Virus record (IMG/VR): IMGVR_UViG_3300024999_000066
Coordinates: 1-64,000 of that record
DNA from: a virus
Direction: 5' to 3' (one strand)
DNA length: 64,000 nt
The notes beneath the pieces were generated by a model. The model was not told where the DNA came from and made no database searches. It was given only the letters and a program-made list of their open reading frames with translations. Shown here piece after piece: positions 1 to 64,000 of the stretch. Within the stretch, counting starts at the first letter, position 1. Each line of letters begins with the position of its first letter. The position numbers and the translations under genes are program-made.

Positions 1-21
1 TCCAGACTAAACAATTTTGGT

Positions 22-858
22 GTGCTTGAGGTGGTGTCTATCAATAGTTCAGTTAAAGCGACCATCAGATTCGTTGAGTCTGGATATATAACAGAGGCAG
101 AACTAGGCTCTATCCGGACAGGCCAGGTAAAGGATTGGTCAAACAGCTACCGAGAATCGGTGGGTAAGGAGTTTCCAACTGTAAGCTATGGTAACGTAAC
201 TCTGTTGGAGTACAAGAACTGTAAAGAGGTTCTTGTTCGTTTTAATAATACAGGACACGAAGCTTGGTTCGAAGCGAGTAATATCAGCGTTGGTAAGATC
301 TACGACTGCATGGCTCCTATTGCAGGTGGTGGGTTTATTGGTGTTGGTGCATACAGTGCAAAAGGTAATTATAAAGCTTACCATCATTGGCACCAAATGT
401 TGACACGATGCAGCAGTGATGAGCATAAGTTTAGAAACTACTTTGATAAAGAGATTGTAGATGAGTGGTTGTGCTTTCAAGTTTTCGCCCCGTGGGCAGA
501 GAAGCAGATTGGGTTCGATAAACTTAAACCTAAGTGGCAGTTAGACAAAGACATTCTTGTACAAGGCAATAAAGTCTATGGTCCTGACACATGCTGCTTC
601 ATTCCTCACAGAATTAACAGCCTTGTTATCAAGTCCAATCCCGATGGCTTCTGGTCTACCAAAGACAGCCGCTGGTACTTCAGTTTCCGAGAACATGACA
701 GCACAAAGGTTCGGAAAGGGTTTATCAATAAAGAAGATGGGCTTGCTTGGTACAAAATTAACAAGGAGCGGGTTGTGAAAGAAGTGGCAGATCAGTACAA
801 AAATGAGCTTGACAGCCGAGTCTATCAAGCCTTATACTCATGGCAAGTCAACGGATAA
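22..858 (+). CDS. Putative free-standing HNH-type homing endonuclease (may start upstream of the window)
   Basis: Motifs 'YHHWHQMLTRC', 'EWLCFQVFAPW' and 'WQLDKDILVQGNKVYGPDTCCFIP' are typical of a phage HNH family; paralogous to 17523-18662 and 63258-63884. Confidence 0.75.
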   Translation: MLEVVSINSSVKATIRFVESGYITEAELGSIRTGQVKDWSNSYRESVGKEFPTVSYGNVTLLEYKNCKEVLVRFNNTGHEAWFEASNISVGKIYDCMAPIAGGGFIGVGAYSAKGNYKAYHHWHQMLTRCSSDEHKFRNYFDKEIVDEWLCFQVFAPWAEKQIGFDKLKPKWQLDKDILVQGNKVYGPDTCCFIPHRINSLVIKSNPDGFWSTKDSRWYFSFREHDSTKVRKGFINKEDGLAWYKINKERVVKEVADQYKNELDSRVYQALYSWQVNG

Positions 859-877
859 AGCTTTAGGTAGGTGTTCA

Positions 878-1525
878 ATGAGTCGTTTTTTCATGTTACA
901 AACATGGGTCGGGAGTCACGAAAACGAACCAGACTATAATGGTCAGCAGTGCGGTGAGCGTAACGTTCGTTCGATTGAAGCTGTGCCTTTGTATGACCAA
1001 TACGGCAACGCTAACGTGGGAGCCTTCAGCGATGAGGCAATTGCTGCTAGGTCTGGTAATGGCAAGAAACCAACTAAAGTCTCTATAAAGGCAAGAATCC
1101 TCCCCCAGCTCACTCGCCTAGAAAAGCTCCAAGCTGAAATCCTTGAGCTTGAATTAGCCTATAAATCTGGCGAGGTTAGTCCAGAAGACTATACAGTGCT
1201 ACGAAACATAGCATTTGCCAAGAAAGAACGGGCAGAAATCCTCTACAAACGAGCCATCTCGGTCAAACCTCGTTCACAGCTTGAAGACGACACACAATTC
1301 CCCGACAATTCCCCTCTTTCATGCGAAGAATATGCCCCAATTACCTGCGCAAATGACAAGGGTGATGACGGACACAGGGGTGAAGGGTTTGAGGGTTTTC
1401 TTGCGGATTTATCTGCGGATAATATGTTTAAGAATTTTCTACAAAAGGCTTGCAAGAGGATGAGGAAGGCAGTACACTGGTCACACAAAGCAAGATCCTA
1501 TTGGAATGAATTGAAGGCGGTGTGA
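878..1525 (+). CDS. Hypothetical protein
   Basis: Long ORF; ATG at 878 after AGGTAGG SD-like sequence. Confidence 0.6.
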   Translation: MSRFFMLQTWVGSHENEPDYNGQQCGERNVRSIEAVPLYDQYGNANVGAFSDEAIAARSGNGKKPTKVSIKARILPQLTRLEKLQAEILELELAYKSGEVSPEDYTVLRNIAFAKKERAEILYKRAISVKPRSQLEDDTQFPDNSPLSCEEYAPITCANDKGDDGHRGEGFEGFLADLSADNMFKNFLQKACKRMRKAVHWSHKARSYWNELKAV

Positions 1526-1526
1526 G

Positions 1527-1757
1527 ATGAAGAAGAAAGAACAGATTTCCCTACTCAAAGCGTCCTTGAAAGACATGTTGAATAGCTATGATCGTAACAC
1601 TTGTACTCACGAAGAGGAAGACCTTCACAGAGGTGGAGCTATTTGGACTATCTGTTCCTGTGGTAAGAAGTGGGCTGATGATGAAGGAGGGTTCATTCCT
1701 TATTCAGAACCTTTGTTTGTATCTTGTGCACGTCAACTTCTGGAAGAACAACAATGA
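1527..1757 (+). CDS. Hypothetical protein with C/H-rich (possible Zn-binding) motif
   Basis: CTHE...WTICSCGKKWADDEGG; coupled to the upstream stop. Confidence 0.6.
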   Translation: MKKKEQISLLKASLKDMLNSYDRNTCTHEEEDLHRGGAIWTICSCGKKWADDEGGFIPYSEPLFVSCARQLLEEQQ

Positions 1758-1893
1758 CCACAACCCACAAGTCATTTATGCATACATCCCTAACCGCAGC
1801 CATACTCACAATCGAGGGGCTTATCTCACAAGGATATGTGTCATTCAAGTTGTTTAAACAAGATGGCGCTTGGAATACACAAGTTAATGGAGA

Positions 1894-2109
1894 ATGGAAA
1901 TGATCATTAAACTTAAATCGTCTTGCGCAATGGGTGATAATTTCAGCTTTGGTATGTACACTAAAGAAAACCTACAATTCTTGCAAGCTTGTGGCGATGG
2001 TACTGTTCTTCAAAATGTCACCGACCACAATATGAACTACTACAAACTGCACAACGGATTCTTGGTACACAAATATAATGCTTACGAGTTGAAGGAACAA
2101 ACCAAATGA
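1894..2109 (+). CDS. Hypothetical early protein
   Basis: ORF with GGAG SD. Confidence 0.55.
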   Translation: MEMIIKLKSSCAMGDNFSFGMYTKENLQFLQACGDGTVLQNVTDHNMNYYKLHNGFLVHKYNAYELKEQTK

Positions 2110-2435
2110 ACACCTACACAACAATGACTATCTGTGATAGCAGTACATTCCAGAAATTCAACAAACGTTCTAAACACACATCAGAACACGAACAAGATAA
2201 TAAGCGCTATAGCAAACAAAGCTATAAACAACAACGGCAGGTAAAACGTTCCTGGGAGGGTGAGTGATGGAAAGTCATTTCAAAGTTGGTATTGGTTTGA
2301 GTGTGCTGGTAGTTACAATTATCATTTTGTGTTTTGCGGCTATCATCACAGAACAGAGTAGTCGGAATCGCTGTGTCTTGGAGGCTGTCAAGACAGTGAG
2401 TGCTGATGATGCTAACAAAATCTGTAAATAATCCC

Positions 2436-2464
2436 TTGACAGCCCTATGATATCAGTCTAGAAT
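2436..2464 (+). promoter_or_regulatory. sigma70-type promoter
   Basis: TTGACA-17 nt-TAGAAT. Confidence 0.8.
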
Positions 2465-2499
2465 TTAAATTACACAAACAAACCAGAGCGGAGAAATAC

Positions 2500-2727
2500 A
2501 TGAACACTATTAGTATCACTACACAAATTCCACTAGATGACATCGCACGTGGCCTGTCATATCAGCAAGCCCATGACTTGATCACATCAATTGATGAGGA
2601 TCGCTCAGATACAGCCTTCACTGAAGAAGTGATTACAAACCTTATTAATGCTATGTTGGTTGAGTTTGATGGCTTCCCCATTGAACTCAACGATTTCAAA
2701 AAGTCTATAATCAAGTTGTTTGATTAA
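2500..2727 (+). CDS. Hypothetical early protein
   Basis: GGAG SD; directly downstream of a promoter. Confidence 0.65.
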   Translation: MNTISITTQIPLDDIARGLSYQQAHDLITSIDEDRSDTAFTEEVITNLINAMLVEFDGFPIELNDFKKSIIKLFD

Positions 2728-2903
2728 CAGTTGATACATCCTTTGGAGCATCCCACCATGCGCATCACATTCCATCTTGTAACACAATATGCAGATGATT
2801 CTAAAGATATCAAATGTCTAACTTGTGGAGTGGAGGAGGCGACAAGACTTATGTGTAAGCTTCAATGTGTTTGTAAAGGAATGTGTTCTATTTATTTGGA
2901 AGC

Positions 2904-2932
2904 TTGCTAACAACAATTCCACACACTATCAT
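2904..2932 (+). promoter_or_regulatory. sigma70-type promoter
   Basis: TTGCTA-17 nt-TATCAT. Confidence 0.55.
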
Positions 2933-2961
2933 TGCTGTTGATAGCGTTATGAATTTATGAT

Positions 2962-3171
2962 ATGGAGAATGAAATGCATCAACCAATGCAAGGCGCACAA
3001 GCACAAGTAAAACGCTCTAACACTTCCTTCTATGATCAGGGGTGGAACGACTACATCTACGGCATTAAGCCTGACTTCAAGGGCGAATGGTCATACACCT
3101 TGGATTACAAAGACGGTTGGCTCGATTGTCAAGAAGCCACTAAGAAGTATGGGATACAAGAAGAAATCTAA
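2962..3171 (+). CDS. Hypothetical early protein
   Basis: ORF with SD; repeated 'YxxGWxD' motif. Confidence 0.6.
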   Translation: MENEMHQPMQGAQAQVKRSNTSFYDQGWNDYIYGIKPDFKGEWSYTLDYKDGWLDCQEATKKYGIQEEI

Positions 3172-3183
3172 AGGCGAATAAAT

Positions 3184-3489
3184 ATGAACTTCTTTGAAGG
3201 TTCCTATTACAAGCTACAGAAAGATTACTATGAGCACATTAAGCTTGAATGCACGTATGTGGAAGACAACACCGTGTGGTTTGTACAAGAATCACCTTTT
3301 CGTTTTGTTGAACCTACTGCAAACTATAAGCTCAACAAGAAGAACAATAAACTTTATAAGTTGAATAGTGCTTTTAGTTCATGGGACACAATCGAGAACA
3401 CATTGTCTGAATATGGGGCTGAAGACATTTGGAGCAAGAGGGCAGGGGTAGAGAGCTATCATTATGATGGCTTGGGAAAAGGAGATTAA
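3184..3489 (+). CDS. Hypothetical early protein
   Basis: ORF in operon with AAGG SD. Confidence 0.6.
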   Translation: MNFFEGSYYKLQKDYYEHIKLECTYVEDNTVWFVQESPFRFVEPTANYKLNKKNNKLYKLNSAFSSWDTIENTLSEYGAEDIWSKRAGVESYHYDGLGKGD

Positions 3490-3490
3490 C

Positions 3491-3808
3491 ATGAGCTGGT
3501 CACACTGTGGTACAGATAGACAAGGTAGACTGATTGGTTATGCACATGAAGCAGTGTGTGACCATGAAGGCTGTAACAAAGTTATTGACAGAGGTTTGTC
3601 TTATGCTTGTGGTGGTATGCATGGCGAAGATGAACATAGCTGTGACAAGTACTTCTGTTCAGAACACCTTGAGTGGACACTTGACTTAGATGATGAGTAT
3701 AAGAATGTCTGTGAAGAGTGTATGGTACGTCTTACGACTTCTGGTGATTATGCTTTGAATGTTGAAGATTGGGTGATTCGTAAGCTAGAACGACCTATTA
3801 CAGATTAG
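3491..3808 (+). CDS. Conserved Cys/His-rich hypothetical phage protein
   Basis: AAGGAG SD; 'GRLIGY...CDHEGC...IDRGLSYACGGMHG...C..YFC..H' Zn-binding pattern. Confidence 0.65.
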   Translation: MSWSHCGTDRQGRLIGYAHEAVCDHEGCNKVIDRGLSYACGGMHGEDEHSCDKYFCSEHLEWTLDLDDEYKNVCEECMVRLTTSGDYALNVEDWVIRKLERPITD

Positions 3809-3850
3809 CCGTAGATAGAAACATTCAATGAACAATCTTCAAATCTCTTG

Positions 3851-3879
3851 TTGACCTGTGTCTTGGTTATCCCTATAAT
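3851..3879 (+). promoter_or_regulatory. sigma70-type promoter
   Basis: TTGACC-17 nt-TATAAT. Confidence 0.8.
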
Positions 3880-3944
3880 TGTCTCAAGAGGGAAGCAAAA
3901 GCAACCCACAAGACAGAAGAGAGAAAGCCCTGGAGGGCAATATC

Positions 3945-4181
3945 ATGACTAACAAATCCTACAACGGTCACAAGAATTACAACGCTTGGAACGTAAGTCT
4001 GTGGATTAACAACGATCAAGGTTTGTACAACATGGCTAAAAACTACATTGAAGACTACGGTCATCGTGAAGTAGCAGCAGAGAAAATGACTCAGGCTTTG
4101 ATTGAAGATGGTTGTGCACAGACTCCAGATGGTGTCAAGTATACTAAGACTAACATCCGTCTTGCCATGGTGGGGATGTAA
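3945..4181 (+). CDS. Conserved small phage protein (YNG-NY-WNV-LW-N motif)
   Basis: GGAGG SD; 'YNGHKNYNAWNVSLWINNDQGLY'. Confidence 0.7.
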   Translation: MTNKSYNGHKNYNAWNVSLWINNDQGLYNMAKNYIEDYGHREVAAEKMTQALIEDGCAQTPDGVKYTKTNIRLAMVGM

Positions 4182-4262
4182 AAAGAATTCTCCAAAAGCC
4201 CTTGCTTATGTGTGAGGGAGTGTTATATTGATTACATCAAAGACAAACACAGGAACAAGGCC

Positions 4263-4427
4263 ATGACCAATCAAACCACCACAGCCAAATACGTTGTCAT
4301 AGACCGTCATACTGGTGCTATCGTAAGTAAACCAATGTCTTTGACAGCAGCACGTCGTAGTGTAGATCGTCGGGATAATGCTTACGGTGCTTATCGTTTT
4401 GGTACACGTCGTCTGGAGGCAGTGTAA
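4263..4427 (+). CDS. Small basic early protein
   Basis: AGGA/AAGG SD; promoter-like TTGCTT...TGnTATATT at 4202-4229. Confidence 0.55.
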   Translation: MTNQTTTAKYVVIDRHTGAIVSKPMSLTAARRSVDRRDNAYGAYRFGTRRLEAV

Positions 4428-4615
4428 TGTACACACTAGCTCTGTACATCCTTATCTGCACATCTCCTAGCCAATGTGATGAGTATCAGCCAGCATCTTG
4501 GACTGTATCAACAGAGCAAGAAGAAACATTAGCATTCGAACAATGTGCAGCCATTGAACAGCAGTGGATGGGCGTGCAGGGGTATAGGGAAAGCGATTGC
4601 TACTATGTGGAATAA
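4427..4615 (+). CDS. Small protein with hydrophobic N-terminus and 4 Cys (possibly exported)
   Basis: GGAGG SD; TAATG stop/start overlap. Confidence 0.55.
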   Translation: MYTLALYILICTSPSQCDEYQPASWTVSTEQEETLAFEQCAAIEQQWMGVQGYRESDCYYVE

Positions 4616-4646
4616 TGTCCTACGTTGAATAGCTGACGAACGGTAG

Positions 4647-4675
4647 TAGACACAAGCATCCTGTATTGGTATTCT
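4647..4675 (+). promoter_or_regulatory. sigma70-type promoter
   Basis: TAGACA-17 nt-TATTCT. Confidence 0.6.
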
Positions 4676-4872
4676 ACCCTTACTGAAACGAACAACGGAG
4701 CAAGACGAAATGACCTACAATAAATTCTATGTGTTCTTTGAAGATGGTTCTTCAATCGCTACTGAGTATCCAGAAGACTGGACCTTAGCGGATGTGGCGG
4801 CTAGTAACAATGTCCATCCTGATTCTGTGATGGGTCCATATCCAGTCGTCGAATAGGACTAGTTCTGAAATC

Positions 4873-4895
4873 AAGCCCTTTAACCGGGGCTTTGT
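4873..4895 (+). terminator. Rho-independent terminator
   Basis: AAGCCC/GGGCTT stem followed by T-rich tail. Confidence 0.6.
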
Positions 4896-4932
4896 CATTA
4901 TCTAAATTTATTCAATTTCTTTTAAATTCTTC

Positions 4933-4961
4933 TTGCACACATCCTAGATAAGCTCTATAAT
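4933..4961 (+). promoter_or_regulatory. sigma70-type promoter
   Basis: TTGCAC-17 nt-TATAAT with AT-rich UP element. Confidence 0.7.
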
Positions 4962-5170
4962 TCTTCTAACAAAACAGAAAAACTTAGGAGAATAACATGA
5001 CTTCCTTAAACAAAATCAACATCATCTCCCCGTTCTTTGTAAATGGGCTTATCCTTTGGCAAGATGTGTCTATGGCTGGCTTGTATGAGCAATTTACAAT
5101 GATGAGTGGTGACTATGTCCCATACTCGCCTGTGAAGTTTGAATGTCTGTAACAGATTAGGAATATAGTT

Positions 5171-5350
5171 ATGTATAAAGAAAAACAGATTGTTCGTATC
5201 AATGATGTATTGTCTCAATTTCATAGACAGAAATGTGTTATTATCAAGAAGAATAAGAAGAGTTATGATTTGGAGACATTGTGTAAGAGGAAGACAAGGG
5301 TTAGGGTAGTGGAAGAGCAGATGATTGGTGTTACTCATAAAACTGTCTAG
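5171..5350 (+). CDS. Small basic hypothetical protein (59 aa; not in ORF track)
   Basis: AGGA SD; ATG TAT AAA ... GTC TAG. Confidence 0.5.
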   Translation: MYKEKQIVRINDVLSQFHRQKCVIIKKNKKSYDLETLCKRKTRVRVVEEQMIGVTHKTV

Positions 5351-5416
5351 GCTACTTTCAAGATAATAAATAAGATATGCATTAATGCATAAATAATTAT
5401 CCTAGCAGGTTATTCT

Positions 5417-5443
5417 AGCCCCTTCATTTGAAGGGGCTTTATT
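5417..5443 (+). terminator. Rho-independent terminator ending the early block
   Basis: AGCCCCTTCA/TGAAGGGGCT stem followed by TTTATT. Confidence 0.7.
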
Positions 5444-6133
5444 ATGTGTTGAACATTCCTATTGACTATTTAAGTAAGCACTTTGTCGTTCTCGTTCACT
5501 TCTCTCAAAACCTTATCCCACATAGTCCTAATGACTACTCTGGTAGAGTCTTTTTGACTACTTTGTAGTGCCTACTAGGGTCGATCAAATACACTGTAAT
5601 GTTAAGCTTGTTAGTGATGCGCTCTCACTTCCCACACCGTAACGATTTCTTTACACACATTATCGCCCAATAATCCCTTGACAATACATCTCAACTACAC
5701 CATATGGCCCTGTACATGTAGGCTAATACATGTTCTTGACAAGATGGTTACGGGTGTGGTAGGTGATGAATGAGTGTGTCTTATTATGGTTGACATAAAG
5801 CTTAGCCTATGAGTGCCTCCTAAGTGGTTGTAATTAGCTACTTAACATAATCACAAATTGAACGCACAGTTAGTGCACAAAGTATCTCTCAACATGTCTG
5901 GCTAAGTATGTCAAGGATAATATGTTTGTTAGTGGTAGTGGGTGGACATAGCACAGATGTTGCTAATCAATTATCGTGCCATATTTCTCGATTGTGTCAT
6001 ACCGTTGGTCGGGCGGTCCTCTGAGCATTAAGCAGCTCATCTATAGATCCAGTAAATTCAAGGCTTACAAAGATATTTAGGCAAATAAAAAGAGGCCCCT
6101 TATACAAGCAAGTCCTCTCAGTTTTACGGGGGT

Positions 6134-7126
6134 TTAGATATTTCTCACTCCACCATGCTCCTCAAAAATAGCTATTACAAGGTCTAAATTGGAGGGGAAT
6201 GTGGTTTCAGTGTATCCGTCAGGCATTTCCTCTTTACTAATTACCTTCGTAGTTAAGTTGTTCAGACAATATCTTTCAGCAGCTCTACAGTCTTTAACTG
6301 TTGGGTAAGTCCACACACCATAGTTTATGACCTTGTATATTGATAACTGATTCTGACGTTTAATTCTTTCAGTAGATAGGTTTGCAATACCAAACTTAAT
6401 AGCAATTACATCTTCCTTATCCATAACTAGATTAATATAAGTCTCTTGTTGTCTGTTACCACTACATGCACAAGACCTAGTACCTTTATATAAACCTACG
6501 AGATTACCTTCACCTGATTCACCGCAGTCAGGACAATCCATGTACCAATACTTCTTGTGTCCGTGTTTATCAACCCTTCCACTCCTAGTAAATACTGTAC
6601 CTTCAGAGTAGCATCCTGTATCCATAAACATTTTGATCATTACTGAATCATCCTTACGTTTAAAGTCTCCCATCCTGATTGCAAAGCAACCTCTACAACT
6701 CTTTACAAACTTACTATCAAGAACAAAGCTAATACTGGTCTTTCCTATTTTGCCGTGTTCAACACAGTCAGCATCAACAAGTGTTTTATTGGCAGTTGTG
6801 AAGTCATTAGCCCAACCTTTGAAAATTAAACTCACTTCATCACAAGCTCTCTTAACCCTTACTTTGTATTGATCTTCAGTCCAATTACATTTATCTGTAC
6901 ACCCACAAGGAATACAACCTCTACTGAGATGCCCCTTACTAATTGCAAACAAGCCATCACCGAAAAGTTCAGGATCTTCTTTACAGATTGCACATGTTAC
7001 AATATACTTCTTATCATTCTGATACTTCCCGTTCCAACCAATAACAGTTAAATCCCCATATTGTGTTCCTTCAAATCCATCATACTGTAGGGTTTCTCCA
7101 TTTAACAAGTCTTCCAAGTTAGCCAT
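6134..7126 (-). CDS. Putative homing endonuclease (Zn-finger repeats plus GIY-YIG/T5orf172-like C-terminus)
   Basis: Several CxxC motifs; C-terminal 'YINLV...IKFGIAN...ERIKRQN...AERYC...DGYTET'. Confidence 0.55.
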   Translation of the reverse strand: MANLEDLLNGETLQYDGFEGTQYGDLTVIGWNGKYQNDKKYIVTCAICKEDPELFGDGLFAISKGHLSRGCIPCGCTDKCNWTEDQYKVRVKRACDEVSLIFKGWANDFTTANKTLVDADCVEHGKIGKTSISFVLDSKFVKSCRGCFAIRMGDFKRKDDSVMIKMFMDTGCYSEGTVFTRSGRVDKHGHKKYWYMDCPDCGESGEGNLVGLYKGTRSCACSGNRQQETYINLVMDKEDVIAIKFGIANLSTERIKRQNQLSIYKVINYGVWTYPTVKDCRAAERYCLNNLTTKVISKEEMPDGYTETTFPSNLDLVIAIFEEHGGVRNI

Positions 7127-7154
7127 ACAAATCCTTATTATACTCCGAGCGTAA

Positions 7155-7688
7155 TTAATTAATTCTGAAGTCTCTTACAGCTTCACCATATTCTAGATAT
7201 TTCCCATCTAACCTGAGCTGCAATATTTCATCTGGTACAGCAGTCAGGGGTTTAGAAAACAATGGGCTTTGAAATCCAGTGTAGTAGGCAGTAATGAAGT
7301 TACGTTCCATCTCTTTAATCCTCATAATCTCTTCCGGTATCTGTTGTTGGTAGGCTTCTATTCGCCCTTGTATCCCTTTGAGTGCAAACCTAGTTGTTTG
7401 TGCAAGTCTTCGTGCTGTACTATCCCCCATTGCATATCCAACCTCCCTCGTCTTAACACTTTGAGAAGTAATTGGATCTAGCATCAGACATTTGAACACA
7501 AGCTTAGGACTGATATTAACTTTACCGTTGGAAGTCCCAGCAACAATATAAACAGCAGCCCACACAGCTTCCTCCACGAAAGCTGGCATTTTCTGTTTAG
7601 TATCTGAGTTTAGGGTTTCTTTCCAACGGTGTTCAATAAGCCATTCAGCTACAATCTCATTGTCCGTCTTCTTTGGTAGTCTTGCCAT
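7155..7688 (-). CDS. Hypothetical protein
   Basis: 177-aa ORF with GAGGAG SD. Confidence 0.7.
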   Translation of the reverse strand: MARLPKKTDNEIVAEWLIEHRWKETLNSDTKQKMPAFVEEAVWAAVYIVAGTSNGKVNISPKLVFKCLMLDPITSQSVKTREVGYAMGDSTARRLAQTTRFALKGIQGRIEAYQQQIPEEIMRIKEMERNFITAYYTGFQSPLFSKPLTAVPDEILQLRLDGKYLEYGEAVRDFRIN

Positions 7689-7929
7689 AAGTCTCCTCTA
7701 TGTGTTTATCAAACTCTTTCTTCTTAAATTCAAAGTACAAATCTGTTTGTTTCTTTAATTCTTGCATTGCCATCTGAAACATATCAGCATAGCTTTGTTG
7801 TTGTTCATACATCACTCTTCCTCCTCATAGATAGGTTCGCCTTCTTCATCAAATCCAAGTTCATTACATGCTGGACATAACCCCTCAGAATCTAGTAACC
7901 ACATCATTGTCCCACAGTATTTGCAGTCT

Positions 7930-8145
7930 TCACTCATCAGTGCTCTCCAACTCAACCAATATTTCCAACATAACTAAAGCCCTCTCACGATTCCTATACT
8001 GGCTTCTCTCACTAATAGACACAACACCTAGTCCTGTAGGCTGATGAACAATAAGCACACCACTGTGTGTAAGTCCTACATGTTGCCCTCAAGTTTTATA
8101 GGGTGGGTATGTACTGATTTCTAAGTCTTCTGGTTTAAGATTCAT
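7930..8145 (-). pseudogene. Peptide chain release factor (RF-1/GGQ domain)-like mini-protein with an in-frame TGA at 8089-8091
   Basis: Hand translation [70 protein letters not shown] matches the class I RF signature GGQHVN...V.I.H.PTG..V....RSQ..N...A. Confidence 0.7.
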
Positions 8146-8561
8146 TCTTTACTAATACTCCCAATATTACCATCACAGAAATACATCATCTCTTCAATTG
8201 CATCTCCAATATTCTTATAGTGCTCGTAGTCATCCTTATCTTCAGGCGGATACACCTTACTCCAACTCTTCTCTTCTGTAAAGGACCAAGTGCTATCTAC
8301 GTCTACAGAATTCCATTTGTTGGATAGAAGATATTCTGCAACTTCGTACCAAGTGTTAAAGTCATTCACTCCAAACCCTCCCACTAACATGACCTTGATG
8401 GTACATCTCCCAAGCCTCATTTGTACGACTATCAGCATAAAAGAAACTATACTCAGCATCCCTCACCACTGAATAACCTCTACGAACAGCGTAATATTCA
8501 AACTCTTGTCGAGTCTGCTCTTCAAACAAATCCCAACCATCTTCATTGCAGCCGTTACTTT

Positions 8562-8849
8562 TCACCATTCAAACTCCATCTTAACAATAGTTTTCTCATA
8601 CCGTACTGACACCATAGTCGTAACCAGCCACTTGCAAATCTTGACAGCCAGTCCAGGGTCTTTACAAACACCTGTCAATGTAACAGTACCCGTCATATCC
8701 TCAACGCTCTTTACTCTCAGAGTATTCCCTGTGTTAATCTTATTCCAGATAGAACACATGCATTCAATTGTTTCAATATCACCAAGCTTCGTGTGCAGAT
8801 ATGTTAGACTTGTGTATTCAACTGGTAATTCAAACTTCTCGTAATTCAT
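8562..8849 (-). CDS. Hypothetical protein
   Basis: GAGGAGGGG SD; overlaps neighbours in operon. Confidence 0.6.
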   Translation of the reverse strand: MNYEKFELPVEYTSLTYLHTKLGDIETIECMCSIWNKINTGNTLRVKSVEDMTGTVTLTGVCKDPGLAVKICKWLVTTMVSVRYEKTIVKMEFEW

Positions 8850-9701
8850 TTCCCCTCCTCAATCTTAAACTCAGACCATTCGTCAATAGCTCTCTGCCAA
8901 GCCTCTGACTCATAATCAATATCAGCACAGAAGCCACCATTAAGTGTTTCCCTGAAGTTAACAAACAAGCTGTCCTCTGGTTTCAAACACATCTTCCCAC
9001 CACCAACTGTAGACTCTTTACTACACTTGTGCTTAAGGCGTGCATTACATGAGCAGCGTTCTTCTGGGATGTTAGTCATTAGCCTCTTCCTCCAATTTAA
9101 TCCATTCACCCCAACCACCAGTCTTGATATCCGTAAGCCTGTACCAGATACTATCATCTTCAAGGATTGTTGTCTGTATTTCTATACAGATTGATGAAGT
9201 CTTTCGTACAGGTGTTGGGAATTGTATGATGTTCATGATTTGTCATCCTCAGCAATACGCCGTACACTTCCTACAAGGGCAACTTAGCCCCAGAGGCTTC
9301 ATACGATCTTCTATAGGGACGGTATCCCATAGACATTTAGTCTCCAATCCCTTCGGGTAGGGTGTAGGCCAAGTGTAGTCTGTAAAAGGATAGTGGATCT
9401 GTTTATATCGTGCAAGAGATTCTTCCAACTCTTTTCTAATTTCTTTCAGTTGGTCTTCTATGGACTGCATACGTTCTTCAATTGTTTGGTTCATTTGTTT
9501 TCCTCCAATAATTCTCACATTCAGACTGATAGCAACCCTTTGATTTAAACAATAGCCAATTAGGCTTCATACCACTCCCACACAGAGAGCACGGATTACC
9601 GTTACAACCTACACGCATTAGTGGTGGTTTAGGTGGTGCACTTGGAGCTTTTGATCTTTGAATATTCTCAGGCATCGGTGTTGGCGCTTTAGCTGTCATA
9701 G

Positions 9702-10097
9702 TCAATCCTCCAAATAAACTCTCATAGCCCACGTAACTTGCCTACGCAAGCCTTCTTTATAGTCATAAATCACCCCATCAACAACAGCTAGGGCATGGCC
9801 CCTAACACAGACATAGAATCTACCTTCACTGTGTTTATCTATAAAGTTTTTCAATGTAATCCTATTTTCCCTAGAGTAAGGACCAACTTTGTGTTTAGTT
9901 TTCTTCAAGCTAGGGGCAAGAACATCTATGCTTCGAAGACCTTTTCTGTTCCGTCTACCGCAATGATTCTTCAGATGTGCATGGGCTCTCTCGTAGGTCG
10001 TATTAAACACTACAGAGAAAGCTTTTACTGTACAATCGTTTGTTTCTTTCATTGCTCTACTGCTTTCATTAAACATCCCTGTGTAGTTGTACCACAT
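9702..10097 (-). CDS. Hypothetical protein with papain/C39-like Cys-His motif
   Basis: 'NDCTVKAFS...Y..AH' and 'RGHALAVVDGVIYD'. Confidence 0.55.
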   Translation of the reverse strand: MWYNYTGMFNESSRAMKETNDCTVKAFSVVFNTTYERAHAHLKNHCGRRNRKGLRSIDVLAPSLKKTKHKVGPYSRENRITLKNFIDKHSEGRFYVCVRGHALAVVDGVIYDYKEGLRRQVTWAMRVYLED

Positions 10098-10527
10098 CTA
10101 ACTCACCCTATAAATAATCAAATTATGCTTCAGTATAGCATCTTCTAGTTTAACAAGGTTCATATTTTTCTGTGGAAGATGCACCCACCACGCATTATCT
10201 TTCTTGACAATTGTAAATACAGTGTTAGGGACATCTTCAAAGGAGATGCTGTTGATATCCTTCACTGTCTGTCCATCAGATGCTGTGTAGAAGATTGTCT
10301 TGTTGTTGATTGTACGTACTTTTAGGTGGTTCATTGTTGAAGAGCCCATACGCTAGCCTGACCATCCCGTACACCCATCGAATAAGCCCTTGACCAGATC
10401 ATAAAAGCTCCTTGCACATGTACATCATTGAATGACAAGGGTGCATTAGCTAGTGGTGTTGTATCTAGCCCCACTTCCTTAGCCATTATAATGAATTCTT
10501 TGTGATGTTGTGTAAGTGTTTCTAGCA

Positions 10528-10941
10528 TTATTTGTCTCCTCGGGACAATATCTCCTGAATATTTCCAATCTTACGAGAATACCCGTTCAACACCCCTAAG
10601 TCAATTGCACATTTACCAAAGGAGATGAATTGTTTAGGGTAGATATCTTTCCCTAGGGTGATTGTCTCGCCTGTGTCAAGACATTTAAACTGCCTACCAT
10701 ACCAATTACATAGGAAAGCATAGCGTGGAGCCCATGTGTGGAAACGTTTATCTTCTGGAAATTTCCAAATCCGCTGGGCTGTAAACTCAAGATTGTGAAT
10801 AATGTCTTCAGCTTTCTGACTCCAAGGCACTTTGATAAACAAATCCGTGTAGTACTCAAGAGCTTCGTGGAGTTCATTAATCTTGGAGATGTCTTCCTCA
10901 GATAGTCCACGTTCTTTAGCCAACTCAAGATTTGCAGTCAT
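10528..10941 (-). CDS. Hypothetical protein
   Basis: AAGGAG SD before ATG at 10941. Confidence 0.6.
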   Translation of the reverse strand: MTANLELAKERGLSEEDISKINELHEALEYYTDLFIKVPWSQKAEDIIHNLEFTAQRIWKFPEDKRFHTWAPRYAFLCNWYGRQFKCLDTGETITLGKDIYPKQFISFGKCAIDLGVLNGYSRKIGNIQEILSRGDK

Positions 10942-11185
10942 TTTAACTCCTTCCAAACAGAATAGATAGCCAACGGAAGACTGATGGGCCATGAAAAGGA
11001 GAAGATAACACTCTCCAGAAGTTTATATTTAGCTTTAGCTCTGTATGTGTCGATTGCTTCGCTGTACATTACTAAAAGTGTTACGATAGAATATATGAAC
11101 AAGAGCATTGCAAACTCCTTAGAGCCACTACCGGACTCCGTTAAGATTAATTACGTTTTAGACAGTTAAAACTACGCCAACTTTA

Positions 11186-11548
11186 TTACTTTTCTTCGCA
11201 TTCTAGCCCTAGTTTGTACTCAATACACAATCCTACCACAGCTAATGCACTCCAACGAGGATTATTTTGTACAAATTGATTAATATTACTAAAGCCCGTA
11301 CTATCAACGAAGTCTTTGATATCAATACCAAGTTTCTTGCAAGCACGTCGTACATATTTCGTATCTGAAGCTGGCTTCCACCACATTGGCAGGCGGATTC
11401 CGAACAAACTACTCTGCTCTCGCCAAAACTGCTCATCCTTGTATTCAGTGTACAAGTGTTCACTCGCATATTGCTGATCTGCAAGCCGCTTAAGTTTCAC
11501 TTGCTCTCGTTGCTCTTGATTCATCGGTACAAAGTTGGGATTACTCAT
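11186..11548 (-). CDS. Hypothetical protein
   Basis: AAGGAG SD. Confidence 0.6.
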   Translation of the reverse strand: MSNPNFVPMNQEQREQVKLKRLADQQYASEHLYTEYKDEQFWREQSSLFGIRLPMWWKPASDTKYVRRACKKLGIDIKDFVDSTGFSNINQFVQNNPRWSALAVVGLCIEYKLGLECEEK

Positions 11549-11876
11549 CCTGTTTCTCCTTAGGCTTCCACATTTTCGCAAACTTCAACACACTGGGTAC
11601 ACTATCACTATCCACTGGCATCACCACAAGACAACTAGGCTGTCCACCAAGAGTTGTGTTTTCATGCCCTTTCCAGCATTGTAGTGTAGAACTGATTTTA
11701 TAAAACTCCTTATTGTTTACACGAACTACCACCTTCTTAAAAGAATTCAACAACCAATCATCATATACAGGATCATCCTCAAACAACCTGTGCCCATTGA
11801 TTACGCTATGGGCTACAAGGGTGGGCACCATATAGTCCGGAACACCGTCCAACACAGCAATATACATCTTTAGCAT
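11541..11876 (-). CDS. Peptidyl-tRNA hydrolase 2 (Pth2)-like protein
   Basis: 'KMYIAV...LVAHS...W...SFKKVVVRV...ENTT...CLVV.P' resembles the Pth2 fold signature. Confidence 0.6.
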   Translation of the reverse strand: MLKMYIAVLDGVPDYMVPTLVAHSVINGHRLFEDDPVYDDWLLNSFKKVVVRVNNKEFYKISSTLQCWKGHENTTLGGQPSCLVVMPVDSDSVPSVLKFAKMWKPKEKQDE

Positions 11877-11888
11877 TTATTTCTCCAA

Positions 11889-12176
11889 TTAAATAACTAT
11901 ACCACTATTAACAGAACACTTCTCTGTCAAATATTTATGAATGTTAATGATATCTTGTTCTTCAAACTGAATCCCTTCCTTAGACTTCTTAATCACTAAA
12001 GCCATTGTCACTTCAGCAGCCTTCTCTGTACATTTCTCTAATATGCCGTCATGCCATGTTCCGTAGAATTCACCCGGACCAGAGATAACTACAGACTTAG
12101 GCTTCTTAGGTGCAATGGTACAGCCTGTTGCAATTAAAGTAAAGGAAAGAATAAGTATTGCAAAGCAAGATTTCAT
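11889..12176 (-). CDS. Putative lipoprotein
   Basis: Signal peptide with lipobox-like 'LIATGC'. Confidence 0.55.
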   Translation of the reverse strand: MKSCFAILILSFTLIATGCTIAPKKPKSVVISGPGEFYGTWHDGILEKCTEKAAEVTMALVIKKSKEGIQFEEQDIINIHKYLTEKCSVNSGIVI

Positions 12177-12198
12177 TTAATCACCTCATTGATGATGT

Positions 12199-12864
12199 CT
12201 AATTTATTTGCACAATTGTAAATTTCCCACCACGAAAACAAGCTCCTGTGTCAATGTACTCAACATTCCCTAGTGTTTCTGGTTGATTCATTGGAGTATG
12301 CCCAACATAAAGTTTATGCAGCCCTACCACTTCCGATTTATCCTTATACTCAATTTTGGTACGTGCCCACATAGCTACAGCTTCAAATCTGTCTTTATTA
12401 CTTTCATACATTGATTTAAAAAGATTCCAATAACCTAGTGGGCATTCGGCATGGATGATTCCTACCAAACCTTTATCTGTTTCTACTTCAATAGCTAGAG
12501 GCATCTCTTTCATTTCTAGTGCATAACATTGCTGTTCAACAGTTGGGAGTCCATACAGCCACATGCCGCCATTGATTGCGTGATTTCCGCAAGCATTACT
12601 CTCGTTACCAGCCTCTACAGAGTCGATAACCATTTGTTCATGATTGCCCCGTACAGCATGGAACCAAGGCTTGCGTAACCAATCCCAAAACTCTTGTGAT
12701 TCAGGGCCACGATCAACCAAATCACCTACGCTGAACAGTCGGTCCAGCTTCTCATTAAAGTCGATGACATAAAGTTGTTCTTGGAGTTTACTAAAGCAAC
12801 CATGGATGTCGCCTACGCAGTAATCTTTACCTTGTGTATTCTTTTCAAACCTCTGTAAGAACAT
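12199..12864 (-). CDS. Serine/threonine protein phosphatase (lambda NinI/PPP metallophosphoesterase)
   Basis: GDIHG, GDLVDRG, RGNHE, GHT and IDTG motifs. Confidence 0.92.
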
Positions 12865-13031
12865 TTTCCTTCTCCTCAAACATTTTCAATAATTCTTCTA
12901 CTTCGTAAATCGTACGTTCTAGGAATTCATGATTCTCACCAATTCCAAGTTTATCTGAAATTTTATTCATTCGTGTTTCCACGCGGGTTAGATCTTTGTG
13001 GATTAATTGAAGTTGTCGTTGTAGTTGTTTC

Positions 13032-13568
13032 TTAGTCAATTCCTAACTCCTTCTTAGCTTTTTCTACAATATCCTTAGCTTGTGCATACAGAGTGGGATC
13101 ACCTTCAGTTAGCACTTCTAACAGCAACTCTTTTTCCTTGATGTAAACCTTTGCACAATCTTTGTCATGTTCAACGATTGATCTACTGTTAGAGATAAGG
13201 TCTGCGAGTTTGATTGTTTTAGCTGCTGGTGATGCCTGTGCTGTATGTTGACGATCAATTTCTTTACGTTTTGCACGATTACCGTCTTCAGGTTTAGATA
13301 CATCTGTGAGCATTTCTACAAGGACAGCAACTTCATCACTAAGGTTCAACTTAATAAACTCCAGAGTGATATTCGTATCCTCGCACAAGTCGTGACAAAG
13401 TGCCGCAGCAATAATCTCTTGTGTACAGTTCTCACCTAAAGTTTCGTAAACCAACAGGGCTACTTCTTCTGGGTGATAGTAGTAATCCTCGCCAGTATAT
13501 TTTCTTCTCTGACCTACCGCACAATGTGCAGCCCTACAGAAACAAATTGCTTTATCTAACAGATCCAT
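13032..13568 (-). CDS. HD-domain hydrolase of the SpoT/MESH1 ((p)ppGpp hydrolase-like) family
   Basis: AH..Q.RK.TGE.Y..HP..VA, AAALCHDLCEDT, IKLAD..SN. Confidence 0.85.
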   Translation of the reverse strand: MDLLDKAICFCRAAHCAVGQRRKYTGEDYYYHPEEVALLVYETLGENCTQEIIAAALCHDLCEDTNITLEFIKLNLSDEVAVLVEMLTDVSKPEDGNRAKRKEIDRQHTAQASPAAKTIKLADLISNSRSIVEHDKDCAKVYIKEKELLLEVLTEGDPTLYAQAKDIVEKAKKELGID

Positions 13569-13840
13569 AAAACCCCCTTTAAATTAGTAAGGTTATGATA
13601 AAACAAAAGGCCCTCAAGCACAATGCCTAAGAACCTTATAAATACTAATCAATCTGCCCATATCCATAGATTTTCTTCAACGAAGTCATTCACCATCAAA
13701 GTGACTTCTTGTCTGTGCCACCCTTCACCGATCACTACTTCTTTATATTCACCCAAAGCTGAATGTGTACCGTGATGATAGTCAACTCCATAAATCCAGA
13801 ATCCTGATGACCAGACGTAGATTATTGATCTATTCATAAG

Positions 13841-14290
13841 TCACCCAATATACTTATTGTTGAGAAACAACTTAGCATAGCTGTGAAGAGTAAATTCTAC
13901 CCGATGATCTTGTACAATAATCTGCCGGGTCTTTTTGCACAGTTGCAGCTTAATACTTTTAAGTGGTCGAGCAGCTTTAGCCTTAGCTACAGTGTAATCA
14001 TCCCAGCTCCACAAGGACAGTTTGCTTGGAGGTCGCCCAAAGATACATTTGATAGAGTTCCCGTTATACAACTCTGTCGCCTTTAAGAACGAGACTACTT
14101 CCCGTCCACGATTCTTATAGTCACCACTCTCATATGTGACGTGACCATTTGCCCATGTAGTTCGGCTATAACCTAGGGCTGACATGAATTCGTCAAGGGC
14201 GAATAGCTGGAGTTTCTTTGTTTCGATAATTTGCTCTGGGTCCCACTTGCTAGCTTTGGTGTACATTTTGTTCTCCTTTAAATTGTTCAA
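13841..14290 (-). CDS. Hypothetical protein
   Basis: ORF in operon. Confidence 0.55.
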   Translation of the reverse strand: MNNLKENKMYTKASKWDPEQIIETKKLQLFALDEFMSALGYSRTTWANGHVTYESGDYKNRGREVVSFLKATELYNGNSIKCIFGRPPSKLSLWSWDDYTVAKAKAARPLKSIKLQLCKKTRQIIVQDHRVEFTLHSYAKLFLNNKYIG

Positions 14291-14681
14291 CTTCTACGTT
14301 ACATTTTTTGAGAAATTCCAGTGGTGATGTATCCCTGTAAACTTCTCCATATACTACCTTAGTAATACCTGCCTGTACAATCAAATTTGAACAAGATTGG
14401 CATGGGCTCAACGTTGTGAAGATTGTACTTCCTTTAAGACTGATACCAGCTTTTGTAGCCTTCATAATCGCATTAGACTCAGAGTGCAAAATGTGACTAA
14501 AAGTGTTCCCTTGGTCATCTTCACACTTGTTATCGAAATTACTTGGGCTACCGTTCCATCCGATTAGAAGTACTTCATCAGGTGTTATTAGACAGCTCCC
14601 CACTTTCTTACGTTCCGCATAAGAGTTGAGTGCAACTCGGCAAGCAAAGTCAAAGTAAGTGTTATATTCTTTTTGTTTCAT
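14250..14681 (-). CDS. dCMP deaminase
   Basis: KVG, GWNG, HSESNAI and TLSPCQSC Zn-binding motifs. Confidence 0.9.
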   Translation of the reverse strand: MKQKEYNTYFDFACRVALNSYAERKKVGSCLITPDEVLLIGWNGSPSNFDNKCEDDQGNTFSHILHSESNAIMKATKAGISLKGSTIFTTLSPCQSCSNLIVQAGITKVVYGEVYRDTSPLEFLKKCNVEVEQFKGEQNVHQS

Positions 14682-14683
14682 GC

Positions 14684-15118
14684 CTATCGGTACTCAGCAG
14701 TTATTTTCAACCGCCCATTTTCTGAGTCTGCGTCAAGACAAGCCATAATCAGCCAGGGTACATTTGAAATAGACTTTGAACGGATAAATTCCCAATCTTC
14801 TTTCAAATCAAAAACTTTAACAACTTCCTTTTCCATAGTTCTTACTAGTTCAACACAGTCTGAGAATGTATAATATACATCAACACTGAATACATTCTCT
14901 TCTTGCATAGTTAGTAGGCTGTACCAAGTTTGTGCTAATACCCCTGTCTCTTCAAAAAACTCTCTAACCATGGCTGCATGAGAATTCAAATCATGTTCTT
15001 CGATTTTTCCACCGACACCGTTATACAACCCCTCTTGCCACTTTGGTTTGATCTTCTGAATAAGGGCTACTTTATCAGCTTTCTTGTCAAACATAAAACC
15101 TAGCACATATTTTTGCAT
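14684..15118 (-). CDS. NUDIX hydrolase
   Basis: Nudix box 'GGKIEEHDLNSHAAMVREFFEETG'. Confidence 0.88.
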   Translation of the reverse strand: MQKYVLGFMFDKKADKVALIQKIKPKWQEGLYNGVGGKIEEHDLNSHAAMVREFFEETGVLAQTWYSLLTMQEENVFSVDVYYTFSDCVELVRTMEKEVVKVFDLKEDWEFIRSKSISNVPWLIMACLDADSENGRLKITAEYR

Positions 15119-15127
15119 TACTTTCTC

Positions 15128-15409
15128 CTATTTCTTCCTCGTTGCTGTGCCTCTGCAACTCAATTCACCGCTCTCAGATTTACTTACTGTCTTCTGCAAC
15201 TTGCTGGCAACTACTGTATAATGACCTTTCCCATACACAGAGTCTACATATTCTTGTGCAACAACTCGTGAAGCCGTGTGCACAAACCAATATTCTCCCA
15301 TAGCATTCTGTATATAGAAGGTCGATGGTGGGATGAATAGGTAGTCTGTGAATGTCTGGTAATCTACGATAGTCACTTTAGGGTCTTTTGCTTTCTTTTC
15401 AACTGTCAT
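15128..15409 (-). CDS. Hypothetical protein
   Basis: ORF in operon with AAGG SD. Confidence 0.55.
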   Translation of the reverse strand: MTVEKKAKDPKVTIVDYQTFTDYLFIPPSTFYIQNAMGEYWFVHTASRVVAQEYVDSVYGKGHYTVVASKLQKTVSKSESGELSCRGTATRKK

Positions 15410-15412
15410 ACC

Positions 15413-15640
15413 TTACTCCCATCGAACTTGAATAACCGCTTCAATAATCTTTTCTTTCTTACCCTTCTTGGGTTTTGTTTTATACTCAATCTTTGTAAGA
15501 GTTGCTTTGTTACCTAACCTGTCAACAAAGGCTTCTGTCCATTTCCTTACTACCGTATTCCCTTCGGCTAAGTAATACGGGATGTGAGGACTAATTTTCT
15601 TAATCTTACCACACAGCGGACCAAAAGGCTCCTCCATCAT
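15413..15640 (-). CDS. Small basic hypothetical protein
   Basis: GAGGA SD. Confidence 0.5.
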   Translation of the reverse strand: MMEEPFGPLCGKIKKISPHIPYYLAEGNTVVRKWTEAFVDRLGNKATLTKIEYKTKPKKGKKEKIIEAVIQVRWE

Positions 15641-16183
15641 TAATCCTCATCTGGATAGGGGTTTGGTTCATAGTCATCCCAATCTTGTTCTTGGCTATCT
15701 TCGTCTTTGGAGTAATATCGGTAAATCTCGTGGTCCAAGAAGATGTCGTAGGATGAATCACTCATAATCAAGTGCCTCTACAACTGCTGCTACCATATCC
15801 TCCCCGAACGTCTCAGTGGCGTCTTGTCGGTCTGCTGTCAGCCAAATGTCTAGCGAACTTTCTAGTGTTTCGATTACATCGCTTTCGTAATTCATTCTAC
15901 ATCCCACTCCTCGGTACGATACTTAATCCAATCTTTATTGTTTTGCAACTCTTTTTCAGCTTGAACTACACGAGCTTTATCTAAACTTTCTACAACACCA
16001 ATTACCCGTGGAGTGCCAAAGTCAGATTCAATTACTAAATAAACCACCATTACATTTCTCCTTGGTCGATACAATTAGAAACTAAATCATATTCTAAATA
16101 GGCTTGTGGGTCAACATCAAAGCATGGGTCTGGATGGTCGTCCACGTCTGGGACTTCGTATAGTTGGTCGAAGATATTTTTCA

Positions 16184-16408
16184 TTAAACATACACCAAAG
16201 CTCGTGGAATAACGTCTTCAAAACCGAAGTCATATTCTTCAGCCTCTTTCAACGTATCAAATACGTAGTCATCTGCATGGTAAACAAAGTCAACCCCTTG
16301 TACTTCATTGTAGCCATTTCCTTCACTATCTATAGAGCTGATAACTGTAACATCACCAACATTCGCCTGAATGCTTCGAAGTTGTTCAATCAATTCACTA
16401 ATTTTCAT
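16184..16408 (-). CDS. Hypothetical protein
   Basis: AGGAG SD; 'DSEGNGY' motif. Confidence 0.55.
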   Translation of the reverse strand: MKISELIEQLRSIQANVGDVTVISSIDSEGNGYNEVQGVDFVYHADDYVFDTLKEAEEYDFGFEDVIPRALVYV

Positions 16409-16484
16409 AATTCTCTCCTATCAATTTGTTTAATTGTGCCTTTGTAGAACGTATTCTAGGTCAGGCACGGGGGTTTGTCCAGTG

Positions 16485-17513
16485 TTATTTTGAAAGAATA
16501 CGCGTTGAGATGTATTCTCGTGAAACCTCATCCACACCATCATGTAGGAAAGCAGTCACAGGCCGAAGACCTTGGAATTTATCAGTATCTTTTGGATTAC
16601 TAACCATCCAGATAACATAGTCCCCATTTTCAAGTGTGGCTTTTGATTGCTTCACATTAAATTTTGTGATTTTACTCCCATCAAGTTCTCCAGCCTCTCG
16701 ATGCCCTTCAATGTCGTATTTAGCCAAGTGCCAGTTTGGGAATACACGAAGATGCAATGAGCCTTTCTTTTCCTCAGCTAACTCAAGTTTCAAAGTTTTA
16801 CGTTCCTTAGCATCCCTTGCAGCAAGAGCTTTGGTTACACCAGCTTGGACAGCTTTCTCTACAAGTTCTTCTAAGTTGAATTCTGGGAAGTCATCTTCTT
16901 CCATTTCTTCACCATTATTCTGACCACATTCTGGTGATCCGCACGGGCAAGGAAGACTTGCACGATATTCTTGCAAAGCATCCAAGCGATCAGCAATATT
17001 TTCAGCATCAAAATAAAACGGTGTTCCTTTTATGACGTCGCTAAGGTCTTCGGGACTGAGGAAGCCGGAATACACTTTCTCATAAAGACGTTTCAACTGG
17101 TTTCGGCTAAAGTTAGCGTGTTCCAAAATATCCGTGTCCTTGCCTCCTAGCGAATAACTTGATGTGTGAATCATTAGGCTAGAAGTATCATCAAGAATCC
17201 ATTCCCGACAGCTCAGACTAATGACGCTGGCAGCACTTGCACACTCAGGGCCAATAATTGCAATTGTGTGGGCAGCACAACTATTCAATGACCGATGAAA
17301 AAGCATTGCTGTATCAAGATATCCGCCCGGAGAGCATACGTCAAGTACCACGGTATCTTGCTCAGAACAGCTATTAATCAAATCAAGTTCATCGCTCCAA
17401 TTACTTGGTTCAGAGATATCCTCATGAATTCGGATAACGTGAGTCATACCACCATTGTGACTAGAAGAGATTCGGGATTTCTGTGGCAACAGCATTAGTT
17501 CTTCGTGTTTCAT
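16485..17513 (-). CDS. ClpP-like serine protease with C-terminal extension
   Basis: 'CSPGG', 'CASAASVI' (catalytic Ser), 'LMIHTSS' (catalytic His). Confidence 0.85.
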   Translation of the reverse strand: MKHEELMLLPQKSRISSSHNGGMTHVIRIHEDISEPSNWSDELDLINSCSEQDTVVLDVCSPGGYLDTAMLFHRSLNSCAAHTIAIIGPECASAASVISLSCREWILDDTSSLMIHTSSYSLGGKDTDILEHANFSRNQLKRLYEKVYSGFLSPEDLSDVIKGTPFYFDAENIADRLDALQEYRASLPCPCGSPECGQNNGEEMEEDDFPEFNLEELVEKAVQAGVTKALAARDAKERKTLKLELAEEKKGSLHLRVFPNWHLAKYDIEGHREAGELDGSKITKFNVKQSKATLENGDYVIWMVSNPKDTDKFQGLRPVTAFLHDGVDEVSREYISTRILSK

Positions 17514-17522
17514 ATATCTTCC

Positions 17523-18662
17523 TCAGTCAGTAATTTCAACAGTATAATTCATAAGTGCTCGGTAAGCAACATCTGGAATCTCAGATTTCCATTTTTCAGC
17601 TAATTTCTTTGCTAGATATTCTTTGTGAACTTTATAAGCATTGAAAGCTTCTTCGACATTATAAAATTTACCTAATACAATATTCTTACCATCCTCCCTT
17701 CCCTGCACTCGGTAGTAGGGTGTCCCATTGTATTTGTAAGCAATATCAACACCAAGCGGTAAATCATTAACCCTCTTTCTTTTGATAAAGCTGTTAATTT
17801 CCCTTGGTAGGTAGACACAGGTATCGGGTCCGTAAATCTTATTCCCTTTTACTAGCAAATCTTTTTCCAAATCCCAGCCCGTATTTCCAAAATTAGGTTG
17901 TGTTGTAGCCCACTCAGCAAAATCCTGGAAACATTTCCAACCCTCAGAAACCTCTTTGTCTTTATAGGATGTTTTTGCCTCTTTTGATACGTAGCAACGT
18001 TTCAACATACTGTTCCAATCCGCATATTCTGTTGTGTGCTGACCATCTACTTTTGCAATGAACTTTCCTATGCCGAAGTACCCAACCCCTGCAACAGATG
18101 GGTGGTAAGGATTGCAGAAATTACCACGTTTAGCATTTCCCGAGTTAACCTCAATCACGGCTTCATGTTTATCTCTGATTTTTAGTAAGTAGTTTTTCCC
18201 ACTAAACCCAACAATTTCAGCTTCATAGCCTTCAGAGTTTGTGAAAGTTTCACCAAGAGAGGCTGCTCCAAGAGGTGAGGAACAAATACCACAATTCCTC
18301 TTTCTATCATTTCTCAATCGCAGCCCATCAACTTCAACAGTGTTACCACAATCGCAGAGACAGGTCCAAATTCTTTCTTGTCTGGAATTCCTTTTGTCTG
18401 TCATCTCAATTACAGTAAGCTTGCCTGTCCTTTTCCCAGTAAGGTCTACTGTAGGCTTGTCTTTTGGACACAAGCCACATGTTTTAGTTTTACCAGATTT
18501 GACATCTGTAAGTGATTTTACTGTCAACTCTCCTCCACATTCGCAGGATACTTCAACCAACCGTTTCATTTTCCCGTTAGAACGTCTACTCGGCTCTACC
18601 TCTCTAACAATTTGTAGTTTACCGAACTTCTTATCCAACGGGAGTTCGCTAAGAACTCCCAT
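17523..18662 (-). CDS. Free-standing HNH-type homing endonuclease
   Basis: N-terminal 'G.L.V...C.C.CG' repeats; 'W.SMLKRCY', 'WDLEKDLL..GNKIYGPDTCVYLPREIN'; AP2-like C-terminus. Confidence 0.8.
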   Translation of the reverse strand: MGVLSELPLDKKFGKLQIVREVEPSRRSNGKMKRLVEVSCECGGELTVKSLTDVKSGKTKTCGLCPKDKPTVDLTGKRTGKLTVIEMTDKRNSRQERIWTCLCDCGNTVEVDGLRLRNDRKRNCGICSSPLGAASLGETFTNSEGYEAEIVGFSGKNYLLKIRDKHEAVIEVNSGNAKRGNFCNPYHPSVAGVGYFGIGKFIAKVDGQHTTEYADWNSMLKRCYVSKEAKTSYKDKEVSEGWKCFQDFAEWATTQPNFGNTGWDLEKDLLVKGNKIYGPDTCVYLPREINSFIKRKRVNDLPLGVDIAYKYNGTPYYRVQGREDGKNIVLGKFYNVEEAFNAYKVHKEYLAKKLAEKWKSEIPDVAYRALMNYTVEITD

Positions 18663-18671
18663 ATTATCTCC

Positions 18672-19448
18672 TTAGTCGTTATCGTAAGCCCGAATTACAT
18701 CTTTCACAATGTCTGCCCGCATGATTGACTCAATTGGAAACTTGTAATAACCAATACCTTCATACTTCTTCTGCATATCTTCAGTAAAGAATCGACCCAT
18801 TGCATCACGAAGTGCATTTCGACCACCTCGATCATCAGTGTAAAGTTGCCCACTAGACCCCAATACAATTGTTTTAGTGCCGTGGCCGATACGTTCAAGC
18901 AATAGCTTCAAGATTAGTGGAGATAACAGTTGACACTCATCCAAAACGTAAATAGTTTCGGTTCGGGTGTGCCCAAGTGCAAAATTTGGAATTGCAAAAT
19001 GAATGCGTTTACCCAGATCAGCCTCAAACTTACCTTTACCAATGAACTCTGTCAGAAGGAATTTAGTCGATTCGAAGTGTACACCAAGTTTCTCATCAAT
19101 GGTGGCGGCTCCCGGAAGAAATCCGATACGGTCCATACCCATTTCTGCTGGGGTACGTACAAAGTAAATCTGTTTATTTACATCAGCCAAATACTCTTGG
19201 CAAGCATAGTACAAGGCAATAGAAGTTTTACCTGATCCCGCATACGAATCAATAAAAGTGATATCGTGATTTTCGATTACCTCAAGAGCCTCCTTTTGCC
19301 AAAAACTTGGATTAAAAGTTTTCATGCCTACACATTCATCATTACGCAGGGATTGAACTGGCTTCTTGTCCGCACGAGTGCGCTTCCTTGGAACCAATAC
19401 CTCGACGCCCTCAATATCTACTACGAAACTTCTCTTGGCCGCGCCCAT
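18672..19448 (-). CDS. phoH: PhoH family ATPase
   Basis: Walker A 'AGSGKT', 'IGFLPG', 'VLDECQLL', 'LLERIG', 'MRADIVKDVIRAY'. Confidence 0.88.
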   Translation of the reverse strand: MGAAKRSFVVDIEGVEVLVPRKRTRADKKPVQSLRNDECVGMKTFNPSFWQKEALEVIENHDITFIDSYAGSGKTSIALYYACQEYLADVNKQIYFVRTPAEMGMDRIGFLPGAATIDEKLGVHFESTKFLLTEFIGKGKFEADLGKRIHFAIPNFALGHTRTETIYVLDECQLLSPLILKLLLERIGHGTKTIVLGSSGQLYTDDRGGRNALRDAMGRFFTEDMQKKYEGIGYYKFPIESIMRADIVKDVIRAYDND

Positions 19449-19569
19449 ACATTTATTTCCTTCTATCAATTAAGTAGTTTTCACAACACCCTTTGCACCT
19501 TTCACAACCACTTTGCTTTCTACCACAACGACACAATCGCACACTACTAGATCATTTGCAAGAACTATT

Positions 19570-19800
19570 TCACTCAACCACATATTTTGTCTTGCTGTCC
19601 ATCTTAAGTGCCTCTAGAAATTTCTTAGCAGCCTTTTCCACAGAGCATTTTTGAGAAATACTACACTTAATCCCATTAAAATCAAACTTCACGTAAGCTA
19701 AGTTATTAGTTATAGCAAACCGTCTAGCTTCTGTACAAGCATCCTCAATAGATGTTCCAGCAAGGAACGAAACACTTACTTCCATATTAGACTTTCTCAT
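19570..19800 (-). CDS. Hypothetical protein
   Basis: ORF in operon. Confidence 0.5.
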   Translation of the reverse strand: MRKSNMEVSVSFLAGTSIEDACTEARRFAITNNLAYVKFDFNGIKCSISQKCSVEKAAKKFLEALKMDSKTKYVVE

Positions 19801-20123
19801 TTGTTAGCTCCTTAATTCTTTGCCGTAAATGCTCGTCAGTTTCAACCCATGCCATTTTTAGAATGCTATATCCAACCATTGACCAAACACAATGGTCATT
19901 AGGTTTATCATTCTCATCATAACCATAAATTCCTCTGGAAACTTGAGGTAGACTTGCTAAATAGTCTAGATAAGAAATCATTGAATTTCCTCCACTAATT
20001 CAAGTACTTTATAAACCAACTCTTCAGCCGTAATCACACTTTTATCCTCAAGGTCATCAAAGACCTGATTAGACCACTCTACATAGGCTGCATAGATAGC
20101 CTTCTTTTGTTGGTCTGTTATTG

Positions 20124-20375
20124 TCACAGCTTCTCCTCCAATTCAAGACACTTATTCAATTCACTATGTAAACCCTTTGACTGCAACACATTAGTCATAG
20201 CCCTATTAACCCTCTCCAAATAAGCTTTCTCTTCAATGCATTTAGCCAACACATGATACAACGCTTCAGCATAGCCTATTTGATTAATGTTAGGGTCCAT
20301 TAATACTTGTTGCAAAGACCCGTAGCATCCACTAGGGTCGAGGGCTTTTAGTTTACTCAGCTCCTGTGGCTTCAT
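20124..20375 (-). CDS. Hypothetical protein
   Basis: GAGG SD. Confidence 0.5.
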   Translation of the reverse strand: MKPQELSKLKALDPSGCYGSLQQVLMDPNINQIGYAEALYHVLAKCIEEKAYLERVNRAMTNVLQSKGLHSELNKCLELEEKL

Positions 20376-20520
20376 CTCTTTTCCTCATCTTTCTTTTTCT
20401 GTAATGCTTTGTCAAACAAGCTCGATAGATAATTAGCACATTCGTGAGATGTTCCATAGCCGAGGATGGCATCCATAGCGTCTAGGTCGAGTTCATATTG
20501 AATCTTACCGAGTTTTTCAC

Positions 20521-20925
20521 TCATACCAGATCAGCTCCTACAATAACAGCCTTATTAATCTCCTTAGTTGAAGTTACACCATCAAGAGTAGCAGTAAACT
20601 TCACACCAACCATCTCACTGCCGCCCCAGTTCATACCATAACCCGATTCGCTACTTCCCACCTCCATCTGTGCAGCATACTTATCAAACACTACTTTAAG
20701 TTCTGCCATAAATCCTGTCATAACAGCCTCTTGATTAGCTTCTAGGATCTTTTGTGTAGCCCAAGCCTTTACACTCTCAATTGTAGTGGCAATAGCGTCA
20801 AATTCTGTTTCAAAGCCAATCTCTGTTGGATCAGCAGTGTAAATAGAGCCTGCCAACGTATCCACGCTAGTTTGTGTAGCAATTGCTTGTGTAATAACAG
20901 CTTCGAATAATGTTGTATCAGTCAT
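20521..20925 (-). CDS. Hypothetical protein
   Basis: GGAG SD; codon usage like that of neighbouring genes. Confidence 0.6.
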   Translation of the reverse strand: MTDTTLFEAVITQAIATQTSVDTLAGSIYTADPTEIGFETEFDAIATTIESVKAWATQKILEANQEAVMTGFMAELKVVFDKYAAQMEVGSSESGYGMNWGGSEMVGVKFTATLDGVTSTKEINKAVIVGADLV

Positions 20926-21245
20926 TCATTTTCTCCAAATAGCTTATTGTGTGCTTTGATAAAATCAGGATGTAGATTACCGTTTGTCCGTAGTAACATC
21001 CTATCGTACCATTCTTTGTAGCTTTGTACACCGCCCTCTTTAATTTCTGTAATGATCCAAGTTTTCCAGTGGTCAATCTCTTCCATACCAAAACCCTCAA
21101 GACGTAATGTGTCTACAGAATCATAGTTGGTTTTCCTTTGCTCTATGTTGGTTGGTCCTGTACAGTGATCATGATTACACCCTAACTTTTCAATATCTGT
21201 GAGGATATCATAAGGCTTACCGTTTCCGCAGCATACTTTCATCAA
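20922..21245 (-). CDS. Hypothetical protein
   Basis: AGGTGG SD; overlaps the next start. Confidence 0.5.
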   Translation of the reverse strand: MMKVCCGNGKPYDILTDIEKLGCNHDHCTGPTNIEQRKTNYDSVDTLRLEGFGMEEIDHWKTWIITEIKEGGVQSYKEWYDRMLLRTNGNLHPDFIKAHNKLFGENE

Positions 21246-21410
21246 TCATACCACCTATTAGTTTGACTCGTATACGGAGGAACGAAATACATGCTAGCAA
21301 ATTCCTCTGCGTTTTGTTTTGTAGAGAATTCTGCAAGCTTTTCTTTTCCGTAGAATACACGGAAAGGTTTCTTTGTGGAGTAGGTCATTTGGCAGATACG
21401 GATTTTCATA

Positions 21411-21632
21411 TTAACCCCTTTGTTTGATCATGTAAACTAATGTACCCATGATCAATGGGCCGAGGATAAACAAAAGTAACGCCGACTGACTGAAAGACAC
21501 CACAGCGGCAGCCAAAGTACCAAATTTGATGTAGGCACAAAGAGCATCAACAGCACATACGACCAAACTCAGCACCCACCACATCTTTGATATTTCCAGC
21601 ACTTCTTCAAACCACTTATAAAATTCATTCAC
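21411..21632 (-). CDS. Small membrane protein
   Basis: Two hydrophobic segments. Confidence 0.55.
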   Translation of the reverse strand: MNEFYKWFEEVLEISKMWWVLSLVVCAVDALCAYIKFGTLAAAVVSFSQSALLLFILGPLIMGTLVYMIKQRG

Positions 21633-21940
21633 TTAAACATCTCCTCAAATTCAGTCATATCTGGTTTAACAATCATATTATACACAAGCCAGATGATTAC
21701 AATCGGCCATATGATCATACAAGCAATCAGCAACAGTGTCCATAGGATTGCTGCAATGAATCCATCTGGGACATCTTCCAGGGCAAGTTTTTCTTCATAG
21801 GAGTTTTCAAGGTCTTCCAGCCAGATCTTTCTACAGACTGATGGTAGCCCTCCGAAGGGGCGGAAGAGGTTTTCTATGTAGGATTTACCCAACAAATAGC
21901 TGCAAATAGCGCATAGAAACCATGATAGGACGTACGTCAT
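21629..21940 (-). CDS. Membrane protein
   Basis: Hydrophobic segments; 'IIWPIVII'. Confidence 0.55.
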   Translation of the reverse strand: MTYVLSWFLCAICSYLLGKSYIENLFRPFGGLPSVCRKIWLEDLENSYEEKLALEDVPDGFIAAILWTLLLIACMIIWPIVIIWLVYNMIVKPDMTEFEEMFK

Positions 21941-22276
21941 TATGATTCAATCCAATCTAGGTCAGTTTGAAAGTATCCGTCGCCGATGTGGTGACCACAC
22001 TCAATATTTGCACAATACAAAATCCAAGGATCATGCTCAAATCTAGCAAGCTGTGTATTGTTAAGTTGTTCGATTACCATTGCACCACAATCCTTACAAC
22101 AGCAATCTTCAAGAACACGGGTATTAGATGGACTTTTAAATTTATTCACTTCTCTTTATTCCTCAAATGATTTCCCAAATCTATAGGCCACGTAAATAAG
22201 CACCCCAGCGACTTCCAGAATCCTGTGTCGAGAATGGCCATTGTGAATAGTGCCCCGATTAGCCAGATGATGGTCA

Positions 22277-22498
22277 TTATTCTTCCTCTCCAAAAGAAAA
22301 TATATGTTTAATATCCTCACAAGGTACACCCTGCTCAAGACAAACAGTTTTAGTACGCTCTACAATTACTTTCTGTAGTTTAGGCTTCCATACAGCCAAC
22401 ACCTTATGTACACCAGCAATATCTTCTTGAATCGACATCAAGCCAATCATACTCTCTGTGATTTGATGATGTTCTTCAAGGTAAGTCAAACGGTCCAT
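22277..22498 (-). CDS. Hypothetical protein
   Basis: AGGAG SD. Confidence 0.55.
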   Translation of the reverse strand: MDRLTYLEEHHQITESMIGLMSIQEDIAGVHKVLAVWKPKLQKVIVERTKTVCLEQGVPCEDIKHIFSFGEEE

Positions 22499-22520
22499 AT
22501 TATTCTCCTATTAAATTAAT

Positions 22521-22979
22521 TTACCACCAAAGAGACTTCCAGCGAAGTGCCAGCAGATCAAGCCCCTCTTGCACCAGTCTCTCATGTTCATGACAATCAG
22601 CATAATATCTAGCTTTCTCTTCCAGATTATCACACTCGATTGTGTATGGAACACTCATTCCTTCTTTAGCAACACCACCCGGAACTGGCACCATCGTGAG
22701 CTTAAAATCATACAAACTCATATCAGGCTCTTTGTTCTCGAAAGCATACATCATCTTCTTGATGTCGTCTAGCCAAGCTTTCACTTCTTTATCTGGAAGG
22801 GAAGCTTCTGGCTCAGAGCAATACGGCATAGGGATGCCAATGCATTTGTCTTCTTTGTAGCGTTGTTCTAGGACATCGTGGAAACGTGACAAACCGGCGT
22901 AGATTATTGGGGATAGGGTGTGGTCTAGTGAGTAGGTGTCTCGGTAAGACGCTTGCCATTTTCCACGTGTGTACCTCAT
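22521..22979 (-). CDS. Conserved hypothetical phage protein
   Basis: 'DTYSLDHTLSPII...L..F...W...I.KM.YAF...EGL.L....W..LWW'. Confidence 0.65.
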   Translation of the reverse strand: MRYTRGKWQASYRDTYSLDHTLSPIIYAGLSRFHDVLEQRYKEDKCIGIPMPYCSEPEASLPDKEVKAWLDDIKKMMYAFENKEPDMSLYDFKLTMVPVPGGVAKEGMSVPYTIECDNLEEKARYYADCHEHERLVQEGLDLLALRWKSLWW

Positions 22980-23275
22980 TCAACACCTCCATAATAATCT
23001 TTGACTTGTTGAATACTCATGGGTATATGCAATGCATCACTCCAGAATGATTCTTTATATGTCTCAAACGTTATTACACCCTTCTGTTTATAGTAGTCAG
23101 ACTTATCTGTATCTTTTATGTACAAACCATAGAGGTTATCTACTTCATACTGCGCAAGTGTGTTAACTGTGCTACCTCCCCTCCAAGCATGTCCATTCTT
23201 GAACAATATATCAAGCACTTCTAGACATTCTTTGGTGGAGCTACACCTTACCTTTACACCACTAAGCCTTACCAT
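22976..23275 (-). CDS. Hypothetical protein (first gene of the leftward operon)
   Basis: AAGGAGG SD. Confidence 0.65.
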   Translation of the reverse strand: MVRLSGVKVRCSSTKECLEVLDILFKNGHAWRGGSTVNTLAQYEVDNLYGLYIKDTDKSDYYKQKGVITFETYKESFWSDALHIPMSIQQVKDYYGGVE

Positions 23276-23402
23276 TTCAAACCTCCTTCTCTAAGTGATG
23301 CAATCATTCTCGCACGTCTTGTTGTGGAAAGCAAGCGGATTGCTAAAAGAATTTAGATTTGGTTAGGTTGATTTGGAATAGGGATTATTTTGGTAGATAG
23401 GG

Positions 23403-23431
23403 TTGACAGGATGCTGCGGCTTAGCTATAGT
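23403..23431 (+). promoter_or_regulatory. sigma70-type promoter
   Basis: TTGACA-17 nt-TATAGT. Confidence 0.75.
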
Positions 23432-23492
23432 TGAATTTACGTAAGGCTAAAGCCTAGCACCAAATACAATGATAATAAAGCAGATCAAAAGC

Positions 23493-23521
23493 TTGACATT
23501 CGGTTGTTGATGCTTTAAGAT
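23493..23521 (+). promoter_or_regulatory. sigma70-type promoter
   Basis: TTGACA-17 nt-TAAGAT. Confidence 0.7.
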
Positions 23522-23720
23522 TGATCCTTAAGTTTTGTTTTTCTTTTGTGTTTGGTTTCATGTTTTTCTCTTTCTTTCACCACCTTTAGGTGTGTGCTGT
23601 TCCAAAGAGCTTGGAATGAAAATCTCTACAAGCCACGTTCTATAAGGGCTGTAGGAATTTAACCTTTAAAAGAAGAATTGATATACAAGAGCTAAGCCGT
23701 GATATAAATAGGAGACTAGA

Positions 23721-24995
23721 TTGAAGATTAAAGTTTACGATGCAATGATGGGTAGTGGTAAGACTACAAAGCTGATTGAAGATATTTCTGTACTACCAGC
23801 AGATTCGAATGTAATTTACATTACACCTCTACTATCAGAGTGCCATCGTGTTGCTGGTACATCTTATGATGAAGAGGATGAATACAAGCGGCCTATTGTG
23901 CAATACCAAGACACACAGGATGGGATTGAAGAATATATCTATGATCCAAAGCATATCTTGTGCAATCGTCGCTTTAGGCATCCAAGCTTGTCTGAAGGCA
24001 GTAAGATGGAAACCTTGCTGTTCCAAGTAAAGAACGGTTGTAACGTTGTGGCTACGCATTCTTTGTTTCGTGCAATCAACCCAAAGGTAGTGGCTGAAAT
24101 TAAGAATCAAGGCTATATTCTTGTACTGGATGAAGTGCTATCCATCTATGAGACATTTGATGAGCTTAAATTGGATGAAGTTGAGCAGCTTTTCAAGAAT
24201 GAAATCCTTTCCATTGAAAAAGATGGCCTAACCCTAGCCTTCAACAAGATCAAGTTTGGAGAGACAGAAAACACACGGTATCAGGAGATTGCTGACCTCT
24301 GTGAAATGAAGCAACTGATGCTGGTGGATGGTAAGGTAGTTATTTGGGAATTCCCAATCTCTGCACTCCAAGCATTCAGTGAAGTTTGGATTGGTACGTA
24401 TTTGTTTGATGGTAGTCAGATGGCAGCCTATCTTAAATCTCATGGTATTGAGTATCAGATGAATAAGTTTGGTAAGAAGCCTTCCGAGATTAAACATCTT
24501 ATCAAGATTGAAGAATCTCCGTTGCTGAATAAGGTTGGTGATGCAAAAGGTAGTTTGAGTTATCAGTCTACTGCTGTTAAGAAGACACACAATGAACAAC
24601 TACGTAAGAACCTAAATACTTTCTTTCGTGCAAAGAACAAAACAAAGATTCCTGATCGGTTGTGGACAATCTACAAACCAGCTTCTCGTGAAGTTAGTGC
24701 GGGGCGATTTTCAGGCTCTTGGTTAGCATACGGTACAAAGGCTACTAACGATTGGAAAGATACTTGGTGTGTTGCATATTTGATTAATCTGTATGTTAAT
24801 CCTATGATTATGAAATTGCTCGCACAGAAAGAATCCAATATGGATCAGACGTTGTATGCTTTGTCCGAGATGGTTCAGTTCATTTGGCGTAGTCGGATTC
24901 GTGATGGGAAGGAAATTTCACTTTACATCCCTAGTAAGCGCATGCGAGAATTACTGAAAGAGTGGCTTAATGATGAATATGAGGAGAAAGTATGA
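23721..24995 (+). CDS. SF2/DEAD-like P-loop helicase-related protein
   Basis: Walker A 'MGSGKTT', Walker B 'LVLDEV', motif VI-like 'QFIWRSRIR'; AGGAG SD with TTG start. Confidence 0.7.
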   Translation: MKIKVYDAMMGSGKTTKLIEDISVLPADSNVIYITPLLSECHRVAGTSYDEEDEYKRPIVQYQDTQDGIEEYIYDPKHILCNRRFRHPSLSEGSKMETLLFQVKNGCNVVATHSLFRAINPKVVAEIKNQGYILVLDEVLSIYETFDELKLDEVEQLFKNEILSIEKDGLTLAFNKIKFGETENTRYQEIADLCEMKQLMLVDGKVVIWEFPISALQAFSEVWIGTYLFDGSQMAAYLKSHGIEYQMNKFGKKPSEIKHLIKIEESPLLNKVGDAKGSLSYQSTAVKKTHNEQLRKNLNTFFRAKNKTKIPDRLWTIYKPASREVSAGRFSGSWLAYGTKATNDWKDTWCVAYLINLYVNPMIMKLLAQKESNMDQTLYALSEMVQFIWRSRIRDGKEISLYIPSKRMRELLKEWLNDEYEEKV

Positions 24996-25170
24996 ACAGC
25001 ACAGAACTTAAAACAGAAATAACCCTAGCAATTGAAGATTCTCAGGCTTTGAAATTGTTAATCTATGATCTTCTGAAAAATAAACTTCAATTGATTGAAC
25101 CTGCCGATGGTGGAGGATGGAGAACTTTACAGAAAGAAGAGATTCTTGAGCGGGTTGGTTGGAGTAAGAA

Positions 25171-25632
25171 ATGAAACTACTTAAAGACTGGCTGCTAGCA
25201 CTAAGTGTTTGCCGTAAATACAATATCAAATGGAATCCGTTTCACTGGATGAAAGGTGCAGAATGCGTTTATAGCTTTGACGACTACAGTAAGAAGATTC
25301 TAATCAACCCTTTCTATCCCAAGTTCATTGACAGCTTTATGCACGAGGTGGGACATCTACGCCGTTGGGATAAAATTTACAAATGTTGTGTTGAGTTTAA
25401 ATTGAGATACCCTAACACTGCGTTACCAGCCGTTCCAAACTTTCATCTGAAGACTAGTTGCATTCTGAAAGAGGAGTATATAGCTTGGAAGTATTCTAAA
25501 AGATTCTTGAAAGAGAGGTTTGATAAGAAACGAGCTAAATTATTCTTTAAAACCTACTATCGTCGGGCAGTAAAAGAGACTTCTATGGTGGTTGCAACGA
25601 ATAGATATTATGCTTTTGATAGGAATATTTAA
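25171..25632 (+). CDS. Hypothetical protein with HExxH metallopeptidase-like motif
   Basis: 'FMHEVGH' followed by 'EEYIAW'. Confidence 0.55.
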   Translation: MKLLKDWLLALSVCRKYNIKWNPFHWMKGAECVYSFDDYSKKILINPFYPKFIDSFMHEVGHLRRWDKIYKCCVEFKLRYPNTALPAVPNFHLKTSCILKEEYIAWKYSKRFLKERFDKKRAKLFFKTYYRRAVKETSMVVATNRYYAFDRNI

Positions 25633-25634
25633 AA

Positions 25635-25904
25635 GTGAAATACAAATTCCACGAAAAACCGGAGCCACTAGAAGTCAGTCAGTGGCCTGATAACTGCTTT
25701 GATAACACATTACAATATACCAAGGAGTTGTGTTGGATCTGCAAGCATACTGGCAAGGATTTCAATAAGTTCAAAGTTGATGATGAGACACTTGGAGAAC
25801 CTGTAATGTTTTATTCAGGGAAGTATATGGGATACATGGATTCTCTTTTCTATTACGCATTTGATCTTGATGATTGGGATATGTATTGGGATTTTGATAA
25901 TTAG
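25635..25904 (+). CDS. Hypothetical protein
   Basis: ORF in operon. Confidence 0.5.
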   Translation: MKYKFHEKPEPLEVSQWPDNCFDNTLQYTKELCWICKHTGKDFNKFKVDDETLGEPVMFYSGKYMGYMDSLFYYAFDLDDWDMYWDFDN

Positions 25905-25987
25905 ATATTTATTTTCATAAACTATTGACAAACGGACTTGCGATAGTTTACTCTTCACTTATAAATTTAATTAAGAGGAAATATAAT

Positions 25988-26194
25988 GTGAAATGCAGAT
26001 GCTGCAATATTGAGATGCTTTGGCGTGAATTCAGGATGCTGCAAGATGATGGGTCTGAAGAAGACATGTGTTCCAGTTGCCTGAACATCGTCTATTATCC
26101 AGAATATTGTGAGCCTCCACATTACGCTTTTTCCGATATAACTGAGATGGCTGTTCCTTTCATTGTAACTCCACCAAAGAAAGTTGAATATTAG
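25988..26194 (+). CDS. Small Zn-finger-like protein
   Basis: GAGG SD, GTG start; CxCC...CxxC. Confidence 0.55.
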   Translation: MKCRCCNIEMLWREFRMLQDDGSEEDMCSSCLNIVYYPEYCEPPHYAFSDITEMAVPFIVTPPKKVEY

Positions 26195-26261
26195 CTTGAC
26201 AACGTTATATTATTACTTTAATATATTATGACCGTGGGTTAACGGTAATTTTATATATCTA

Positions 26262-26336
26262 GCGGATATAACTCAGAGGCAGAGTGTCAGCCTTCCAAGC
26301 TGTTCGTCGGGATTTCGAAATTCCCTATCCGCTCCA
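26262..26336 (+). tRNA. tRNA-Gly (anticodon TCC)
   Basis: Acceptor GCGGATA/TATCCGC, D-arm ACTC/GAGT, anticodon loop CTTCCAA, T-loop TTCGAAA, encoded CCA; T-stem closing pair is non-canonical. Confidence 0.9.
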
Positions 26337-26384
26337 GTTTCACCCCAACACGAAGAATCAATTCTAGAAAGTTGGGTTTCTCCC

Positions 26385-26507
26385 GCTGGCTCATCTCTCC
26401 TTCCAGCACTTAAGCGTGTAGAGTTTCTCCTCCTTTATTGCGCTATTGACCTTGAGCAACTTGTTAACTGCCTCTCCTCAGAATAACGAGTTACACCAAC
26501 AGGGTCA
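26385..26507 (+). ncRNA. Three tandem hairpins with UCUCCU (anti-SD) loops; candidate sRNA
   Basis: Stems GCTGG/CCAGC, AGCGTGTAGAG/CTTTATTGCGCT, TGACCTTG..AACTTGTTA/TAACGAGTT..CAGGGTCA; G-U pairs favour the + strand. Confidence 0.55.
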
Positions 26508-26585
26508 TTTCTAAATAATCTTGTAACTCTTCAGTTATAATGCCAGTAAGCTGGTCAGGATTATTTAGAAAGTATTATTTCTCAT

Positions 26586-26671
26586 GTGTTCTAATAGCTT
26601 AATTCAGGTCGCTCCTGATTGGAAGAGCAAGCATATGAGGCTAGTGTAAGTTCGAATCTTACTTAGTTCAC
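26586..26671 (+). ncRNA. Degenerate tRNA-like element
   Basis: T-arm GTAAG-TTCGAAT-CTTAC; D-stem GCTT/GAGC with an inserted hairpin; short anticodon stem; no CCA. Confidence 0.4.
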
Positions 26672-26705
26672 AGCAGAAATATTATTTATAAATAGGTAAA
26701 CACAA

Positions 26706-27122
26706 ATGGCTGGTCCAACTAAAGACAAGCAAACAGCAGCACAGAAAGCTCATCGTTTTGATGGCGAGAAAAGCAATCGTAACACTAAGGGCAATTCCAA
26801 GGTTCGTATCAATAAATCAAAATTGCGTGTTCTTGCAGAGAAGCTGCTTGAGCGTCAAGATATTGCATTAGAGTTGGTCGATAAGAGTCTTGCCGGAAAA
26901 GAAACTAATCCAGAAAGTACTGCCAGTGCTAAATGGGTGCTCAACTCAATCGTCAGTGTGATCAAAGCAGCCTCTGCTGAAGAGCTTGGATCGTTCAATG
27001 CTCGTCTCAAAGGTAAGCGTGATGATGAACCTGAAGAACAAACTCCTGCGGAAATCAGCAAAGAATTGAAGCCACGTCTTAGTCTGGTCTACGTTGACCC
27101 AGAGGACCAAGACGACGAATGA
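26706..27122 (+). CDS. Putative terminase small subunit
   Basis: Basic N-terminus 'RFDGEKSNRNTKG', helical core, short beta/acidic C-terminus; upstream of terL. Confidence 0.45.
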   Translation: MAGPTKDKQTAAQKAHRFDGEKSNRNTKGNSKVRINKSKLRVLAEKLLERQDIALELVDKSLAGKETNPESTASAKWVLNSIVSVIKAASAEELGSFNARLKGKRDDEPEEQTPAEISKELKPRLSLVYVDPEDQDDE

Positions 27123-27264
27123 TGTAACCCATAAGTCACATATACTAAACATTATCTTCTAAATGTTATATTTAGTGGACAATATATGGGAATTATACTA
27201 GATTATTTGAATTACTATAATCGGTCTATAGTCGTCTATAATTATATATATATATATAAAAGAA

Positions 27265-27691
27265 TTTACAGGGCACAGCGGAGAATCTAAGACGCTGATC
27301 CGGCAAGATTGGAAGGCTTGTTCCTTTGTTAAGCTGACGAAGGATAACGGTGCATAATTCCCAGTGGGCATGTTGGTATGGAATGACCTTAAAATGGTCT
27401 GAGTTGGTTCGACTCCAACCCCCTTGGGTGAAGATGAAGTGAGTACATCCCCTGTAAACCTAACTAAGCTTCGGCCTAGTATCTTCAAGTAAGTCCTAGT
27501 TCCTTGAAGAAAGCTTACTAAACCAACTAGTAAGTGTAATACCATTTCATGAAGAACAATACTTTCAACGTTTGTTGAAACCTTAGTGGATGGTGAAATG
27601 TCTACCCGAAAGGGCGTGGAGAGACTGAGTAAATCTTGTGCTCAGAGAGTTGTCAGGTCAGGTTAAGATTGTGGACGCTGACACAAGTATT
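27265..27691 (+). ncRNA. Large multi-domain structured RNA candidate with embedded tRNA-like module
   Basis: Long-range helices 27265-73/27450-58 and 27558-64/27685-91; more than 10 internal hairpins including cUUCGg and GAAA tetraloops; no credible ORF. Confidence 0.6.
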
Positions 27692-27757
27692 TTATAAACC
27701 ATATTAGAAGTGTGGTTGTGATAAAGCATTCCAAACAACAAATATTAAAGGAATGTA

Positions 27758-28600
27758 ATGAGTGTATACAAGCTACAAACTACAAGTTGGATTAACTTAT
27801 CTACCTTATCTTCAATTGATATAACACTCAGCAGCGTAAAAGTTACAAATCTTAGTAGTGGTACTATATATGTAACAAGATCAGCAACTATTCCAGAACC
27901 TTCGTTTGTAGGTAATCAAGTCTTCCCAAAAGAGACTAGCTCTATTACCAAGGACACACTTCAAACTTGGATTAGGGCGCCATACCTTGGTGCTATTGAC
28001 GTTGAGCCTCTGCTTTCCAATTCCATAGAACCATTTACATCGGTAGACCTACCCTCTGATGTGTGGACATCGGTGAGAGAGGGTTATAGACGGCTTAGGG
28101 TTGATTCAGCACAGACAGGATTCTTTGAGGGAAGGGAGTTTCGCACTTTTAAGGAGCTTAGCATTTCCTCTGGTGCAACTTTGGTGATGAGAATCACAGT
28201 CCCTGTAAATACGATCCTACAGAATGTTAGGCTTTCCTTAGATGCGGGGTCTATCAAACTGCGTACTGTAGTTGGTGGGACTCCAACGGGGGTGTTTGGT
28301 GAAACTCTGCCAACCATCTCTAAAAATACAATGACCGGTGGAGTATTTCCTGCACCACCTATTCCGTTGTATGTTGCTCAGAACACAATTATGTCTGGTG
28401 CAACAGCTTTAACAGGCGGGGTTGACATTGACGTCATCCGCATTGTTGTAGCTAACGCAAGCGGTCAAGCACAGTCAGTGGGTGCAGCGGTAGATGATTC
28501 TCGTGGTGTGGGCCCAGGAACTTACTATTGGATTTTCAATAACTTTGGTTCAGGGACTGCTACAGGTGTGTTCTCAAGTTTTTGGGAAGAGCGTCCTTAA
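27758..28600 (+). CDS. Probable virion structural protein (beta-rich)
   Basis: AAGGA SD; Ser/Thr/Gly/Val-rich; located in the morphogenesis region. Confidence 0.55.
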   Translation: MSVYKLQTTSWINLSTLSSIDITLSSVKVTNLSSGTIYVTRSATIPEPSFVGNQVFPKETSSITKDTLQTWIRAPYLGAIDVEPLLSNSIEPFTSVDLPSDVWTSVREGYRRLRVDSAQTGFFEGREFRTFKELSISSGATLVMRITVPVNTILQNVRLSLDAGSIKLRTVVGGTPTGVFGETLPTISKNTMTGGVFPAPPIPLYVAQNTIMSGATALTGGVDIDVIRIVVANASGQAQSVGAAVDDSRGVGPGTYYWIFNNFGSGTATGVFSSFWEERP

Positions 28601-28671
28601 GTAATTCTGAGAGGCTATTAAAGGATTAGTAGCTTCATATTGAAATTATTTTAAGTTTATTTTGTAAATAC

Positions 28672-28701
28672 TTGACAGAATGACTTTCAGTTTGATATAG
28701 T
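28672..28701 (+). promoter_or_regulatory. sigma70-type promoter
   Basis: TTGACA-18 nt-TATAGT with TGn extension. Confidence 0.6.
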
Positions 28702-28736
28702 TCATCCTCAAGTTTAAGAACTAAGGAGAATTTATT

Positions 28737-29099
28737 GTGAATGAATATAAAGTACTAGTTACAGGTAATGATAGCATTGGCTACAGCTTCATGAAAAATG
28801 TGATTGAGCTGGCCAGTATGGGCGCTACTCTTGAAGAAGGCAAGGTGCCTACAATGCGCTTCCCTTTCTCAGCTTGGATGTATCTCCAGACTGATGAGCT
28901 TATGGAAAGTAAACCAGGGTTTCAGTTCCAGATTATGCAAGAGAACTTTACTAAAGAGCAACTTGATGATATGGATTGGTCAGAATTCAAAGCTGTAGTA
29001 AAGAAAAAGTATGGCATCACAGGTCGTGATCGTACACTTCTTACCAATCAGTATTTGAAAGCAAGTGGTCAAGTAGAATCTTCCAAGGAAGAAAAATAA
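28737..29099 (+). CDS. Hypothetical protein
   Basis: AAGGAG SD, GTG start. Confidence 0.65.
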   Translation: MNEYKVLVTGNDSIGYSFMKNVIELASMGATLEEGKVPTMRFPFSAWMYLQTDELMESKPGFQFQIMQENFTKEQLDDMDWSEFKAVVKKKYGITGRDRTLLTNQYLKASGQVESSKEEK

Positions 29100-29215
29100 C
29101 AAGTTGTGTAAACGGCCTCTGTTATAAAAGAATTCGGTGAACTGTAATACCAAACATGAGGCTGTCTTGACGGCTGGTGAGGTGAGGCACCGTTTTACTT
29201 TGAGAATTAATTGTT

Positions 29216-30181
29216 TTGAATTACCAGAAAATTTATAATGCTTTAGTTGAGAAAGCTAAAGTACGAGGTCTTGATAAAAAGAAACACGATGGTTACTTTG
29301 AAATTCATCATATCCTTCCAAAGTGTTTGGGCGGTAGTGACGACAAAGAAAACTTGGTAATGTTTACTGCAAGAGAGCATTATGTCTCTCACCTACTCCT
29401 CTGGAAAATGAATCCCGGACACGTTGGTCTGTTTACTGCTGCTTTCTTTATGAGTAAGAAGAGATTATTTAAGTTTAGCTCAAAACTTTACGAAGTTTTA
29501 AAGTTAGAGCAAGCCAAACAACTAGCTGAATTCAACTCTACGAACTCTGGGTTTAATAGTCCTGTATTTAAAGATTTGACTGGTGAGGTTAGGGGTAGGC
29601 TAACTGTAGTATCTTTTGAAGATTGGATTTTTCAGAAAAGTGGTACTAGAACATCTACTTGGAATTGTCTTTGTGATTGTGGAAACTCCTTAACATTAGC
29701 GGCAAAATTTCTAACTAAAAAGAGTGGAACACGCTCCTGCGGCTGCGCTCGAGTGGAAAAGATGAAAGCTCATACCGGCGAAAATAATCCATTTTACGGC
29801 AAGAAACACTCACCTGAAACTCTTGAAATACTAAGAGAAAAGGGTAAAGGGAAAGGTGGTTGGAATAAAGGTTTAGTTCGCACTGAAGAGCATAAACGTA
29901 AAGTTTCAGAAGGTTTGAAAGCAAGAAACCGCCCCGCATGGGAAGCTGGAACAGTCATGAATAAAGATGAGCAACTAACTAAATGGTTGATGGCTGACTA
30001 TTATTACGAATTATATCTTACTAATACCACACTAACTTCTGCAAAGTTCACCACTCTGTATAATCGGCTACATAACGATAATTTGCCAGCAAGAGCTTTT
30101 ACTGCAATGCACAGAGAATTTGTTAAAGGTTGGATTCCTTTAGAAGATGAGAGGTGGGTGAAGTTTTCTAAGGGATTCTAA
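29216..30181 (+). CDS. Free-standing HNH homing endonuclease with NUMOD3 repeats
   Basis: 'FEIHHILPKCLGGSDDKENLVMFTAREHYVSHLLL' HNH core; 'NPFYGKKHSPET' and 'RTEEHKRKVSE' NUMOD3 motifs; stop abuts the terL ATG. Confidence 0.88.
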   Translation: MNYQKIYNALVEKAKVRGLDKKKHDGYFEIHHILPKCLGGSDDKENLVMFTAREHYVSHLLLWKMNPGHVGLFTAAFFMSKKRLFKFSSKLYEVLKLEQAKQLAEFNSTNSGFNSPVFKDLTGEVRGRLTVVSFEDWIFQKSGTRTSTWNCLCDCGNSLTLAAKFLTKKSGTRSCGCARVEKMKAHTGENNPFYGKKHSPETLEILREKGKGKGGWNKGLVRTEEHKRKVSEGLKARNRPAWEAGTVMNKDEQLTKWLMADYYYELYLTNTTLTSAKFTTLYNRLHNDNLPARAFTAMHREFVKGWIPLEDERWVKFSKGF

Positions 30182-31887
30182 ATGACAGAACAAAAGAAAC
30201 TTCCGGGGCCGTGTTCATTACGTCAAAGTATGTATATCGCCTCGGAGGCTGACGTAACCTTATTTGGTGGCGCAGCCGCGAGCGGAAAAAGTGAAATCGG
30301 CGTTATTGACTTCCTGAAGTATACAGACATTCCCAATTTCATTGGTGTAATGACACGTCGCACAACACCCCAGCTTAATGGTCCGGGTGGGTTGCTAACT
30401 AAATGTAAGCGTGTATTTAGTCAAGCATATAAACCAGATGAATATACTTGGCGAGCAAAAGATGGTAAGTTCGTGTTCCATGCCAGTGGTGCTGAAATTT
30501 ATCTCAAGCACTTTGAGAATGATGCAGCAGATGTGAACTGGCAAGGTTCTGAAGCGAATCTTTTCTATATCGATGAGGGAACCCAATATACGATGTATAT
30601 GATACAATATATCATGTCTCGTATGCGTAATCCTTCATGCCCGTCAATCAAACCTCACCTCAAAATCACCTGCAATCCAGATGCCGATCACGGCCTCAGA
30701 AAGTGGGTAGAGCCCTACTTGCAAGAAGATGGTACTCCTGACCGTTCAAAAGACGGGATGTTGAGATACTTTTCTTTCATGGATGGTGACTTTGTTTGGG
30801 CTGACACTAAAGAACAACTCCTAGCTGAATACGGTGTAAGAGAGCAAGATGCTCTGTCTTTTACCTTTATTAGTGCTAACGTTTATGACAACAAAATTGT
30901 AGAAGAAGTTAACCCTAAGTATGTTGCTTGGCTTAAAGGTCTTCGCGGAACTGAACGTAAACGGCTCCTAGAAGGGAATTGGTTCGTTCGCGAAAGTGCA
31001 GCAGGATTCATGAAAAAAGAATTCTGTAGTAAGGTTAATTTGTTTGATAAAGAGATTGTGTCTTATTGTCGTGCGTGGGATATAGCAGGTTCGATTCCAT
31101 CGGAAGCACTACCAAATCCCGACTGGACTGCTGGTGTTCTTATTGCTAAGACAAAACAAGGCAGATATATAGTAGTTGATGTAGTTAGATTTCGTGCAAG
31201 GTTTGGCGAAGTTATGGCTAAGATTATTGAAACTGCCAAGTCTGACCCTGAAGGCACACAAATCATTATCCCACAAGAACCCGGACAAGCTGGTAAAGCC
31301 GCTGGGCAGATGATGATTAAAGAACTTCTATCTGATGGATTTTACGCAAGAATGCGTCCATCTAATAAGTCCAAGATAATCAGGTTTCAGCCCTTCGCAG
31401 CAGCAGCAGAAGCTGGTCTTGTTGACTACGTTGAGGCTGATTGGAATGATACATATTTCGACGAGTTGGAAAGTTTTGACGGAAGTCGTAAGAATAAAGA
31501 CGATTTATTAATCTTGGTCGTCTATAAACCCATTGAATTCGGTGGACCTCTCGTAAGAGACAATACCGAGCGAAGCCTAGTGATAGGAACGTGTAACGAC
31601 TATCGAAAGCGCACAGTAATGTGGAAGTGAGTAGAGTAGGGTCAAGTGACCCGAAGCGGTGGGCAAACAAAACTGTTTGAAGATATAGTCTCCTCTGTAC
31701 AGTGATGTGCAGCAGTCGTATACGACTGGATAAGATATAACGAATCTTATTTAAGATGATGCAAGTTGATGCTACAAGCGATTCTTTCATAACTTTAGCT
31801 CAAAGACAAGTTATTCCAAACTTCTCATCCGGCCTACTCTCCGCAAATTTAACTCAATCTAACCCCTTCCTTAATGCAGGAGCTTAA
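30182..31887 (+). CDS. terL: Terminase large subunit, spliced: exon 1 30182-31504 + exon 2 31762-31887 (482 aa)
   Basis: Walker A 'GGAAASGKS', Walker B 'FYIDE', 'CNPD', 'RAWDIA', 'PDWTAG'; splicing restores the nuclease motif KNKDD^QVDATSD; stop abuts the portal ATG. Confidence 0.92.
31505..31761 (+). mobile_element. Group I self-splicing intron (IA2-like, 257 nt, no ORF)
   Basis: P1 GACGAU/GUCGUC with U-G at the 5' splice site; P3 CCCAUUG/CGGUGGG; P4 UUCGGU/ACCGAG; P7 GACUA/UAGUC; J8/7 AAGAUAUAGUC; P7.1, P7.2, P8, P9, P9.1, P9.2; terminal G; P10 CUUG/CAAG. Confidence 0.92.
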
Positions 31888-33378
31888 ATGGCTGACGAAG
31901 CAGAAATCTCCCTAGAGGTAGGGGAAAATGATATTCCAGCACTTGCTCTTGGTGAGGCTGGTTATAATGGCCTAAAAGTTTTGGGCGGCGAAATCTTAGA
32001 AGAATGCTCACACGAACTACGCTGGCCTCAAGCAATTAATACATTTAAACGTATGGAAAAAGATGGTGCTATTGCCCCAGCTCTTGCATATGTTGAGATG
32101 ATGATTTCTCGTGTGGACTGGACAGTAAAGATTCCAGAAGGCTATGAAGAAGAGTTGAAAGATAAAGCCATATTCATGCGTCAGTGTATGAATGATATGG
32201 AACATGACTTCAAGTCCTTTATCAAACAAGCTGTTAGCTTTAATCGTTACGGTTTCGCCCCTGTAGAAAAAATATATAGGATGCGTTATCGTGATAAAGG
32301 CTCTCAATACAACGACGGTTTGATTGCTCCAAAGAAACTTGTATTGCGCTCTCAGGATACTATTGATAGTTGGGTGTTTAAGAATAAAGGCCGTGACCTT
32401 GCTGGACTTAATCAGCGTATTAATATCCCAAGTAACAGAGCTGAAAATCCTTACCAATCCCTTACCGAGCTTACTGAGGATGGTGTAAAGTTCATCCCTC
32501 GTAAAAAATTCATGTTGTTTCGTAATACCGGAAGCAAAAACAACCCTGAAGGGCAATCTCCTTTGGTTGGTTGCTGGACAGCTTGGAAATATAAGACTGC
32601 CTATCAAGAATCGGAAGCTATCTCTGTAGCTCAAGATTCGAACGGCTTTAAAGTTCTTTATCTCCCTCCACAGTACATGACTGAAAATGCTACTGCTGAA
32701 GATAAGGCAGTATTCGAACATTACAAAACTGTAATCAAGAATATGCACCAAGCTAAAGAGTCTGGTTTGATTCTTCCTCTTATTCTGGATGAGTCTGGGA
32801 AGAAGATGTTTGAGTTTGATATTATGTCTGTAACTGGACAAAAATCTTATGATACAAACCTTATTATCCAACGCTATACAGCAGAGATTCTGACTGCATT
32901 GTTTGCAGACTTCTTAACACTGGGTAGTAACGGCTCAGGCAGCTTCTCCCTTGCTGAAAGTAAGATCAGTGTTGTGGAAATGGCTATTCAATCCAAACTT
33001 GACGAAATTAAAACTCAGCTTAATTTTGACCTTGCTAAACAGATATTTTCGCTAAACGGCTGGTCAACAGACGTAATGCCAGAATGGACTTATGGTGAGA
33101 TTGGTAAAGTTAGTCTTGATGAAATTTCTAAGTTCATTCAACGAACCGCCGCCGTCGGCCTAATCCCGAAAGCACCAAAAGTGGTTAACTGGATTATGGA
33201 TCAAGCTAACATCCCTTATAAAGTCGATGAAGACTTGAGTGTTGAAGAGTTGTCTAAACAATTGACACCGGAAACATCTAACAGTGGGGCCGGGATGACT
33301 GAAGGAATGCCTAACGGTACAGGAAGCTCAAACGGTTCTTCCGGGGATAGCTCAACATCTAACACGGAGAACACCTAG
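31888..33378 (+). CDS. Portal protein
   Basis: Follows terL; ~500 aa; 'YGFAPVEK', 'NNPEGQSPL', 'GSFSLAE'. Confidence 0.85.
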   Translation: MADEAEISLEVGENDIPALALGEAGYNGLKVLGGEILEECSHELRWPQAINTFKRMEKDGAIAPALAYVEMMISRVDWTVKIPEGYEEELKDKAIFMRQCMNDMEHDFKSFIKQAVSFNRYGFAPVEKIYRMRYRDKGSQYNDGLIAPKKLVLRSQDTIDSWVFKNKGRDLAGLNQRINIPSNRAENPYQSLTELTEDGVKFIPRKKFMLFRNTGSKNNPEGQSPLVGCWTAWKYKTAYQESEAISVAQDSNGFKVLYLPPQYMTENATAEDKAVFEHYKTVIKNMHQAKESGLILPLILDESGKKMFEFDIMSVTGQKSYDTNLIIQRYTAEILTALFADFLTLGSNGSGSFSLAESKISVVEMAIQSKLDEIKTQLNFDLAKQIFSLNGWSTDVMPEWTYGEIGKVSLDEISKFIQRTAAVGLIPKAPKVVNWIMDQANIPYKVDEDLSVEELSKQLTPETSNSGAGMTEGMPNGTGSSNGSSGDSSTSNTENT

Positions 33379-34742
33379 TGTCTCATCAACTACTCAGACT
33401 GAAAGAAAAGATTTGTAATACTCCTCACTTGATGCACCCAGCATCGTTTGAAATTGTTATTCAATATCTTAACGAACGAAACAGCGAAGACTTCAAACTG
33501 GACACAGCAGTTGAAGATAATCGTGAAAGTAACTCCCGATATTCTTTTAACAAAGATATCGGAGTCGCTGTTCTCAATATCGACGGACCACTTAGCTACA
33601 AACCAGTCACTATGATGGGTTTTGATTGTGGTGGTGCATCTTACCAGCAGATTAAAGAAGACTTTACCTACCTTGTAGACAGTGGTGCAAAGACTATTGC
33701 ACTTAGTGTTTCTAGTGGTGGCGGTGAAGCCTTCCAGATGATGCCAACTGCCAATTACATGCGCAAATTGGCTACTGAAAACGACGTTCGTATCATCACC
33801 TATGTAGATGGTCTGTCCGCTTCAGCAGCCTATGGTTTGTCTGTAATTGCCGATGAATTGATCATGGCTCCAAGCTCAGAAGTTGGTAGTGTTGGTGTTC
33901 TGGTTCGTTTGATGAATGATTCCAAAGCACTTGAGAAAGAAGGCTACGAACGTACCTTTATCTCTGCTGGCGATGACAAGATTCCATTTGACGCTGACGG
34001 TAGTTTCCGTAAGGAGTTCTTGGAAGATATTCAAGGTAAAGTTGACACACTTTACGAAGAGTTTACTGGGTTTGTTGCAGAACATCGCAACTTGTCAGTA
34101 GAAGCAGTGAAGTCCACACAGGCGCGTACCTTCTTGCCAAAAGAAGCTATTGAGCTTGGACTAGCTGACCGTGTTATGACTCTTGAAGAGTTTTACACAC
34201 ATTTGGCTGATACAGCTCAAAAACAAGAAGGTGGTATGTTAAAAACCAAACTGTTTGCCCAACTTAATAAAACCGAGGAAACTCTAGAAATGACTCAACT
34301 TGCCGAACTGCAAGAACAACTTCAGGGCGCTCAATTGAGTGTTTCTGATCTTACCTCTAAATTCGAAGCTGCTTCTTTGCTGCTTGCTGAAAAAGAAACC
34401 CTGTTGTCTGCTGCACTCCAAGAAGCTGCACAGATGAAAGAAGCTGTAGCCTCTGCTGAAGCTGCTGCTGTAGCCGTTAAAATGTCCAGTCGTAAGACTG
34501 CCCTTGCTGCTGTTATGTCTGCTGACAAAGTAGAGGCTGTATCCGCTTCTCTTTCCAGCCTTGACGACTCGGCATTCGAAACTGTTCTGAGTGGTTTTGC
34601 TGCACAGAAACAAGCTCTTGAAGCATCCGATATGTTTACAGAACTTGGCGACCAAGGTACAGAAGTAGTTCCTGAAGCTAAGGCTTCTAAGTCTAAAGAT
34701 GTTACCGAAGACCTTATCAAACAAAAACTAGGTTTGAAATAA
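33378..34742 (+). CDS. Prohead protease (S49 family) with C-terminal scaffold domain
   Basis: 'SSGGG', 'SASAAY', 'VGSVGV'; Ala/Glu-rich coiled-coil C-terminus. Confidence 0.88.
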   Translation: MSHQLLRLKEKICNTPHLMHPASFEIVIQYLNERNSEDFKLDTAVEDNRESNSRYSFNKDIGVAVLNIDGPLSYKPVTMMGFDCGGASYQQIKEDFTYLVDSGAKTIALSVSSGGGEAFQMMPTANYMRKLATENDVRIITYVDGLSASAAYGLSVIADELIMAPSSEVGSVGVLVRLMNDSKALEKEGYERTFISAGDDKIPFDADGSFRKEFLEDIQGKVDTLYEEFTGFVAEHRNLSVEAVKSTQARTFLPKEAIELGLADRVMTLEEFYTHLADTAQKQEGGMLKTKLFAQLNKTEETLEMTQLAELQEQLQGAQLSVSDLTSKFEAASLLLAEKETLLSAALQEAAQMKEAVASAEAAAVAVKMSSRKTALAAVMSADKVEAVSASLSSLDDSAFETVLSGFAAQKQALEASDMFTELGDQGTEVVPEAKASKSKDVTEDLIKQKLGLK

Positions 34743-34781
34743 TTAGCCTTAGCTAATCTCTCTATTTTAAAGGAATCAAAT

Positions 34782-35246
34782 ATGCCTTTCGTTGCTGAAA
34801 CTTTCACCCAACGCCTCTCTGATCTTGTTGTGCATGAGATGGACCCATCGGTTGGTTATAGCCGCCGTGACCTGAACATCACCCCTATTACCCCAGCCAT
34901 CCGTTTGGGTACTGTTGTTTATCGTGCTAAATCTGCTGACCTGACTGCTGCTTGGACCGTACTGGCCTCGGCGACTCCTCTAGTTCTGACCAATGAATTT
35001 GCCGTTGTTTACGGTGATCATTACTCCTTCAACCCTTCGTTTGTTCCTCGTGCAATTGCAGCCAATCAATATAACGCTGTTGGCTTTGTTGGTACTTCGG
35101 GTGCTCTGCAACTGAAAGAATACTACATCAAACAAGTTGCTAAGTCTACCGCTGCCACTGGTGGTGCTGATCTGACTGATGCTCAAGTTGAAACCCTGAA
35201 GGGTCTGCTTGAACAACAAGGCATCCAAGTACTTAAAACAGTTTAA
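34782..35246 (+). CDS. Head decoration protein
   Basis: Lies between protease and capsid genes; 154 aa; highly biased codon usage. Confidence 0.7.
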   Translation: MPFVAETFTQRLSDLVVHEMDPSVGYSRRDLNITPITPAIRLGTVVYRAKSADLTAAWTVLASATPLVLTNEFAVVYGDHYSFNPSFVPRAIAANQYNAVGFVGTSGALQLKEYYIKQVAKSTAATGGADLTDAQVETLKGLLEQQGIQVLKTV

Positions 35247-35291
35247 GCGACTGTTTAAACAAATTCTATAAGCTAAGGAATCATAAATAAT

Positions 35292-36359
35292 ATGGCTATT
35301 GTACTAGATCGTCAGAACCTCGGTAAAGTTGTTGACCGTACCGACTCGCTGATTGTTATCCCCAACACCGTTGGTATCACCAATGCACTGGGTCTGTTTG
35401 AAGATGTATACTCCGCCCAGAAGACTATCGAGATTACTCGTAGTACCCGTAAATCCCATCTGCTGGAAGATCGTAACTGGGATGAGCGTAACCAAACCAT
35501 CGCTGGTCGTGAACAAGACAGCCTGTTGCTGAAAATCCCTCACTTCCCATTGGATGATGCAATCACTCCAAACGATGTTGACGGTATTGTACAAGCTGGT
35601 TCTCTGGCAGAGTTTGCTGAACTGGAAACTGTTGCGTCGGTTCGTGCTGACAAGATGATTGACGTTCGTGAAGCTCATGCACTGACCAAAGAAGCTGCTC
35701 GTATGCAGTTGATTACCACTGGTACTGTGTATGCACCTCGTGCCACTGTAGTTACCAACTTCTACACTGAGTTTGGTGTTACTCGTATTGAGATTGTTAC
35801 CGATCTGTCCTCGGCTACTGATCCTCGTGCAGACTTCAACGATGCCAAGAAAGCTACCCGTAACGCACTGCGTGATGGTCAAGCTGGCACTGTTCGTTCT
35901 TTCGTTGTTCTGTGCTCTGACTCGTACTACAACGCTGTTCAACAGAATGCTTACGTCACTGACGCATTCAAGTATGTAGACCAAGGTCAAGCTACCCGTA
36001 TCCTGTTGGGTGCTGGTGGTGTGGATGTACCGGGTCTAGATGCTCGCTTTGAAATGATGAGCGTGTTTGGTATGACCTTCATCAATGCTGGCGCTGCTGG
36101 CTATGAGAATGCTGCTGGTACTTTCGTACCGTTCATTCCAGAAGGTGATGCTTACATGATGCCTGTTGGTGTCCGTAACTTCCTGAAAACCTACTACGCT
36201 CCGGCTAACCGTTTTGGTAGCATCAACCGTCGTGCTCAGGGCAGCTATTTCTTCGAATACCTGAACGAGAAAGATGATCAGATCGAAATTATGACTGAAC
36301 AGAACTTCTTGAACGCGTGCTTGAATCCAGAAGCTATCGTGCGTCTGTCGTTGACCTAA
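35292..36359 (+). CDS. Major capsid protein (lambda gpE-like)
   Basis: 'LGLF', 'IPHFPLDDAITPND', 'TYYAPAN'; position; highly biased codon usage. Confidence 0.9.
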   Translation: MAIVLDRQNLGKVVDRTDSLIVIPNTVGITNALGLFEDVYSAQKTIEITRSTRKSHLLEDRNWDERNQTIAGREQDSLLLKIPHFPLDDAITPNDVDGIVQAGSLAEFAELETVASVRADKMIDVREAHALTKEAARMQLITTGTVYAPRATVVTNFYTEFGVTRIEIVTDLSSATDPRADFNDAKKATRNALRDGQAGTVRSFVVLCSDSYYNAVQQNAYVTDAFKYVDQGQATRILLGAGGVDVPGLDARFEMMSVFGMTFINAGAAGYENAAGTFVPFIPEGDAYMMPVGVRNFLKTYYAPANRFGSINRRAQGSYFFEYLNEKDDQIEIMTEQNFLNACLNPEAIVRLSLT

Positions 36360-36417
36360 GAATCAAATGGAGATGGGGACATTACGTCCCCTCCCCTTAT
36401 TGACGGAGTAAAAGAAT

Positions 36418-36645
36418 ATGGCTGTAACAACTAAAAATGGTTGGATCTTTGGCCTGCAAGAACTTGAGGCAAGTGTAGCTTCTGGTGCTGCTGTTCCTGT
36501 TGCAACTGAAACCACTAATGGTACTGTAAAGGCTGCTAACTTTGTAGCCGTGCCAGCAAGTTTTGCTGATTTGGCTGCTGTTAAAACCTATTTGGATGCA
36601 CTTCAAGCATCTATGGTAGCCGCCGGTCAAATGTCCGAATCGTAA
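36418..36645 (+). CDS. Small virion protein (head fibre-like)
   Basis: 'PVATETTNGTVK' motif and C-terminal 'L.ASMVAAGQM'. Confidence 0.55.
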   Translation: MAVTTKNGWIFGLQELEASVASGAAVPVATETTNGTVKAANFVAVPASFADLAAVKTYLDALQASMVAAGQMSES

Positions 36646-36685
36646 TACTCTGGGCAGCTTGTCTGCCCTCCTTTAAGGAGAGGCT

Positions 36686-37120
36686 ATGGCTCTTACCCCA
36701 GTAGAACAAGTTAGACTGCTTATTGGTGATGTACCAAACAGTCCATTTTATCAACTCTTTACGGATGAAGAGTTACAAGCATTCTTAGACATGACTAATC
36801 AAAATGTCTTCGCCGCTGCTCGTTTAGCTGCCATTGCTGCATCTTTCCAACTTGCTGGCTGGAGTACAAGAGAGAGGACCGGTGATATTGAAGTCTGGTC
36901 TAGTCTGTCCACTCAGTACCTTAAAGCTCTTGATTATCTTATTAGTAATCCAGGAACTCTGATTCCCTCCGGGCTTATGCCTTGGTCTGCTAATAGTTGC
37001 CCAAGTAAGCTGATGAATATTGAAGTTTGTGATGGTGATAATTGCAAGGAAGCGGCTTGTTGTGAGACTGGTTGTGCATGCAATGACTGTCACGCTGCTG
37101 GTGAGACATTTGTCTATTAA
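36686..37120 (+). CDS. Head-tail adaptor with Cys-rich C-terminus
   Basis: 'VRLLIGD...FTDEELQAFL'. Confidence 0.7.
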   Translation: MALTPVEQVRLLIGDVPNSPFYQLFTDEELQAFLDMTNQNVFAAARLAAIAASFQLAGWSTRERTGDIEVWSSLSTQYLKALDYLISNPGTLIPSGLMPWSANSCPSKLMNIEVCDGDNCKEAACCETGCACNDCHAAGETFVY

Positions 37121-37129
37121 GGAGTTGAA

Positions 37130-37498
37130 ATGCTAAAACCTCAATTCCTTTTAACAAATAAGATTCCTCTCACTATTTATCGTAGGTCATTAGGTGAATA
37201 TGTAGACGGTGAATGGGTTGAAGGACAGACCGTTGAAGTTCCTGTTCAAGTGAATATCCAACCTCTGAAACCTCATGAAATTCTCCAGCTACCTGAATCA
37301 GAACGTACACGGGTTTGGTGGAAACTGTATTCTGCTGATGTACTTCGTACAGCCAAGGAAGGTTCTCATGATGCTGATGAATTTATTTGGAAGGGTGATC
37401 GCTACAAGATCATGAAACTAGATGATTGGCAAAATGGTATGCAAATTTTGGAACATTCAAAGGCATACGCAACAAGAATAGAACTAACCCCAAATTAA
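37130..37498 (+). CDS. Head closure protein
   Basis: Position; 'GEYVDGEWV...NIQP...D.F.W.G.RYKI'. Confidence 0.65.
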   Translation: MLKPQFLLTNKIPLTIYRRSLGEYVDGEWVEGQTVEVPVQVNIQPLKPHEILQLPESERTRVWWKLYSADVLRTAKEGSHDADEFIWKGDRYKIMKLDDWQNGMQILEHSKAYATRIELTPN

Positions 37499-37511
37499 AG
37501 GATAAATAAAC

Positions 37512-37994
37512 ATGTCTTTTAAATTGAAGGTTGATAAGTCTGGTTGGAACAAGATGAAGAAGGAACTTCTAAAAGGTTCATTACTAGAAGTTCAAGTTGG
37601 TATTGTTGAACCTACAAACTACGGACCTGACAACGATAACCTCTCTGTTGCTCAAGTCTGGCAATGGCAAGAGGAAGGCGTCCCAGCCCAAAATATCCCC
37701 ACTCGTCCAGCTATCCGTGTTGGTTTTATGGCCCCTATCAAGAAAGGCGCATACGATAAGATGTTTGTTGAGAGTATGCAAAGAATTGCTGAGGGAAAAA
37801 GCACCTTCAAGGAAGAATACACGAAGATTGGGATGAAAGCTAAAACCGACTTAAAACAAGCTGTAGCTGATTGGGATACTCCTCCAAACGCTCCATATAC
37901 AGTGGCTGAGAAAGGATTCAATAATCCTCTGATTGATAGTGGACTTCTCTATGAGTCTATTGATTTTAAAGTAGACAAGAAAGGAAGTAGTTGA
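37512..37994 (+). CDS. Neck/tail completion protein
   Basis: 'IPTRPAIR', 'PPNAP.T...KGFNNPLIDSG'. Confidence 0.7.
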   Translation: MSFKLKVDKSGWNKMKKELLKGSLLEVQVGIVEPTNYGPDNDNLSVAQVWQWQEEGVPAQNIPTRPAIRVGFMAPIKKGAYDKMFVESMQRIAEGKSTFKEEYTKIGMKAKTDLKQAVADWDTPPNAPYTVAEKGFNNPLIDSGLLYESIDFKVDKKGSS

Positions 37995-38533
37995 TGCCAA
38001 TCTACACTGATGTCAGACAAGCTATCCGCAAAGGTGCTCTAGCAGCATTATCAGAATATCCTACCACTCCTGTGATTTTTAGCCACACGAACGGTACAGA
38101 ACCTGCTGAAAGCTATGTTGTGATTAATATTCTGAATGTTGTTCAGCAAGGCCATCACAGCACATCAACTTTAGTAAATGATAACGGAACCCTAACCTTT
38201 CAGGTTGCATATGAAGTTATGGCTCAATTGAGTTTTATTGGAAGCTTGAGTGGAGATATGTCACAAAGCTTTAATAACAATATCAATAACAACCCCCTTA
38301 CAAGGTTGGAGTTGAGTAGAAATAAACTAGCTTTTATGAGGAAAAGCCAGATACGTAGGGCACCTCAGAAGCGAGATACACAGTGGGTTGAATATCACAA
38401 CATGGATGTGACGTTTAGTTATGTTGTGACCACTGATCAACTTATAGATTCAATTGAAGGCGTAGTCATTGCTGATGAGACTTCAGATATTCCAGTAATT
38501 ATAAAAATTCCAGAAAGTATTATTTACCCGTAG
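37991..38533 (+). CDS. Tail terminator protein
   Basis: Position directly before the sheath gene. Confidence 0.6.
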   Translation: MMPIYTDVRQAIRKGALAALSEYPTTPVIFSHTNGTEPAESYVVINILNVVQQGHHSTSTLVNDNGTLTFQVAYEVMAQLSFIGSLSGDMSQSFNNNINNNPLTRLELSRNKLAFMRKSQIRRAPQKRDTQWVEYHNMDVTFSYVVTTDQLIDSIEGVVIADETSDIPVIIKIPESIIYP

Positions 38534-38566
38534 CAATCGCTACATAATTAAGGATCATAATAAAAT

Positions 38567-39850
38567 ATGAGTGATTTAGATGATGTAGTAAGGGTAGTAA
38601 TTACCGATCAAACTACTGCTATCGCTACGGCTTCGTTTGCAATCCCAATGGTACTTGCAACGTTCACCAACTTCTCTGAGCGTGCTCGCACTTACTTGAA
38701 CATTACTGAGGTAGGTGCAGATTTTCCAACTACTAGTAATGTCTATAAAATGGCTGCCAAAGCTTTTGGGCAAGACTCTGTAATTGGTGCACCAATCCCT
38801 TCGTTGGTTGTAGGTCGTCGTCAAGTAGACAGTGTTGTATTCACCCCTACTGTTGCTGATAGCACTGCGTACACTGTCACCCTTAATGGCACTCCATACA
38901 CTTTTACTTCCGGTGTCGGTGCTACAGCAACCACTATTGTTACTGGACTCAAAGCCGCTATTGGCAGTCCTGCTGGTATTACTGTTGGTGGTACGACTAC
39001 TTTGACGTTGGCTGCAACTACTCCCGGTGCTGCTTGGAGTGTAGTTCCTTCTTCGAATTTGGTTGGTGTAAACACTGCCACTGAAACTTGGCCAGATGCT
39101 CTGTTGGCAGTTGATGCTGATAATGACGTCTGGTATGAATTGCTTGCTGAAACCCAAGTTGTTGCTGAGCAAGAAGCTCTGGCTGACACTATCCAAGCAA
39201 TGGACAAGATTTATGGTCTGTCATCTGCTGATGCAGTGGCTCCAACAACTGGTATTACTGACATTGGTTATAAGCTGAATGCTAAGTCTGCTGGTCGTAC
39301 TTTCGGTGTTTACTCTGCAACTTCCGCAACTGAATTCCCTGAAGCAGCTTGGTCAGGCAGCCAACTGGCTGTTACTCCCGGCTCCAATGACTGGGATTTT
39401 AAACGTGCTGCCGGGGTTACTCGCAGTATCCTTAGCTCGACTCAGATTGTAAACTTGCGCGCTAAATCATGGAACTTTTTCCGCCGCAAAGGCGGGGTTG
39501 ATGTATTCCAAGACGGCAACATGTTTGATGGGAAGCCAATCGATATCCAAATCTCGAAGGATTGGTTAAAGGCCCGACTTCAGGAGGGTATTTATTTCCG
39601 TATTATCAACAGTCTCAAGATTCCAATGACTGACCCCGGCCTCCTAATCGTAGAAAATGAAATCCGCTCTGTTCTATCTTTGGCTGAAAGCAATGGCATG
39701 ATTGATTCTGGGTGGACCGTTCAGACGCCGCCAGTGCTTTCAATTAGTCCTACACTTCGCGCCCAACGGGCTGCTGGCGTATTTGTGATCCAAGCACGTC
39801 TTGCCGGTGCGATCCGCAGCGTCGATATAAATTTTTACTTAAGTGTATGA
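38567..39850 (+). CDS. Tail sheath protein
   Basis: 427 aa; 'W.FK...GV', 'DWLKARLQ', 'KIPMTD.G', 'LAGAI..V.I'. Confidence 0.85.
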   Translation: MSDLDDVVRVVITDQTTAIATASFAIPMVLATFTNFSERARTYLNITEVGADFPTTSNVYKMAAKAFGQDSVIGAPIPSLVVGRRQVDSVVFTPTVADSTAYTVTLNGTPYTFTSGVGATATTIVTGLKAAIGSPAGITVGGTTTLTLAATTPGAAWSVVPSSNLVGVNTATETWPDALLAVDADNDVWYELLAETQVVAEQEALADTIQAMDKIYGLSSADAVAPTTGITDIGYKLNAKSAGRTFGVYSATSATEFPEAAWSGSQLAVTPGSNDWDFKRAAGVTRSILSSTQIVNLRAKSWNFFRRKGGVDVFQDGNMFDGKPIDIQISKDWLKARLQEGIYFRIINSLKIPMTDPGLLIVENEIRSVLSLAESNGMIDSGWTVQTPPVLSISPTLRAQRAAGVFVIQARLAGAIRSVDINFYLSV

Positions 39851-39854
39851 CGAC

Positions 39855-39920
39855 TTGCATTAAAACCCCTTACGTGATAAATTATATATTCGTTGATTTA
39901 TTTTGGAGGGGTTTTAATGC
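39855..39920 (+). promoter_or_regulatory. RBS-sequestering hairpin with nested sigma70-type promoter
   Basis: Perfect 14-bp inverted repeat GCATTAAAACCCCT/AGGGGTTTTAATGC covering most of the SD and the ATG; TTGCAT-17 nt-TAAATT inside it. Confidence 0.7.
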
Positions 39921-40783
39921 GTAAGTTTTATCTGTACAAGATTACCAATAAGGTAAACCAAAAGATTTACATTGGTATGACATGCCGGCCAGAAACTAGA
40001 TTTAAAGAGCACTGTAGCCAACACTCAACATGCACAAAACTTCGAAACTCTATTCAAAAACATGGAGTTGTTAATTTTCAATACGAAGTTTTGTGCATTG
40101 GCTCAGAGAAATATATTCTAGATCTAGAAGAAAAAGCAATTATTGCATATAATTCTATTACTGATGGATATAACTTAGTTCTAGGTAACCCTAAGACTGG
40201 CGCCATACTTTTATCTGAGGAAATGAAAGCAAAAATCTCAGTAGGGTTAAATAAGTATCACGCAGAGAATATTGCTTGGAATAGCGGGATCATTATTGGC
40301 CGAAGAAAAGAATATGATCCGCACTATGTTTCTGGCTTCTGGTTCCCACACTTGGAAGATGCTTGTTTTTCTTTAAATTTGAATATTACTCAACTACATA
40401 AATGGCGAAGAGATGGAACTCTTGGAGATGTACAACGTCTCCGTAAAGATTCTGTCCAAGTGCCTTGCTATGTTGCGGGATTCTGGTTTGATACCTTAAC
40501 CAGAGCTTCTCATGTACTAGATAAGAAACCTTCTACGCTTAATAAAAGAATCAGGGAAGGTTCTGTTGAACAAAAAGAAAAACAGAAAGGTCAAGTTGGA
40601 GAAGACGCCCATATGTTCGGAAGAACAGGTTCTGCCCATCCAAGATCTAAGTCTGTAGAAATTAATGGTGTTGTCTATGGCTCTATTTTAGAGGCAGCTA
40701 GAAATACTGAATTTACTAAGAAGATGATTAATACCCGTCTTAAGAATAATACACCCGGTTTTAGCTGGGCAACACAGGAATAA
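39917..40783 (+). CDS. Free-standing GIY-YIG homing endonuclease
   Basis: 'YLYKITNKVNQKIYIG...RFKEH...E...I..YNS..DGYN'; NUMOD1-like C-terminus. Confidence 0.88.
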   Translation: MRKFYLYKITNKVNQKIYIGMTCRPETRFKEHCSQHSTCTKLRNSIQKHGVVNFQYEVLCIGSEKYILDLEEKAIIAYNSITDGYNLVLGNPKTGAILLSEEMKAKISVGLNKYHAENIAWNSGIIIGRRKEYDPHYVSGFWFPHLEDACFSLNLNITQLHKWRRDGTLGDVQRLRKDSVQVPCYVAGFWFDTLTRASHVLDKKPSTLNKRIREGSVEQKEKQKGQVGEDAHMFGRTGSAHPRSKSVEINGVVYGSILEAARNTEFTKKMINTRLKNNTPGFSWATQE

Positions 40784-40789
40784 ATACTA

Positions 40790-41323
40790 ATGGCCTCAAA
40801 CTTTATCGGTAATTACAGCCCTGACGATTTCACGATTGTTATTTCGAAAGGTGATTTTGTACACACTGTCAGCGGTTTTGCAGACGGCACTTTCGTCTCA
40901 ATGAATAGGCTCGTACCCTCGTCCACCCCTTATCAGGGCGTGGGTACTTCTAACTCGTTTGGTCGTGTGAAACGTAAAGTAACTGGTATGACTGTTGATG
41001 TAACTTTGCATCAATATTCACCGTCAAACACTGTTCTTCAACAACTTCAGATTGCTGATGCACAGACTACAGATAACACTTGGGTATTCTCAGTAACCAT
41101 CAAAGATTTGAGTGGTCAGACTGTAGTATCTTCTAATAGTGCTATCATTGCAGCGCCTCCCGCCGTAGAGTTCAGTTCAGAAACATCCACACGTGACTGG
41201 CAAATCTACCTGTTTGGTAGTGACTTGTTTGTTGGCGGTAACATCCCTCTGGCCCCGGCTGAAGTAGCCGCTGTTGAAGCTGCCGGTGGTACTGTTGAAG
41301 CTCGCTGGCGGTTGAATCCTTAA
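40790..41323 (+). CDS. Tail tube protein
   Basis: 'NYSPDD...GFADGTF...SPSN..L...KDLSG...RDW'. Confidence 0.8.
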   Translation: MASNFIGNYSPDDFTIVISKGDFVHTVSGFADGTFVSMNRLVPSSTPYQGVGTSNSFGRVKRKVTGMTVDVTLHQYSPSNTVLQQLQIADAQTTDNTWVFSVTIKDLSGQTVVSSNSAIIAAPPAVEFSSETSTRDWQIYLFGSDLFVGGNIPLAPAEVAAVEAAGGTVEARWRLNP

Positions 41324-41331
41324 TGCCTAAT

Positions 41332-41352
41332 AGGGGCTGAAAGGCCCCTTGT
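41332..41352 (+). terminator. Terminator-like hairpin
   Basis: AGGGGC-TGAAAG-GCCCCT followed by TGT. Confidence 0.5.
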
Positions 41353-41367
41353 ACTTAAGGAGTAATA

Positions 41368-41865
41368 ATGGACTTAGCAAATTATTCACCAGAAGATGTT
41401 AATTGTTTAGCTTTTGGCATACCCCTAAATGGTTTTGCTGATGGAACATTTATCACTATTAGTAAAGATAAAGTTCCCTACGGTGCAACAGAAACAGCAG
41501 ATGGACAAGTGGCTAGGTTGTATACCAACAGCCAAACCTATACAATCTCCTTGACTTTCCACCGTGGCTCGACGTCAAATGATATTTTGACAAAGTTGTG
41601 GCAACTGGATGAGCTTAGTCAGGCCGGGAAATTTCCCATTTTTATTAAGGACTTATCAGGCACCGATCTTTTCTTCTCGACTAACACTTGGATTGAAGGT
41701 GTCCCTAATATGGTTCAGAGTACAAATTTTGACACTCGTACTTGGGTTTTGAAATCTTCACAAGCTGTGATCAATATTGGCAGCAACCAAGACGCTAGTG
41801 GAATTCTCCAAGACCTTGTTAATTTGGCAACCGGCGCTGCTTCTATTATTGAAGGGGTGCTATAA
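41368..41865 (+). CDS. Tail tube-like protein (paralog 2)
   Basis: 'NYSPED...GFADGTF...STSNDIL...KDLSG...RTW'. Confidence 0.7.
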   Translation: MDLANYSPEDVNCLAFGIPLNGFADGTFITISKDKVPYGATETADGQVARLYTNSQTYTISLTFHRGSTSNDILTKLWQLDELSQAGKFPIFIKDLSGTDLFFSTNTWIEGVPNMVQSTNFDTRTWVLKSSQAVINIGSNQDASGILQDLVNLATGAASIIEGVL

Positions 41866-42362
41866 TGTCAAATAACTTTACAGTCCAAACGTATAATCCC
41901 AAGGATGTGATACTTACGATTGGCGGGTATCAACTAACTGGCTGGCAATCTGTCACGATTTCACGGACAGTTAAGGGATTCACTGTAATTAGGGGTATTC
42001 GTGGAAAAAACACACGGGTCAAGAATGTAGACACTTCTGCAACTTTGACAATATCCCTTCTACAAACTGCTCAAGGTAATGATGTACTTTCGTATATCCA
42101 CGAACTGGATCTTGAAGAAGGTACGGCTCGAATTCCCCTAATGCTTAAAGATAGGTCTGGTCGGAGTGTGTTTTCCTCCAACGAAGCTTTTATTACAGGC
42201 TACCCTACGGCAACATTCTCCGGGCAGTTTGAATACCGCAATTGGGAATTCTTTGTGCAGAGCACGGACACTTATACTGTGGGAGGAAATGCCAAGCCCG
42301 CAACTGACCTACTTGATAGGGCACTCAGCGAAGCTGGTAATTTCATTGACAGTATTTTCTAA
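41865..42362 (+). CDS. Tail tube-like protein (paralog 3)
   Basis: 'TYNPKD...GNDVL...KDRSG...RNWEF'. Confidence 0.65.
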   Translation: MSNNFTVQTYNPKDVILTIGGYQLTGWQSVTISRTVKGFTVIRGIRGKNTRVKNVDTSATLTISLLQTAQGNDVLSYIHELDLEEGTARIPLMLKDRSGRSVFSSNEAFITGYPTATFSGQFEYRNWEFFVQSTDTYTVGGNAKPATDLLDRALSEAGNFIDSIF

Positions 42363-42385
42363 TTTAATTTTCTGAGATAAAATAA

Positions 42386-42709
42386 ATGGCAGCCCCACAA
42401 TTTCAAGTTTTAGAACAAACAACTATTACAGTTGATGACGTAGACTATTTGGTTAGTGCTATGCCTGCAACCAAAGGCCTGATGTTTATTGAAAAGCATC
42501 AAGCAGCTATTGATGAAGGTAAGGCTGATCTTAGCCAAATGAAACAAATTATTTGTAACTATGTCTCCAAAGATAATATGCAAATTACTGAAAAGTCTTT
42601 TGACATCACTTTTGCACGTCGTTATGCACATTTGAATAAGCTTTACAAGGAAGTGTTGAACTTTAACTTTGAAGAGCTTTTTCAGGCACCCGATACAGAA
42701 GAAGTCTGA
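42386..42709 (+). CDS. Tail assembly chaperone (G-like)
   Basis: Lies between tube and tape measure genes. Confidence 0.75.
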   Translation: MAAPQFQVLEQTTITVDDVDYLVSAMPATKGLMFIEKHQAAIDEGKADLSQMKQIICNYVSKDNMQITEKSFDITFARRYAHLNKLYKEVLNFNFEELFQAPDTEEV

Positions 42710-42966
42710 CTCACAGCGAGTCACATGTATCGGGTAAAACCCCCCCTACTAAATTAGAAAAAGAAATTGATTCAACATTCTCTCAGTCGTGGAGTATATA
42801 TAGGATTGCCATGCATGAGAAGGGCAGTCTTGAATTAGCTGCTGAAATGGAGTGGAAATATTCTACAAGACAAATGCTAAAGCTGCTTGAATTGCTGGAT
42901 GTCTACGATGCTTTAAATCAACAAGCTATTAATAAAGCCAAGGCTGAAAAGAACAAACCTAAGTGA
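42673..42966 (+). CDS. Tail chaperone extension (GT-like) reached by -1 frameshift
   Basis: The -1 frame is open 42673-42966; CTTTTT at 42677-82 is followed by a 10-bp hairpin at 42688-42735. Confidence 0.7.
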   Translation, partial: RAFSGTRYRRSLTHSESHVSGKTPPTKLEKEIDSTFSQSWSIYRIAMHEKGSLELAAEMEWKYSTRQMLKLLELLDVYDALNQQAINKAKAEKNKPK

Positions 42967-42980
42967 CGGAGTAATGAACA

Positions 42981-44801
42981 TTGCAGATTAGTAAATACTT
43001 CGCCTCAATGGGTATAGAGGTTGATAAATCCTCAGTCAAGAAAGTTGATAAAACTCTTGATCATATTGAAAATAGGCTCAAGAAATTAGGTACTTTTGCG
43101 AATAAGCCTATTGTTCTAAGTATCGGTAATTTTGATGTAGACCAAAGAAAACTTAATATTGCATTAGGTAATGCTTTGGATATGGCAAGTAATCGCCTTG
43201 TCTTTGACATTAGTCGATTTAATGTAAATCAAGCAGCTCTCAATCGAGATGTGGCAGCAGCGATGCTCAGAGCATCTGTCGCAAATCCTCTTAATGTTAA
43301 TACTCGGGGAGCTGGTGGTTCGAGGGTCAGGGAGTCCGCTGCTGCGGGTGCTGTGGCAGGTAGCGTTGGTGGTCTTAGGGGCATGCCTAATCTCTTCGGA
43401 CCAGCTCTTGCATTGGGTTTGGGTGGATATGGCCTGGGGGCTCTTAACAGACGTAACCAAGAAGTAGTGAGTGCCCAACTTCAATCCACAGCAGTGGTAC
43501 AACAGGCAGGCGGTACAGCCCAACAGGGTAGTGATTCCTTTCAATACTTAAGATCGGAAGCAAACCGCGTAGGTTTCAATTTCCTCGATGCATCAGGAGA
43601 TTATAACAAACTTATCTCAGGTCTCACTGGCTCGGGTATTGGACTTGGTCAAAGCCAAAAAGTATTCTCAGGTTTTGCCGAATTAGCTCGTGTAAACAAG
43701 CTTGACAAAACAACTCAAAACAGACTTTTCCGTGCCCTGTCCCAAGTGGCAGGTAAAGGTAAGTTGATGAGTGAAGAACTCACCGGGCAAATTGCAGAAG
43801 CATTGCCCGGAGGAACAGCTCTGTTTGCTCAAGCTTACCAACAGCAAATTGGTGGGAACAAAACTGGTGCAGAAGCTATCCAACAGCTTCTTGATGATAT
43901 GAAAAAGGGCAAGGTTAAGAGTAGTATCTTGACGTATGCAGGAGCTGCCGCTTCTCAACGTGCAAATCAAGGTGGTGCACTAGATGCAGCATCTACAGCC
44001 TCTCAAGCCGAACAAGCTCGTTATCAAAACTCCGTAAATGATATGGCCGTACTGGCTTCTGGATCCGGGGTTGAAGAGGGTTTTGCTCGTATCTTTCGTA
44101 CTCTTAACGCTGGCTTGAGTGAAAGTGGTAGTCTAGTGAAAGGTCTGTCAGAAGGCTTCAACGAGGCCACTAAATGGGCTGATGACTTGCTTCTGTTCCC
44201 GCAATCCTTTATACGTGCCTTGGAAGGTAAAGACAGTGTTGTAGCGGATTGGTTAGGGGTTGATAAGACTTCTCAGCTAGTACAGGATTGGGCTGCCATT
44301 AAGCAAATCTTTACTGATATCTCAATGATTAAGTTTGACTTCCTACCAACACTGGAAGCTACTTCTCGTGAAATTGCTGCTATTATGGGAGCTATAGCCG
44401 AATTCCAGCGGTGGAAGAGTGGTCAATTTCCTACTGAGATATCCACCGACACTAGCTCTGTTGCAGCAACAATTGGCTCTGCCACTAATAACTTCATGGT
44501 TAATGTTGGTAAAGCACGTGAACGTGGTAGGGCTGTCTATGAAGATCCAAGTTCCCCATATTATCAGGATGCTGCTGGGTATGACGACCAACAGGCTGAA
44601 ATGGCTAAGGCTGCTGCTGAAGATAAGGCAATGGGTATTGTCAACAACAGTAACGAGATAAACATTGAAGTGAATGTAGATGGGTCAACCTTACAGGGTA
44701 TGGATGCTAGTGCTCAAGCTCAAGCTATTGGTGAAGCTGTTGCAAATATGTTTGTTCAGTCGTTTGATCAAGTGAATGTTCAATTCCCAGTGAAACAATA
44801 A
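42981..44801 (+). CDS. Tape measure protein
   Basis: Ala/Gly-rich helical protein; 'ALSQVAGKGKLMSEELTGQIAEALPG' tape-measure domain. Confidence 0.88.
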   Translation: MQISKYFASMGIEVDKSSVKKVDKTLDHIENRLKKLGTFANKPIVLSIGNFDVDQRKLNIALGNALDMASNRLVFDISRFNVNQAALNRDVAAAMLRASVANPLNVNTRGAGGSRVRESAAAGAVAGSVGGLRGMPNLFGPALALGLGGYGLGALNRRNQEVVSAQLQSTAVVQQAGGTAQQGSDSFQYLRSEANRVGFNFLDASGDYNKLISGLTGSGIGLGQSQKVFSGFAELARVNKLDKTTQNRLFRALSQVAGKGKLMSEELTGQIAEALPGGTALFAQAYQQQIGGNKTGAEAIQQLLDDMKKGKVKSSILTYAGAAASQRANQGGALDAASTASQAEQARYQNSVNDMAVLASGSGVEEGFARIFRTLNAGLSESGSLVKGLSEGFNEATKWADDLLLFPQSFIRALEGKDSVVADWLGVDKTSQLVQDWAAIKQIFTDISMIKFDFLPTLEATSREIAAIMGAIAEFQRWKSGQFPTEISTDTSSVAATIGSATNNFMVNVGKARERGRAVYEDPSSPYYQDAAGYDDQQAEMAKAAAEDKAMGIVNNSNEINIEVNVDGSTLQGMDASAQAQAIGEAVANMFVQSFDQVNVQFPVKQ

Positions 44802-44811
44802 GGAGTCACCT

Positions 44812-45597
44812 ATGAGTTTGGCAATCGGATGGGGTGACTCCTCTATTCAAGAGGGAGGCTTCATCTACTGTGATGCGGTTCAAATTTACACTCAGAACTA
44901 TTCAGGTAGTGTGACAAAGCACCCCGTGGACCAAGGCGGGAACATCACGGACCATTTCGTTCGTAACAATCCCGTGTTTACGGTGGGTGCTGTAATCACA
45001 GGCGTGGATATTTCTACAGGAACTTATCTAATCCAAGACTTGGATGGTAATTCTCCCTACAACAGTAATGAAGCCCCTACCGCTGTTAGTGTGAACTCTA
45101 CGGATCAAAGTGTTCTTAAGAAATTCATTCCGGATAGCATTGGTCAGTTTCTTTCTGACAGTACTCCGGAAGTTGTTGTGGACAGTAGACGTACCGATCT
45201 TATAGAGCAGATTAGACAAGCCTTGATTGATCTAACAGCTGGTGTTATCTTTAACGAGAAGACTGGTCAATTCGATCCTAGTATTCAGCTTGTTCGTTTG
45301 TTTGAATACGATAATACACTGCTTCGAAAAGTAATCAACAATCTTGTGATGACTAAAATTACTTTTAAAGAAGACGCTAACACCGGATACGGTCTATACT
45401 GTGATATTACTTTTGAGCAAGTTACTTTTGCTTTCTTGAAGAAAACTGTTATTCCGAAAGATGTGCAAGATTCTCTTAAGAAAAAAGCTGCACCCAAAGC
45501 ATCAAAGGGTAAACAGGACAGCACACCACAAGATGTGGGAACTGGTAATTCCCCTAAAGATACTGACCCACTAAGGCAGGCTAGAGAAAATGGGTGA
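44812..45597 (+). CDS. Baseplate/tail tube initiator (Dit-like) protein
   Basis: 'VTKHPVDQGGNITDH'; follows the tape measure gene. Confidence 0.7.
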   Translation: MSLAIGWGDSSIQEGGFIYCDAVQIYTQNYSGSVTKHPVDQGGNITDHFVRNNPVFTVGAVITGVDISTGTYLIQDLDGNSPYNSNEAPTAVSVNSTDQSVLKKFIPDSIGQFLSDSTPEVVVDSRRTDLIEQIRQALIDLTAGVIFNEKTGQFDPSIQLVRLFEYDNTLLRKVINNLVMTKITFKEDANTGYGLYCDITFEQVTFAFLKKTVIPKDVQDSLKKKAAPKASKGKQDSTPQDVGTGNSPKDTDPLRQARENG

Positions 45598-45925
45598 AAA
45601 ATATGTAGTAATGCCTTTATTCCCAGATGCCTTCTACACATATACGATTGCTCTTCAAGGGGATTCGTATATCTTTGAGTTCATATACAATGAAAGAGCT
45701 AAGCTTTATTTCATAAATTTGTATGATGCTGACTCAAACCCTATTGTTATGGGCGAGGCTTTAGTTCCGAATTATCCAATCTTTTTAGATTATGCTCTAT
45801 TTCCATTGACAGGATTTATTTGGATGGAAGAAAAAGCTGATATAATTAGTGAACCTTACCAAGTTTATCCTGATTCAATTGATCAATATTATAATCTTTT
45901 CTATATCTACACAGAGGAAGACTAA
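45590..45925 (+). CDS. Baseplate protein
   Basis: Position; 'Y.F.F.YNER'. Confidence 0.65.
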   Translation: MGEKYVVMPLFPDAFYTYTIALQGDSYIFEFIYNERAKLYFINLYDADSNPIVMGEALVPNYPIFLDYALFPLTGFIWMEEKADIISEPYQVYPDSIDQYYNLFYIYTEED

Positions 45926-46827
45926 TGGACTTAATCCAGAGAAACCGCCAGTATAGGTTAGTGATTGGTGACTATAACTCTGGTGAAGCCTTAGAAATTA
46001 CTGATCTTCAAGTTCAGTTCGATATTAGTAAAAGCACAGATAATAAAAAGAAAACTAATTCTGCTTCTATTGAAATCACCAACCTATCCCTTGAGCATAT
46101 TCGCTTACTTGACACAGACTATCCCGCAGCGGTCTTTGAGGCAGGCTACCTTGACACTGGAGGACCTAAGCGTCTTTTTTCAGGTCAAGTTACACATGTG
46201 TCTACTAGAAAGTCTGGGACAGACAGAGTTACGCAGCTTCAACTTGGTGATGGATACACAGAATTAAATCATCAGATACTTTCTGAATTAGTCGCACCGG
46301 GCCAAACTGTTAAGGATGTTGCTGAAGCTATTCGTAAGAATCTTCCGGGTGTTTCTCGTGGAGTTTACAATGGCACCAATCTCAATAATGAGATTATTTA
46401 TGGTTATCCTTTGATGGGTACTCCAAAAGAAATGTTGGATGAGCTTGCCGAGAAATATTCTCTAGATACTCAGATCGATGATGGTGTGCTTTATGTTCAC
46501 AACAATGACCGTGCCGCCACTGAGAACTTCAATCAAGCCTATGTTATCTCTAAATATACAGGCTTGATTGAAACTCCTTATAGAGTTTCTGGTGATCGCC
46601 GTAGATCAAAAAAGGACAAAGCTAAAAAGCCAGGAATTCAGATGAAGATCCTTCTTAATCCAGATATCAAAGCTGGAGATATTATATATCTAGAAGATAC
46701 TCTCATCACGGGTTGGCTTAAGGTGGAGTCTCTCAGACATTCGGGTGGCTGGCGTTCATCAGGCTGGTATACAGAAATAAAAGCATCTAGCTTAGAAAAA
46801 GTAATTCAATCTGGAGGTGGTCAATGA
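45925..46827 (+). CDS. Baseplate hub protein
   Basis: 'F.I.K......N.A.I.I.NLS', 'AGY', 'TGLIETP'. Confidence 0.75.
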   Translation: MDLIQRNRQYRLVIGDYNSGEALEITDLQVQFDISKSTDNKKKTNSASIEITNLSLEHIRLLDTDYPAAVFEAGYLDTGGPKRLFSGQVTHVSTRKSGTDRVTQLQLGDGYTELNHQILSELVAPGQTVKDVAEAIRKNLPGVSRGVYNGTNLNNEIIYGYPLMGTPKEMLDELAEKYSLDTQIDDGVLYVHNNDRAATENFNQAYVISKYTGLIETPYRVSGDRRRSKKDKAKKPGIQMKILLNPDIKAGDIIYLEDTLITGWLKVESLRHSGGWRSSGWYTEIKASSLEKVIQSGGGQ

Positions 46828-47612
46828 GTTCTGAAGCTGTTGCTGCAATCCAGAGTACAATGACTAGCGCTTTTGATAGTTTAATGAACAACAAATATAC
46901 CGTAATCCCGTGTATTGTTGTGGCTGTTAGGGATGGGCTTAATGGTCAGATGGTTGATATACAACCCACCATTAATCAGAAAGAGCAAGATGGGACTGTT
47001 AAAGAGCGTGCCGTAATTCCGGGGGTGCCCGTCTCTTTCCAAGTTTCTAAGAAAGCTGGCTTCACATTTCCTATTGAGGTAGGCGACACTGGAACTGCCA
47101 TGTTCTCTATGAGAAATATGGATGGTTGGAAATCTGGTAACGGCAGACCTTCTAGTCCAATGAACTTTGCCAAGATGGATAAAAGTGATGCTATCTTTCT
47201 TCCGGGAATCCAACCACCAGGAGTGGCTGTGAATAATCCAGCCAAACATGTGCTCACACATGATACTAAGGATACTGTTTTATTCGCCAACTTAGGTGGT
47301 GTCGAAGCTGAGGTAAGGTTACGGGTAGATGGCAGTATTGGTATCACCACAAGTAACATGCCGATTATTATTGAAGGTTCTGATGTAACAATTAATGCAG
47401 CTACTAGCTTATCTTTGAATACCCCAAGTTTGACTGTTGATGCAGACACTACTCTGTGGCTAGGTGATATAACTTATCAGAGTAATATCACTCATGTAGG
47501 TAGCTACTCCCATACCGGTAACTACATTGGTGTTGGTGTGCAGACTTTCAACGGCGTTATTTTCAGTACACACCGCCATGCGCCAGCCGTCATCCCACCA
47601 ACTAATCCATAA
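46824..47612 (+). CDS. Baseplate central spike protein
   Basis: OB-fold-like N-terminus 'VDIQP...VPV.F...FPIEVGD'; C-terminal HxH (THRH) iron-binding tip. Confidence 0.8.
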   Translation: MSSEAVAAIQSTMTSAFDSLMNNKYTVIPCIVVAVRDGLNGQMVDIQPTINQKEQDGTVKERAVIPGVPVSFQVSKKAGFTFPIEVGDTGTAMFSMRNMDGWKSGNGRPSSPMNFAKMDKSDAIFLPGIQPPGVAVNNPAKHVLTHDTKDTVLFANLGGVEAEVRLRVDGSIGITTSNMPIIIEGSDVTINAATSLSLNTPSLTVDADTTLWLGDITYQSNITHVGSYSHTGNYIGVGVQTFNGVIFSTHRHAPAVIPPTNP

Positions 47613-47622
47613 GGAGATTGAT

Positions 47623-47997
47623 TTGGATTTCAAGCTCAGTCCCGATAGTTGGGATATCATTTGGCATAATGGTCCGCTGAGAAAAGAGGAAACCACTCAG
47701 CCACTAACAGAGACTGTAGGTCAGCGACTAAAGATCCGTTTATTGACTTTCTATTCCGAATGGTTCATTAATACAGTGTACGGCGTCCCGTACTTCGAAC
47801 GCCTGTTGGGCCAGAAGCAAACTTCAAAAGCAGCGGCTGATTTGATTTTTCAAAGTCAGATTCTTGCTGAGGAGGGTGTTAAGGAGATTGTTAGTTTTGA
47901 TTCTACTTTTATCAACCGTCAATATTCTCTGGTATTCACAGTTAAAGTTGTTACCGGTGCCATAACAGCACCGATAGTAATTCAACCTTTAAACTGA
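47623..47997 (+). CDS. Baseplate wedge protein (gp25-like)
   Basis: AAGGAG SD with TTG start; 'QRLKIRL.TF.SEWF....YGVPY'. Confidence 0.7.
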   Translation: MDFKLSPDSWDIIWHNGPLRKEETTQPLTETVGQRLKIRLLTFYSEWFINTVYGVPYFERLLGQKQTSKAAADLIFQSQILAEEGVKEIVSFDSTFINRQYSLVFTVKVVTGAITAPIVIQPLN

Positions 47998-48560
47998 ATA
48001 CCATGTCGCGGAGAATAGTTTAATTCAAGTTCCCACCTCTTCCGTATACAGCAAGCTTCAAAGAAGTCAGGGTTCGAAGTAACCCTGTTCTGTTTCTCTA
48101 ATACGCCAATTTGGATAATCCAACGACGCTTATTGTTGTCCCAAGAAATCCCACTAACCCCTGTTTTATTATCTGATCTTTTCTTGGTGTTTCTGGAATT
48201 TACAAACCCAGCACAAGGCCTAAGATTAGAGATTGAATTGTTTAGAGGGTTTCCGTCGTAGTGATCAATTTCTGGCGGACAAGAGTCATTATGAAATAAA
48301 GCATAAATTACGCGATGCTCACTAAAACTTAACTTTCTACCGAAATTCACATGTGAAATGGTTAGTACCCTATAAAACATTCCTTTTGTGAGTTTCAAGC
48401 TTCCCGTAGGTTTACTTGCATACTTAGTGGTCCAGCATTTGTGAGCCCTTAGACTTCCAAAATGGTGGGTTGGCCTTTGATCTTTCCACTTGACATGCCC
48501 TGTGTCGAAATTAACTTCATAGGAGTCTGAAAGTATCTTTAAATCTAGGTGAATTGTCAT
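47982..48560 (-). CDS. Free-standing HNH homing endonuclease, antisense to the tail operon
   Basis: 'EHRVIYA...IDHYDGNPLNNSISNLR...N.RN...DNKTGVSGISW'; own promoter TTTACA-17 nt-TAGAAT at 48618-48590. Confidence 0.85.
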   Translation of the reverse strand: MTIHLDLKILSDSYEVNFDTGHVKWKDQRPTHHFGSLRAHKCWTTKYASKPTGSLKLTKGMFYRVLTISHVNFGRKLSFSEHRVIYALFHNDSCPPEIDHYDGNPLNNSISNLRPCAGFVNSRNTKKRSDNKTGVSGISWDNNKRRWIIQIGVLEKQNRVTSNPDFFEACCIRKRWELELNYSPRHGIQFKG

Positions 48561-48642
48561 AATATTTCCTTGTTTTTAAATGAGTAGATATTCTAGCAGA
48601 TAGATACTTGTTTGTAAAATAAATAATTTTAAGGATTCCAAC

Positions 48643-50094
48643 ATGGCAGGCGTAACTGACGCTGGATTTATCATTAAACGCTTAGCTGATATCTTAGCCG
48701 ATGATCGTGCTTTAGCAGTACAACTCTTTCAAGATTTGGTAGTTCCGGGTGATACCGTTGACGTATCAGATTCTTCCGCCCTAGGCCGACTCATCTCCCT
48801 AGCAGCTCCCTCTGAAGCTGACCTATGGGAAGCTGCTCAAGAAGTATATGCAGCCTTTGACCCAAACTCAGCAACAGGCATTGCTCTTGATAATCTTGTA
48901 GCATACGCTGGCATCACTCGTAAAGAACAAACCTTCACCACATCCTCTATTCTTGTTGCTGGTGATACTAACACACTAATTCCTGTAGGACAGACTGTAA
49001 GTAGCTCTACAACTGGCGAACAATTTACCACAGTTAGTGCCATTTCTCTGTCCCCAAGCAGCGCTAGTGGTATCACCGTCTCTGTGGTCACTCTACAGAA
49101 TAGCACAGCTTACACTATTAGTTATGCCAATACAACTAGCACAAACACCATCACATTTACATCTGATGCAAGTGCCAATGTTGCTGAAATCATAAATGGA
49201 TTGCAAGCTGTCATCGTAAGTGCCCACCCCACACTGACCAGTTCTGTGGTTGGGACAGGGGCCAGTTCTACGCTTGTTATTGATCGTAACGATGTCTTCC
49301 AAACTGTAAACTTCACTACATCCGTCAATCTTGGTATCATTAAAGTAAGGACAGTTGGGGAAGTAGTTGCGGTGGTTGCCGGTCCTATGGATCAACCCGC
49401 AAATACAATTGATACCATTCTTACGCCAATGCTTGGTTGGGACAGCGTAATCAACCCAATTGCTGCAAGTTCTGGGGAGGATCGCGAAACAGATGAACAA
49501 CTTCGTCTAAGGTTTCGCAATGGTAAGTTTGATAGGGCAACCAATTCTCTTGACTCCATCTACTCTGCCTTGATTAATCTAGATGGTGTGACTGAAGTAA
49601 CTATTTATGAGAATGATACAAGTCTTCCAGATGCTAATGGTGTTCCGGGGCATAGTTTCCTACCTATTATTTCTGGTGGATTGAGCACAGAGATTGCTAA
49701 TGCTATTTGGGAAAACAAACCAATTGGTATCTTGAGCTACGGCAACACCACAGTAAGCATCAATGATCAACAAGGCTTCCCACACGCAATCAGTTTCTCT
49801 CGTCCAAACCCTGTAGTTATCTATATCACCATGGATATTACAACGGATGTGGACTTCCCAGCCAATGGTCAAGATCAAATTCGTTCTGCCTTGATTGAAT
49901 ATTTTGCTGAGAACTTTGGCACAGGTGATGATGTTATTTATAGTCGTCTTTATACCCCAATTAACAGTATTCCTGGGCATCAAGTTAATAGTTTGACTGT
50001 AGGAACTTCTCCTAGTCCCGTTGGTGAGTCAAACGTTGTAATCGCTTTTGATCAGATTGCTAGCTTAAATAGCCTCAATATAATTATCACTTAA
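48643..50094 (+). CDS. Baseplate J-like wedge protein
   Basis: 'DPNSATGIALD', 'GEDRETDEQLRLR'. Confidence 0.85.
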   Translation: MAGVTDAGFIIKRLADILADDRALAVQLFQDLVVPGDTVDVSDSSALGRLISLAAPSEADLWEAAQEVYAAFDPNSATGIALDNLVAYAGITRKEQTFTTSSILVAGDTNTLIPVGQTVSSSTTGEQFTTVSAISLSPSSASGITVSVVTLQNSTAYTISYANTTSTNTITFTSDASANVAEIINGLQAVIVSAHPTLTSSVVGTGASSTLVIDRNDVFQTVNFTTSVNLGIIKVRTVGEVVAVVAGPMDQPANTIDTILTPMLGWDSVINPIAASSGEDRETDEQLRLRFRNGKFDRATNSLDSIYSALINLDGVTEVTIYENDTSLPDANGVPGHSFLPIISGGLSTEIANAIWENKPIGILSYGNTTVSINDQQGFPHAISFSRPNPVVIYITMDITTDVDFPANGQDQIRSALIEYFAENFGTGDDVIYSRLYTPINSIPGHQVNSLTVGTSPSPVGESNVVIAFDQIASLNSLNIIIT

Positions 50095-50104
50095 GGGGTA
50101 GTTT

Positions 50105-50929
50105 ATGTCTGAAATTATTCCTTTTGAAATTCAGCAGTATTTAGATGTCGCACGCTCTCGTGTAACTCAGCAATTTATGCTTGATGCTGACGGATCAGGC
50201 CCGGTCGTGTTTGATTCTTATCTCCAACTACTTCTTGGTGGAAAGATTGAACTTCAAGAAGTATTCAGACAACTAATGCAAGAACGTTCAATAGACACCG
50301 CTGCTGGTGCTCAGCTAGACATCATTGGCGAGATTGTTGGACAGCCCAGGGAGTTGATTGACACAGCCCTTCTTACCTATTTTGCTTATTTAGGTTATCC
50401 AGATGCTCAGTCCTACGGAGATTTAGGTATTTCAGGGGTTGGAGGGTCTTATAGGGGGTTGAATGATCCTTTAGCGGGTAATACAACGCTTAGTGATGAG
50501 CAATACAGACTCTTTATTAAAGCTAAAATCATCAAAAATAACACCAGTGTTACACCCCCTCAATTCGTTGAGTTCATGCAGTTTGTTTTCGGAATCGAAG
50601 CAAGTATTGTTGTGGCTGAAGGTAATGCCGAATTTACCGTAATGCTTGGTCGCGCATTGTCATCCTTTGAAAAAGTTCTTTTAAATTATGTTTCATATTC
50701 ATCGGGTTATCCGTCCAGATTTGTTCCAAAACCTATTGGTGTAAGGATCAATTTTGGAGAGTTTGACATTAACAACTACTTCGGGTTTCAGGGCGCCCCT
50801 GGTGCCAAAGGGTACGGGGATTTGACAACAATTGCAACTGAGGGTGGTTATGGAGATTCTTACGGGATGCTTTACGGTGGCCCTGATTCAATTGTAGTGG
50901 GCGGTGGTAAATATGCCTCCTTGTTGTAA
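50105..50929 (+). CDS. Baseplate wedge protein (DUF2612-like)
   Basis: 'IDTAAGAQLDIIGEIVG', 'LSDEQYRLFIKAKI.KN', 'PKPIGV'. Confidence 0.75.
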   Translation: MSEIIPFEIQQYLDVARSRVTQQFMLDADGSGPVVFDSYLQLLLGGKIELQEVFRQLMQERSIDTAAGAQLDIIGEIVGQPRELIDTALLTYFAYLGYPDAQSYGDLGISGVGGSYRGLNDPLAGNTTLSDEQYRLFIKAKIIKNNTSVTPPQFVEFMQFVFGIEASIVVAEGNAEFTVMLGRALSSFEKVLLNYVSYSSGYPSRFVPKPIGVRINFGEFDINNYFGFQGAPGAKGYGDLTTIATEGGYGDSYGMLYGGPDSIVVGGGKYASLL

Positions 50930-50952
50930 CACAAATTTTAAGGAATATTATT

Positions 50953-51984
50953 TTGGCTGAGATCAATAAACCCGACTATTCTCAAATATGGGCTTCGGGG
51001 GGAGCAATCGTAGCTCCTAGTGATGTAAAAATTCAAACAGGTTGGACTGCTGAAGTTCCTCCTTTTCAGTGGGAAAATTGGTCCCAAAATAGGCAAGACC
51101 AAGCCATTACCCACATTCTTCAGAAAGGCATCAGCGTTTGGTCTGCAACTGGAGAATATTATTTTACAAGCGCTGGAGAAAGATCCTATGTACAAGGAAG
51201 TGATGGTAATATATATGTAGCAGTTGCAGATAGTGTTAATCAAAATCCTGTTACAGATATAACTGACACCTATTGGAAATTAGCATTTGCCACCACCAAT
51301 TTAGCTACCACAACTACAGCTGGTATTGTTCAGTTAGCTACCACAGCCAACATGACAACAGGTACTTCGAACACCCTTATTCCCCCAGTTTCTGCCATCT
51401 CGGCTCAGCTACCTTTTCGTGGCTTCCAAGCATACACGTCGCCCGGTTCTTTCACATGGACCGTCCCGTCTGGTGTTACCAGATGTTGGGTGGAAGTTAT
51501 AGGTGCGGGCGGCAGCGGTGCTTTTTATGCATTAGCCACTGGCCCAAGTGGGGGTGGGGGTGGTGGAGTGGCCAAGAAACTTGTAGACCTTACAGGGGTC
51601 ACTTCTGTGGCTGTAGTTGTCGGCTCAGGGGGCGCTTCACAAACTACGTTGGGTAATAACGGTACAGCAGGGGGTAACAGCTCCTTCGGCGCTTTCTGCT
51701 CAGCAACAGGTGGTGGTGCTGGCCAGATTAGTGGCAGTGCCTCCTCTTCAGGGGTTGGTACTGGTGGTGATATCAACTACGGTATCGGTCAGGGTAGTCC
51801 CGCGCTAATGCTACCACCAGTAGCAAGCCCTGTTATGGGTGGTGGTGCAGGTGGTGGTGGCGAAAGTACGTTCGCTGCTTCGGGTGGTGCAAACCCAACT
51901 CAGGCTGGCATGGGCGGCGGCGGCAGGGTATCTGGTTCAGGATCAATCTCCGGCGCGGCGGGTGCTGTGCGTATCTGGTATTAA
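50953..51984 (+). CDS. Tail fibre protein with glycine-rich domain
   Basis: 'WASGG...KIQTGW..E.PP.QWENW'; 'FTWTVPSGVT...V.GAGG.G' Gly-rich domain. Confidence 0.8.
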   Translation: MAEINKPDYSQIWASGGAIVAPSDVKIQTGWTAEVPPFQWENWSQNRQDQAITHILQKGISVWSATGEYYFTSAGERSYVQGSDGNIYVAVADSVNQNPVTDITDTYWKLAFATTNLATTTTAGIVQLATTANMTTGTSNTLIPPVSAISAQLPFRGFQAYTSPGSFTWTVPSGVTRCWVEVIGAGGSGAFYALATGPSGGGGGGVAKKLVDLTGVTSVAVVVGSGGASQTTLGNNGTAGGNSSFGAFCSATGGGAGQISGSASSSGVGTGGDINYGIGQGSPALMLPPVASPVMGGGAGGGGESTFAASGGANPTQAGMGGGGRVSGSGSISGAAGAVRIWY

Positions 51985-52012
51985 CAATAAAATATATCTA
52001 ACATCAATATGA

Positions 52013-53971
52013 GTGAATACTATGGTACAGAAAGTCTCCCCATTTCTTGAAGGGAAATACGGTTGGAGTTTAGGAGAATCTAACTGGAATTTGGGCATGG
52101 ACGAAAACTTAGTAAAGTTTTCGTATATGTTCAATAGGAACATTGATGGGGTGGTTTCTAGCCTCCCGGCCCCGGTTAACGGGGAGGCATATTTCCTGAC
52201 AACAGACAATAGATTGTATTTTGCTGTTGATGGAATATTTTACAGCTCCCCTACCCCAAAATGGTTCACTGTTTACATTAAAAGCACTGGCCAAGCTTTC
52301 CAGTTTAATGGCACGACATTAGTAGAAAGTGATATCTTAAATCAGGCGAATGACTACACAGACGTACTTCGCGCAGATGTTTTAAACTCAGCCGACCCTT
52401 TGAAGGGTGCGACCATCGTTGGCTATGATGGCACTAACGTAGCCGCCCACCTTGATTCTATAAATTTTAGTTTGTCTGCTCTTGCAATTGCTACAAATAC
52501 TACCCAAGGTGCAGGTCTGATTGGGTATAGAGGAAGAACTGTACACGATAGGCTGGACGACTACCTTGATGCCGCAGACTATGGCGTTGTAGGCGACGGC
52601 GTAACAGATGATTGGGCTGCAATTAACGCATTTTTAGACCTGGCCTATGCTCAAAATAAGGTGGCAAAGTTCCCTGGCTGGATGGTTTGTGCCCACTCAC
52701 AGAAACTTGAGCTTTACCGGGGTAATAACTTTGCGATTGTTGGGGATGGATTCCCTACACTAAAATACACGGGTATTATTGCTGATGTTGCGGTATCTAT
52801 AGACCGTGGACCGATGGGTGGTGCGTATGGAATAGTTTTCCGAGATTTTAATATTGAAGGAAACTTTGTTTGTACCGATGCATTTTATAACCGAGCCATT
52901 AGTCACTCTGATATAAGCAACATTAGAGCATGGGGTGGTACAGCTTGTCTTTACAGAGTCGTAAGTGGTGTATGTAATAACTATACTAATTTACGACTAA
53001 CCAGTGTAGGTGGCAGAGTAGGGGCGCCAACAGGGACTCCAGCTGAAGGTATTCGGTTAGAAAGTCGAAGCGCTGGGGACTATTTGGCTTGGTGTACATT
53101 TGCCAACTTGATTGTAGAAAATGTACTGAACACAGGTATCCGTGCTTTAGATGCAACAGGAAACCTTTTCACAAGCGGCACCTCGGAGGGTAACGGTCGA
53201 GGGTTGTTGTTTGAGGAGCCTTGCAGAAACAACACTGTTATTAACATGGACTTTGAAGCTAATGGCGCGGCAGGCGACATTGTTGTAAATGGTCATTGTA
53301 ACAGTTTTCACAATCCACAGTGTATCTCTAGTGGTTCTTCAGTCAATATCTCTGTCCAAGTTTCAAAGGGAGCTACTTTCTTTGGTGGGTACTTACGGGC
53401 AGCGAATCTACAATCTGCCTCCTCAGATACAACTTTCATCGGGTGTGAATTCTCTGATAACGGTGCGTTAGGTATTACTGGGACAGGCTCTCACAGACGA
53501 ATAGGTTGTTATAAAACAGACAACGCAGGAAATATCACCTCTCGTTATGTAGACATTCTAGGGGCATTTGGTAGCTTCACACCTAGTCTGGTGGGGTCTA
53601 CAACCCCCGGAGTGAATACATATAGTGTAAGAACGGGGAGGTATGAGGTTATAGCGGGTCGGTGTTTCTTTGAAATAACTATTGTGTTAACTGCTAAGGA
53701 TGCTGCAATGGCAGGTATTGCCACAATTTCTGGGCTCCCTGTTGCTTCTTCTAATATAGCTAACTTAGCAGCTTCCGGTCAAGTGGGGACTTTTGGTAAC
53801 ATTGCATCGCCTGGCGCCGGATATACTGGACTGGGTTGGCGAATAGATCCTAACAGTACAAGTATGTTGTTGATTACATCTGGTTTCGGTAATGCTACAG
53901 CTACTGTCAGCTCAACCTCAATTGGGGCCACGAGCACACTTAATATTTCTGGCAGCTATCCAATTGCTTAA
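52013..53971 (+). CDS. Tail spike/fibre with pectate-lyase-like beta-helix (putative depolymerase)
   Basis: 'GAGLIGY.GRTVHDRL...DYGVVGDGVTDDWAAIN' beta-helix entry motif. Confidence 0.8.
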   Translation: MNTMVQKVSPFLEGKYGWSLGESNWNLGMDENLVKFSYMFNRNIDGVVSSLPAPVNGEAYFLTTDNRLYFAVDGIFYSSPTPKWFTVYIKSTGQAFQFNGTTLVESDILNQANDYTDVLRADVLNSADPLKGATIVGYDGTNVAAHLDSINFSLSALAIATNTTQGAGLIGYRGRTVHDRLDDYLDAADYGVVGDGVTDDWAAINAFLDLAYAQNKVAKFPGWMVCAHSQKLELYRGNNFAIVGDGFPTLKYTGIIADVAVSIDRGPMGGAYGIVFRDFNIEGNFVCTDAFYNRAISHSDISNIRAWGGTACLYRVVSGVCNNYTNLRLTSVGGRVGAPTGTPAEGIRLESRSAGDYLAWCTFANLIVENVLNTGIRALDATGNLFTSGTSEGNGRGLLFEEPCRNNTVINMDFEANGAAGDIVVNGHCNSFHNPQCISSGSSVNISVQVSKGATFFGGYLRAANLQSASSDTTFIGCEFSDNGALGITGTGSHRRIGCYKTDNAGNITSRYVDILGAFGSFTPSLVGSTTPGVNTYSVRTGRYEVIAGRCFFEITIVLTAKDAAMAGIATISGLPVASSNIANLAASGQVGTFGNIASPGAGYTGLGWRIDPNSTSMLLITSGFGNATATVSSTSIGATSTLNISGSYPIA

Positions 53972-54059
53972 CTTTTACTCTTTCTTATAGGGGTAAGTAA
54001 CTGTCCCGGTAGGGTGTGGTAAACATAAACACCTCCACACTAATTATGAGGCGCTGATA

Positions 54060-54599
54060 TTGAAAATCAACACACAAATTGCCAAGAAACTTGCAGCCTA
54101 TGGTGCTGCCATAGTTTTAGCTGGTGCTGGGACTGTCTCATACTACGAAGGTAAAGAGAACAAGGCTTATCTCGACCCTGTTGGAATTATCACAATTTGT
54201 TATGGCTCCACTAAGAATGTAAAGCTTGGCGATTACAAGACAGATGACCAATGCTACGAAAGTCTTGCAGAAGACTTAGTAGCACATGACAAGATCCTGA
54301 TGTCTGTAGTTAAAGTTCCTATGACAGACTATCAACATGCTGCATTCTTGTCATTCATTTATAACGTTGGTCCCGGTAAGAAGGGGGTGAAAGATGGATT
54401 TGTTCACCTCAAGAAGACAGGTAAACCTTCAACAATGTTACGCAAACTCAATGCTGGTGATTATGAAGGGGCTTGTAATGAGTTTCTGAATTGGATGCAG
54501 AAAGGACAAGGGATGTCCGGTATTGAGAAACGTAGGCGAGATGAAATGGCTATGTGCAAAGGAGAATATGATGAAGCTAAAAAAGCCAAAGTTGATTGA
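54060..54599 (+). CDS. Endolysin, GH24 lysozyme, likely SAR type
   Basis: E-8x-D-5x-T triad 'YEGKENKAYLDPVGIITICYG'; Ala/Gly-rich weakly hydrophobic N-terminus; 'GIEKRR'. Confidence 0.88.
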   Translation: MKINTQIAKKLAAYGAAIVLAGAGTVSYYEGKENKAYLDPVGIITICYGSTKNVKLGDYKTDDQCYESLAEDLVAHDKILMSVVKVPMTDYQHAAFLSFIYNVGPGKKGVKDGFVHLKKTGKPSTMLRKLNAGDYEGACNEFLNWMQKGQGMSGIEKRRRDEMAMCKGEYDEAKKAKVD

Positions 54600-54819
54600 T
54601 GATTGGAAAAAACAACTAAAGTCATATTCCGCACTCAGTTTATTTGCCAATGTCCTCATAGCTCTGGCATACGGCCTGTCTCTAGCATTTGGAATGGGGC
54701 TTGTTTACATGAGCCCTTTCTACATTGTTCTTGTAATGGGTGGTGTAGCGAGTCTAGGTTTTCTAGGTCGATTCATCAAACAAGTGGAAGATGACGAGGA
54801 TGAGGATAATGTTCAATAG
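54568..54819 (+). CDS. Putative holin
   Basis: AAGGAG SD; 'LIDDWK' then two TM segments and 'GRFIKQ'; overlaps the endolysin gene. Confidence 0.65.
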   Translation: MMKLKKPKLIDDWKKQLKSYSALSLFANVLIALAYGLSLAFGMGLVYMSPFYIVLVMGGVASLGFLGRFIKQVEDDEDEDNVQ

Positions 54820-55240
54820 CTGGATGTTCTACCTCATCCTTGGTTTGTCTGCAAGTACAGCAGCTTTAGGCTATCTTTCTCTATCTCTACACGATGATAA
54901 AGTGGTGGCTGTGGAAGCACTCAAGCAATCACAGGAAGCAGTTGCGGGGTATCAAAACGCCCTTAACTTGAAGTATTTATCTTGTCAGATTGATGAGGCT
55001 TCAACTGTACAATTAGAAGCTGATAAGAAAGGCCTTCAAACCCAGATAGAAATTATATCTGACAACATTGAGAAGCTAAGAAATTCCAAGCCTCAAGCTA
55101 AACAAGAGAACGTTAAGAATGAAAATCTTAAACCTAATGTCCTGCCTGATGATGGGTTGCTTAGTCCTAACATTGTCCGGCTGCTTCGGGAGGGGTACTG
55201 TGCCACCTACCCAACAGACAGTGAATGTCTTCCCAAGTGA
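54809..55240 (+). CDS. Inner-membrane spanin (Rz-like)
   Basis: N-terminal TM plus coiled coil; C-terminal Cys. Confidence 0.7.
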   Translation: MFNSWMFYLILGLSASTAALGYLSLSLHDDKVVAVEALKQSQEAVAGYQNALNLKYLSCQIDEASTVQLEADKKGLQTQIEIISDNIEKLRNSKPQAKQENVKNENLKPNVLPDDGLLSPNIVRLLREGYCATYPTDSECLPK

Positions 55241-55409
55241 TTCACTTTTGATCAATCCCTGCAAAGCAAAACCTGCTGGTGAAAGTTTGATTGATCTAGC
55301 CAAAGCTCAAAACAGCAACGTTGGTTGTATTGGGTTGTGGGAAAAGCAAATGGAAGCTATACGTAAGAACAAGCAGCAGCAAATGGAGCTTTACAAGAAT
55401 GCAAAATGA
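55119..55409 (+). CDS. Outer-membrane spanin lipoprotein (Rz1-like), overlapping the i-spanin
   Basis: Lipobox LSGC; 'PSDSLLINPC'; starts in another frame inside the i-spanin. Confidence 0.75.
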   Translation: MKILNLMSCLMMGCLVLTLSGCFGRGTVPPTQQTVNVFPSDSLLINPCKAKPAGESLIDLAKAQNSNVGCIGLWEKQMEAIRKNKQQQMELYKNAK

Positions 55410-55704
55410 TGCCAACAACCGGATGAACAATCTATTTGAAAGATCAGCTCTTGCACTTCTGGGTGTCCTTTTTACCATTCTTTTCACAGCCTCCCAATAC
55501 CAACGAGCTGACTTTAAAGCCTTGGAAGAAAAAGTATTGGTCATGCAGATGAATAAGGTTAACAAAGAAGACCTTAAGGACGTAGAGAATCGTCTTAACA
55601 TTAAGATGGATGCATTGGCCATCAACATGAGCCAAGAAGTTAGGAACACACGGGCAGATATTATCGACCGTATTGACATGGTGTTTGGTAAAGTTAAAAA
55701 ATGA
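55399..55704 (+). CDS. Membrane protein (1 TM plus coiled coil)
   Basis: GGAG SD; hydrophobic segment. Confidence 0.55.
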   Translation: MQNDANNRMNNLFERSALALLGVLFTILFTASQYQRADFKALEEKVLVMQMNKVNKEDLKDVENRLNIKMDALAINMSQEVRNTRADIIDRIDMVFGKVKK

Positions 55705-55716
55705 CGGGGGTCATTA

Positions 55717-56058
55717 ATGATATGGGTGATCATACGAAGGGTTGCAGACTTACTTACTTTGGTCTTGCTTATTATAATGATCTCCATTGTAATGACAAAC
55801 AACAAAAGTGTTGAAGATGTTGGTAACTTTGAACTAAAGCTTGATAACCTAAAACAAGATATGATCACTGTAATTGGTAAGAACGTTGACTATATGGACA
55901 GACGTTTAAACGGTTATGCTGAAACTCAAGATAGGTATCAAGTAAGTACAGATCAACGAGTGTATGTGTTGGAGCAAAGAGTGCTTCAACTACAGAATGA
56001 TAAGAAGACTAATCAGAAAATCATTAACAATAATTTAAATACTCTCACAACGAATTAA
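55717..56058 (+). CDS. Membrane protein (1 TM plus coiled coil)
   Basis: N-terminal hydrophobic segment. Confidence 0.55.
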   Translation: MIWVIIRRVADLLTLVLLIIMISIVMTNNKSVEDVGNFELKLDNLKQDMITVIGKNVDYMDRRLNGYAETQDRYQVSTDQRVYVLEQRVLQLQNDKKTNQKIINNNLNTLTTN

Positions 56059-56120
56059 AGCTAAGAACAAGAAGTCTCCTAAGACACATTAAGGATCGCC
56101 ATATCCTTTCTCAGAACTTC

Positions 56121-56155
56121 GCCCCGCGTCCGAAAGGATAGCGGGGCTTCTTTTC
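56121..56155 (+). terminator. Rho-independent terminator ending the late operon
   Basis: GCCCCGC-TCC-GAAA-GGA-GCGGGGC (with bulges) followed by TTCTTTTC. Confidence 0.8.
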
Positions 56156-56359
56156 GTCTGTAATAAAGTTACTCAGTGGTTTTTACAGCAGCTTCAAATT
56201 TAAACTTATCAACCCGGTTATCTATAGAAGTATTTTCAACAACTACTTCTTTCTCCTTCTTGTGAATGTAATACTGTCCAATAGCAACAACCATTAACAT
56301 ACACATGAGGATGGCAGCAACATCGATTAGAGGGTTTTTCATAATTGTTTCTCCTTATT

Positions 56360-56998
56360 CTAGTCCCAGAAAGAAAATAACTTACGTTGGATAATCTTAC
56401 AAACCAAGTCAAGATCATTTTGTTTAACACTTTCTCGCATTTTATAGAAGTTTTTACAGTTGATGTTAGGTAGTGTATTTGGCTTCTGATAGAAACCCCC
56501 GCCCATGAAATCTCCCTCTTTACGCTTCCAGCCTTGCACATCATTCGTATAATTATCTTCACGAATACGTTTTAGAAGTGTTGACACGATTAGCAGCTCC
56601 TTGGCTGTCTTCTCAGATTTCATAGCCATACCGTGATTCTTGTGGCACTCAGACATATCTTTTGTAGCAGCTTCCATGAACAAAAGCAAGCCTGAATAAT
56701 CCCAACAACGATATTGACGAAGAGCTTTGTGGAAGATGTATAGGTTCCTAAAGTATTTCCAAATATCGGCTACTTTAATTGCTGTGTAAACATCTGGAAT
56801 AAAGTATACAACATCTTGAGCAATGTTGAATCCCTTAGTTGTGATCCAATTAACTACAGGAGCTTTCTGCTTACACTCCTTGCGATGTTCAGCCCAGCCT
56901 TCCCATGTCAATGAACATGGATTCTTAAGGCCTGCTTTAGTTCGTATCCACTTAGCTAAAGGGCTTAGGGACCAATATGAGTATCTACGTTTGTACAT
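56360..56998 (-). CDS. Conserved hypothetical phage protein
   Basis: GGAG SD; 'R.WDY', 'K.L.SFWD'. Confidence 0.65.
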   Translation of the reverse strand: MYKRRYSYWSLSPLAKWIRTKAGLKNPCSLTWEGWAEHRKECKQKAPVVNWITTKGFNIAQDVVYFIPDVYTAIKVADIWKYFRNLYIFHKALRQYRCWDYSGLLLFMEAATKDMSECHKNHGMAMKSEKTAKELLIVSTLLKRIREDNYTNDVQGWKRKEGDFMGGGFYQKPNTLPNINCKNFYKMRESVKQNDLDLVCKIIQRKLFSFWD

Positions 56999-57010
56999 TT
57001 ATTTCTCTCC

Positions 57011-57045
57011 AAAAGAAAAGGACCAGAGCTTTCGCCTTGGTCCTT
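57011..57045 (-). terminator. Rho-independent terminator after nrdA
   Basis: AAGGACCA/TGGTCCTT stem followed by a U-tract on the - strand. Confidence 0.65.
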
Positions 57046-57084
57046 AGTTTAGGCTTCTTTCAAAGCTGTGTCAAATTTTATTTT

Positions 57085-58773
57085 CTACTGACAAGCTAGA
57101 CACTCGTCCTTGCTGGCTTGCACACCAGCCATGCTGTATACGTAATACAATCCGAGAATATCTGGATTCAAGAAAGCTTCCTTATGCACCTCATTGATGT
57201 AAGCTTCGTCTTCACCAGCAGCGAAGAACAAATTCAACGATTGCCACTGATCCATAAACTTCCCACGAGCAGCAGCTAGGCGGATGATTGTATGTTGATT
57301 GATTTCAAAAGCTGTGCGGAACACAAGTTTCTCTTCTTCAGTCAACCAATCAACGTGTTGTACACTCCCCATCTTGTCACGAACATCTTCTACGTGAGCT
57401 TTTGTGAATACTCCCTTCTCTTTCATCAATTTCAAAAGATAGGGATTAACTCGGTCAACTTCACCACCAGCACTCTTCTGGGTGTACACCATTGCGGTGT
57501 CTGGGTTAATCCCTTCACTAACACCACCCATGATAAGGGCTGTTGACTTAGTTGGTGCAATAGCAATCAAGTGTGTATTAGCTCGGCCATACCCCTTCAT
57601 CCACTTAGGCTCACCCCATACACTTGCAAGCCACTCAGAAGCCTTAATTGCTTCATCTTGAATGTACTTGGCAATTTTGTTGTTTACCATATGTGCATCA
57701 AAGCTTTCAAATGCAATCATATTCTTTTGCATGTATGAATGCAGCCCACATTGCCCAAGCCCCAACGCTCTGGAGTTCTTAGTAAATGCTACAGCTTTCT
57801 CAAGACCGGGAATATTCTTAGCCCGCTCAATGAACTCTTGGCATACAGCATCAAGAAATACAATTGCCGTGTTTACAGCGTCAGTACCATACCACTCATC
57901 AAAAAGCTCTACGTTCATCGATGCCAGTACACAAGTATAAGTAAAGTCCTTGCTTGAGTGGAGCATAATTTCGTTACACAACTGTGGAGCTTTAACATCT
58001 AAGTTCTGATCCACATACCACTGTGGACGTTTACGCTCTGCTTTTTGAGGGAAGAAGAAATATCCTTTCCCCGTCACCATCTTAGTCTTAAGAGCTTTAC
58101 CATAACGCTTCACTGCATCTTCATCACCAGATTTCAGACGTTCAATGAACTCATCAGAGATATTCCAGCCGATGTTATTACCATCGGGATGTTGCTCTAG
58201 ATAAGTACAAACTTCATTGAAATCACCATGATCAATAGGCAAATAACCAGCCCAAGAACCACGTCGAGCCGTACCCTGAGCAACGTACTCCATGTCACGT
58301 TGAAACCCCTCAATGACCTGCATAACCCCGGTAGAAGTACCACCTACGCTAATCGATTCACCACGAGCACGGACATCACCAAGATAACCCGCCGTACCAA
58401 ATCCCATCTTAGTCAGCATTGCAGTTTCATGCTTTGCTTTGTAGATGCCATCAATACTATCAGGGATGTAACTACCCGCACAACTGATAGTATTGATGCG
58501 ATTAGTTCCTGTATTAGCCAAGATCGGAGTACTAGGACTCAGCCAACCTTTCCACATAATATCAAAGAACTTCTCTTTCCAATCAGACGGATCAGGAGTA
58601 TGTGCAGCCAACGTAGCAGCAATACGCTGATATTGTTCTTTTGGATTAGCTGCTTGATACAGATATTTATTCTTAAACAACTGCCAAGAGCCAGTAGACC
58701 AGTGAGCAGGCATCAAACCATCTTCTTGCAACTTCTTACGTTCTTCACTCAATACACGATAACTGTTTGTCAC
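57085..58773 (-). CDS. nrdA: Class I ribonucleotide reductase alpha subunit (short, no ATP cone)
   Basis: 'LSPSTPILAN', 'ISC', 'QG.ARRG', 'QLCNE', 'CVLAS', 'AIAPT', 'DQWQSLN', 'LYY', C-terminal CxxC. Confidence 0.92.
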   Translation of the reverse strand: MTNSYRVLSEERKKLQEDGLMPAHWSTGSWQLFKNKYLYQAANPKEQYQRIAATLAAHTPDPSDWKEKFFDIMWKGWLSPSTPILANTGTNRINTISCAGSYIPDSIDGIYKAKHETAMLTKMGFGTAGYLGDVRARGESISVGGTSTGVMQVIEGFQRDMEYVAQGTARRGSWAGYLPIDHGDFNEVCTYLEQHPDGNNIGWNISDEFIERLKSGDEDAVKRYGKALKTKMVTGKGYFFFPQKAERKRPQWYVDQNLDVKAPQLCNEIMLHSSKDFTYTCVLASMNVELFDEWYGTDAVNTAIVFLDAVCQEFIERAKNIPGLEKAVAFTKNSRALGLGQCGLHSYMQKNMIAFESFDAHMVNNKIAKYIQDEAIKASEWLASVWGEPKWMKGYGRANTHLIAIAPTKSTALIMGGVSEGINPDTAMVYTQKSAGGEVDRVNPYLLKLMKEKGVFTKAHVEDVRDKMGSVQHVDWLTEEEKLVFRTAFEINQHTIIRLAAARGKFMDQWQSLNLFFAAGEDEAYINEVHKEAFLNPDILGLYYVYSMAGVQASKDECLACQ

Positions 58774-58783
58774 TTAATTCCCC

Positions 58784-59341
58784 TTAAATATATTTTCCGG
58801 TCCAACCTTTATAAGATTTCATCGAACCTCTACAGACGGTTGCCATATTGCCACGGTTTAGGTTGTGTAGCTTACAAAACTCACTTAGGTTCAAGCCTGT
58901 ATATATTTCTCCACTTGGGCTTGTAACTTCAAAGTTTTTACTAACCTTAACTGATTGGGCTAATGTACTTGGATGTGTTTCTTTGTTTTTACTCCGGTGT
59001 TTTTCAGCCATGGCATCTCTTCCTCCATTTTCTTTCCACTCCAATATATTCTGATCCCTTGAAACAAATCTACAGTTATCTACGGAGTAGTTACCTATAT
59101 CACCATAGCGAGCGAGCTGGTAACTCTGCATACTAGTTCCTATCTGTGATGGACTGGACAAGCCAGCCTCGACAGCCAGAATAACGTACTCTTCAAACGA
59201 AAGGAGACAAAGAAGCTCACGCCTCCCTGCGTGATAAATCAATCTCTGCCACTTTTTACGCCAAATATTCACGTCTTGTGGGTTTAGATTTATAGAGCTT
59301 AGAAAACCCTTCCTTTGCTCTGTTAGTGGTATCTTTCTCAT
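58784..59341 (-). CDS. Putative homing endonuclease between nrdB and nrdA
   Basis: 'YQLARYGDIGNYSVDNCRF...QN' (His-Me-like) and NUMOD1/IENR1-like 'NLSEFCK.HNL....M..V..G..KSYKGW'. Confidence 0.65.
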   Translation of the reverse strand: MRKIPLTEQRKGFLSSINLNPQDVNIWRKKWQRLIYHAGRRELLCLLSFEEYVILAVEAGLSSPSQIGTSMQSYQLARYGDIGNYSVDNCRFVSRDQNILEWKENGGRDAMAEKHRSKNKETHPSTLAQSVKVSKNFEVTSPSGEIYTGLNLSEFCKLHNLNRGNMATVCRGSMKSYKGWTGKYI

Positions 59342-60325
59342 TTAAAATTTAAAACCCTCTGAGTCCCAATCGCGAGTATACTGGTTACCTTGACTATTGA
59401 AAAAGTCGATCTGACTGTAGCCATTAATACCGGCATAGAACCAAACTGCCACAGGATTGTAATCTACTTTATAAAGATTCTCATATCCAAGATTACGAAG
59501 GCACAGGTTAATACGACTCTGTGCAAAGTACTCTAGCTGTGTATCAGTAATCCCCTCAATACGTCCCTTCTCAAAGATCTTCTTGATAATTGCTTTCTCG
59601 TGTTCCATCACGGTTTCAGCAGCAAGATAAATATCTTTCTTCAGTTCATCTTCAAAAGCTTGGCCAATGTAGCCAACTTCTTTCTTTTCTTTAAGAAGTG
59701 TACGGAACAACCAAGCTGCCGCTTCGGAGTGAAGATTCTCGTCACGAGCAGAGAAGTTAATACCACTCACCACATTCAACAGCTTATTCTTACCTTGGCT
59801 CTGGAAGTGCTTCAAGAAAGCAAAACTAGAGTAAAGAATTGCACCTTCACCGAATGTGAAACAACCAAGAGCACGAAGATCATCTTTACTTGCCAAAGTA
59901 TCTTCTAAGAAAGCAACTCGTGCAGTTAGGTCTTCGTCTTCCAAGTACTGGTTATAGAACTCATCTGTTGCAAGTCCAAGTTCTTCATTCAGTGTACTAT
60001 AAAACTTTTGGTGAACTGCAAGTTCCATTGCCCCAAACATTGCAGCCATTGGTTGAATGTCAGCAGGACGTGGAAATTTCTTCATTACAAAGTTAATCCA
60101 AAACTCATTCCCGATGATAGCTTCATACTTGGAAAACAGTTTCAGTGTTGTGATTGTTCCATGACTTTCAGATTCAGTCATGTTTACCAGAATATCTTGT
60201 TTATCTTTGTGAACTTTTACTTCGAAGTGAGGCCAGAACACAGAAGCTTGTTGATCAGTAAACTCACAAGCTTCTGGATAATCTACAGTGAACTCCGTCT
60301 TAGGCGTTTGGATACGAGTTAGCAT
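59342..60325 (-). CDS. nrdB: Class I ribonucleotide reductase beta subunit
   Basis: 'FW...EV', 'ME.AVH..FY' (radical Tyr), 'EGAILYSSF', 'RDENLH'. Confidence 0.92.
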   Translation of the reverse strand: MLTRIQTPKTEFTVDYPEACEFTDQQASVFWPHFEVKVHKDKQDILVNMTESESHGTITTLKLFSKYEAIIGNEFWINFVMKKFPRPADIQPMAAMFGAMELAVHQKFYSTLNEELGLATDEFYNQYLEDEDLTARVAFLEDTLASKDDLRALGCFTFGEGAILYSSFAFLKHFQSQGKNKLLNVVSGINFSARDENLHSEAAAWLFRTLLKEKKEVGYIGQAFEDELKKDIYLAAETVMEHEKAIIKKIFEKGRIEGITDTQLEYFAQSRINLCLRNLGYENLYKVDYNPVAVWFYAGINGYSQIDFFNSQGNQYTRDWDSEGFKF

Positions 60326-60334
60326 TACCTCTCC

Positions 60335-60709
60335 TTATTTATTTGCATGCCGTTCTAGTTGATCAAGGATCATACCAGTATTATTACTTTGCTTACCCAT
60401 TGTCTTAAGATCGATCCTAAGATCCAAACTACAGTCTTCAACAATCGCATCCCAAGACGCAGCGCCAGACTTTAGCCATTCATCAGAGCGTTCATGCCCT
60501 TGGTACATCAAGCAGTCTACAACATTACCACGAAGATTACGATGCTTACAAACTACTTCATCAACCCCCATTGAAACATCTAAACCATTATCAAAAAGAA
60601 ACTTATTAATTGCTGCCTTATTATCTTCACCGAATGCTTGAGCAAACCCTTCACAGAGAAGGAGGTCTGACAAACTCAAATTAAAACCTACAGCCATACT
60701 ACACCCCAC
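60335..60709 (-). CDS. Hypothetical protein
   Basis: ORF in operon. Confidence 0.55.
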   Translation of the reverse strand: MGCSMAVGFNLSLSDLLLCEGFAQAFGEDNKAAINKFLFDNGLDVSMGVDEVVCKHRNLRGNVVDCLMYQGHERSDEWLKSGAASWDAIVEDCSLDLRIDLKTMGKQSNNTGMILDQLERHANK

Positions 60710-60899
60710 TCATGAATTTATTAAAAGCTGCTTTAGGACTCAACCCACTCTCGTACAAGAACACCCACTCACTCAATGTCTCAAGAATCCTTACATGAGC
60801 CACTCTATGCTGAACTCCTTCTCGGATTGCCATCAAAGATGCTACTTCTAGGATAAAGAATTCGATAGGATTTTCTTCTGAATTGTTAAAGCTCATACA

Positions 60900-61577
60900 T
60901 TACTCCTTAAAAGTGAGCGCAGCCCAACTCACTGGGAAAATTCGTTCTGCTTCTTTACCAACCAACTCAGCAACTACTTGTACTTCTTTCTGTGCATTTG
61001 TATCAGTTCGCTTATTGTAGAAGTTAGCGAAGCTTACCAGATTCCCGGTCCAAATCCAATTAACAATTGCACCTTGTGGAAGAATAAATCGGCATTGTTC
61101 CGGGCATACACCATCAGACAACATTCGGTTATACAAAGCAACTGAAGCTTTAGTTTGAATTGTATACTGCTCTAGCCAATACTCTGAATCTTTGTGTTTC
61201 TCTCCACTACCTTGTTTGATACTCCCCTCCGGCTTAGACCGAAAGAATTCAGGAACAAAAATCTCTGGAGTTGTAGAGATATACCGACGACTCTCTTCGT
61301 TCTCAACCATTCCCACTTTATGTTTAAAGCATTGTGTACGAATTGGGACAGGTGCTGCAATACGGAACTTCAAAGCTGTATGGGCGAATGGTGTCCAGTG
61401 GTCATGTTTTGCAAGATAGTTGATAAGTTTGGTGTCAGCATCAGAGAGTTTCATATGATCTTCATAAGTGCTCCCCCACTCATATTCACTTTCCTTGCTG
61501 AAGGAAACTCTTGCGGCGTTGACTACAGCAAGGTCGTCACCCATACGATCTAGCAATTCTACTTTAATCTGTGACAT
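60900..61577 (-). CDS. thyX: FAD-dependent thymidylate synthase
   Basis: 'VVNAARVSF', 'HWTPFAH', 'NEESRRY', 'EQCRFILP', 'AQKEV'. Confidence 0.92.
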   Translation of the reverse strand: MSQIKVELLDRMGDDLAVVNAARVSFSKESEYEWGSTYEDHMKLSDADTKLINYLAKHDHWTPFAHTALKFRIAAPVPIRTQCFKHKVGMVENEESRRYISTTPEIFVPEFFRSKPEGSIKQGSGEKHKDSEYWLEQYTIQTKASVALYNRMLSDGVCPEQCRFILPQGAIVNWIWTGNLVSFANFYNKRTDTNAQKEVQVVAELVGKEAERIFPVSWAALTFKE

Positions 61578-61736
61578 TCTTTTCCTCCTCCAAAATTGCT
61601 TTACATTCTTCCCACGAGCCCGGTAGTTCAGGATAGAACTCCCACGCGTGTCCTGTGTCAACCAAACGATGATAATACTCTTTAGTTTTTACGTCAAGCT
61701 TCCAATTCATTGTAGGAAGTTTTTCATCTGCGTAGA

Positions 61737-62168
61737 TCATTTGCCGCTACTCCCAAAACCTTTCTCACCACGAATAGTCTCACTCAAACTATACACTTCC
61801 TGAAACATAACTTTCTGATAAGGAATTACCATCCCTTGTGCAATTCGATCACCAGCATTAACTTCAAGTCCCCAACCTTGTTTATCACAAGACAACTTGA
61901 CTTTAAGCTCTCCACGGTAATCTGAATCAATTACACCAACACAATTACTTAGACGTACATCATTCTTGAATCCGTGACCACTACGACTAAAGATTAGCAT
62001 TACATGGTCTTCTGGGATTTCAAATGCAAGACCAGTGGAATAAGTGTGTGGTGCATTGTAGTCTGTATCACCATTCAGCATTGTGTAGATATCAAAACAA
62101 CCACTTCCATCTGTTGCGTAGGTTGGAAGCTTAGCGGCTTCGTACAGACGTTTTACTTTGACTTTCAA
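61737..62168 (-). CDS. dut: dUTPase (trimeric)
   Basis: 'SRSG', 'GVIDSDYRGE', 'GDRIAQ', 'RGEKGFGSSG'. Confidence 0.95.
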   Translation of the reverse strand: MKVKVKRLYEAAKLPTYATDGSGCFDIYTMLNGDTDYNAPHTYSTGLAFEIPEDHVMLIFSRSGHGFKNDVRLSNCVGVIDSDYRGELKVKLSCDKQGWGLEVNAGDRIAQGMVIPYQKVMFQEVYSLSETIRGEKGFGSSGK

Positions 62169-62343
62169 AATTTACTCCTTAATCAAGCTTTTAATAATAT
62201 CACGAGTTCGTTCAAACATGAACTCTTCAATTTCCAATTCTTCTTGTTCATTCAGATCCAAACTCCAAGCTGTTTTATCTCGGGAAATGTCTAGTTGTTC
62301 TTCAAGAAAGTCAACTAGCAAATATAATTCATCTTGATCATAT

Positions 62344-62568
62344 TTAATCATAAATAGTTTCTCCTGCCAACTTGTTATTAAAATGACGCCTTACAACATA
62401 ACCCCTACCCAGACTCCACACTGTACAAAGAATAGTTGTAGAGGTAGCAATCCCAACAGGAGTTGTAAAGAACATCAAACAACCCATTGTAATTAACCAA
62501 CTTCCTACCATGCCTATTGTAGTGTTTGTGCAGGTTTCAATCAAGGATTGTTTCTTAGTTTGTTTCAT
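62344..62568 (-). CDS. Small membrane protein
   Basis: 'QTKKQSLIET.TNT.IG...RGYVVRRHFN' with two TM segments. Confidence 0.65.
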   Translation of the reverse strand: MKQTKKQSLIETCTNTTIGMVGSWLITMGCLMFFTTPVGIATSTTILCTVWSLGRGYVVRRHFNNKLAGETIYD

Positions 62569-63110
62569 TTAATTTTACCAGTAAGAACCAATTCAAGTTC
62601 AGCTAAGATATTAAATGCTGTGTGGGCTAAGTGGACAATGTTACTCTCTTCATCAGTCCTGTCAATAGCTGCCACACCTTCAGCCTTCTGAATGAATCCT
62701 TTTACACGGTGACGACTAGCAGCGGCCGAGAATTCAGTTTCAGCGTTAGGAAGATTCTTAAAATCATTTGGCTGATAACCTTTAGCAGTCTCTGCCCAAG
62801 TCATTACCTTTGCAATCTCTAGAATAGCATTAGGGAATCCTTCATCAAACAGCTGCATCTTTACTTTACCAACTTTACGTTCTTCTAGTACAGGGCGTGC
62901 AATAGAAGATTCCTCGACCAATTCTACATGATCCGCACTAACCCAAACTGATTGACCGTAACGAGGAAAATCTTTTTCTGTTACATATGCATCTTCTTTG
63001 GGTAAATACATTTCAACCACAAACTCTTCTTTAGCTTGATACCAAGTGTCTGAGCGTTCATGATCGTGATCTGCCAAAACTTTAATTGTTTGACCTTTAA
63101 CGTAAGTCAT
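62565..63110 (-). CDS. dATP/dGTP diphosphohydrolase-like (DUF5664) domain protein
   Basis: 'K.GK..M.L....AILEIAKVMT..A.K.Y..ND...AA.RH...DEES...HLAH.AFN'. Confidence 0.65.
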   Translation of the reverse strand: MTYVKGQTIKVLADHDHERSDTWYQAKEEFVVEMYLPKEDAYVTEKDFPRYGQSVWVSADHVELVEESSIARPVLEERKVGKVKMQLFDEGFPNAILEIAKVMTWAETAKGYQPNDFKNLPNAETEFSAAASRHRVKGFIQKAEGVAAIDRTDEESNIVHLAHTAFNILAELELVLTGKIK

Positions 63111-63257
63111 CTTTCTCTCCTTTCAATCGTTTAATCTGCTCAAGCATATCCGCTTGCTGTTGTTTTAGAGTATGAACTTCTCGGCTAAGATTGTCAACAG
63201 TTAATTCTAATATTTCAACAGTGCGAATCAATTTGTAATTCTCGATTTTAGTTCTCC

Positions 63258-63884
63258 TTAATAAACTAAGAAACTTGTAGTTATATTTCCAGCGTTACTA
63301 TCTAGCCTAAGAGCTTCAGCTTTTCTCCTTAACGCATCAACTACAAAAGGTTTTACGTGCTCTTCTTTAGAATAGTCATACGCTGCCTCCAATATGATTT
63401 CTACTTTTTCTTGCTGCCAAACTTTATGAGCTTCTTGTGGTGTGTAGAATGAACCAAGACACTTTCTCACACCTTTATAGTTGATTTCAGAAACATACCG
63501 TCTAACTCTGTCGTCTTTATACACAACACCTAATGGACACTCTTGTTTTCTTGCCTGAGTGTGCAGTAAAGAGTTTAGCCAATCAGGCACCATTACACAA
63601 GCATCTTTTGAATATTCCTTATTGTTAGGGACGAGAATATCCTTGTCAACTTGAGCACCCATGAAGAACTCACAATCATACCAAGACTTATAGTCGCTGA
63701 AGCTCCACCAATCTTCTCTTGTCGTACATTCTTTGTAGGTTGGTCTAGATATATGGGTAGATGCATCATAACACCTACGCAGCATGGAAAACCAATTTGC
63801 GTAAGACTTTATAATTTTATTATCTTCCTTGACCTTACCAGACCAATCATTTACACCTACACCATATACTAGCTTATTTCTCAT
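63258..63884 (-). CDS. Free-standing HNH-type homing endonuclease
   Basis: 'VYGVGVND', 'WFSMLRRCY', 'QVDKDILVPNNKEYS...C.MVP..LN'. Confidence 0.8.
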   Translation of the reverse strand: MRNKLVYGVGVNDWSGKVKEDNKIIKSYANWFSMLRRCYDASTHISRPTYKECTTREDWWSFSDYKSWYDCEFFMGAQVDKDILVPNNKEYSKDACVMVPDWLNSLLHTQARKQECPLGVVYKDDRVRRYVSEINYKGVRKCLGSFYTPQEAHKVWQQEKVEIILEAAYDYSKEEHVKPFVVDALRRKAEALRLDSNAGNITTSFLVY

Positions 63885-64000
63885 AGTTACCCTGTAATAT
63901 TAGAAAGCAAAGAATCTCTCTTTTCTTTTGGCAAGAGATTCACTCGGCTCCTGCGTTGAACACCAGTGTTTTTATTCCGATACCGCTTATATTTACCTAC

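Follow-up and report, generated by a model that had tools for sequence, protein, structure and literature searches.

Positions 27259-27697 (+ strand) of the analysed window, a 64,000-nt stretch of a viral genome, encode an evolutionarily conserved folded RNA that belongs to a family of structured phage RNAs absent from Rfam 15. Members were found in about 25 related viral contigs and, in diverged form, in the cultured Pseudomonas phage vB_PsaM_M1. The family has a conserved 3' core of six hairpins (P1-P6), joined by the single-stranded motifs GUAUC, GCCUAG, UCUGGCGG, AAAUGAC, GUGGAGA and AGAG, and a variable 5' domain (P0). P0 can be missing, small (two hairpins), a genuine tRNA-Thr, or, as in the window, a 194-nt domain holding a tRNA-like unit. 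The RNA nearly always follows the stop codon of a conserved 138-aa gene (p138) and lies in the tRNA island just upstream of the terminase and portal genes of Ounavirinae-like, probably Pseudomonas-infecting myoviruses. Some relatives lack it.

The features of the region are as follows (related loci are designated L, and public sequencing runs X, each with a number).
26706-27122 (+), p138, a 138-aa gene with a basic N-terminus and an acidic C-terminus.
27134-27181 (+), a long hairpin just after the p138 stop codon, a separate module and not part of the conserved RNA; look-alike stretches were seen by eye, without statistics, in the gaps of L030, L034 and L043.
27215-27242 (+), repeated CTATAAT-type boxes (27215-27221 and 27235-27242), inferred to be a possible own promoter; L038 has three such boxes before its AAAGAAU, but a consensus promoter scan did not list those of the window.
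27259-27265 (+), AAAGAAU, the conserved 5' boundary motif of the family, which overlaps the p138 stop codon in compact members.
27265-27458 (+), P0, with a closing helix 27265-27273/27450-27458, inner hairpins 27276-27297, 27299-27313, 27316-27353 (apical part 27322-27344) and 27433-27449, and the tRNA-like unit.
27360-27428 (+), the tRNA-like unit, a possible cloverleaf with a 9-bp acceptor-like helix with one U-C mismatch, a small D-arm, a 4-bp arm with loop UUAAAAU and a canonical T-arm, without CCA.
27459-27462 (+), junction CCUA(AC) after P0; other members have NCCA here, inferred to be possibly a vestige of a tRNA 3' end.
27463-27480 (+), P1, a hairpin capped by a UUCG tetraloop and followed by the conserved GUAUC; the helix covaries in the family.
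27482-27510 (+), P2, an 8-bp hairpin whose loop carries the family motif CCUAGU; P2 covaries in the family.
27513-27535 (+), P3, an 8-bp hairpin with loop AACCAAC instead of the family's usual UGGC within UCUGGCGG.
27543-27600 (+), a lineage-specific insert between P3 and P4, absent from compact members, with an outer helix CAUUUCAU/GUGAAAUG and an apical hairpin at 27563-27580; in run X5 all four loop letters 27570-27573 differ while the stem is kept, and 27550 changes U-G to C-G.
27605-27614 (+), P4, a small hairpin with a GAAA loop, preceded by the family motif AAAUG(U)C at 27596-27602.
27616-27623 (+), GUGGAGAG, the most conserved single-stranded motif of the family.
27625-27645 (+), P5, a 7-bp hairpin with the conserved loop AAUCUUG; all 7 pairs change on both sides in the family, and in X5 positions 27628 and 27630 change while pairing is kept.
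27651-27683 (+), P6, a 6+3-bp hairpin with a bulged G and a conserved purine-rich loop (AGG...GUG), 94% identical over 50 nt to L038; all 9 pairs change on both sides in the family.
27684-27697 (+), an A/U-rich tail (CAAGUAUUUUAUAA), conserved in kind after P6 and not called as a terminator.

The observation in the initial annotation, a folded non-coding RNA with an embedded tRNA-like domain, held. All of the hairpins it listed are present in the sequence at the stated places, and the segment is richer in G+C than its flanks (0.465 at 27300-27499 against 0.305 and 0.315). It had also been described as free of ORFs. No + strand ORF of 40 aa or more lies in 27123-27757, while a mechanical 115-aa ORF lies on the - strand at 27198-27545, with no Pfam match and no tblastx relative among 47 loci. 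Folding energy alone is only modestly unusual, with z -2.37 on the + strand (2 of 100 shuffles as good) and z -1.85 on the - strand, and the evidence for more than chance comes from comparison. Two points were not confirmed. The helix said to close a second domain (27558-27564/27685-27691) has no counterpart in the family and is not in the minimum-energy fold, and the cloverleaf is not the minimum-energy fold of the isolated unit in the window's own sequence.

A covariance model built from two compact relatives hit window 27460-27686 at 43.7 bits (E 1.7e-12) over model positions 1-163, the full model length, and this was the only hit in the 64 kb. P1, P5, P6, GUAUC, GUGGAGA and AGAG were aligned, whereas P2 to P4 were skipped by local jumps, so that P2-P4 in the window rest on our reading and on single-sequence folds. 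The model gave 17 hits in 34 sources and 13 hits in 12 of 25 further contigs that were found by a motif pattern. The remaining pattern hits, nine from freshwater samples (L068, L073, L076, L078, L082, L091, L093, L095 and L097) and four others (L077, L085, L086 and L088), did not match the model. A genome search with the same model on the window's own genome returned no match, at odds with the direct searches, which we attribute, provisionally, to the first-look step of that search. A metagenome scan with the family pattern gave at least 119 stretches; the 80 that were searched contained 8 hits in 7 loci, most of them apparently viral contigs already in the set, and this is therefore not independent support. 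The model found nothing credible in the 19-kb loci of the cultured relatives phiPMW, Kremar and vB_PpS_SYP (best E 0.17).

Across 21 members, 97.4% of 784 helix cells pair and 38 of 41 pairs change on both sides. The covariation score is 0.864 against at most 0.121 when partners are slid, and 0 of 500 shuffles reach it; a 17-sequence set gave a similar result. These alignments were fitted to our own model, which favours the structure, but a MAFFT-only alignment with RNAalifold independently recovered P1, P3 and P6, with 11 of 24 pairs compensated. G-U cells outnumber A-C cells 83 to 5, indicating that it is the + strand that folds. A pairwise scan of unpaired columns for long-range or pseudoknot covariation gave only trivial U/C-G pairings.

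Closing helices of P0 covary in ten members. Window 27269-27464 is 96-98% identical in contigs of four other studies, while the adjacent gene is 86-87% identical, and all substitutions that we could see keep or create pairs or lie in loops. In runs X5 and X6, 27423 C>A turns the mismatch of the acceptor-like helix into U-A, and 27373 T>A in all four runs removes a competing helix, so that natural variants favour the cloverleaf, although it is not the minimum-energy fold of the window's sequence. The unit has a possible four-arm layout and a 5-bp T-stem with loop UUCGACU, but was not recognised by tRNA detectors. ARAGORN called only tRNA-Gly at 26262-26336 in the window, 0.9 kb upstream of the RNA, and no RF00005 hit was obtained on 27360-27428 at E<=10; the only match was tRNA-Sec at 17.1 bits against a cut-off of 47 (E 6.9). 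The unit also differs from a tRNA in its 9-bp acceptor-like helix, its 4-bp anticodon-like stem, the lack of CCA and of an 8-9 linker, and in that both ends run on into a larger helix-closed domain. A decayed tRNA-Pro was considered and dropped, as only the T-loop region aligns. In L090, by contrast, a true tRNA-Thr sits exactly in the P0 slot (ARAGORN; Rfam 48.2 bits). tRNAs also adjoin the RNA elsewhere: tRNA-Pro starts 5 nt after P6 in vB_PsaM_M1, and L047 and L048 carry a tRNA-Met and L046 an Rfam tRNA right after the RNA. Exact-pattern scans for the window's P0 found only unrelated tRNAs with a T-arm 21-mer, nothing in viral contigs with an 18-mer and nothing in metagenome contigs with a 28-mer; relatives of this P0 were seen only as Logan contigs.

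Direct DNA similarity was of little use, since the conservation is structural and modular. Blastn of the gap, of a compact member and of a p138 homologue against 50,697 GenBank phage records gave no match; blastn of the gap gave only three short pieces among 47 loci and one 50-nt piece among 23 related genomes. Tblastx of the gap found no protein-level relic of the genes that relatives carry there. The p138 gene has 197 homologues at E<=0.001 among 239 candidates, and a homologue lies upstream of the RNA in 10 of 12 loci that were found by the RNA pattern alone; the window shows the same order on the same strand. L037, L039, L040 and L045 have p138 but no such RNA, suggesting an accessory nature. 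No Pfam or PHROG family matched p138, a profile against PDB sequences gave nothing below E 0.3, and the Atlas gave only unnamed viral clusters and a weak lead to DUF5681 (score 0.91). The suggestion that p138 is terS therefore remains unproven.

The interpretation in the initial annotation, a compact relative of GOLLD and ROOL or a new class, was partly supported. One large non-coding structured RNA with an embedded tRNA-like unit, next to other RNA genes and outside every Rfam family, agrees with the data, and a new class is the better of the two options; homology to GOLLD or ROOL was not supported. The proposed division into three parts should be redrawn. The first domain is a lineage-specific expansion of P0, the linker hairpins and most of the second domain together form P1-P6, and 27543-27600 is the lineage-specific insert. 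Rfam was searched at gathering on the whole window and on 19 related loci, at E<=10 on 26000-29000, at E<=5 on L004, L033 and L065 (compact members and vB_PsaM_M1), and at E<=1 on five loci, and nothing lay on the RNA except tRNAs beside it. Neither GOLLD (RF01998) nor ROOL (RF03087) matched in the first four of these searches. On the window and 26000-29000 there was also no match to tmRNA, Y RNA or the phi29-type pRNA, and ARAGORN reported no tmRNA. Bacterial Y RNAs (YrlA-type) combine a tRNA-like module opened at the anticodon side with a Ro-binding stem, usually near a Ro60 (TROVE) gene. The unit described here has normal tRNA strand order, and no TROVE domain was detected in the 89.9-kb genome, whereas the control genomes gave hits. 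A likeness of the P6 loop to T-box and SRP RNAs found no Rfam support.

The resemblance to GOLLD is one of context and layout. GOLLD is phage-encoded, elaborately folded, near tRNA genes and sometimes contains tRNAs (bioRxiv 10.1101/2024.12.08.627333), and here there is likewise a conserved core, a variable 5' part and tRNAs or tRNA-like units in or next to the RNA. GOLLD was dispensable for phage production in one prophage (PMC7567579), and some relatives here lack the RNA. However, the RNA shares no sequence or structure with GOLLD or ROOL, hosts and motifs differ from those of GOLLD, there is no evidence of multimers, and the core is about 165 nt, as are compact members, and the window RNA about 430 nt, against more than 800 nt for many GOLLD members; the vB_PsaM_M1 form may reach about 700 nt, as judged by eye. 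ROOL is found in phages and prophages, often near tRNA islands, and has a complex fold with no known protein partner or function (bioRxiv 10.1101/2024.12.08.627333); it is larger, and no pseudoknots were detected in the present family. The 3' external transcribed spacer of a bacterial tRNA operon is reported to act as an sRNA sponge; it too lies directly next to a tRNA in one transcript and is presumably set free by tRNA processing, and in L090 the core is the 3' trailer of the tRNA. Those spacers are short and little structured, whereas the core has six covarying hairpins. Literature searches found no description of this RNA, although single hairpins or pieces may be listed without a name among the 8,495 candidates of 29-151 nt, tRNA-like ones included, catalogued from IMG/VR v3 (PMC10690425), whose supplementary alignments we could not inspect; the full architecture (P0 plus P1-P6, about 165 to more than 430 nt) exceeds that size range.

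The family, its conserved core and variable P0, its absence from Rfam and its position after p138 are established by the analysis. The following is inferred, and we consider it only somewhat more likely than not. The RNA would be transcribed with p138 and the neighbouring tRNAs and cut out as a stable non-coding RNA by the host's tRNA- and mRNA-processing enzymes, with RNase P or RNase Z acting at the tRNA or tRNA-like units and RNase E at the A/U-rich boundary motifs. It would then act in trans as a folded RNA particle, alone or with the 138-aa protein, as an accessory element of the same general kind as GOLLD and ROOL. Expression, transcript ends, stability, processing, binding and function are all part of this inference, since the only runs that hold the stretch well are DNA contigs, while the RNA runs X17-X20 share only 0.04 of its words and say nothing about expression.

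A cis-acting element of the mRNA remains possible but is less likely. It might be a structured 3' UTR that stabilises or regulates the p138 message, or a leader that modifies RNA polymerase or ribosomes for the late packaging and structural operon downstream, for example processive antitermination of the put-RNA kind. The constant position at or near the p138 stop codon and the overlap of the boundary motif with it in compact forms would fit, and the RNA lies at the border between the replication/tRNA region and the terminase-portal genes, all on one strand. In L004, L041 and L005 it ends about 40 nt before the next start codon with no obvious promoter between. However, the downstream gene differs between members (the 280-aa gene, a 100-aa ORF plus a GDSL-lipase-like ORF, tRNAs, and others), and some members have promoter-like sequence, as judged by eye, between the RNA and the next gene. 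The distance from the p138 stop varies from 0 to about 135 nt, or about 30 nt plus a roughly 400-nt P0 in vB_PsaM_M1, and the four p138-bearing relatives above lack the RNA. Six hairpins with UUCG/GNRA caps and fused tRNAs are also more elaborate than known antitermination RNAs. A stimulator of stop-codon read-through was rejected because the frame after the p138 stop closes after 11 codons in L004 (read by eye) and the spacing varies.

A more speculative and unlikely reading, which the data do not rule out, is a third, smaller class of ornate phage RNA alongside GOLLD and ROOL, defined by covalent fusion of a tRNA or tRNA mimic to a six-hairpin body. The tRNA-shaped domain would recruit the host's tRNA machinery (RNase P, modification enzymes, perhaps the ribosome or a tRNA-targeting defence nuclease), and the core would fold into, or assemble as, a particle that holds or shields tRNAs during infection, possibly together with the 138-aa protein.

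A sponge for a CsrA/RsmA-type regulator of the host, or a Shine-Dalgarno mimic binding ribosomes or the CU-rich hairpin loops encoded upstream of p138, seems improbable. Such a role would depend on the GGA-containing motifs (GUGGAGA and the GGAAAGAC loop). GUGGAGA is the best conserved single-stranded motif, many members have GGAAAGAC in the P4 loop, Rsm sponges occur in Pseudomonas, the probable host, and the region 26331-26590 with the CU-rich loops is also conserved in relatives. However, only one GGA motif is universal, P4 loops are GUAAG, GCAAG or GAAA in several members, the window included, and the GGA in P6 lies within a covarying helix and is not conserved, whereas Rsm sponges carry many GGA loops.

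A packaging-related element, either a pac site or DNA structure recognised by terminase or a prohead RNA like that of phi29, is very unlikely. The position upstream of the terminase large subunit and portal genes and the weak DUF5681 lead for p138 as a small terminase subunit would fit. However, the G-U bias and the UUCG/GNRA caps point to RNA folding and not to duplex DNA recognition, there is no Rfam pRNA match, and relatives with the same packaging genes lack the element. A separate conserved gene of roughly 120 aa directly abuts terL and is the better terS candidate.

A decayed tRNA cluster plus a mosaic of unrelated hairpins (terminators, promoters, recombination modules) that has no function as a unit and only looks like one RNA is suggested by the 40-200-nt modules shared in different combinations after p138, by the tRNA island at this site in relatives, by the failure of the tRNA-like unit with both tRNA detectors and by the absence of parts in some members (P1 in L032, L035 and L003; P4-P6 in L047), but is already largely refuted, since the six hairpins keep their order, spacing and loop motifs in about 25 contigs with the compensatory changes given above, a single model finds them as one unit, and P0 of the window is more conserved than the neighbouring protein gene.

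GOLLD and ROOL have solved structures but no known function, and a smaller, independently evolved RNA with the same genomic habit, in which the 5' domain is a true tRNA, a tRNA mimic, a stub or nothing, offers a more tractable comparison. The diverged copy in a cultured phage, vB_PsaM_M1 on Pseudomonas sp. ZM01, means that expression, processing, deletion and structure can be tested directly. This copy lies in the unannotated stretch between the + strand 126-aa ORF and tRNA-Pro, at an estimated 2872-3571 of L065. The family also shows that phage tRNA islands hold conserved RNA genes that standard annotation misses: in the GenBank record of vB_PsaM_M1 the region carries no RNA annotation, and the partner gene is replaced by a call on the opposite strand.

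The structured RNA described here lies within an IMG/VR virus record of 89,919 bp, in a 635-nt gap without any + strand ORF. The genes and elements around the gap are as follows.
26706-27122, a 138-aa gene (hereafter p138), upstream of the gap
27758-28600, a 280-aa gene, downstream of the gap
further downstream, a 120-aa gene
29216-30181, a homing endonuclease gene, which abuts the terminase ORF
31449-31712, a group I intron (75.8 bits), which interrupts the large terminase gene terL
further downstream, the portal gene

Related loci contained up to two such introns. The portal was 50% identical to that of Pseudomonas phage vB_PsaM_M1, a member of the Ounavirinae, and that phage and other relatives carry a tRNA island at the same place. 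The observation made in the initial annotation held. Every hairpin that it listed was present, and the G+C content was higher than in the flanks. Folding of the single sequence was only mildly better than that of shuffled sequences, with z -2.37 on the + strand and -1.85 on the - strand.

Searches with Rfam gave nothing on the segment except a sub-threshold tRNA-Sec match on the tRNA-like cloverleaf, and the cloverleaf was not called by ARAGORN. No relative was found by blastn in GenBank phages, and only three short pieces were found in 47 related loci and one 50-nt piece in 23 related genomes. Relatives have real tRNAs at this site. On these data a lineage-specific spacer with a decayed tRNA was first favored, a reading that was corrected by the comparisons below.

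Contigs from four other studies (runs X5, X6, X8 and X9) were compared with positions 26650-28100. The stretch 27269-27464/27470 was 98.0% identical in X8 (4 differences in 202 nt) and 96.9% in X9 (6 in 196), 27269-27492 was 96.0% identical in X5 (9 differences plus one insertion in 224 nt), and 27269-27623 was 96.1% identical in X6 (14 differences plus one gap in 355 nt). The p138 gene pieces in the same contigs were 86-87% identical (26 of 195 in X8; 10 of 75 in X5 and X6; 13 of 90 in X9). The common start at 27269 is an artefact, because 27233-27268 was skipped as a repeat. The substitutions were mapped on the fold, leaving out three of the 4 differences in X8 and 2 of the 6 in X9. The changes 27339 G>A and 27340 A>G swap G-U and A-U in hairpin 27322-27344, and 27423 C>A turns the U-C mismatch of the acceptor-like helix into U-A. 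The change 27434 A>G, together with 27448 T>A and an inserted C, reshapes but can keep hairpin 27433-27449, while 27373 T>A, seen in all four runs, removes a helix that competes with the T-arm. The remaining changes were located in loops or junctions. Further downstream in X5, 27550 and 27630 change U-G to C-G, 27628 changes A-U to G-U, all four loop letters 27570-27573 differ over an unchanged stem, and 27535 loses a terminal G-U.

An all-against-all comparison of the gaps after p138 showed a mosaic of shared 40-200-nt modules. When these were read side by side, one architecture was revealed, for which we use our own labels. It begins with AAAGAAU at or after the p138 stop codon, followed by an optional helix-closed domain (P0) and a junction of the type NCC(A/U)AAC. 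Then follow hairpin P1, capped by UUCG, GAAA, GCAA or CUCG; GUAUC; P2, with GCCUAG in its loop; P3, whose apex is UCUGGCGG; AAAUGAC; P4, with a GNRA-like or GGAAAGAC loop; GUGGAGA; P5, with loop AAUCUUG; AGAG; P6, with a conserved purine-rich loop; and an A/U-rich tail. A MAFFT-only alignment of seven compact members, folded with RNAalifold, recovered P1, P3 and P6 on its own, with 11 of 24 pairs compensated.

A covariance model was built from two nearly identical compact members with a hand-drawn six-hairpin structure (163 positions, 41 pairs). It gave 17 hits in 34 sources. One of them was window 27460-27686 at 43.7 bits (E 1.7e-12) over the full model length, and this was the only hit in the window. 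However, a genome search with the same model reported no match in the window's own genome, although cmsearch detected the element three times, and this discrepancy between search methods should be kept in mind when empty results are read. A motif pattern found 35 stretches in the viral collection, and of the 25 that lay on new contigs, 12 loci gave 13 hits at E<=0.01. Nine viral contigs (L068, L073, L076, L078, L082, L091, L093, L095 and L097; L numbers denote viral loci), several with closely similar sample numbers, matched the motif pattern with the same 38-nt span but did not match the model, which reflects either chance or a different element that shares the motifs.

On model-fitted alignments the helices were overwhelmingly supported. 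With 17 sequences, 97.5% of cells were paired and 37 of 41 pairs changed on both sides, with a score of 0.667 against at most 0.090 when partners were slid. With 21 sequences, 97.4% of cells were paired and 38 of 41 pairs changed on both sides, with a score of 0.864 against at most 0.121, and 0 of 500 shuffles were as high. These alignments lean towards the model, but the slid controls and the independent MAFFT-only result limit that concern. G-U cells numbered 83 against 5 A-C, so the + strand, which is the strand of the genes, is the one that folds.

In the window, cmsearch aligned P1, GUAUC, GUGGAGAG, P5, AGAG and P6 and jumped over 61 and 66 nt in between. By eye and by local folds, those stretches hold P2, P3, an insert and P4. 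The elements of the window are as follows.
27463-27480, + strand, P1 (aligned by cmsearch)
27482-27510, + strand, an enlarged P2 whose loop carries CCUAGU (by eye and local folds)
27513-27535, + strand, P3 with a different loop (by eye and local folds)
27543-27600, + strand, a lineage-specific insert (by eye and local folds)
27605-27614, + strand, a small P4 preceded by AAAUGUC (by eye and local folds)
27616-27623, + strand, GUGGAGAG (aligned by cmsearch)
27625-27645, + strand, P5 (aligned by cmsearch)
27651-27683, + strand, P6 (aligned by cmsearch)

The interpretation given in the initial annotation was therefore supported only in part. Its linker hairpins are P1-P3, most of its domain 2 is P4-P6, and its domain 1 is P0. 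The helix that it proposed to close domain 2 pairs the insert with the tail and has no family support.

The closing helix of P0 begins right after AAAGAAU and covaries. The strand pairs are UUUACAGGG/CCCUGUAAA in the window, UUUGUCUG/CAGACAAA in L033 and L071, UUUACCUG/CAGGUAAA in L046, UUCUCUG/CAGAGAA in L030, UUUGAGG/CCUCAAA in L044, UUUGUAG/CUACAAA in L047, UUUCCCUUG/CAAGGGAA in L036, UUUCCAUUG/CAAUGGAAA in L031, and UUUAUCUG/CAGAUAAA in L070. The content of P0 varies. It contains nothing in L004, L041 and L042, two small hairpins in L033, L030, L071, L046 and L070, and about 400 nt in vB_PsaM_M1. In L090 it is a tRNA-Thr, called by ARAGORN and by Rfam at 48.2 bits, which ends where the core begins. 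In L005 and L084 a 7-8-bp acceptor-like helix followed by UCCA was seen by eye, but neither was called by ARAGORN or Rfam.

tRNAs also follow the RNA directly. A tRNA-Pro lies 5 nt after P6 in vB_PsaM_M1, and a tRNA-Met lies after P3 in L047 and overlaps the end of the gap in L048. In L046 (4640-4800) two tRNA-shaped genes follow P6. One of them (4723-4797) reached 38.5 bits on the Rfam tRNA model but was missed by ARAGORN, and the other, seen by eye, has a 7-bp acceptor stem and GCCA but an odd anticodon arm. This phage group seems rich in non-canonical tRNAs. The cloverleaf of the window (27360-27428) thus fits a family habit of carrying tRNAs or their relics. It is not itself a detectable tRNA by ARAGORN or Rfam, and in the window's own sequence a competing fold is slightly more stable. 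The junction after P0 may be a vestigial CCA end, which is our inference. A second tRNA-like element at 26588-26670 scored 26.4 bits on the Rfam tRNA model, just under the cut-off of 29. It has a 25-nt insertion in the D-loop and a shortened anticodon region, and was not called by ARAGORN.

The RNA is tied to p138. A p138 homologue lies just upstream in 10 of 12 loci found by the RNA pattern alone, down to 33% identity. Among 19 p138 loci, four lack the RNA (L037, L039, L040 and L045). In L037 and L039 the sequence after AAAGAAU resumes, by eye, with what follows the RNA in L034, which looks like a clean absence. In vB_PsaM_M1 (OP714164, locus L065) an unannotated + strand ORF of 126 aa at 2465-2845 is a distant p138 homologue (27% identity, E 1e-4 in a pairwise test), and about 700 nt after it appear to be a large form of the RNA, ending 5 nt before tRNA-Pro, in a region spanning 2465-3571. 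The GenBank record instead annotates a - strand CDS over the 3' part of this ORF (locus 2687-3151), which is likely a mis-annotation.

A total of 197 homologues of p138 were detected at E<=0.001 among 239 candidates, one of them named as from Pseudomonas sp. Searches of Pfam, PHROG and PDB found no relative of p138, and the Atlas gave only a weak lead to DUF5681. The gene after the RNA varies. Between the RNA and the 280-aa gene, the close relatives L003, L004, L005 and L041 carry a 100-119-aa ORF and a 462-aa ORF with a GDSL-lipase-like domain (Pfam E 3e-9) that the window lacks, and the gap is a hot spot for gain and loss of genes. The model found nothing credible in phiPMW, Kremar or vB_PpS_SYP.

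The element is not GOLLD, ROOL, tmRNA, Y RNA, pRNA or any other Rfam 15 family. The genome has no Ro60/TROVE gene. The element is not a coding relic, and it is not a typical Rsm/Csr sponge, because only one GGA motif is universal. What the analysis establishes is a conserved, independently folding multi-hairpin RNA on the + strand, fused or adjacent to tRNAs, linked to p138 and dispensable in some relatives. From this we infer, from sequence alone, a stable non-coding RNA that would be co-transcribed with p138 and the tRNAs, be released by tRNA and mRNA processing enzymes, and act in trans as a folded particle, perhaps with p138. A search of sequencing runs returned DNA contigs plus RNA runs with negligible shares, so that expression, processing and action in trans all remain part of this inference, which we consider only somewhat more likely than not. 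A cis-acting mRNA element is the main rival, possible but clearly less likely.

The closest known elements are GOLLD and ROOL, which are phage or prophage RNAs, often near tRNA islands and of unknown function (bioRxiv 10.1101/2024.12.08.627333). GOLLD has a conserved 3' and a variable 5' region, and tRNAs are sometimes found in its linker. The present family shares that context and layout, but has no homology with either and is much smaller. No description of it was found in the literature, although pieces may sit unnamed among the 8,495 IMG/VR candidates of PMC10690425. We regard it as a new family, whereas the kind of element to which it belongs was already known, and it is of real interest because a cultured phage carries a copy.

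Further modules were located on either side of p138. The non-coding stretch 26331-26590 between tRNA-Gly and p138, which holds the hairpins with CU-rich loops pointed out in the initial annotation, is itself conserved at 70-91% identity in at least ten related contigs. It is probably a second conserved RNA module flanking p138, and its loops are, by eye, complementary to the GGAGA of the GUGGAGA motif. A long hairpin right after the p138 stop (27134-27181) is, by eye, shared with L030, L034 and L043. It is followed by repeated CTATAAT-type boxes (27215-27242), of which L038 has three before its copy of the RNA (by eye). These may be a terminator or stabiliser and a promoter.
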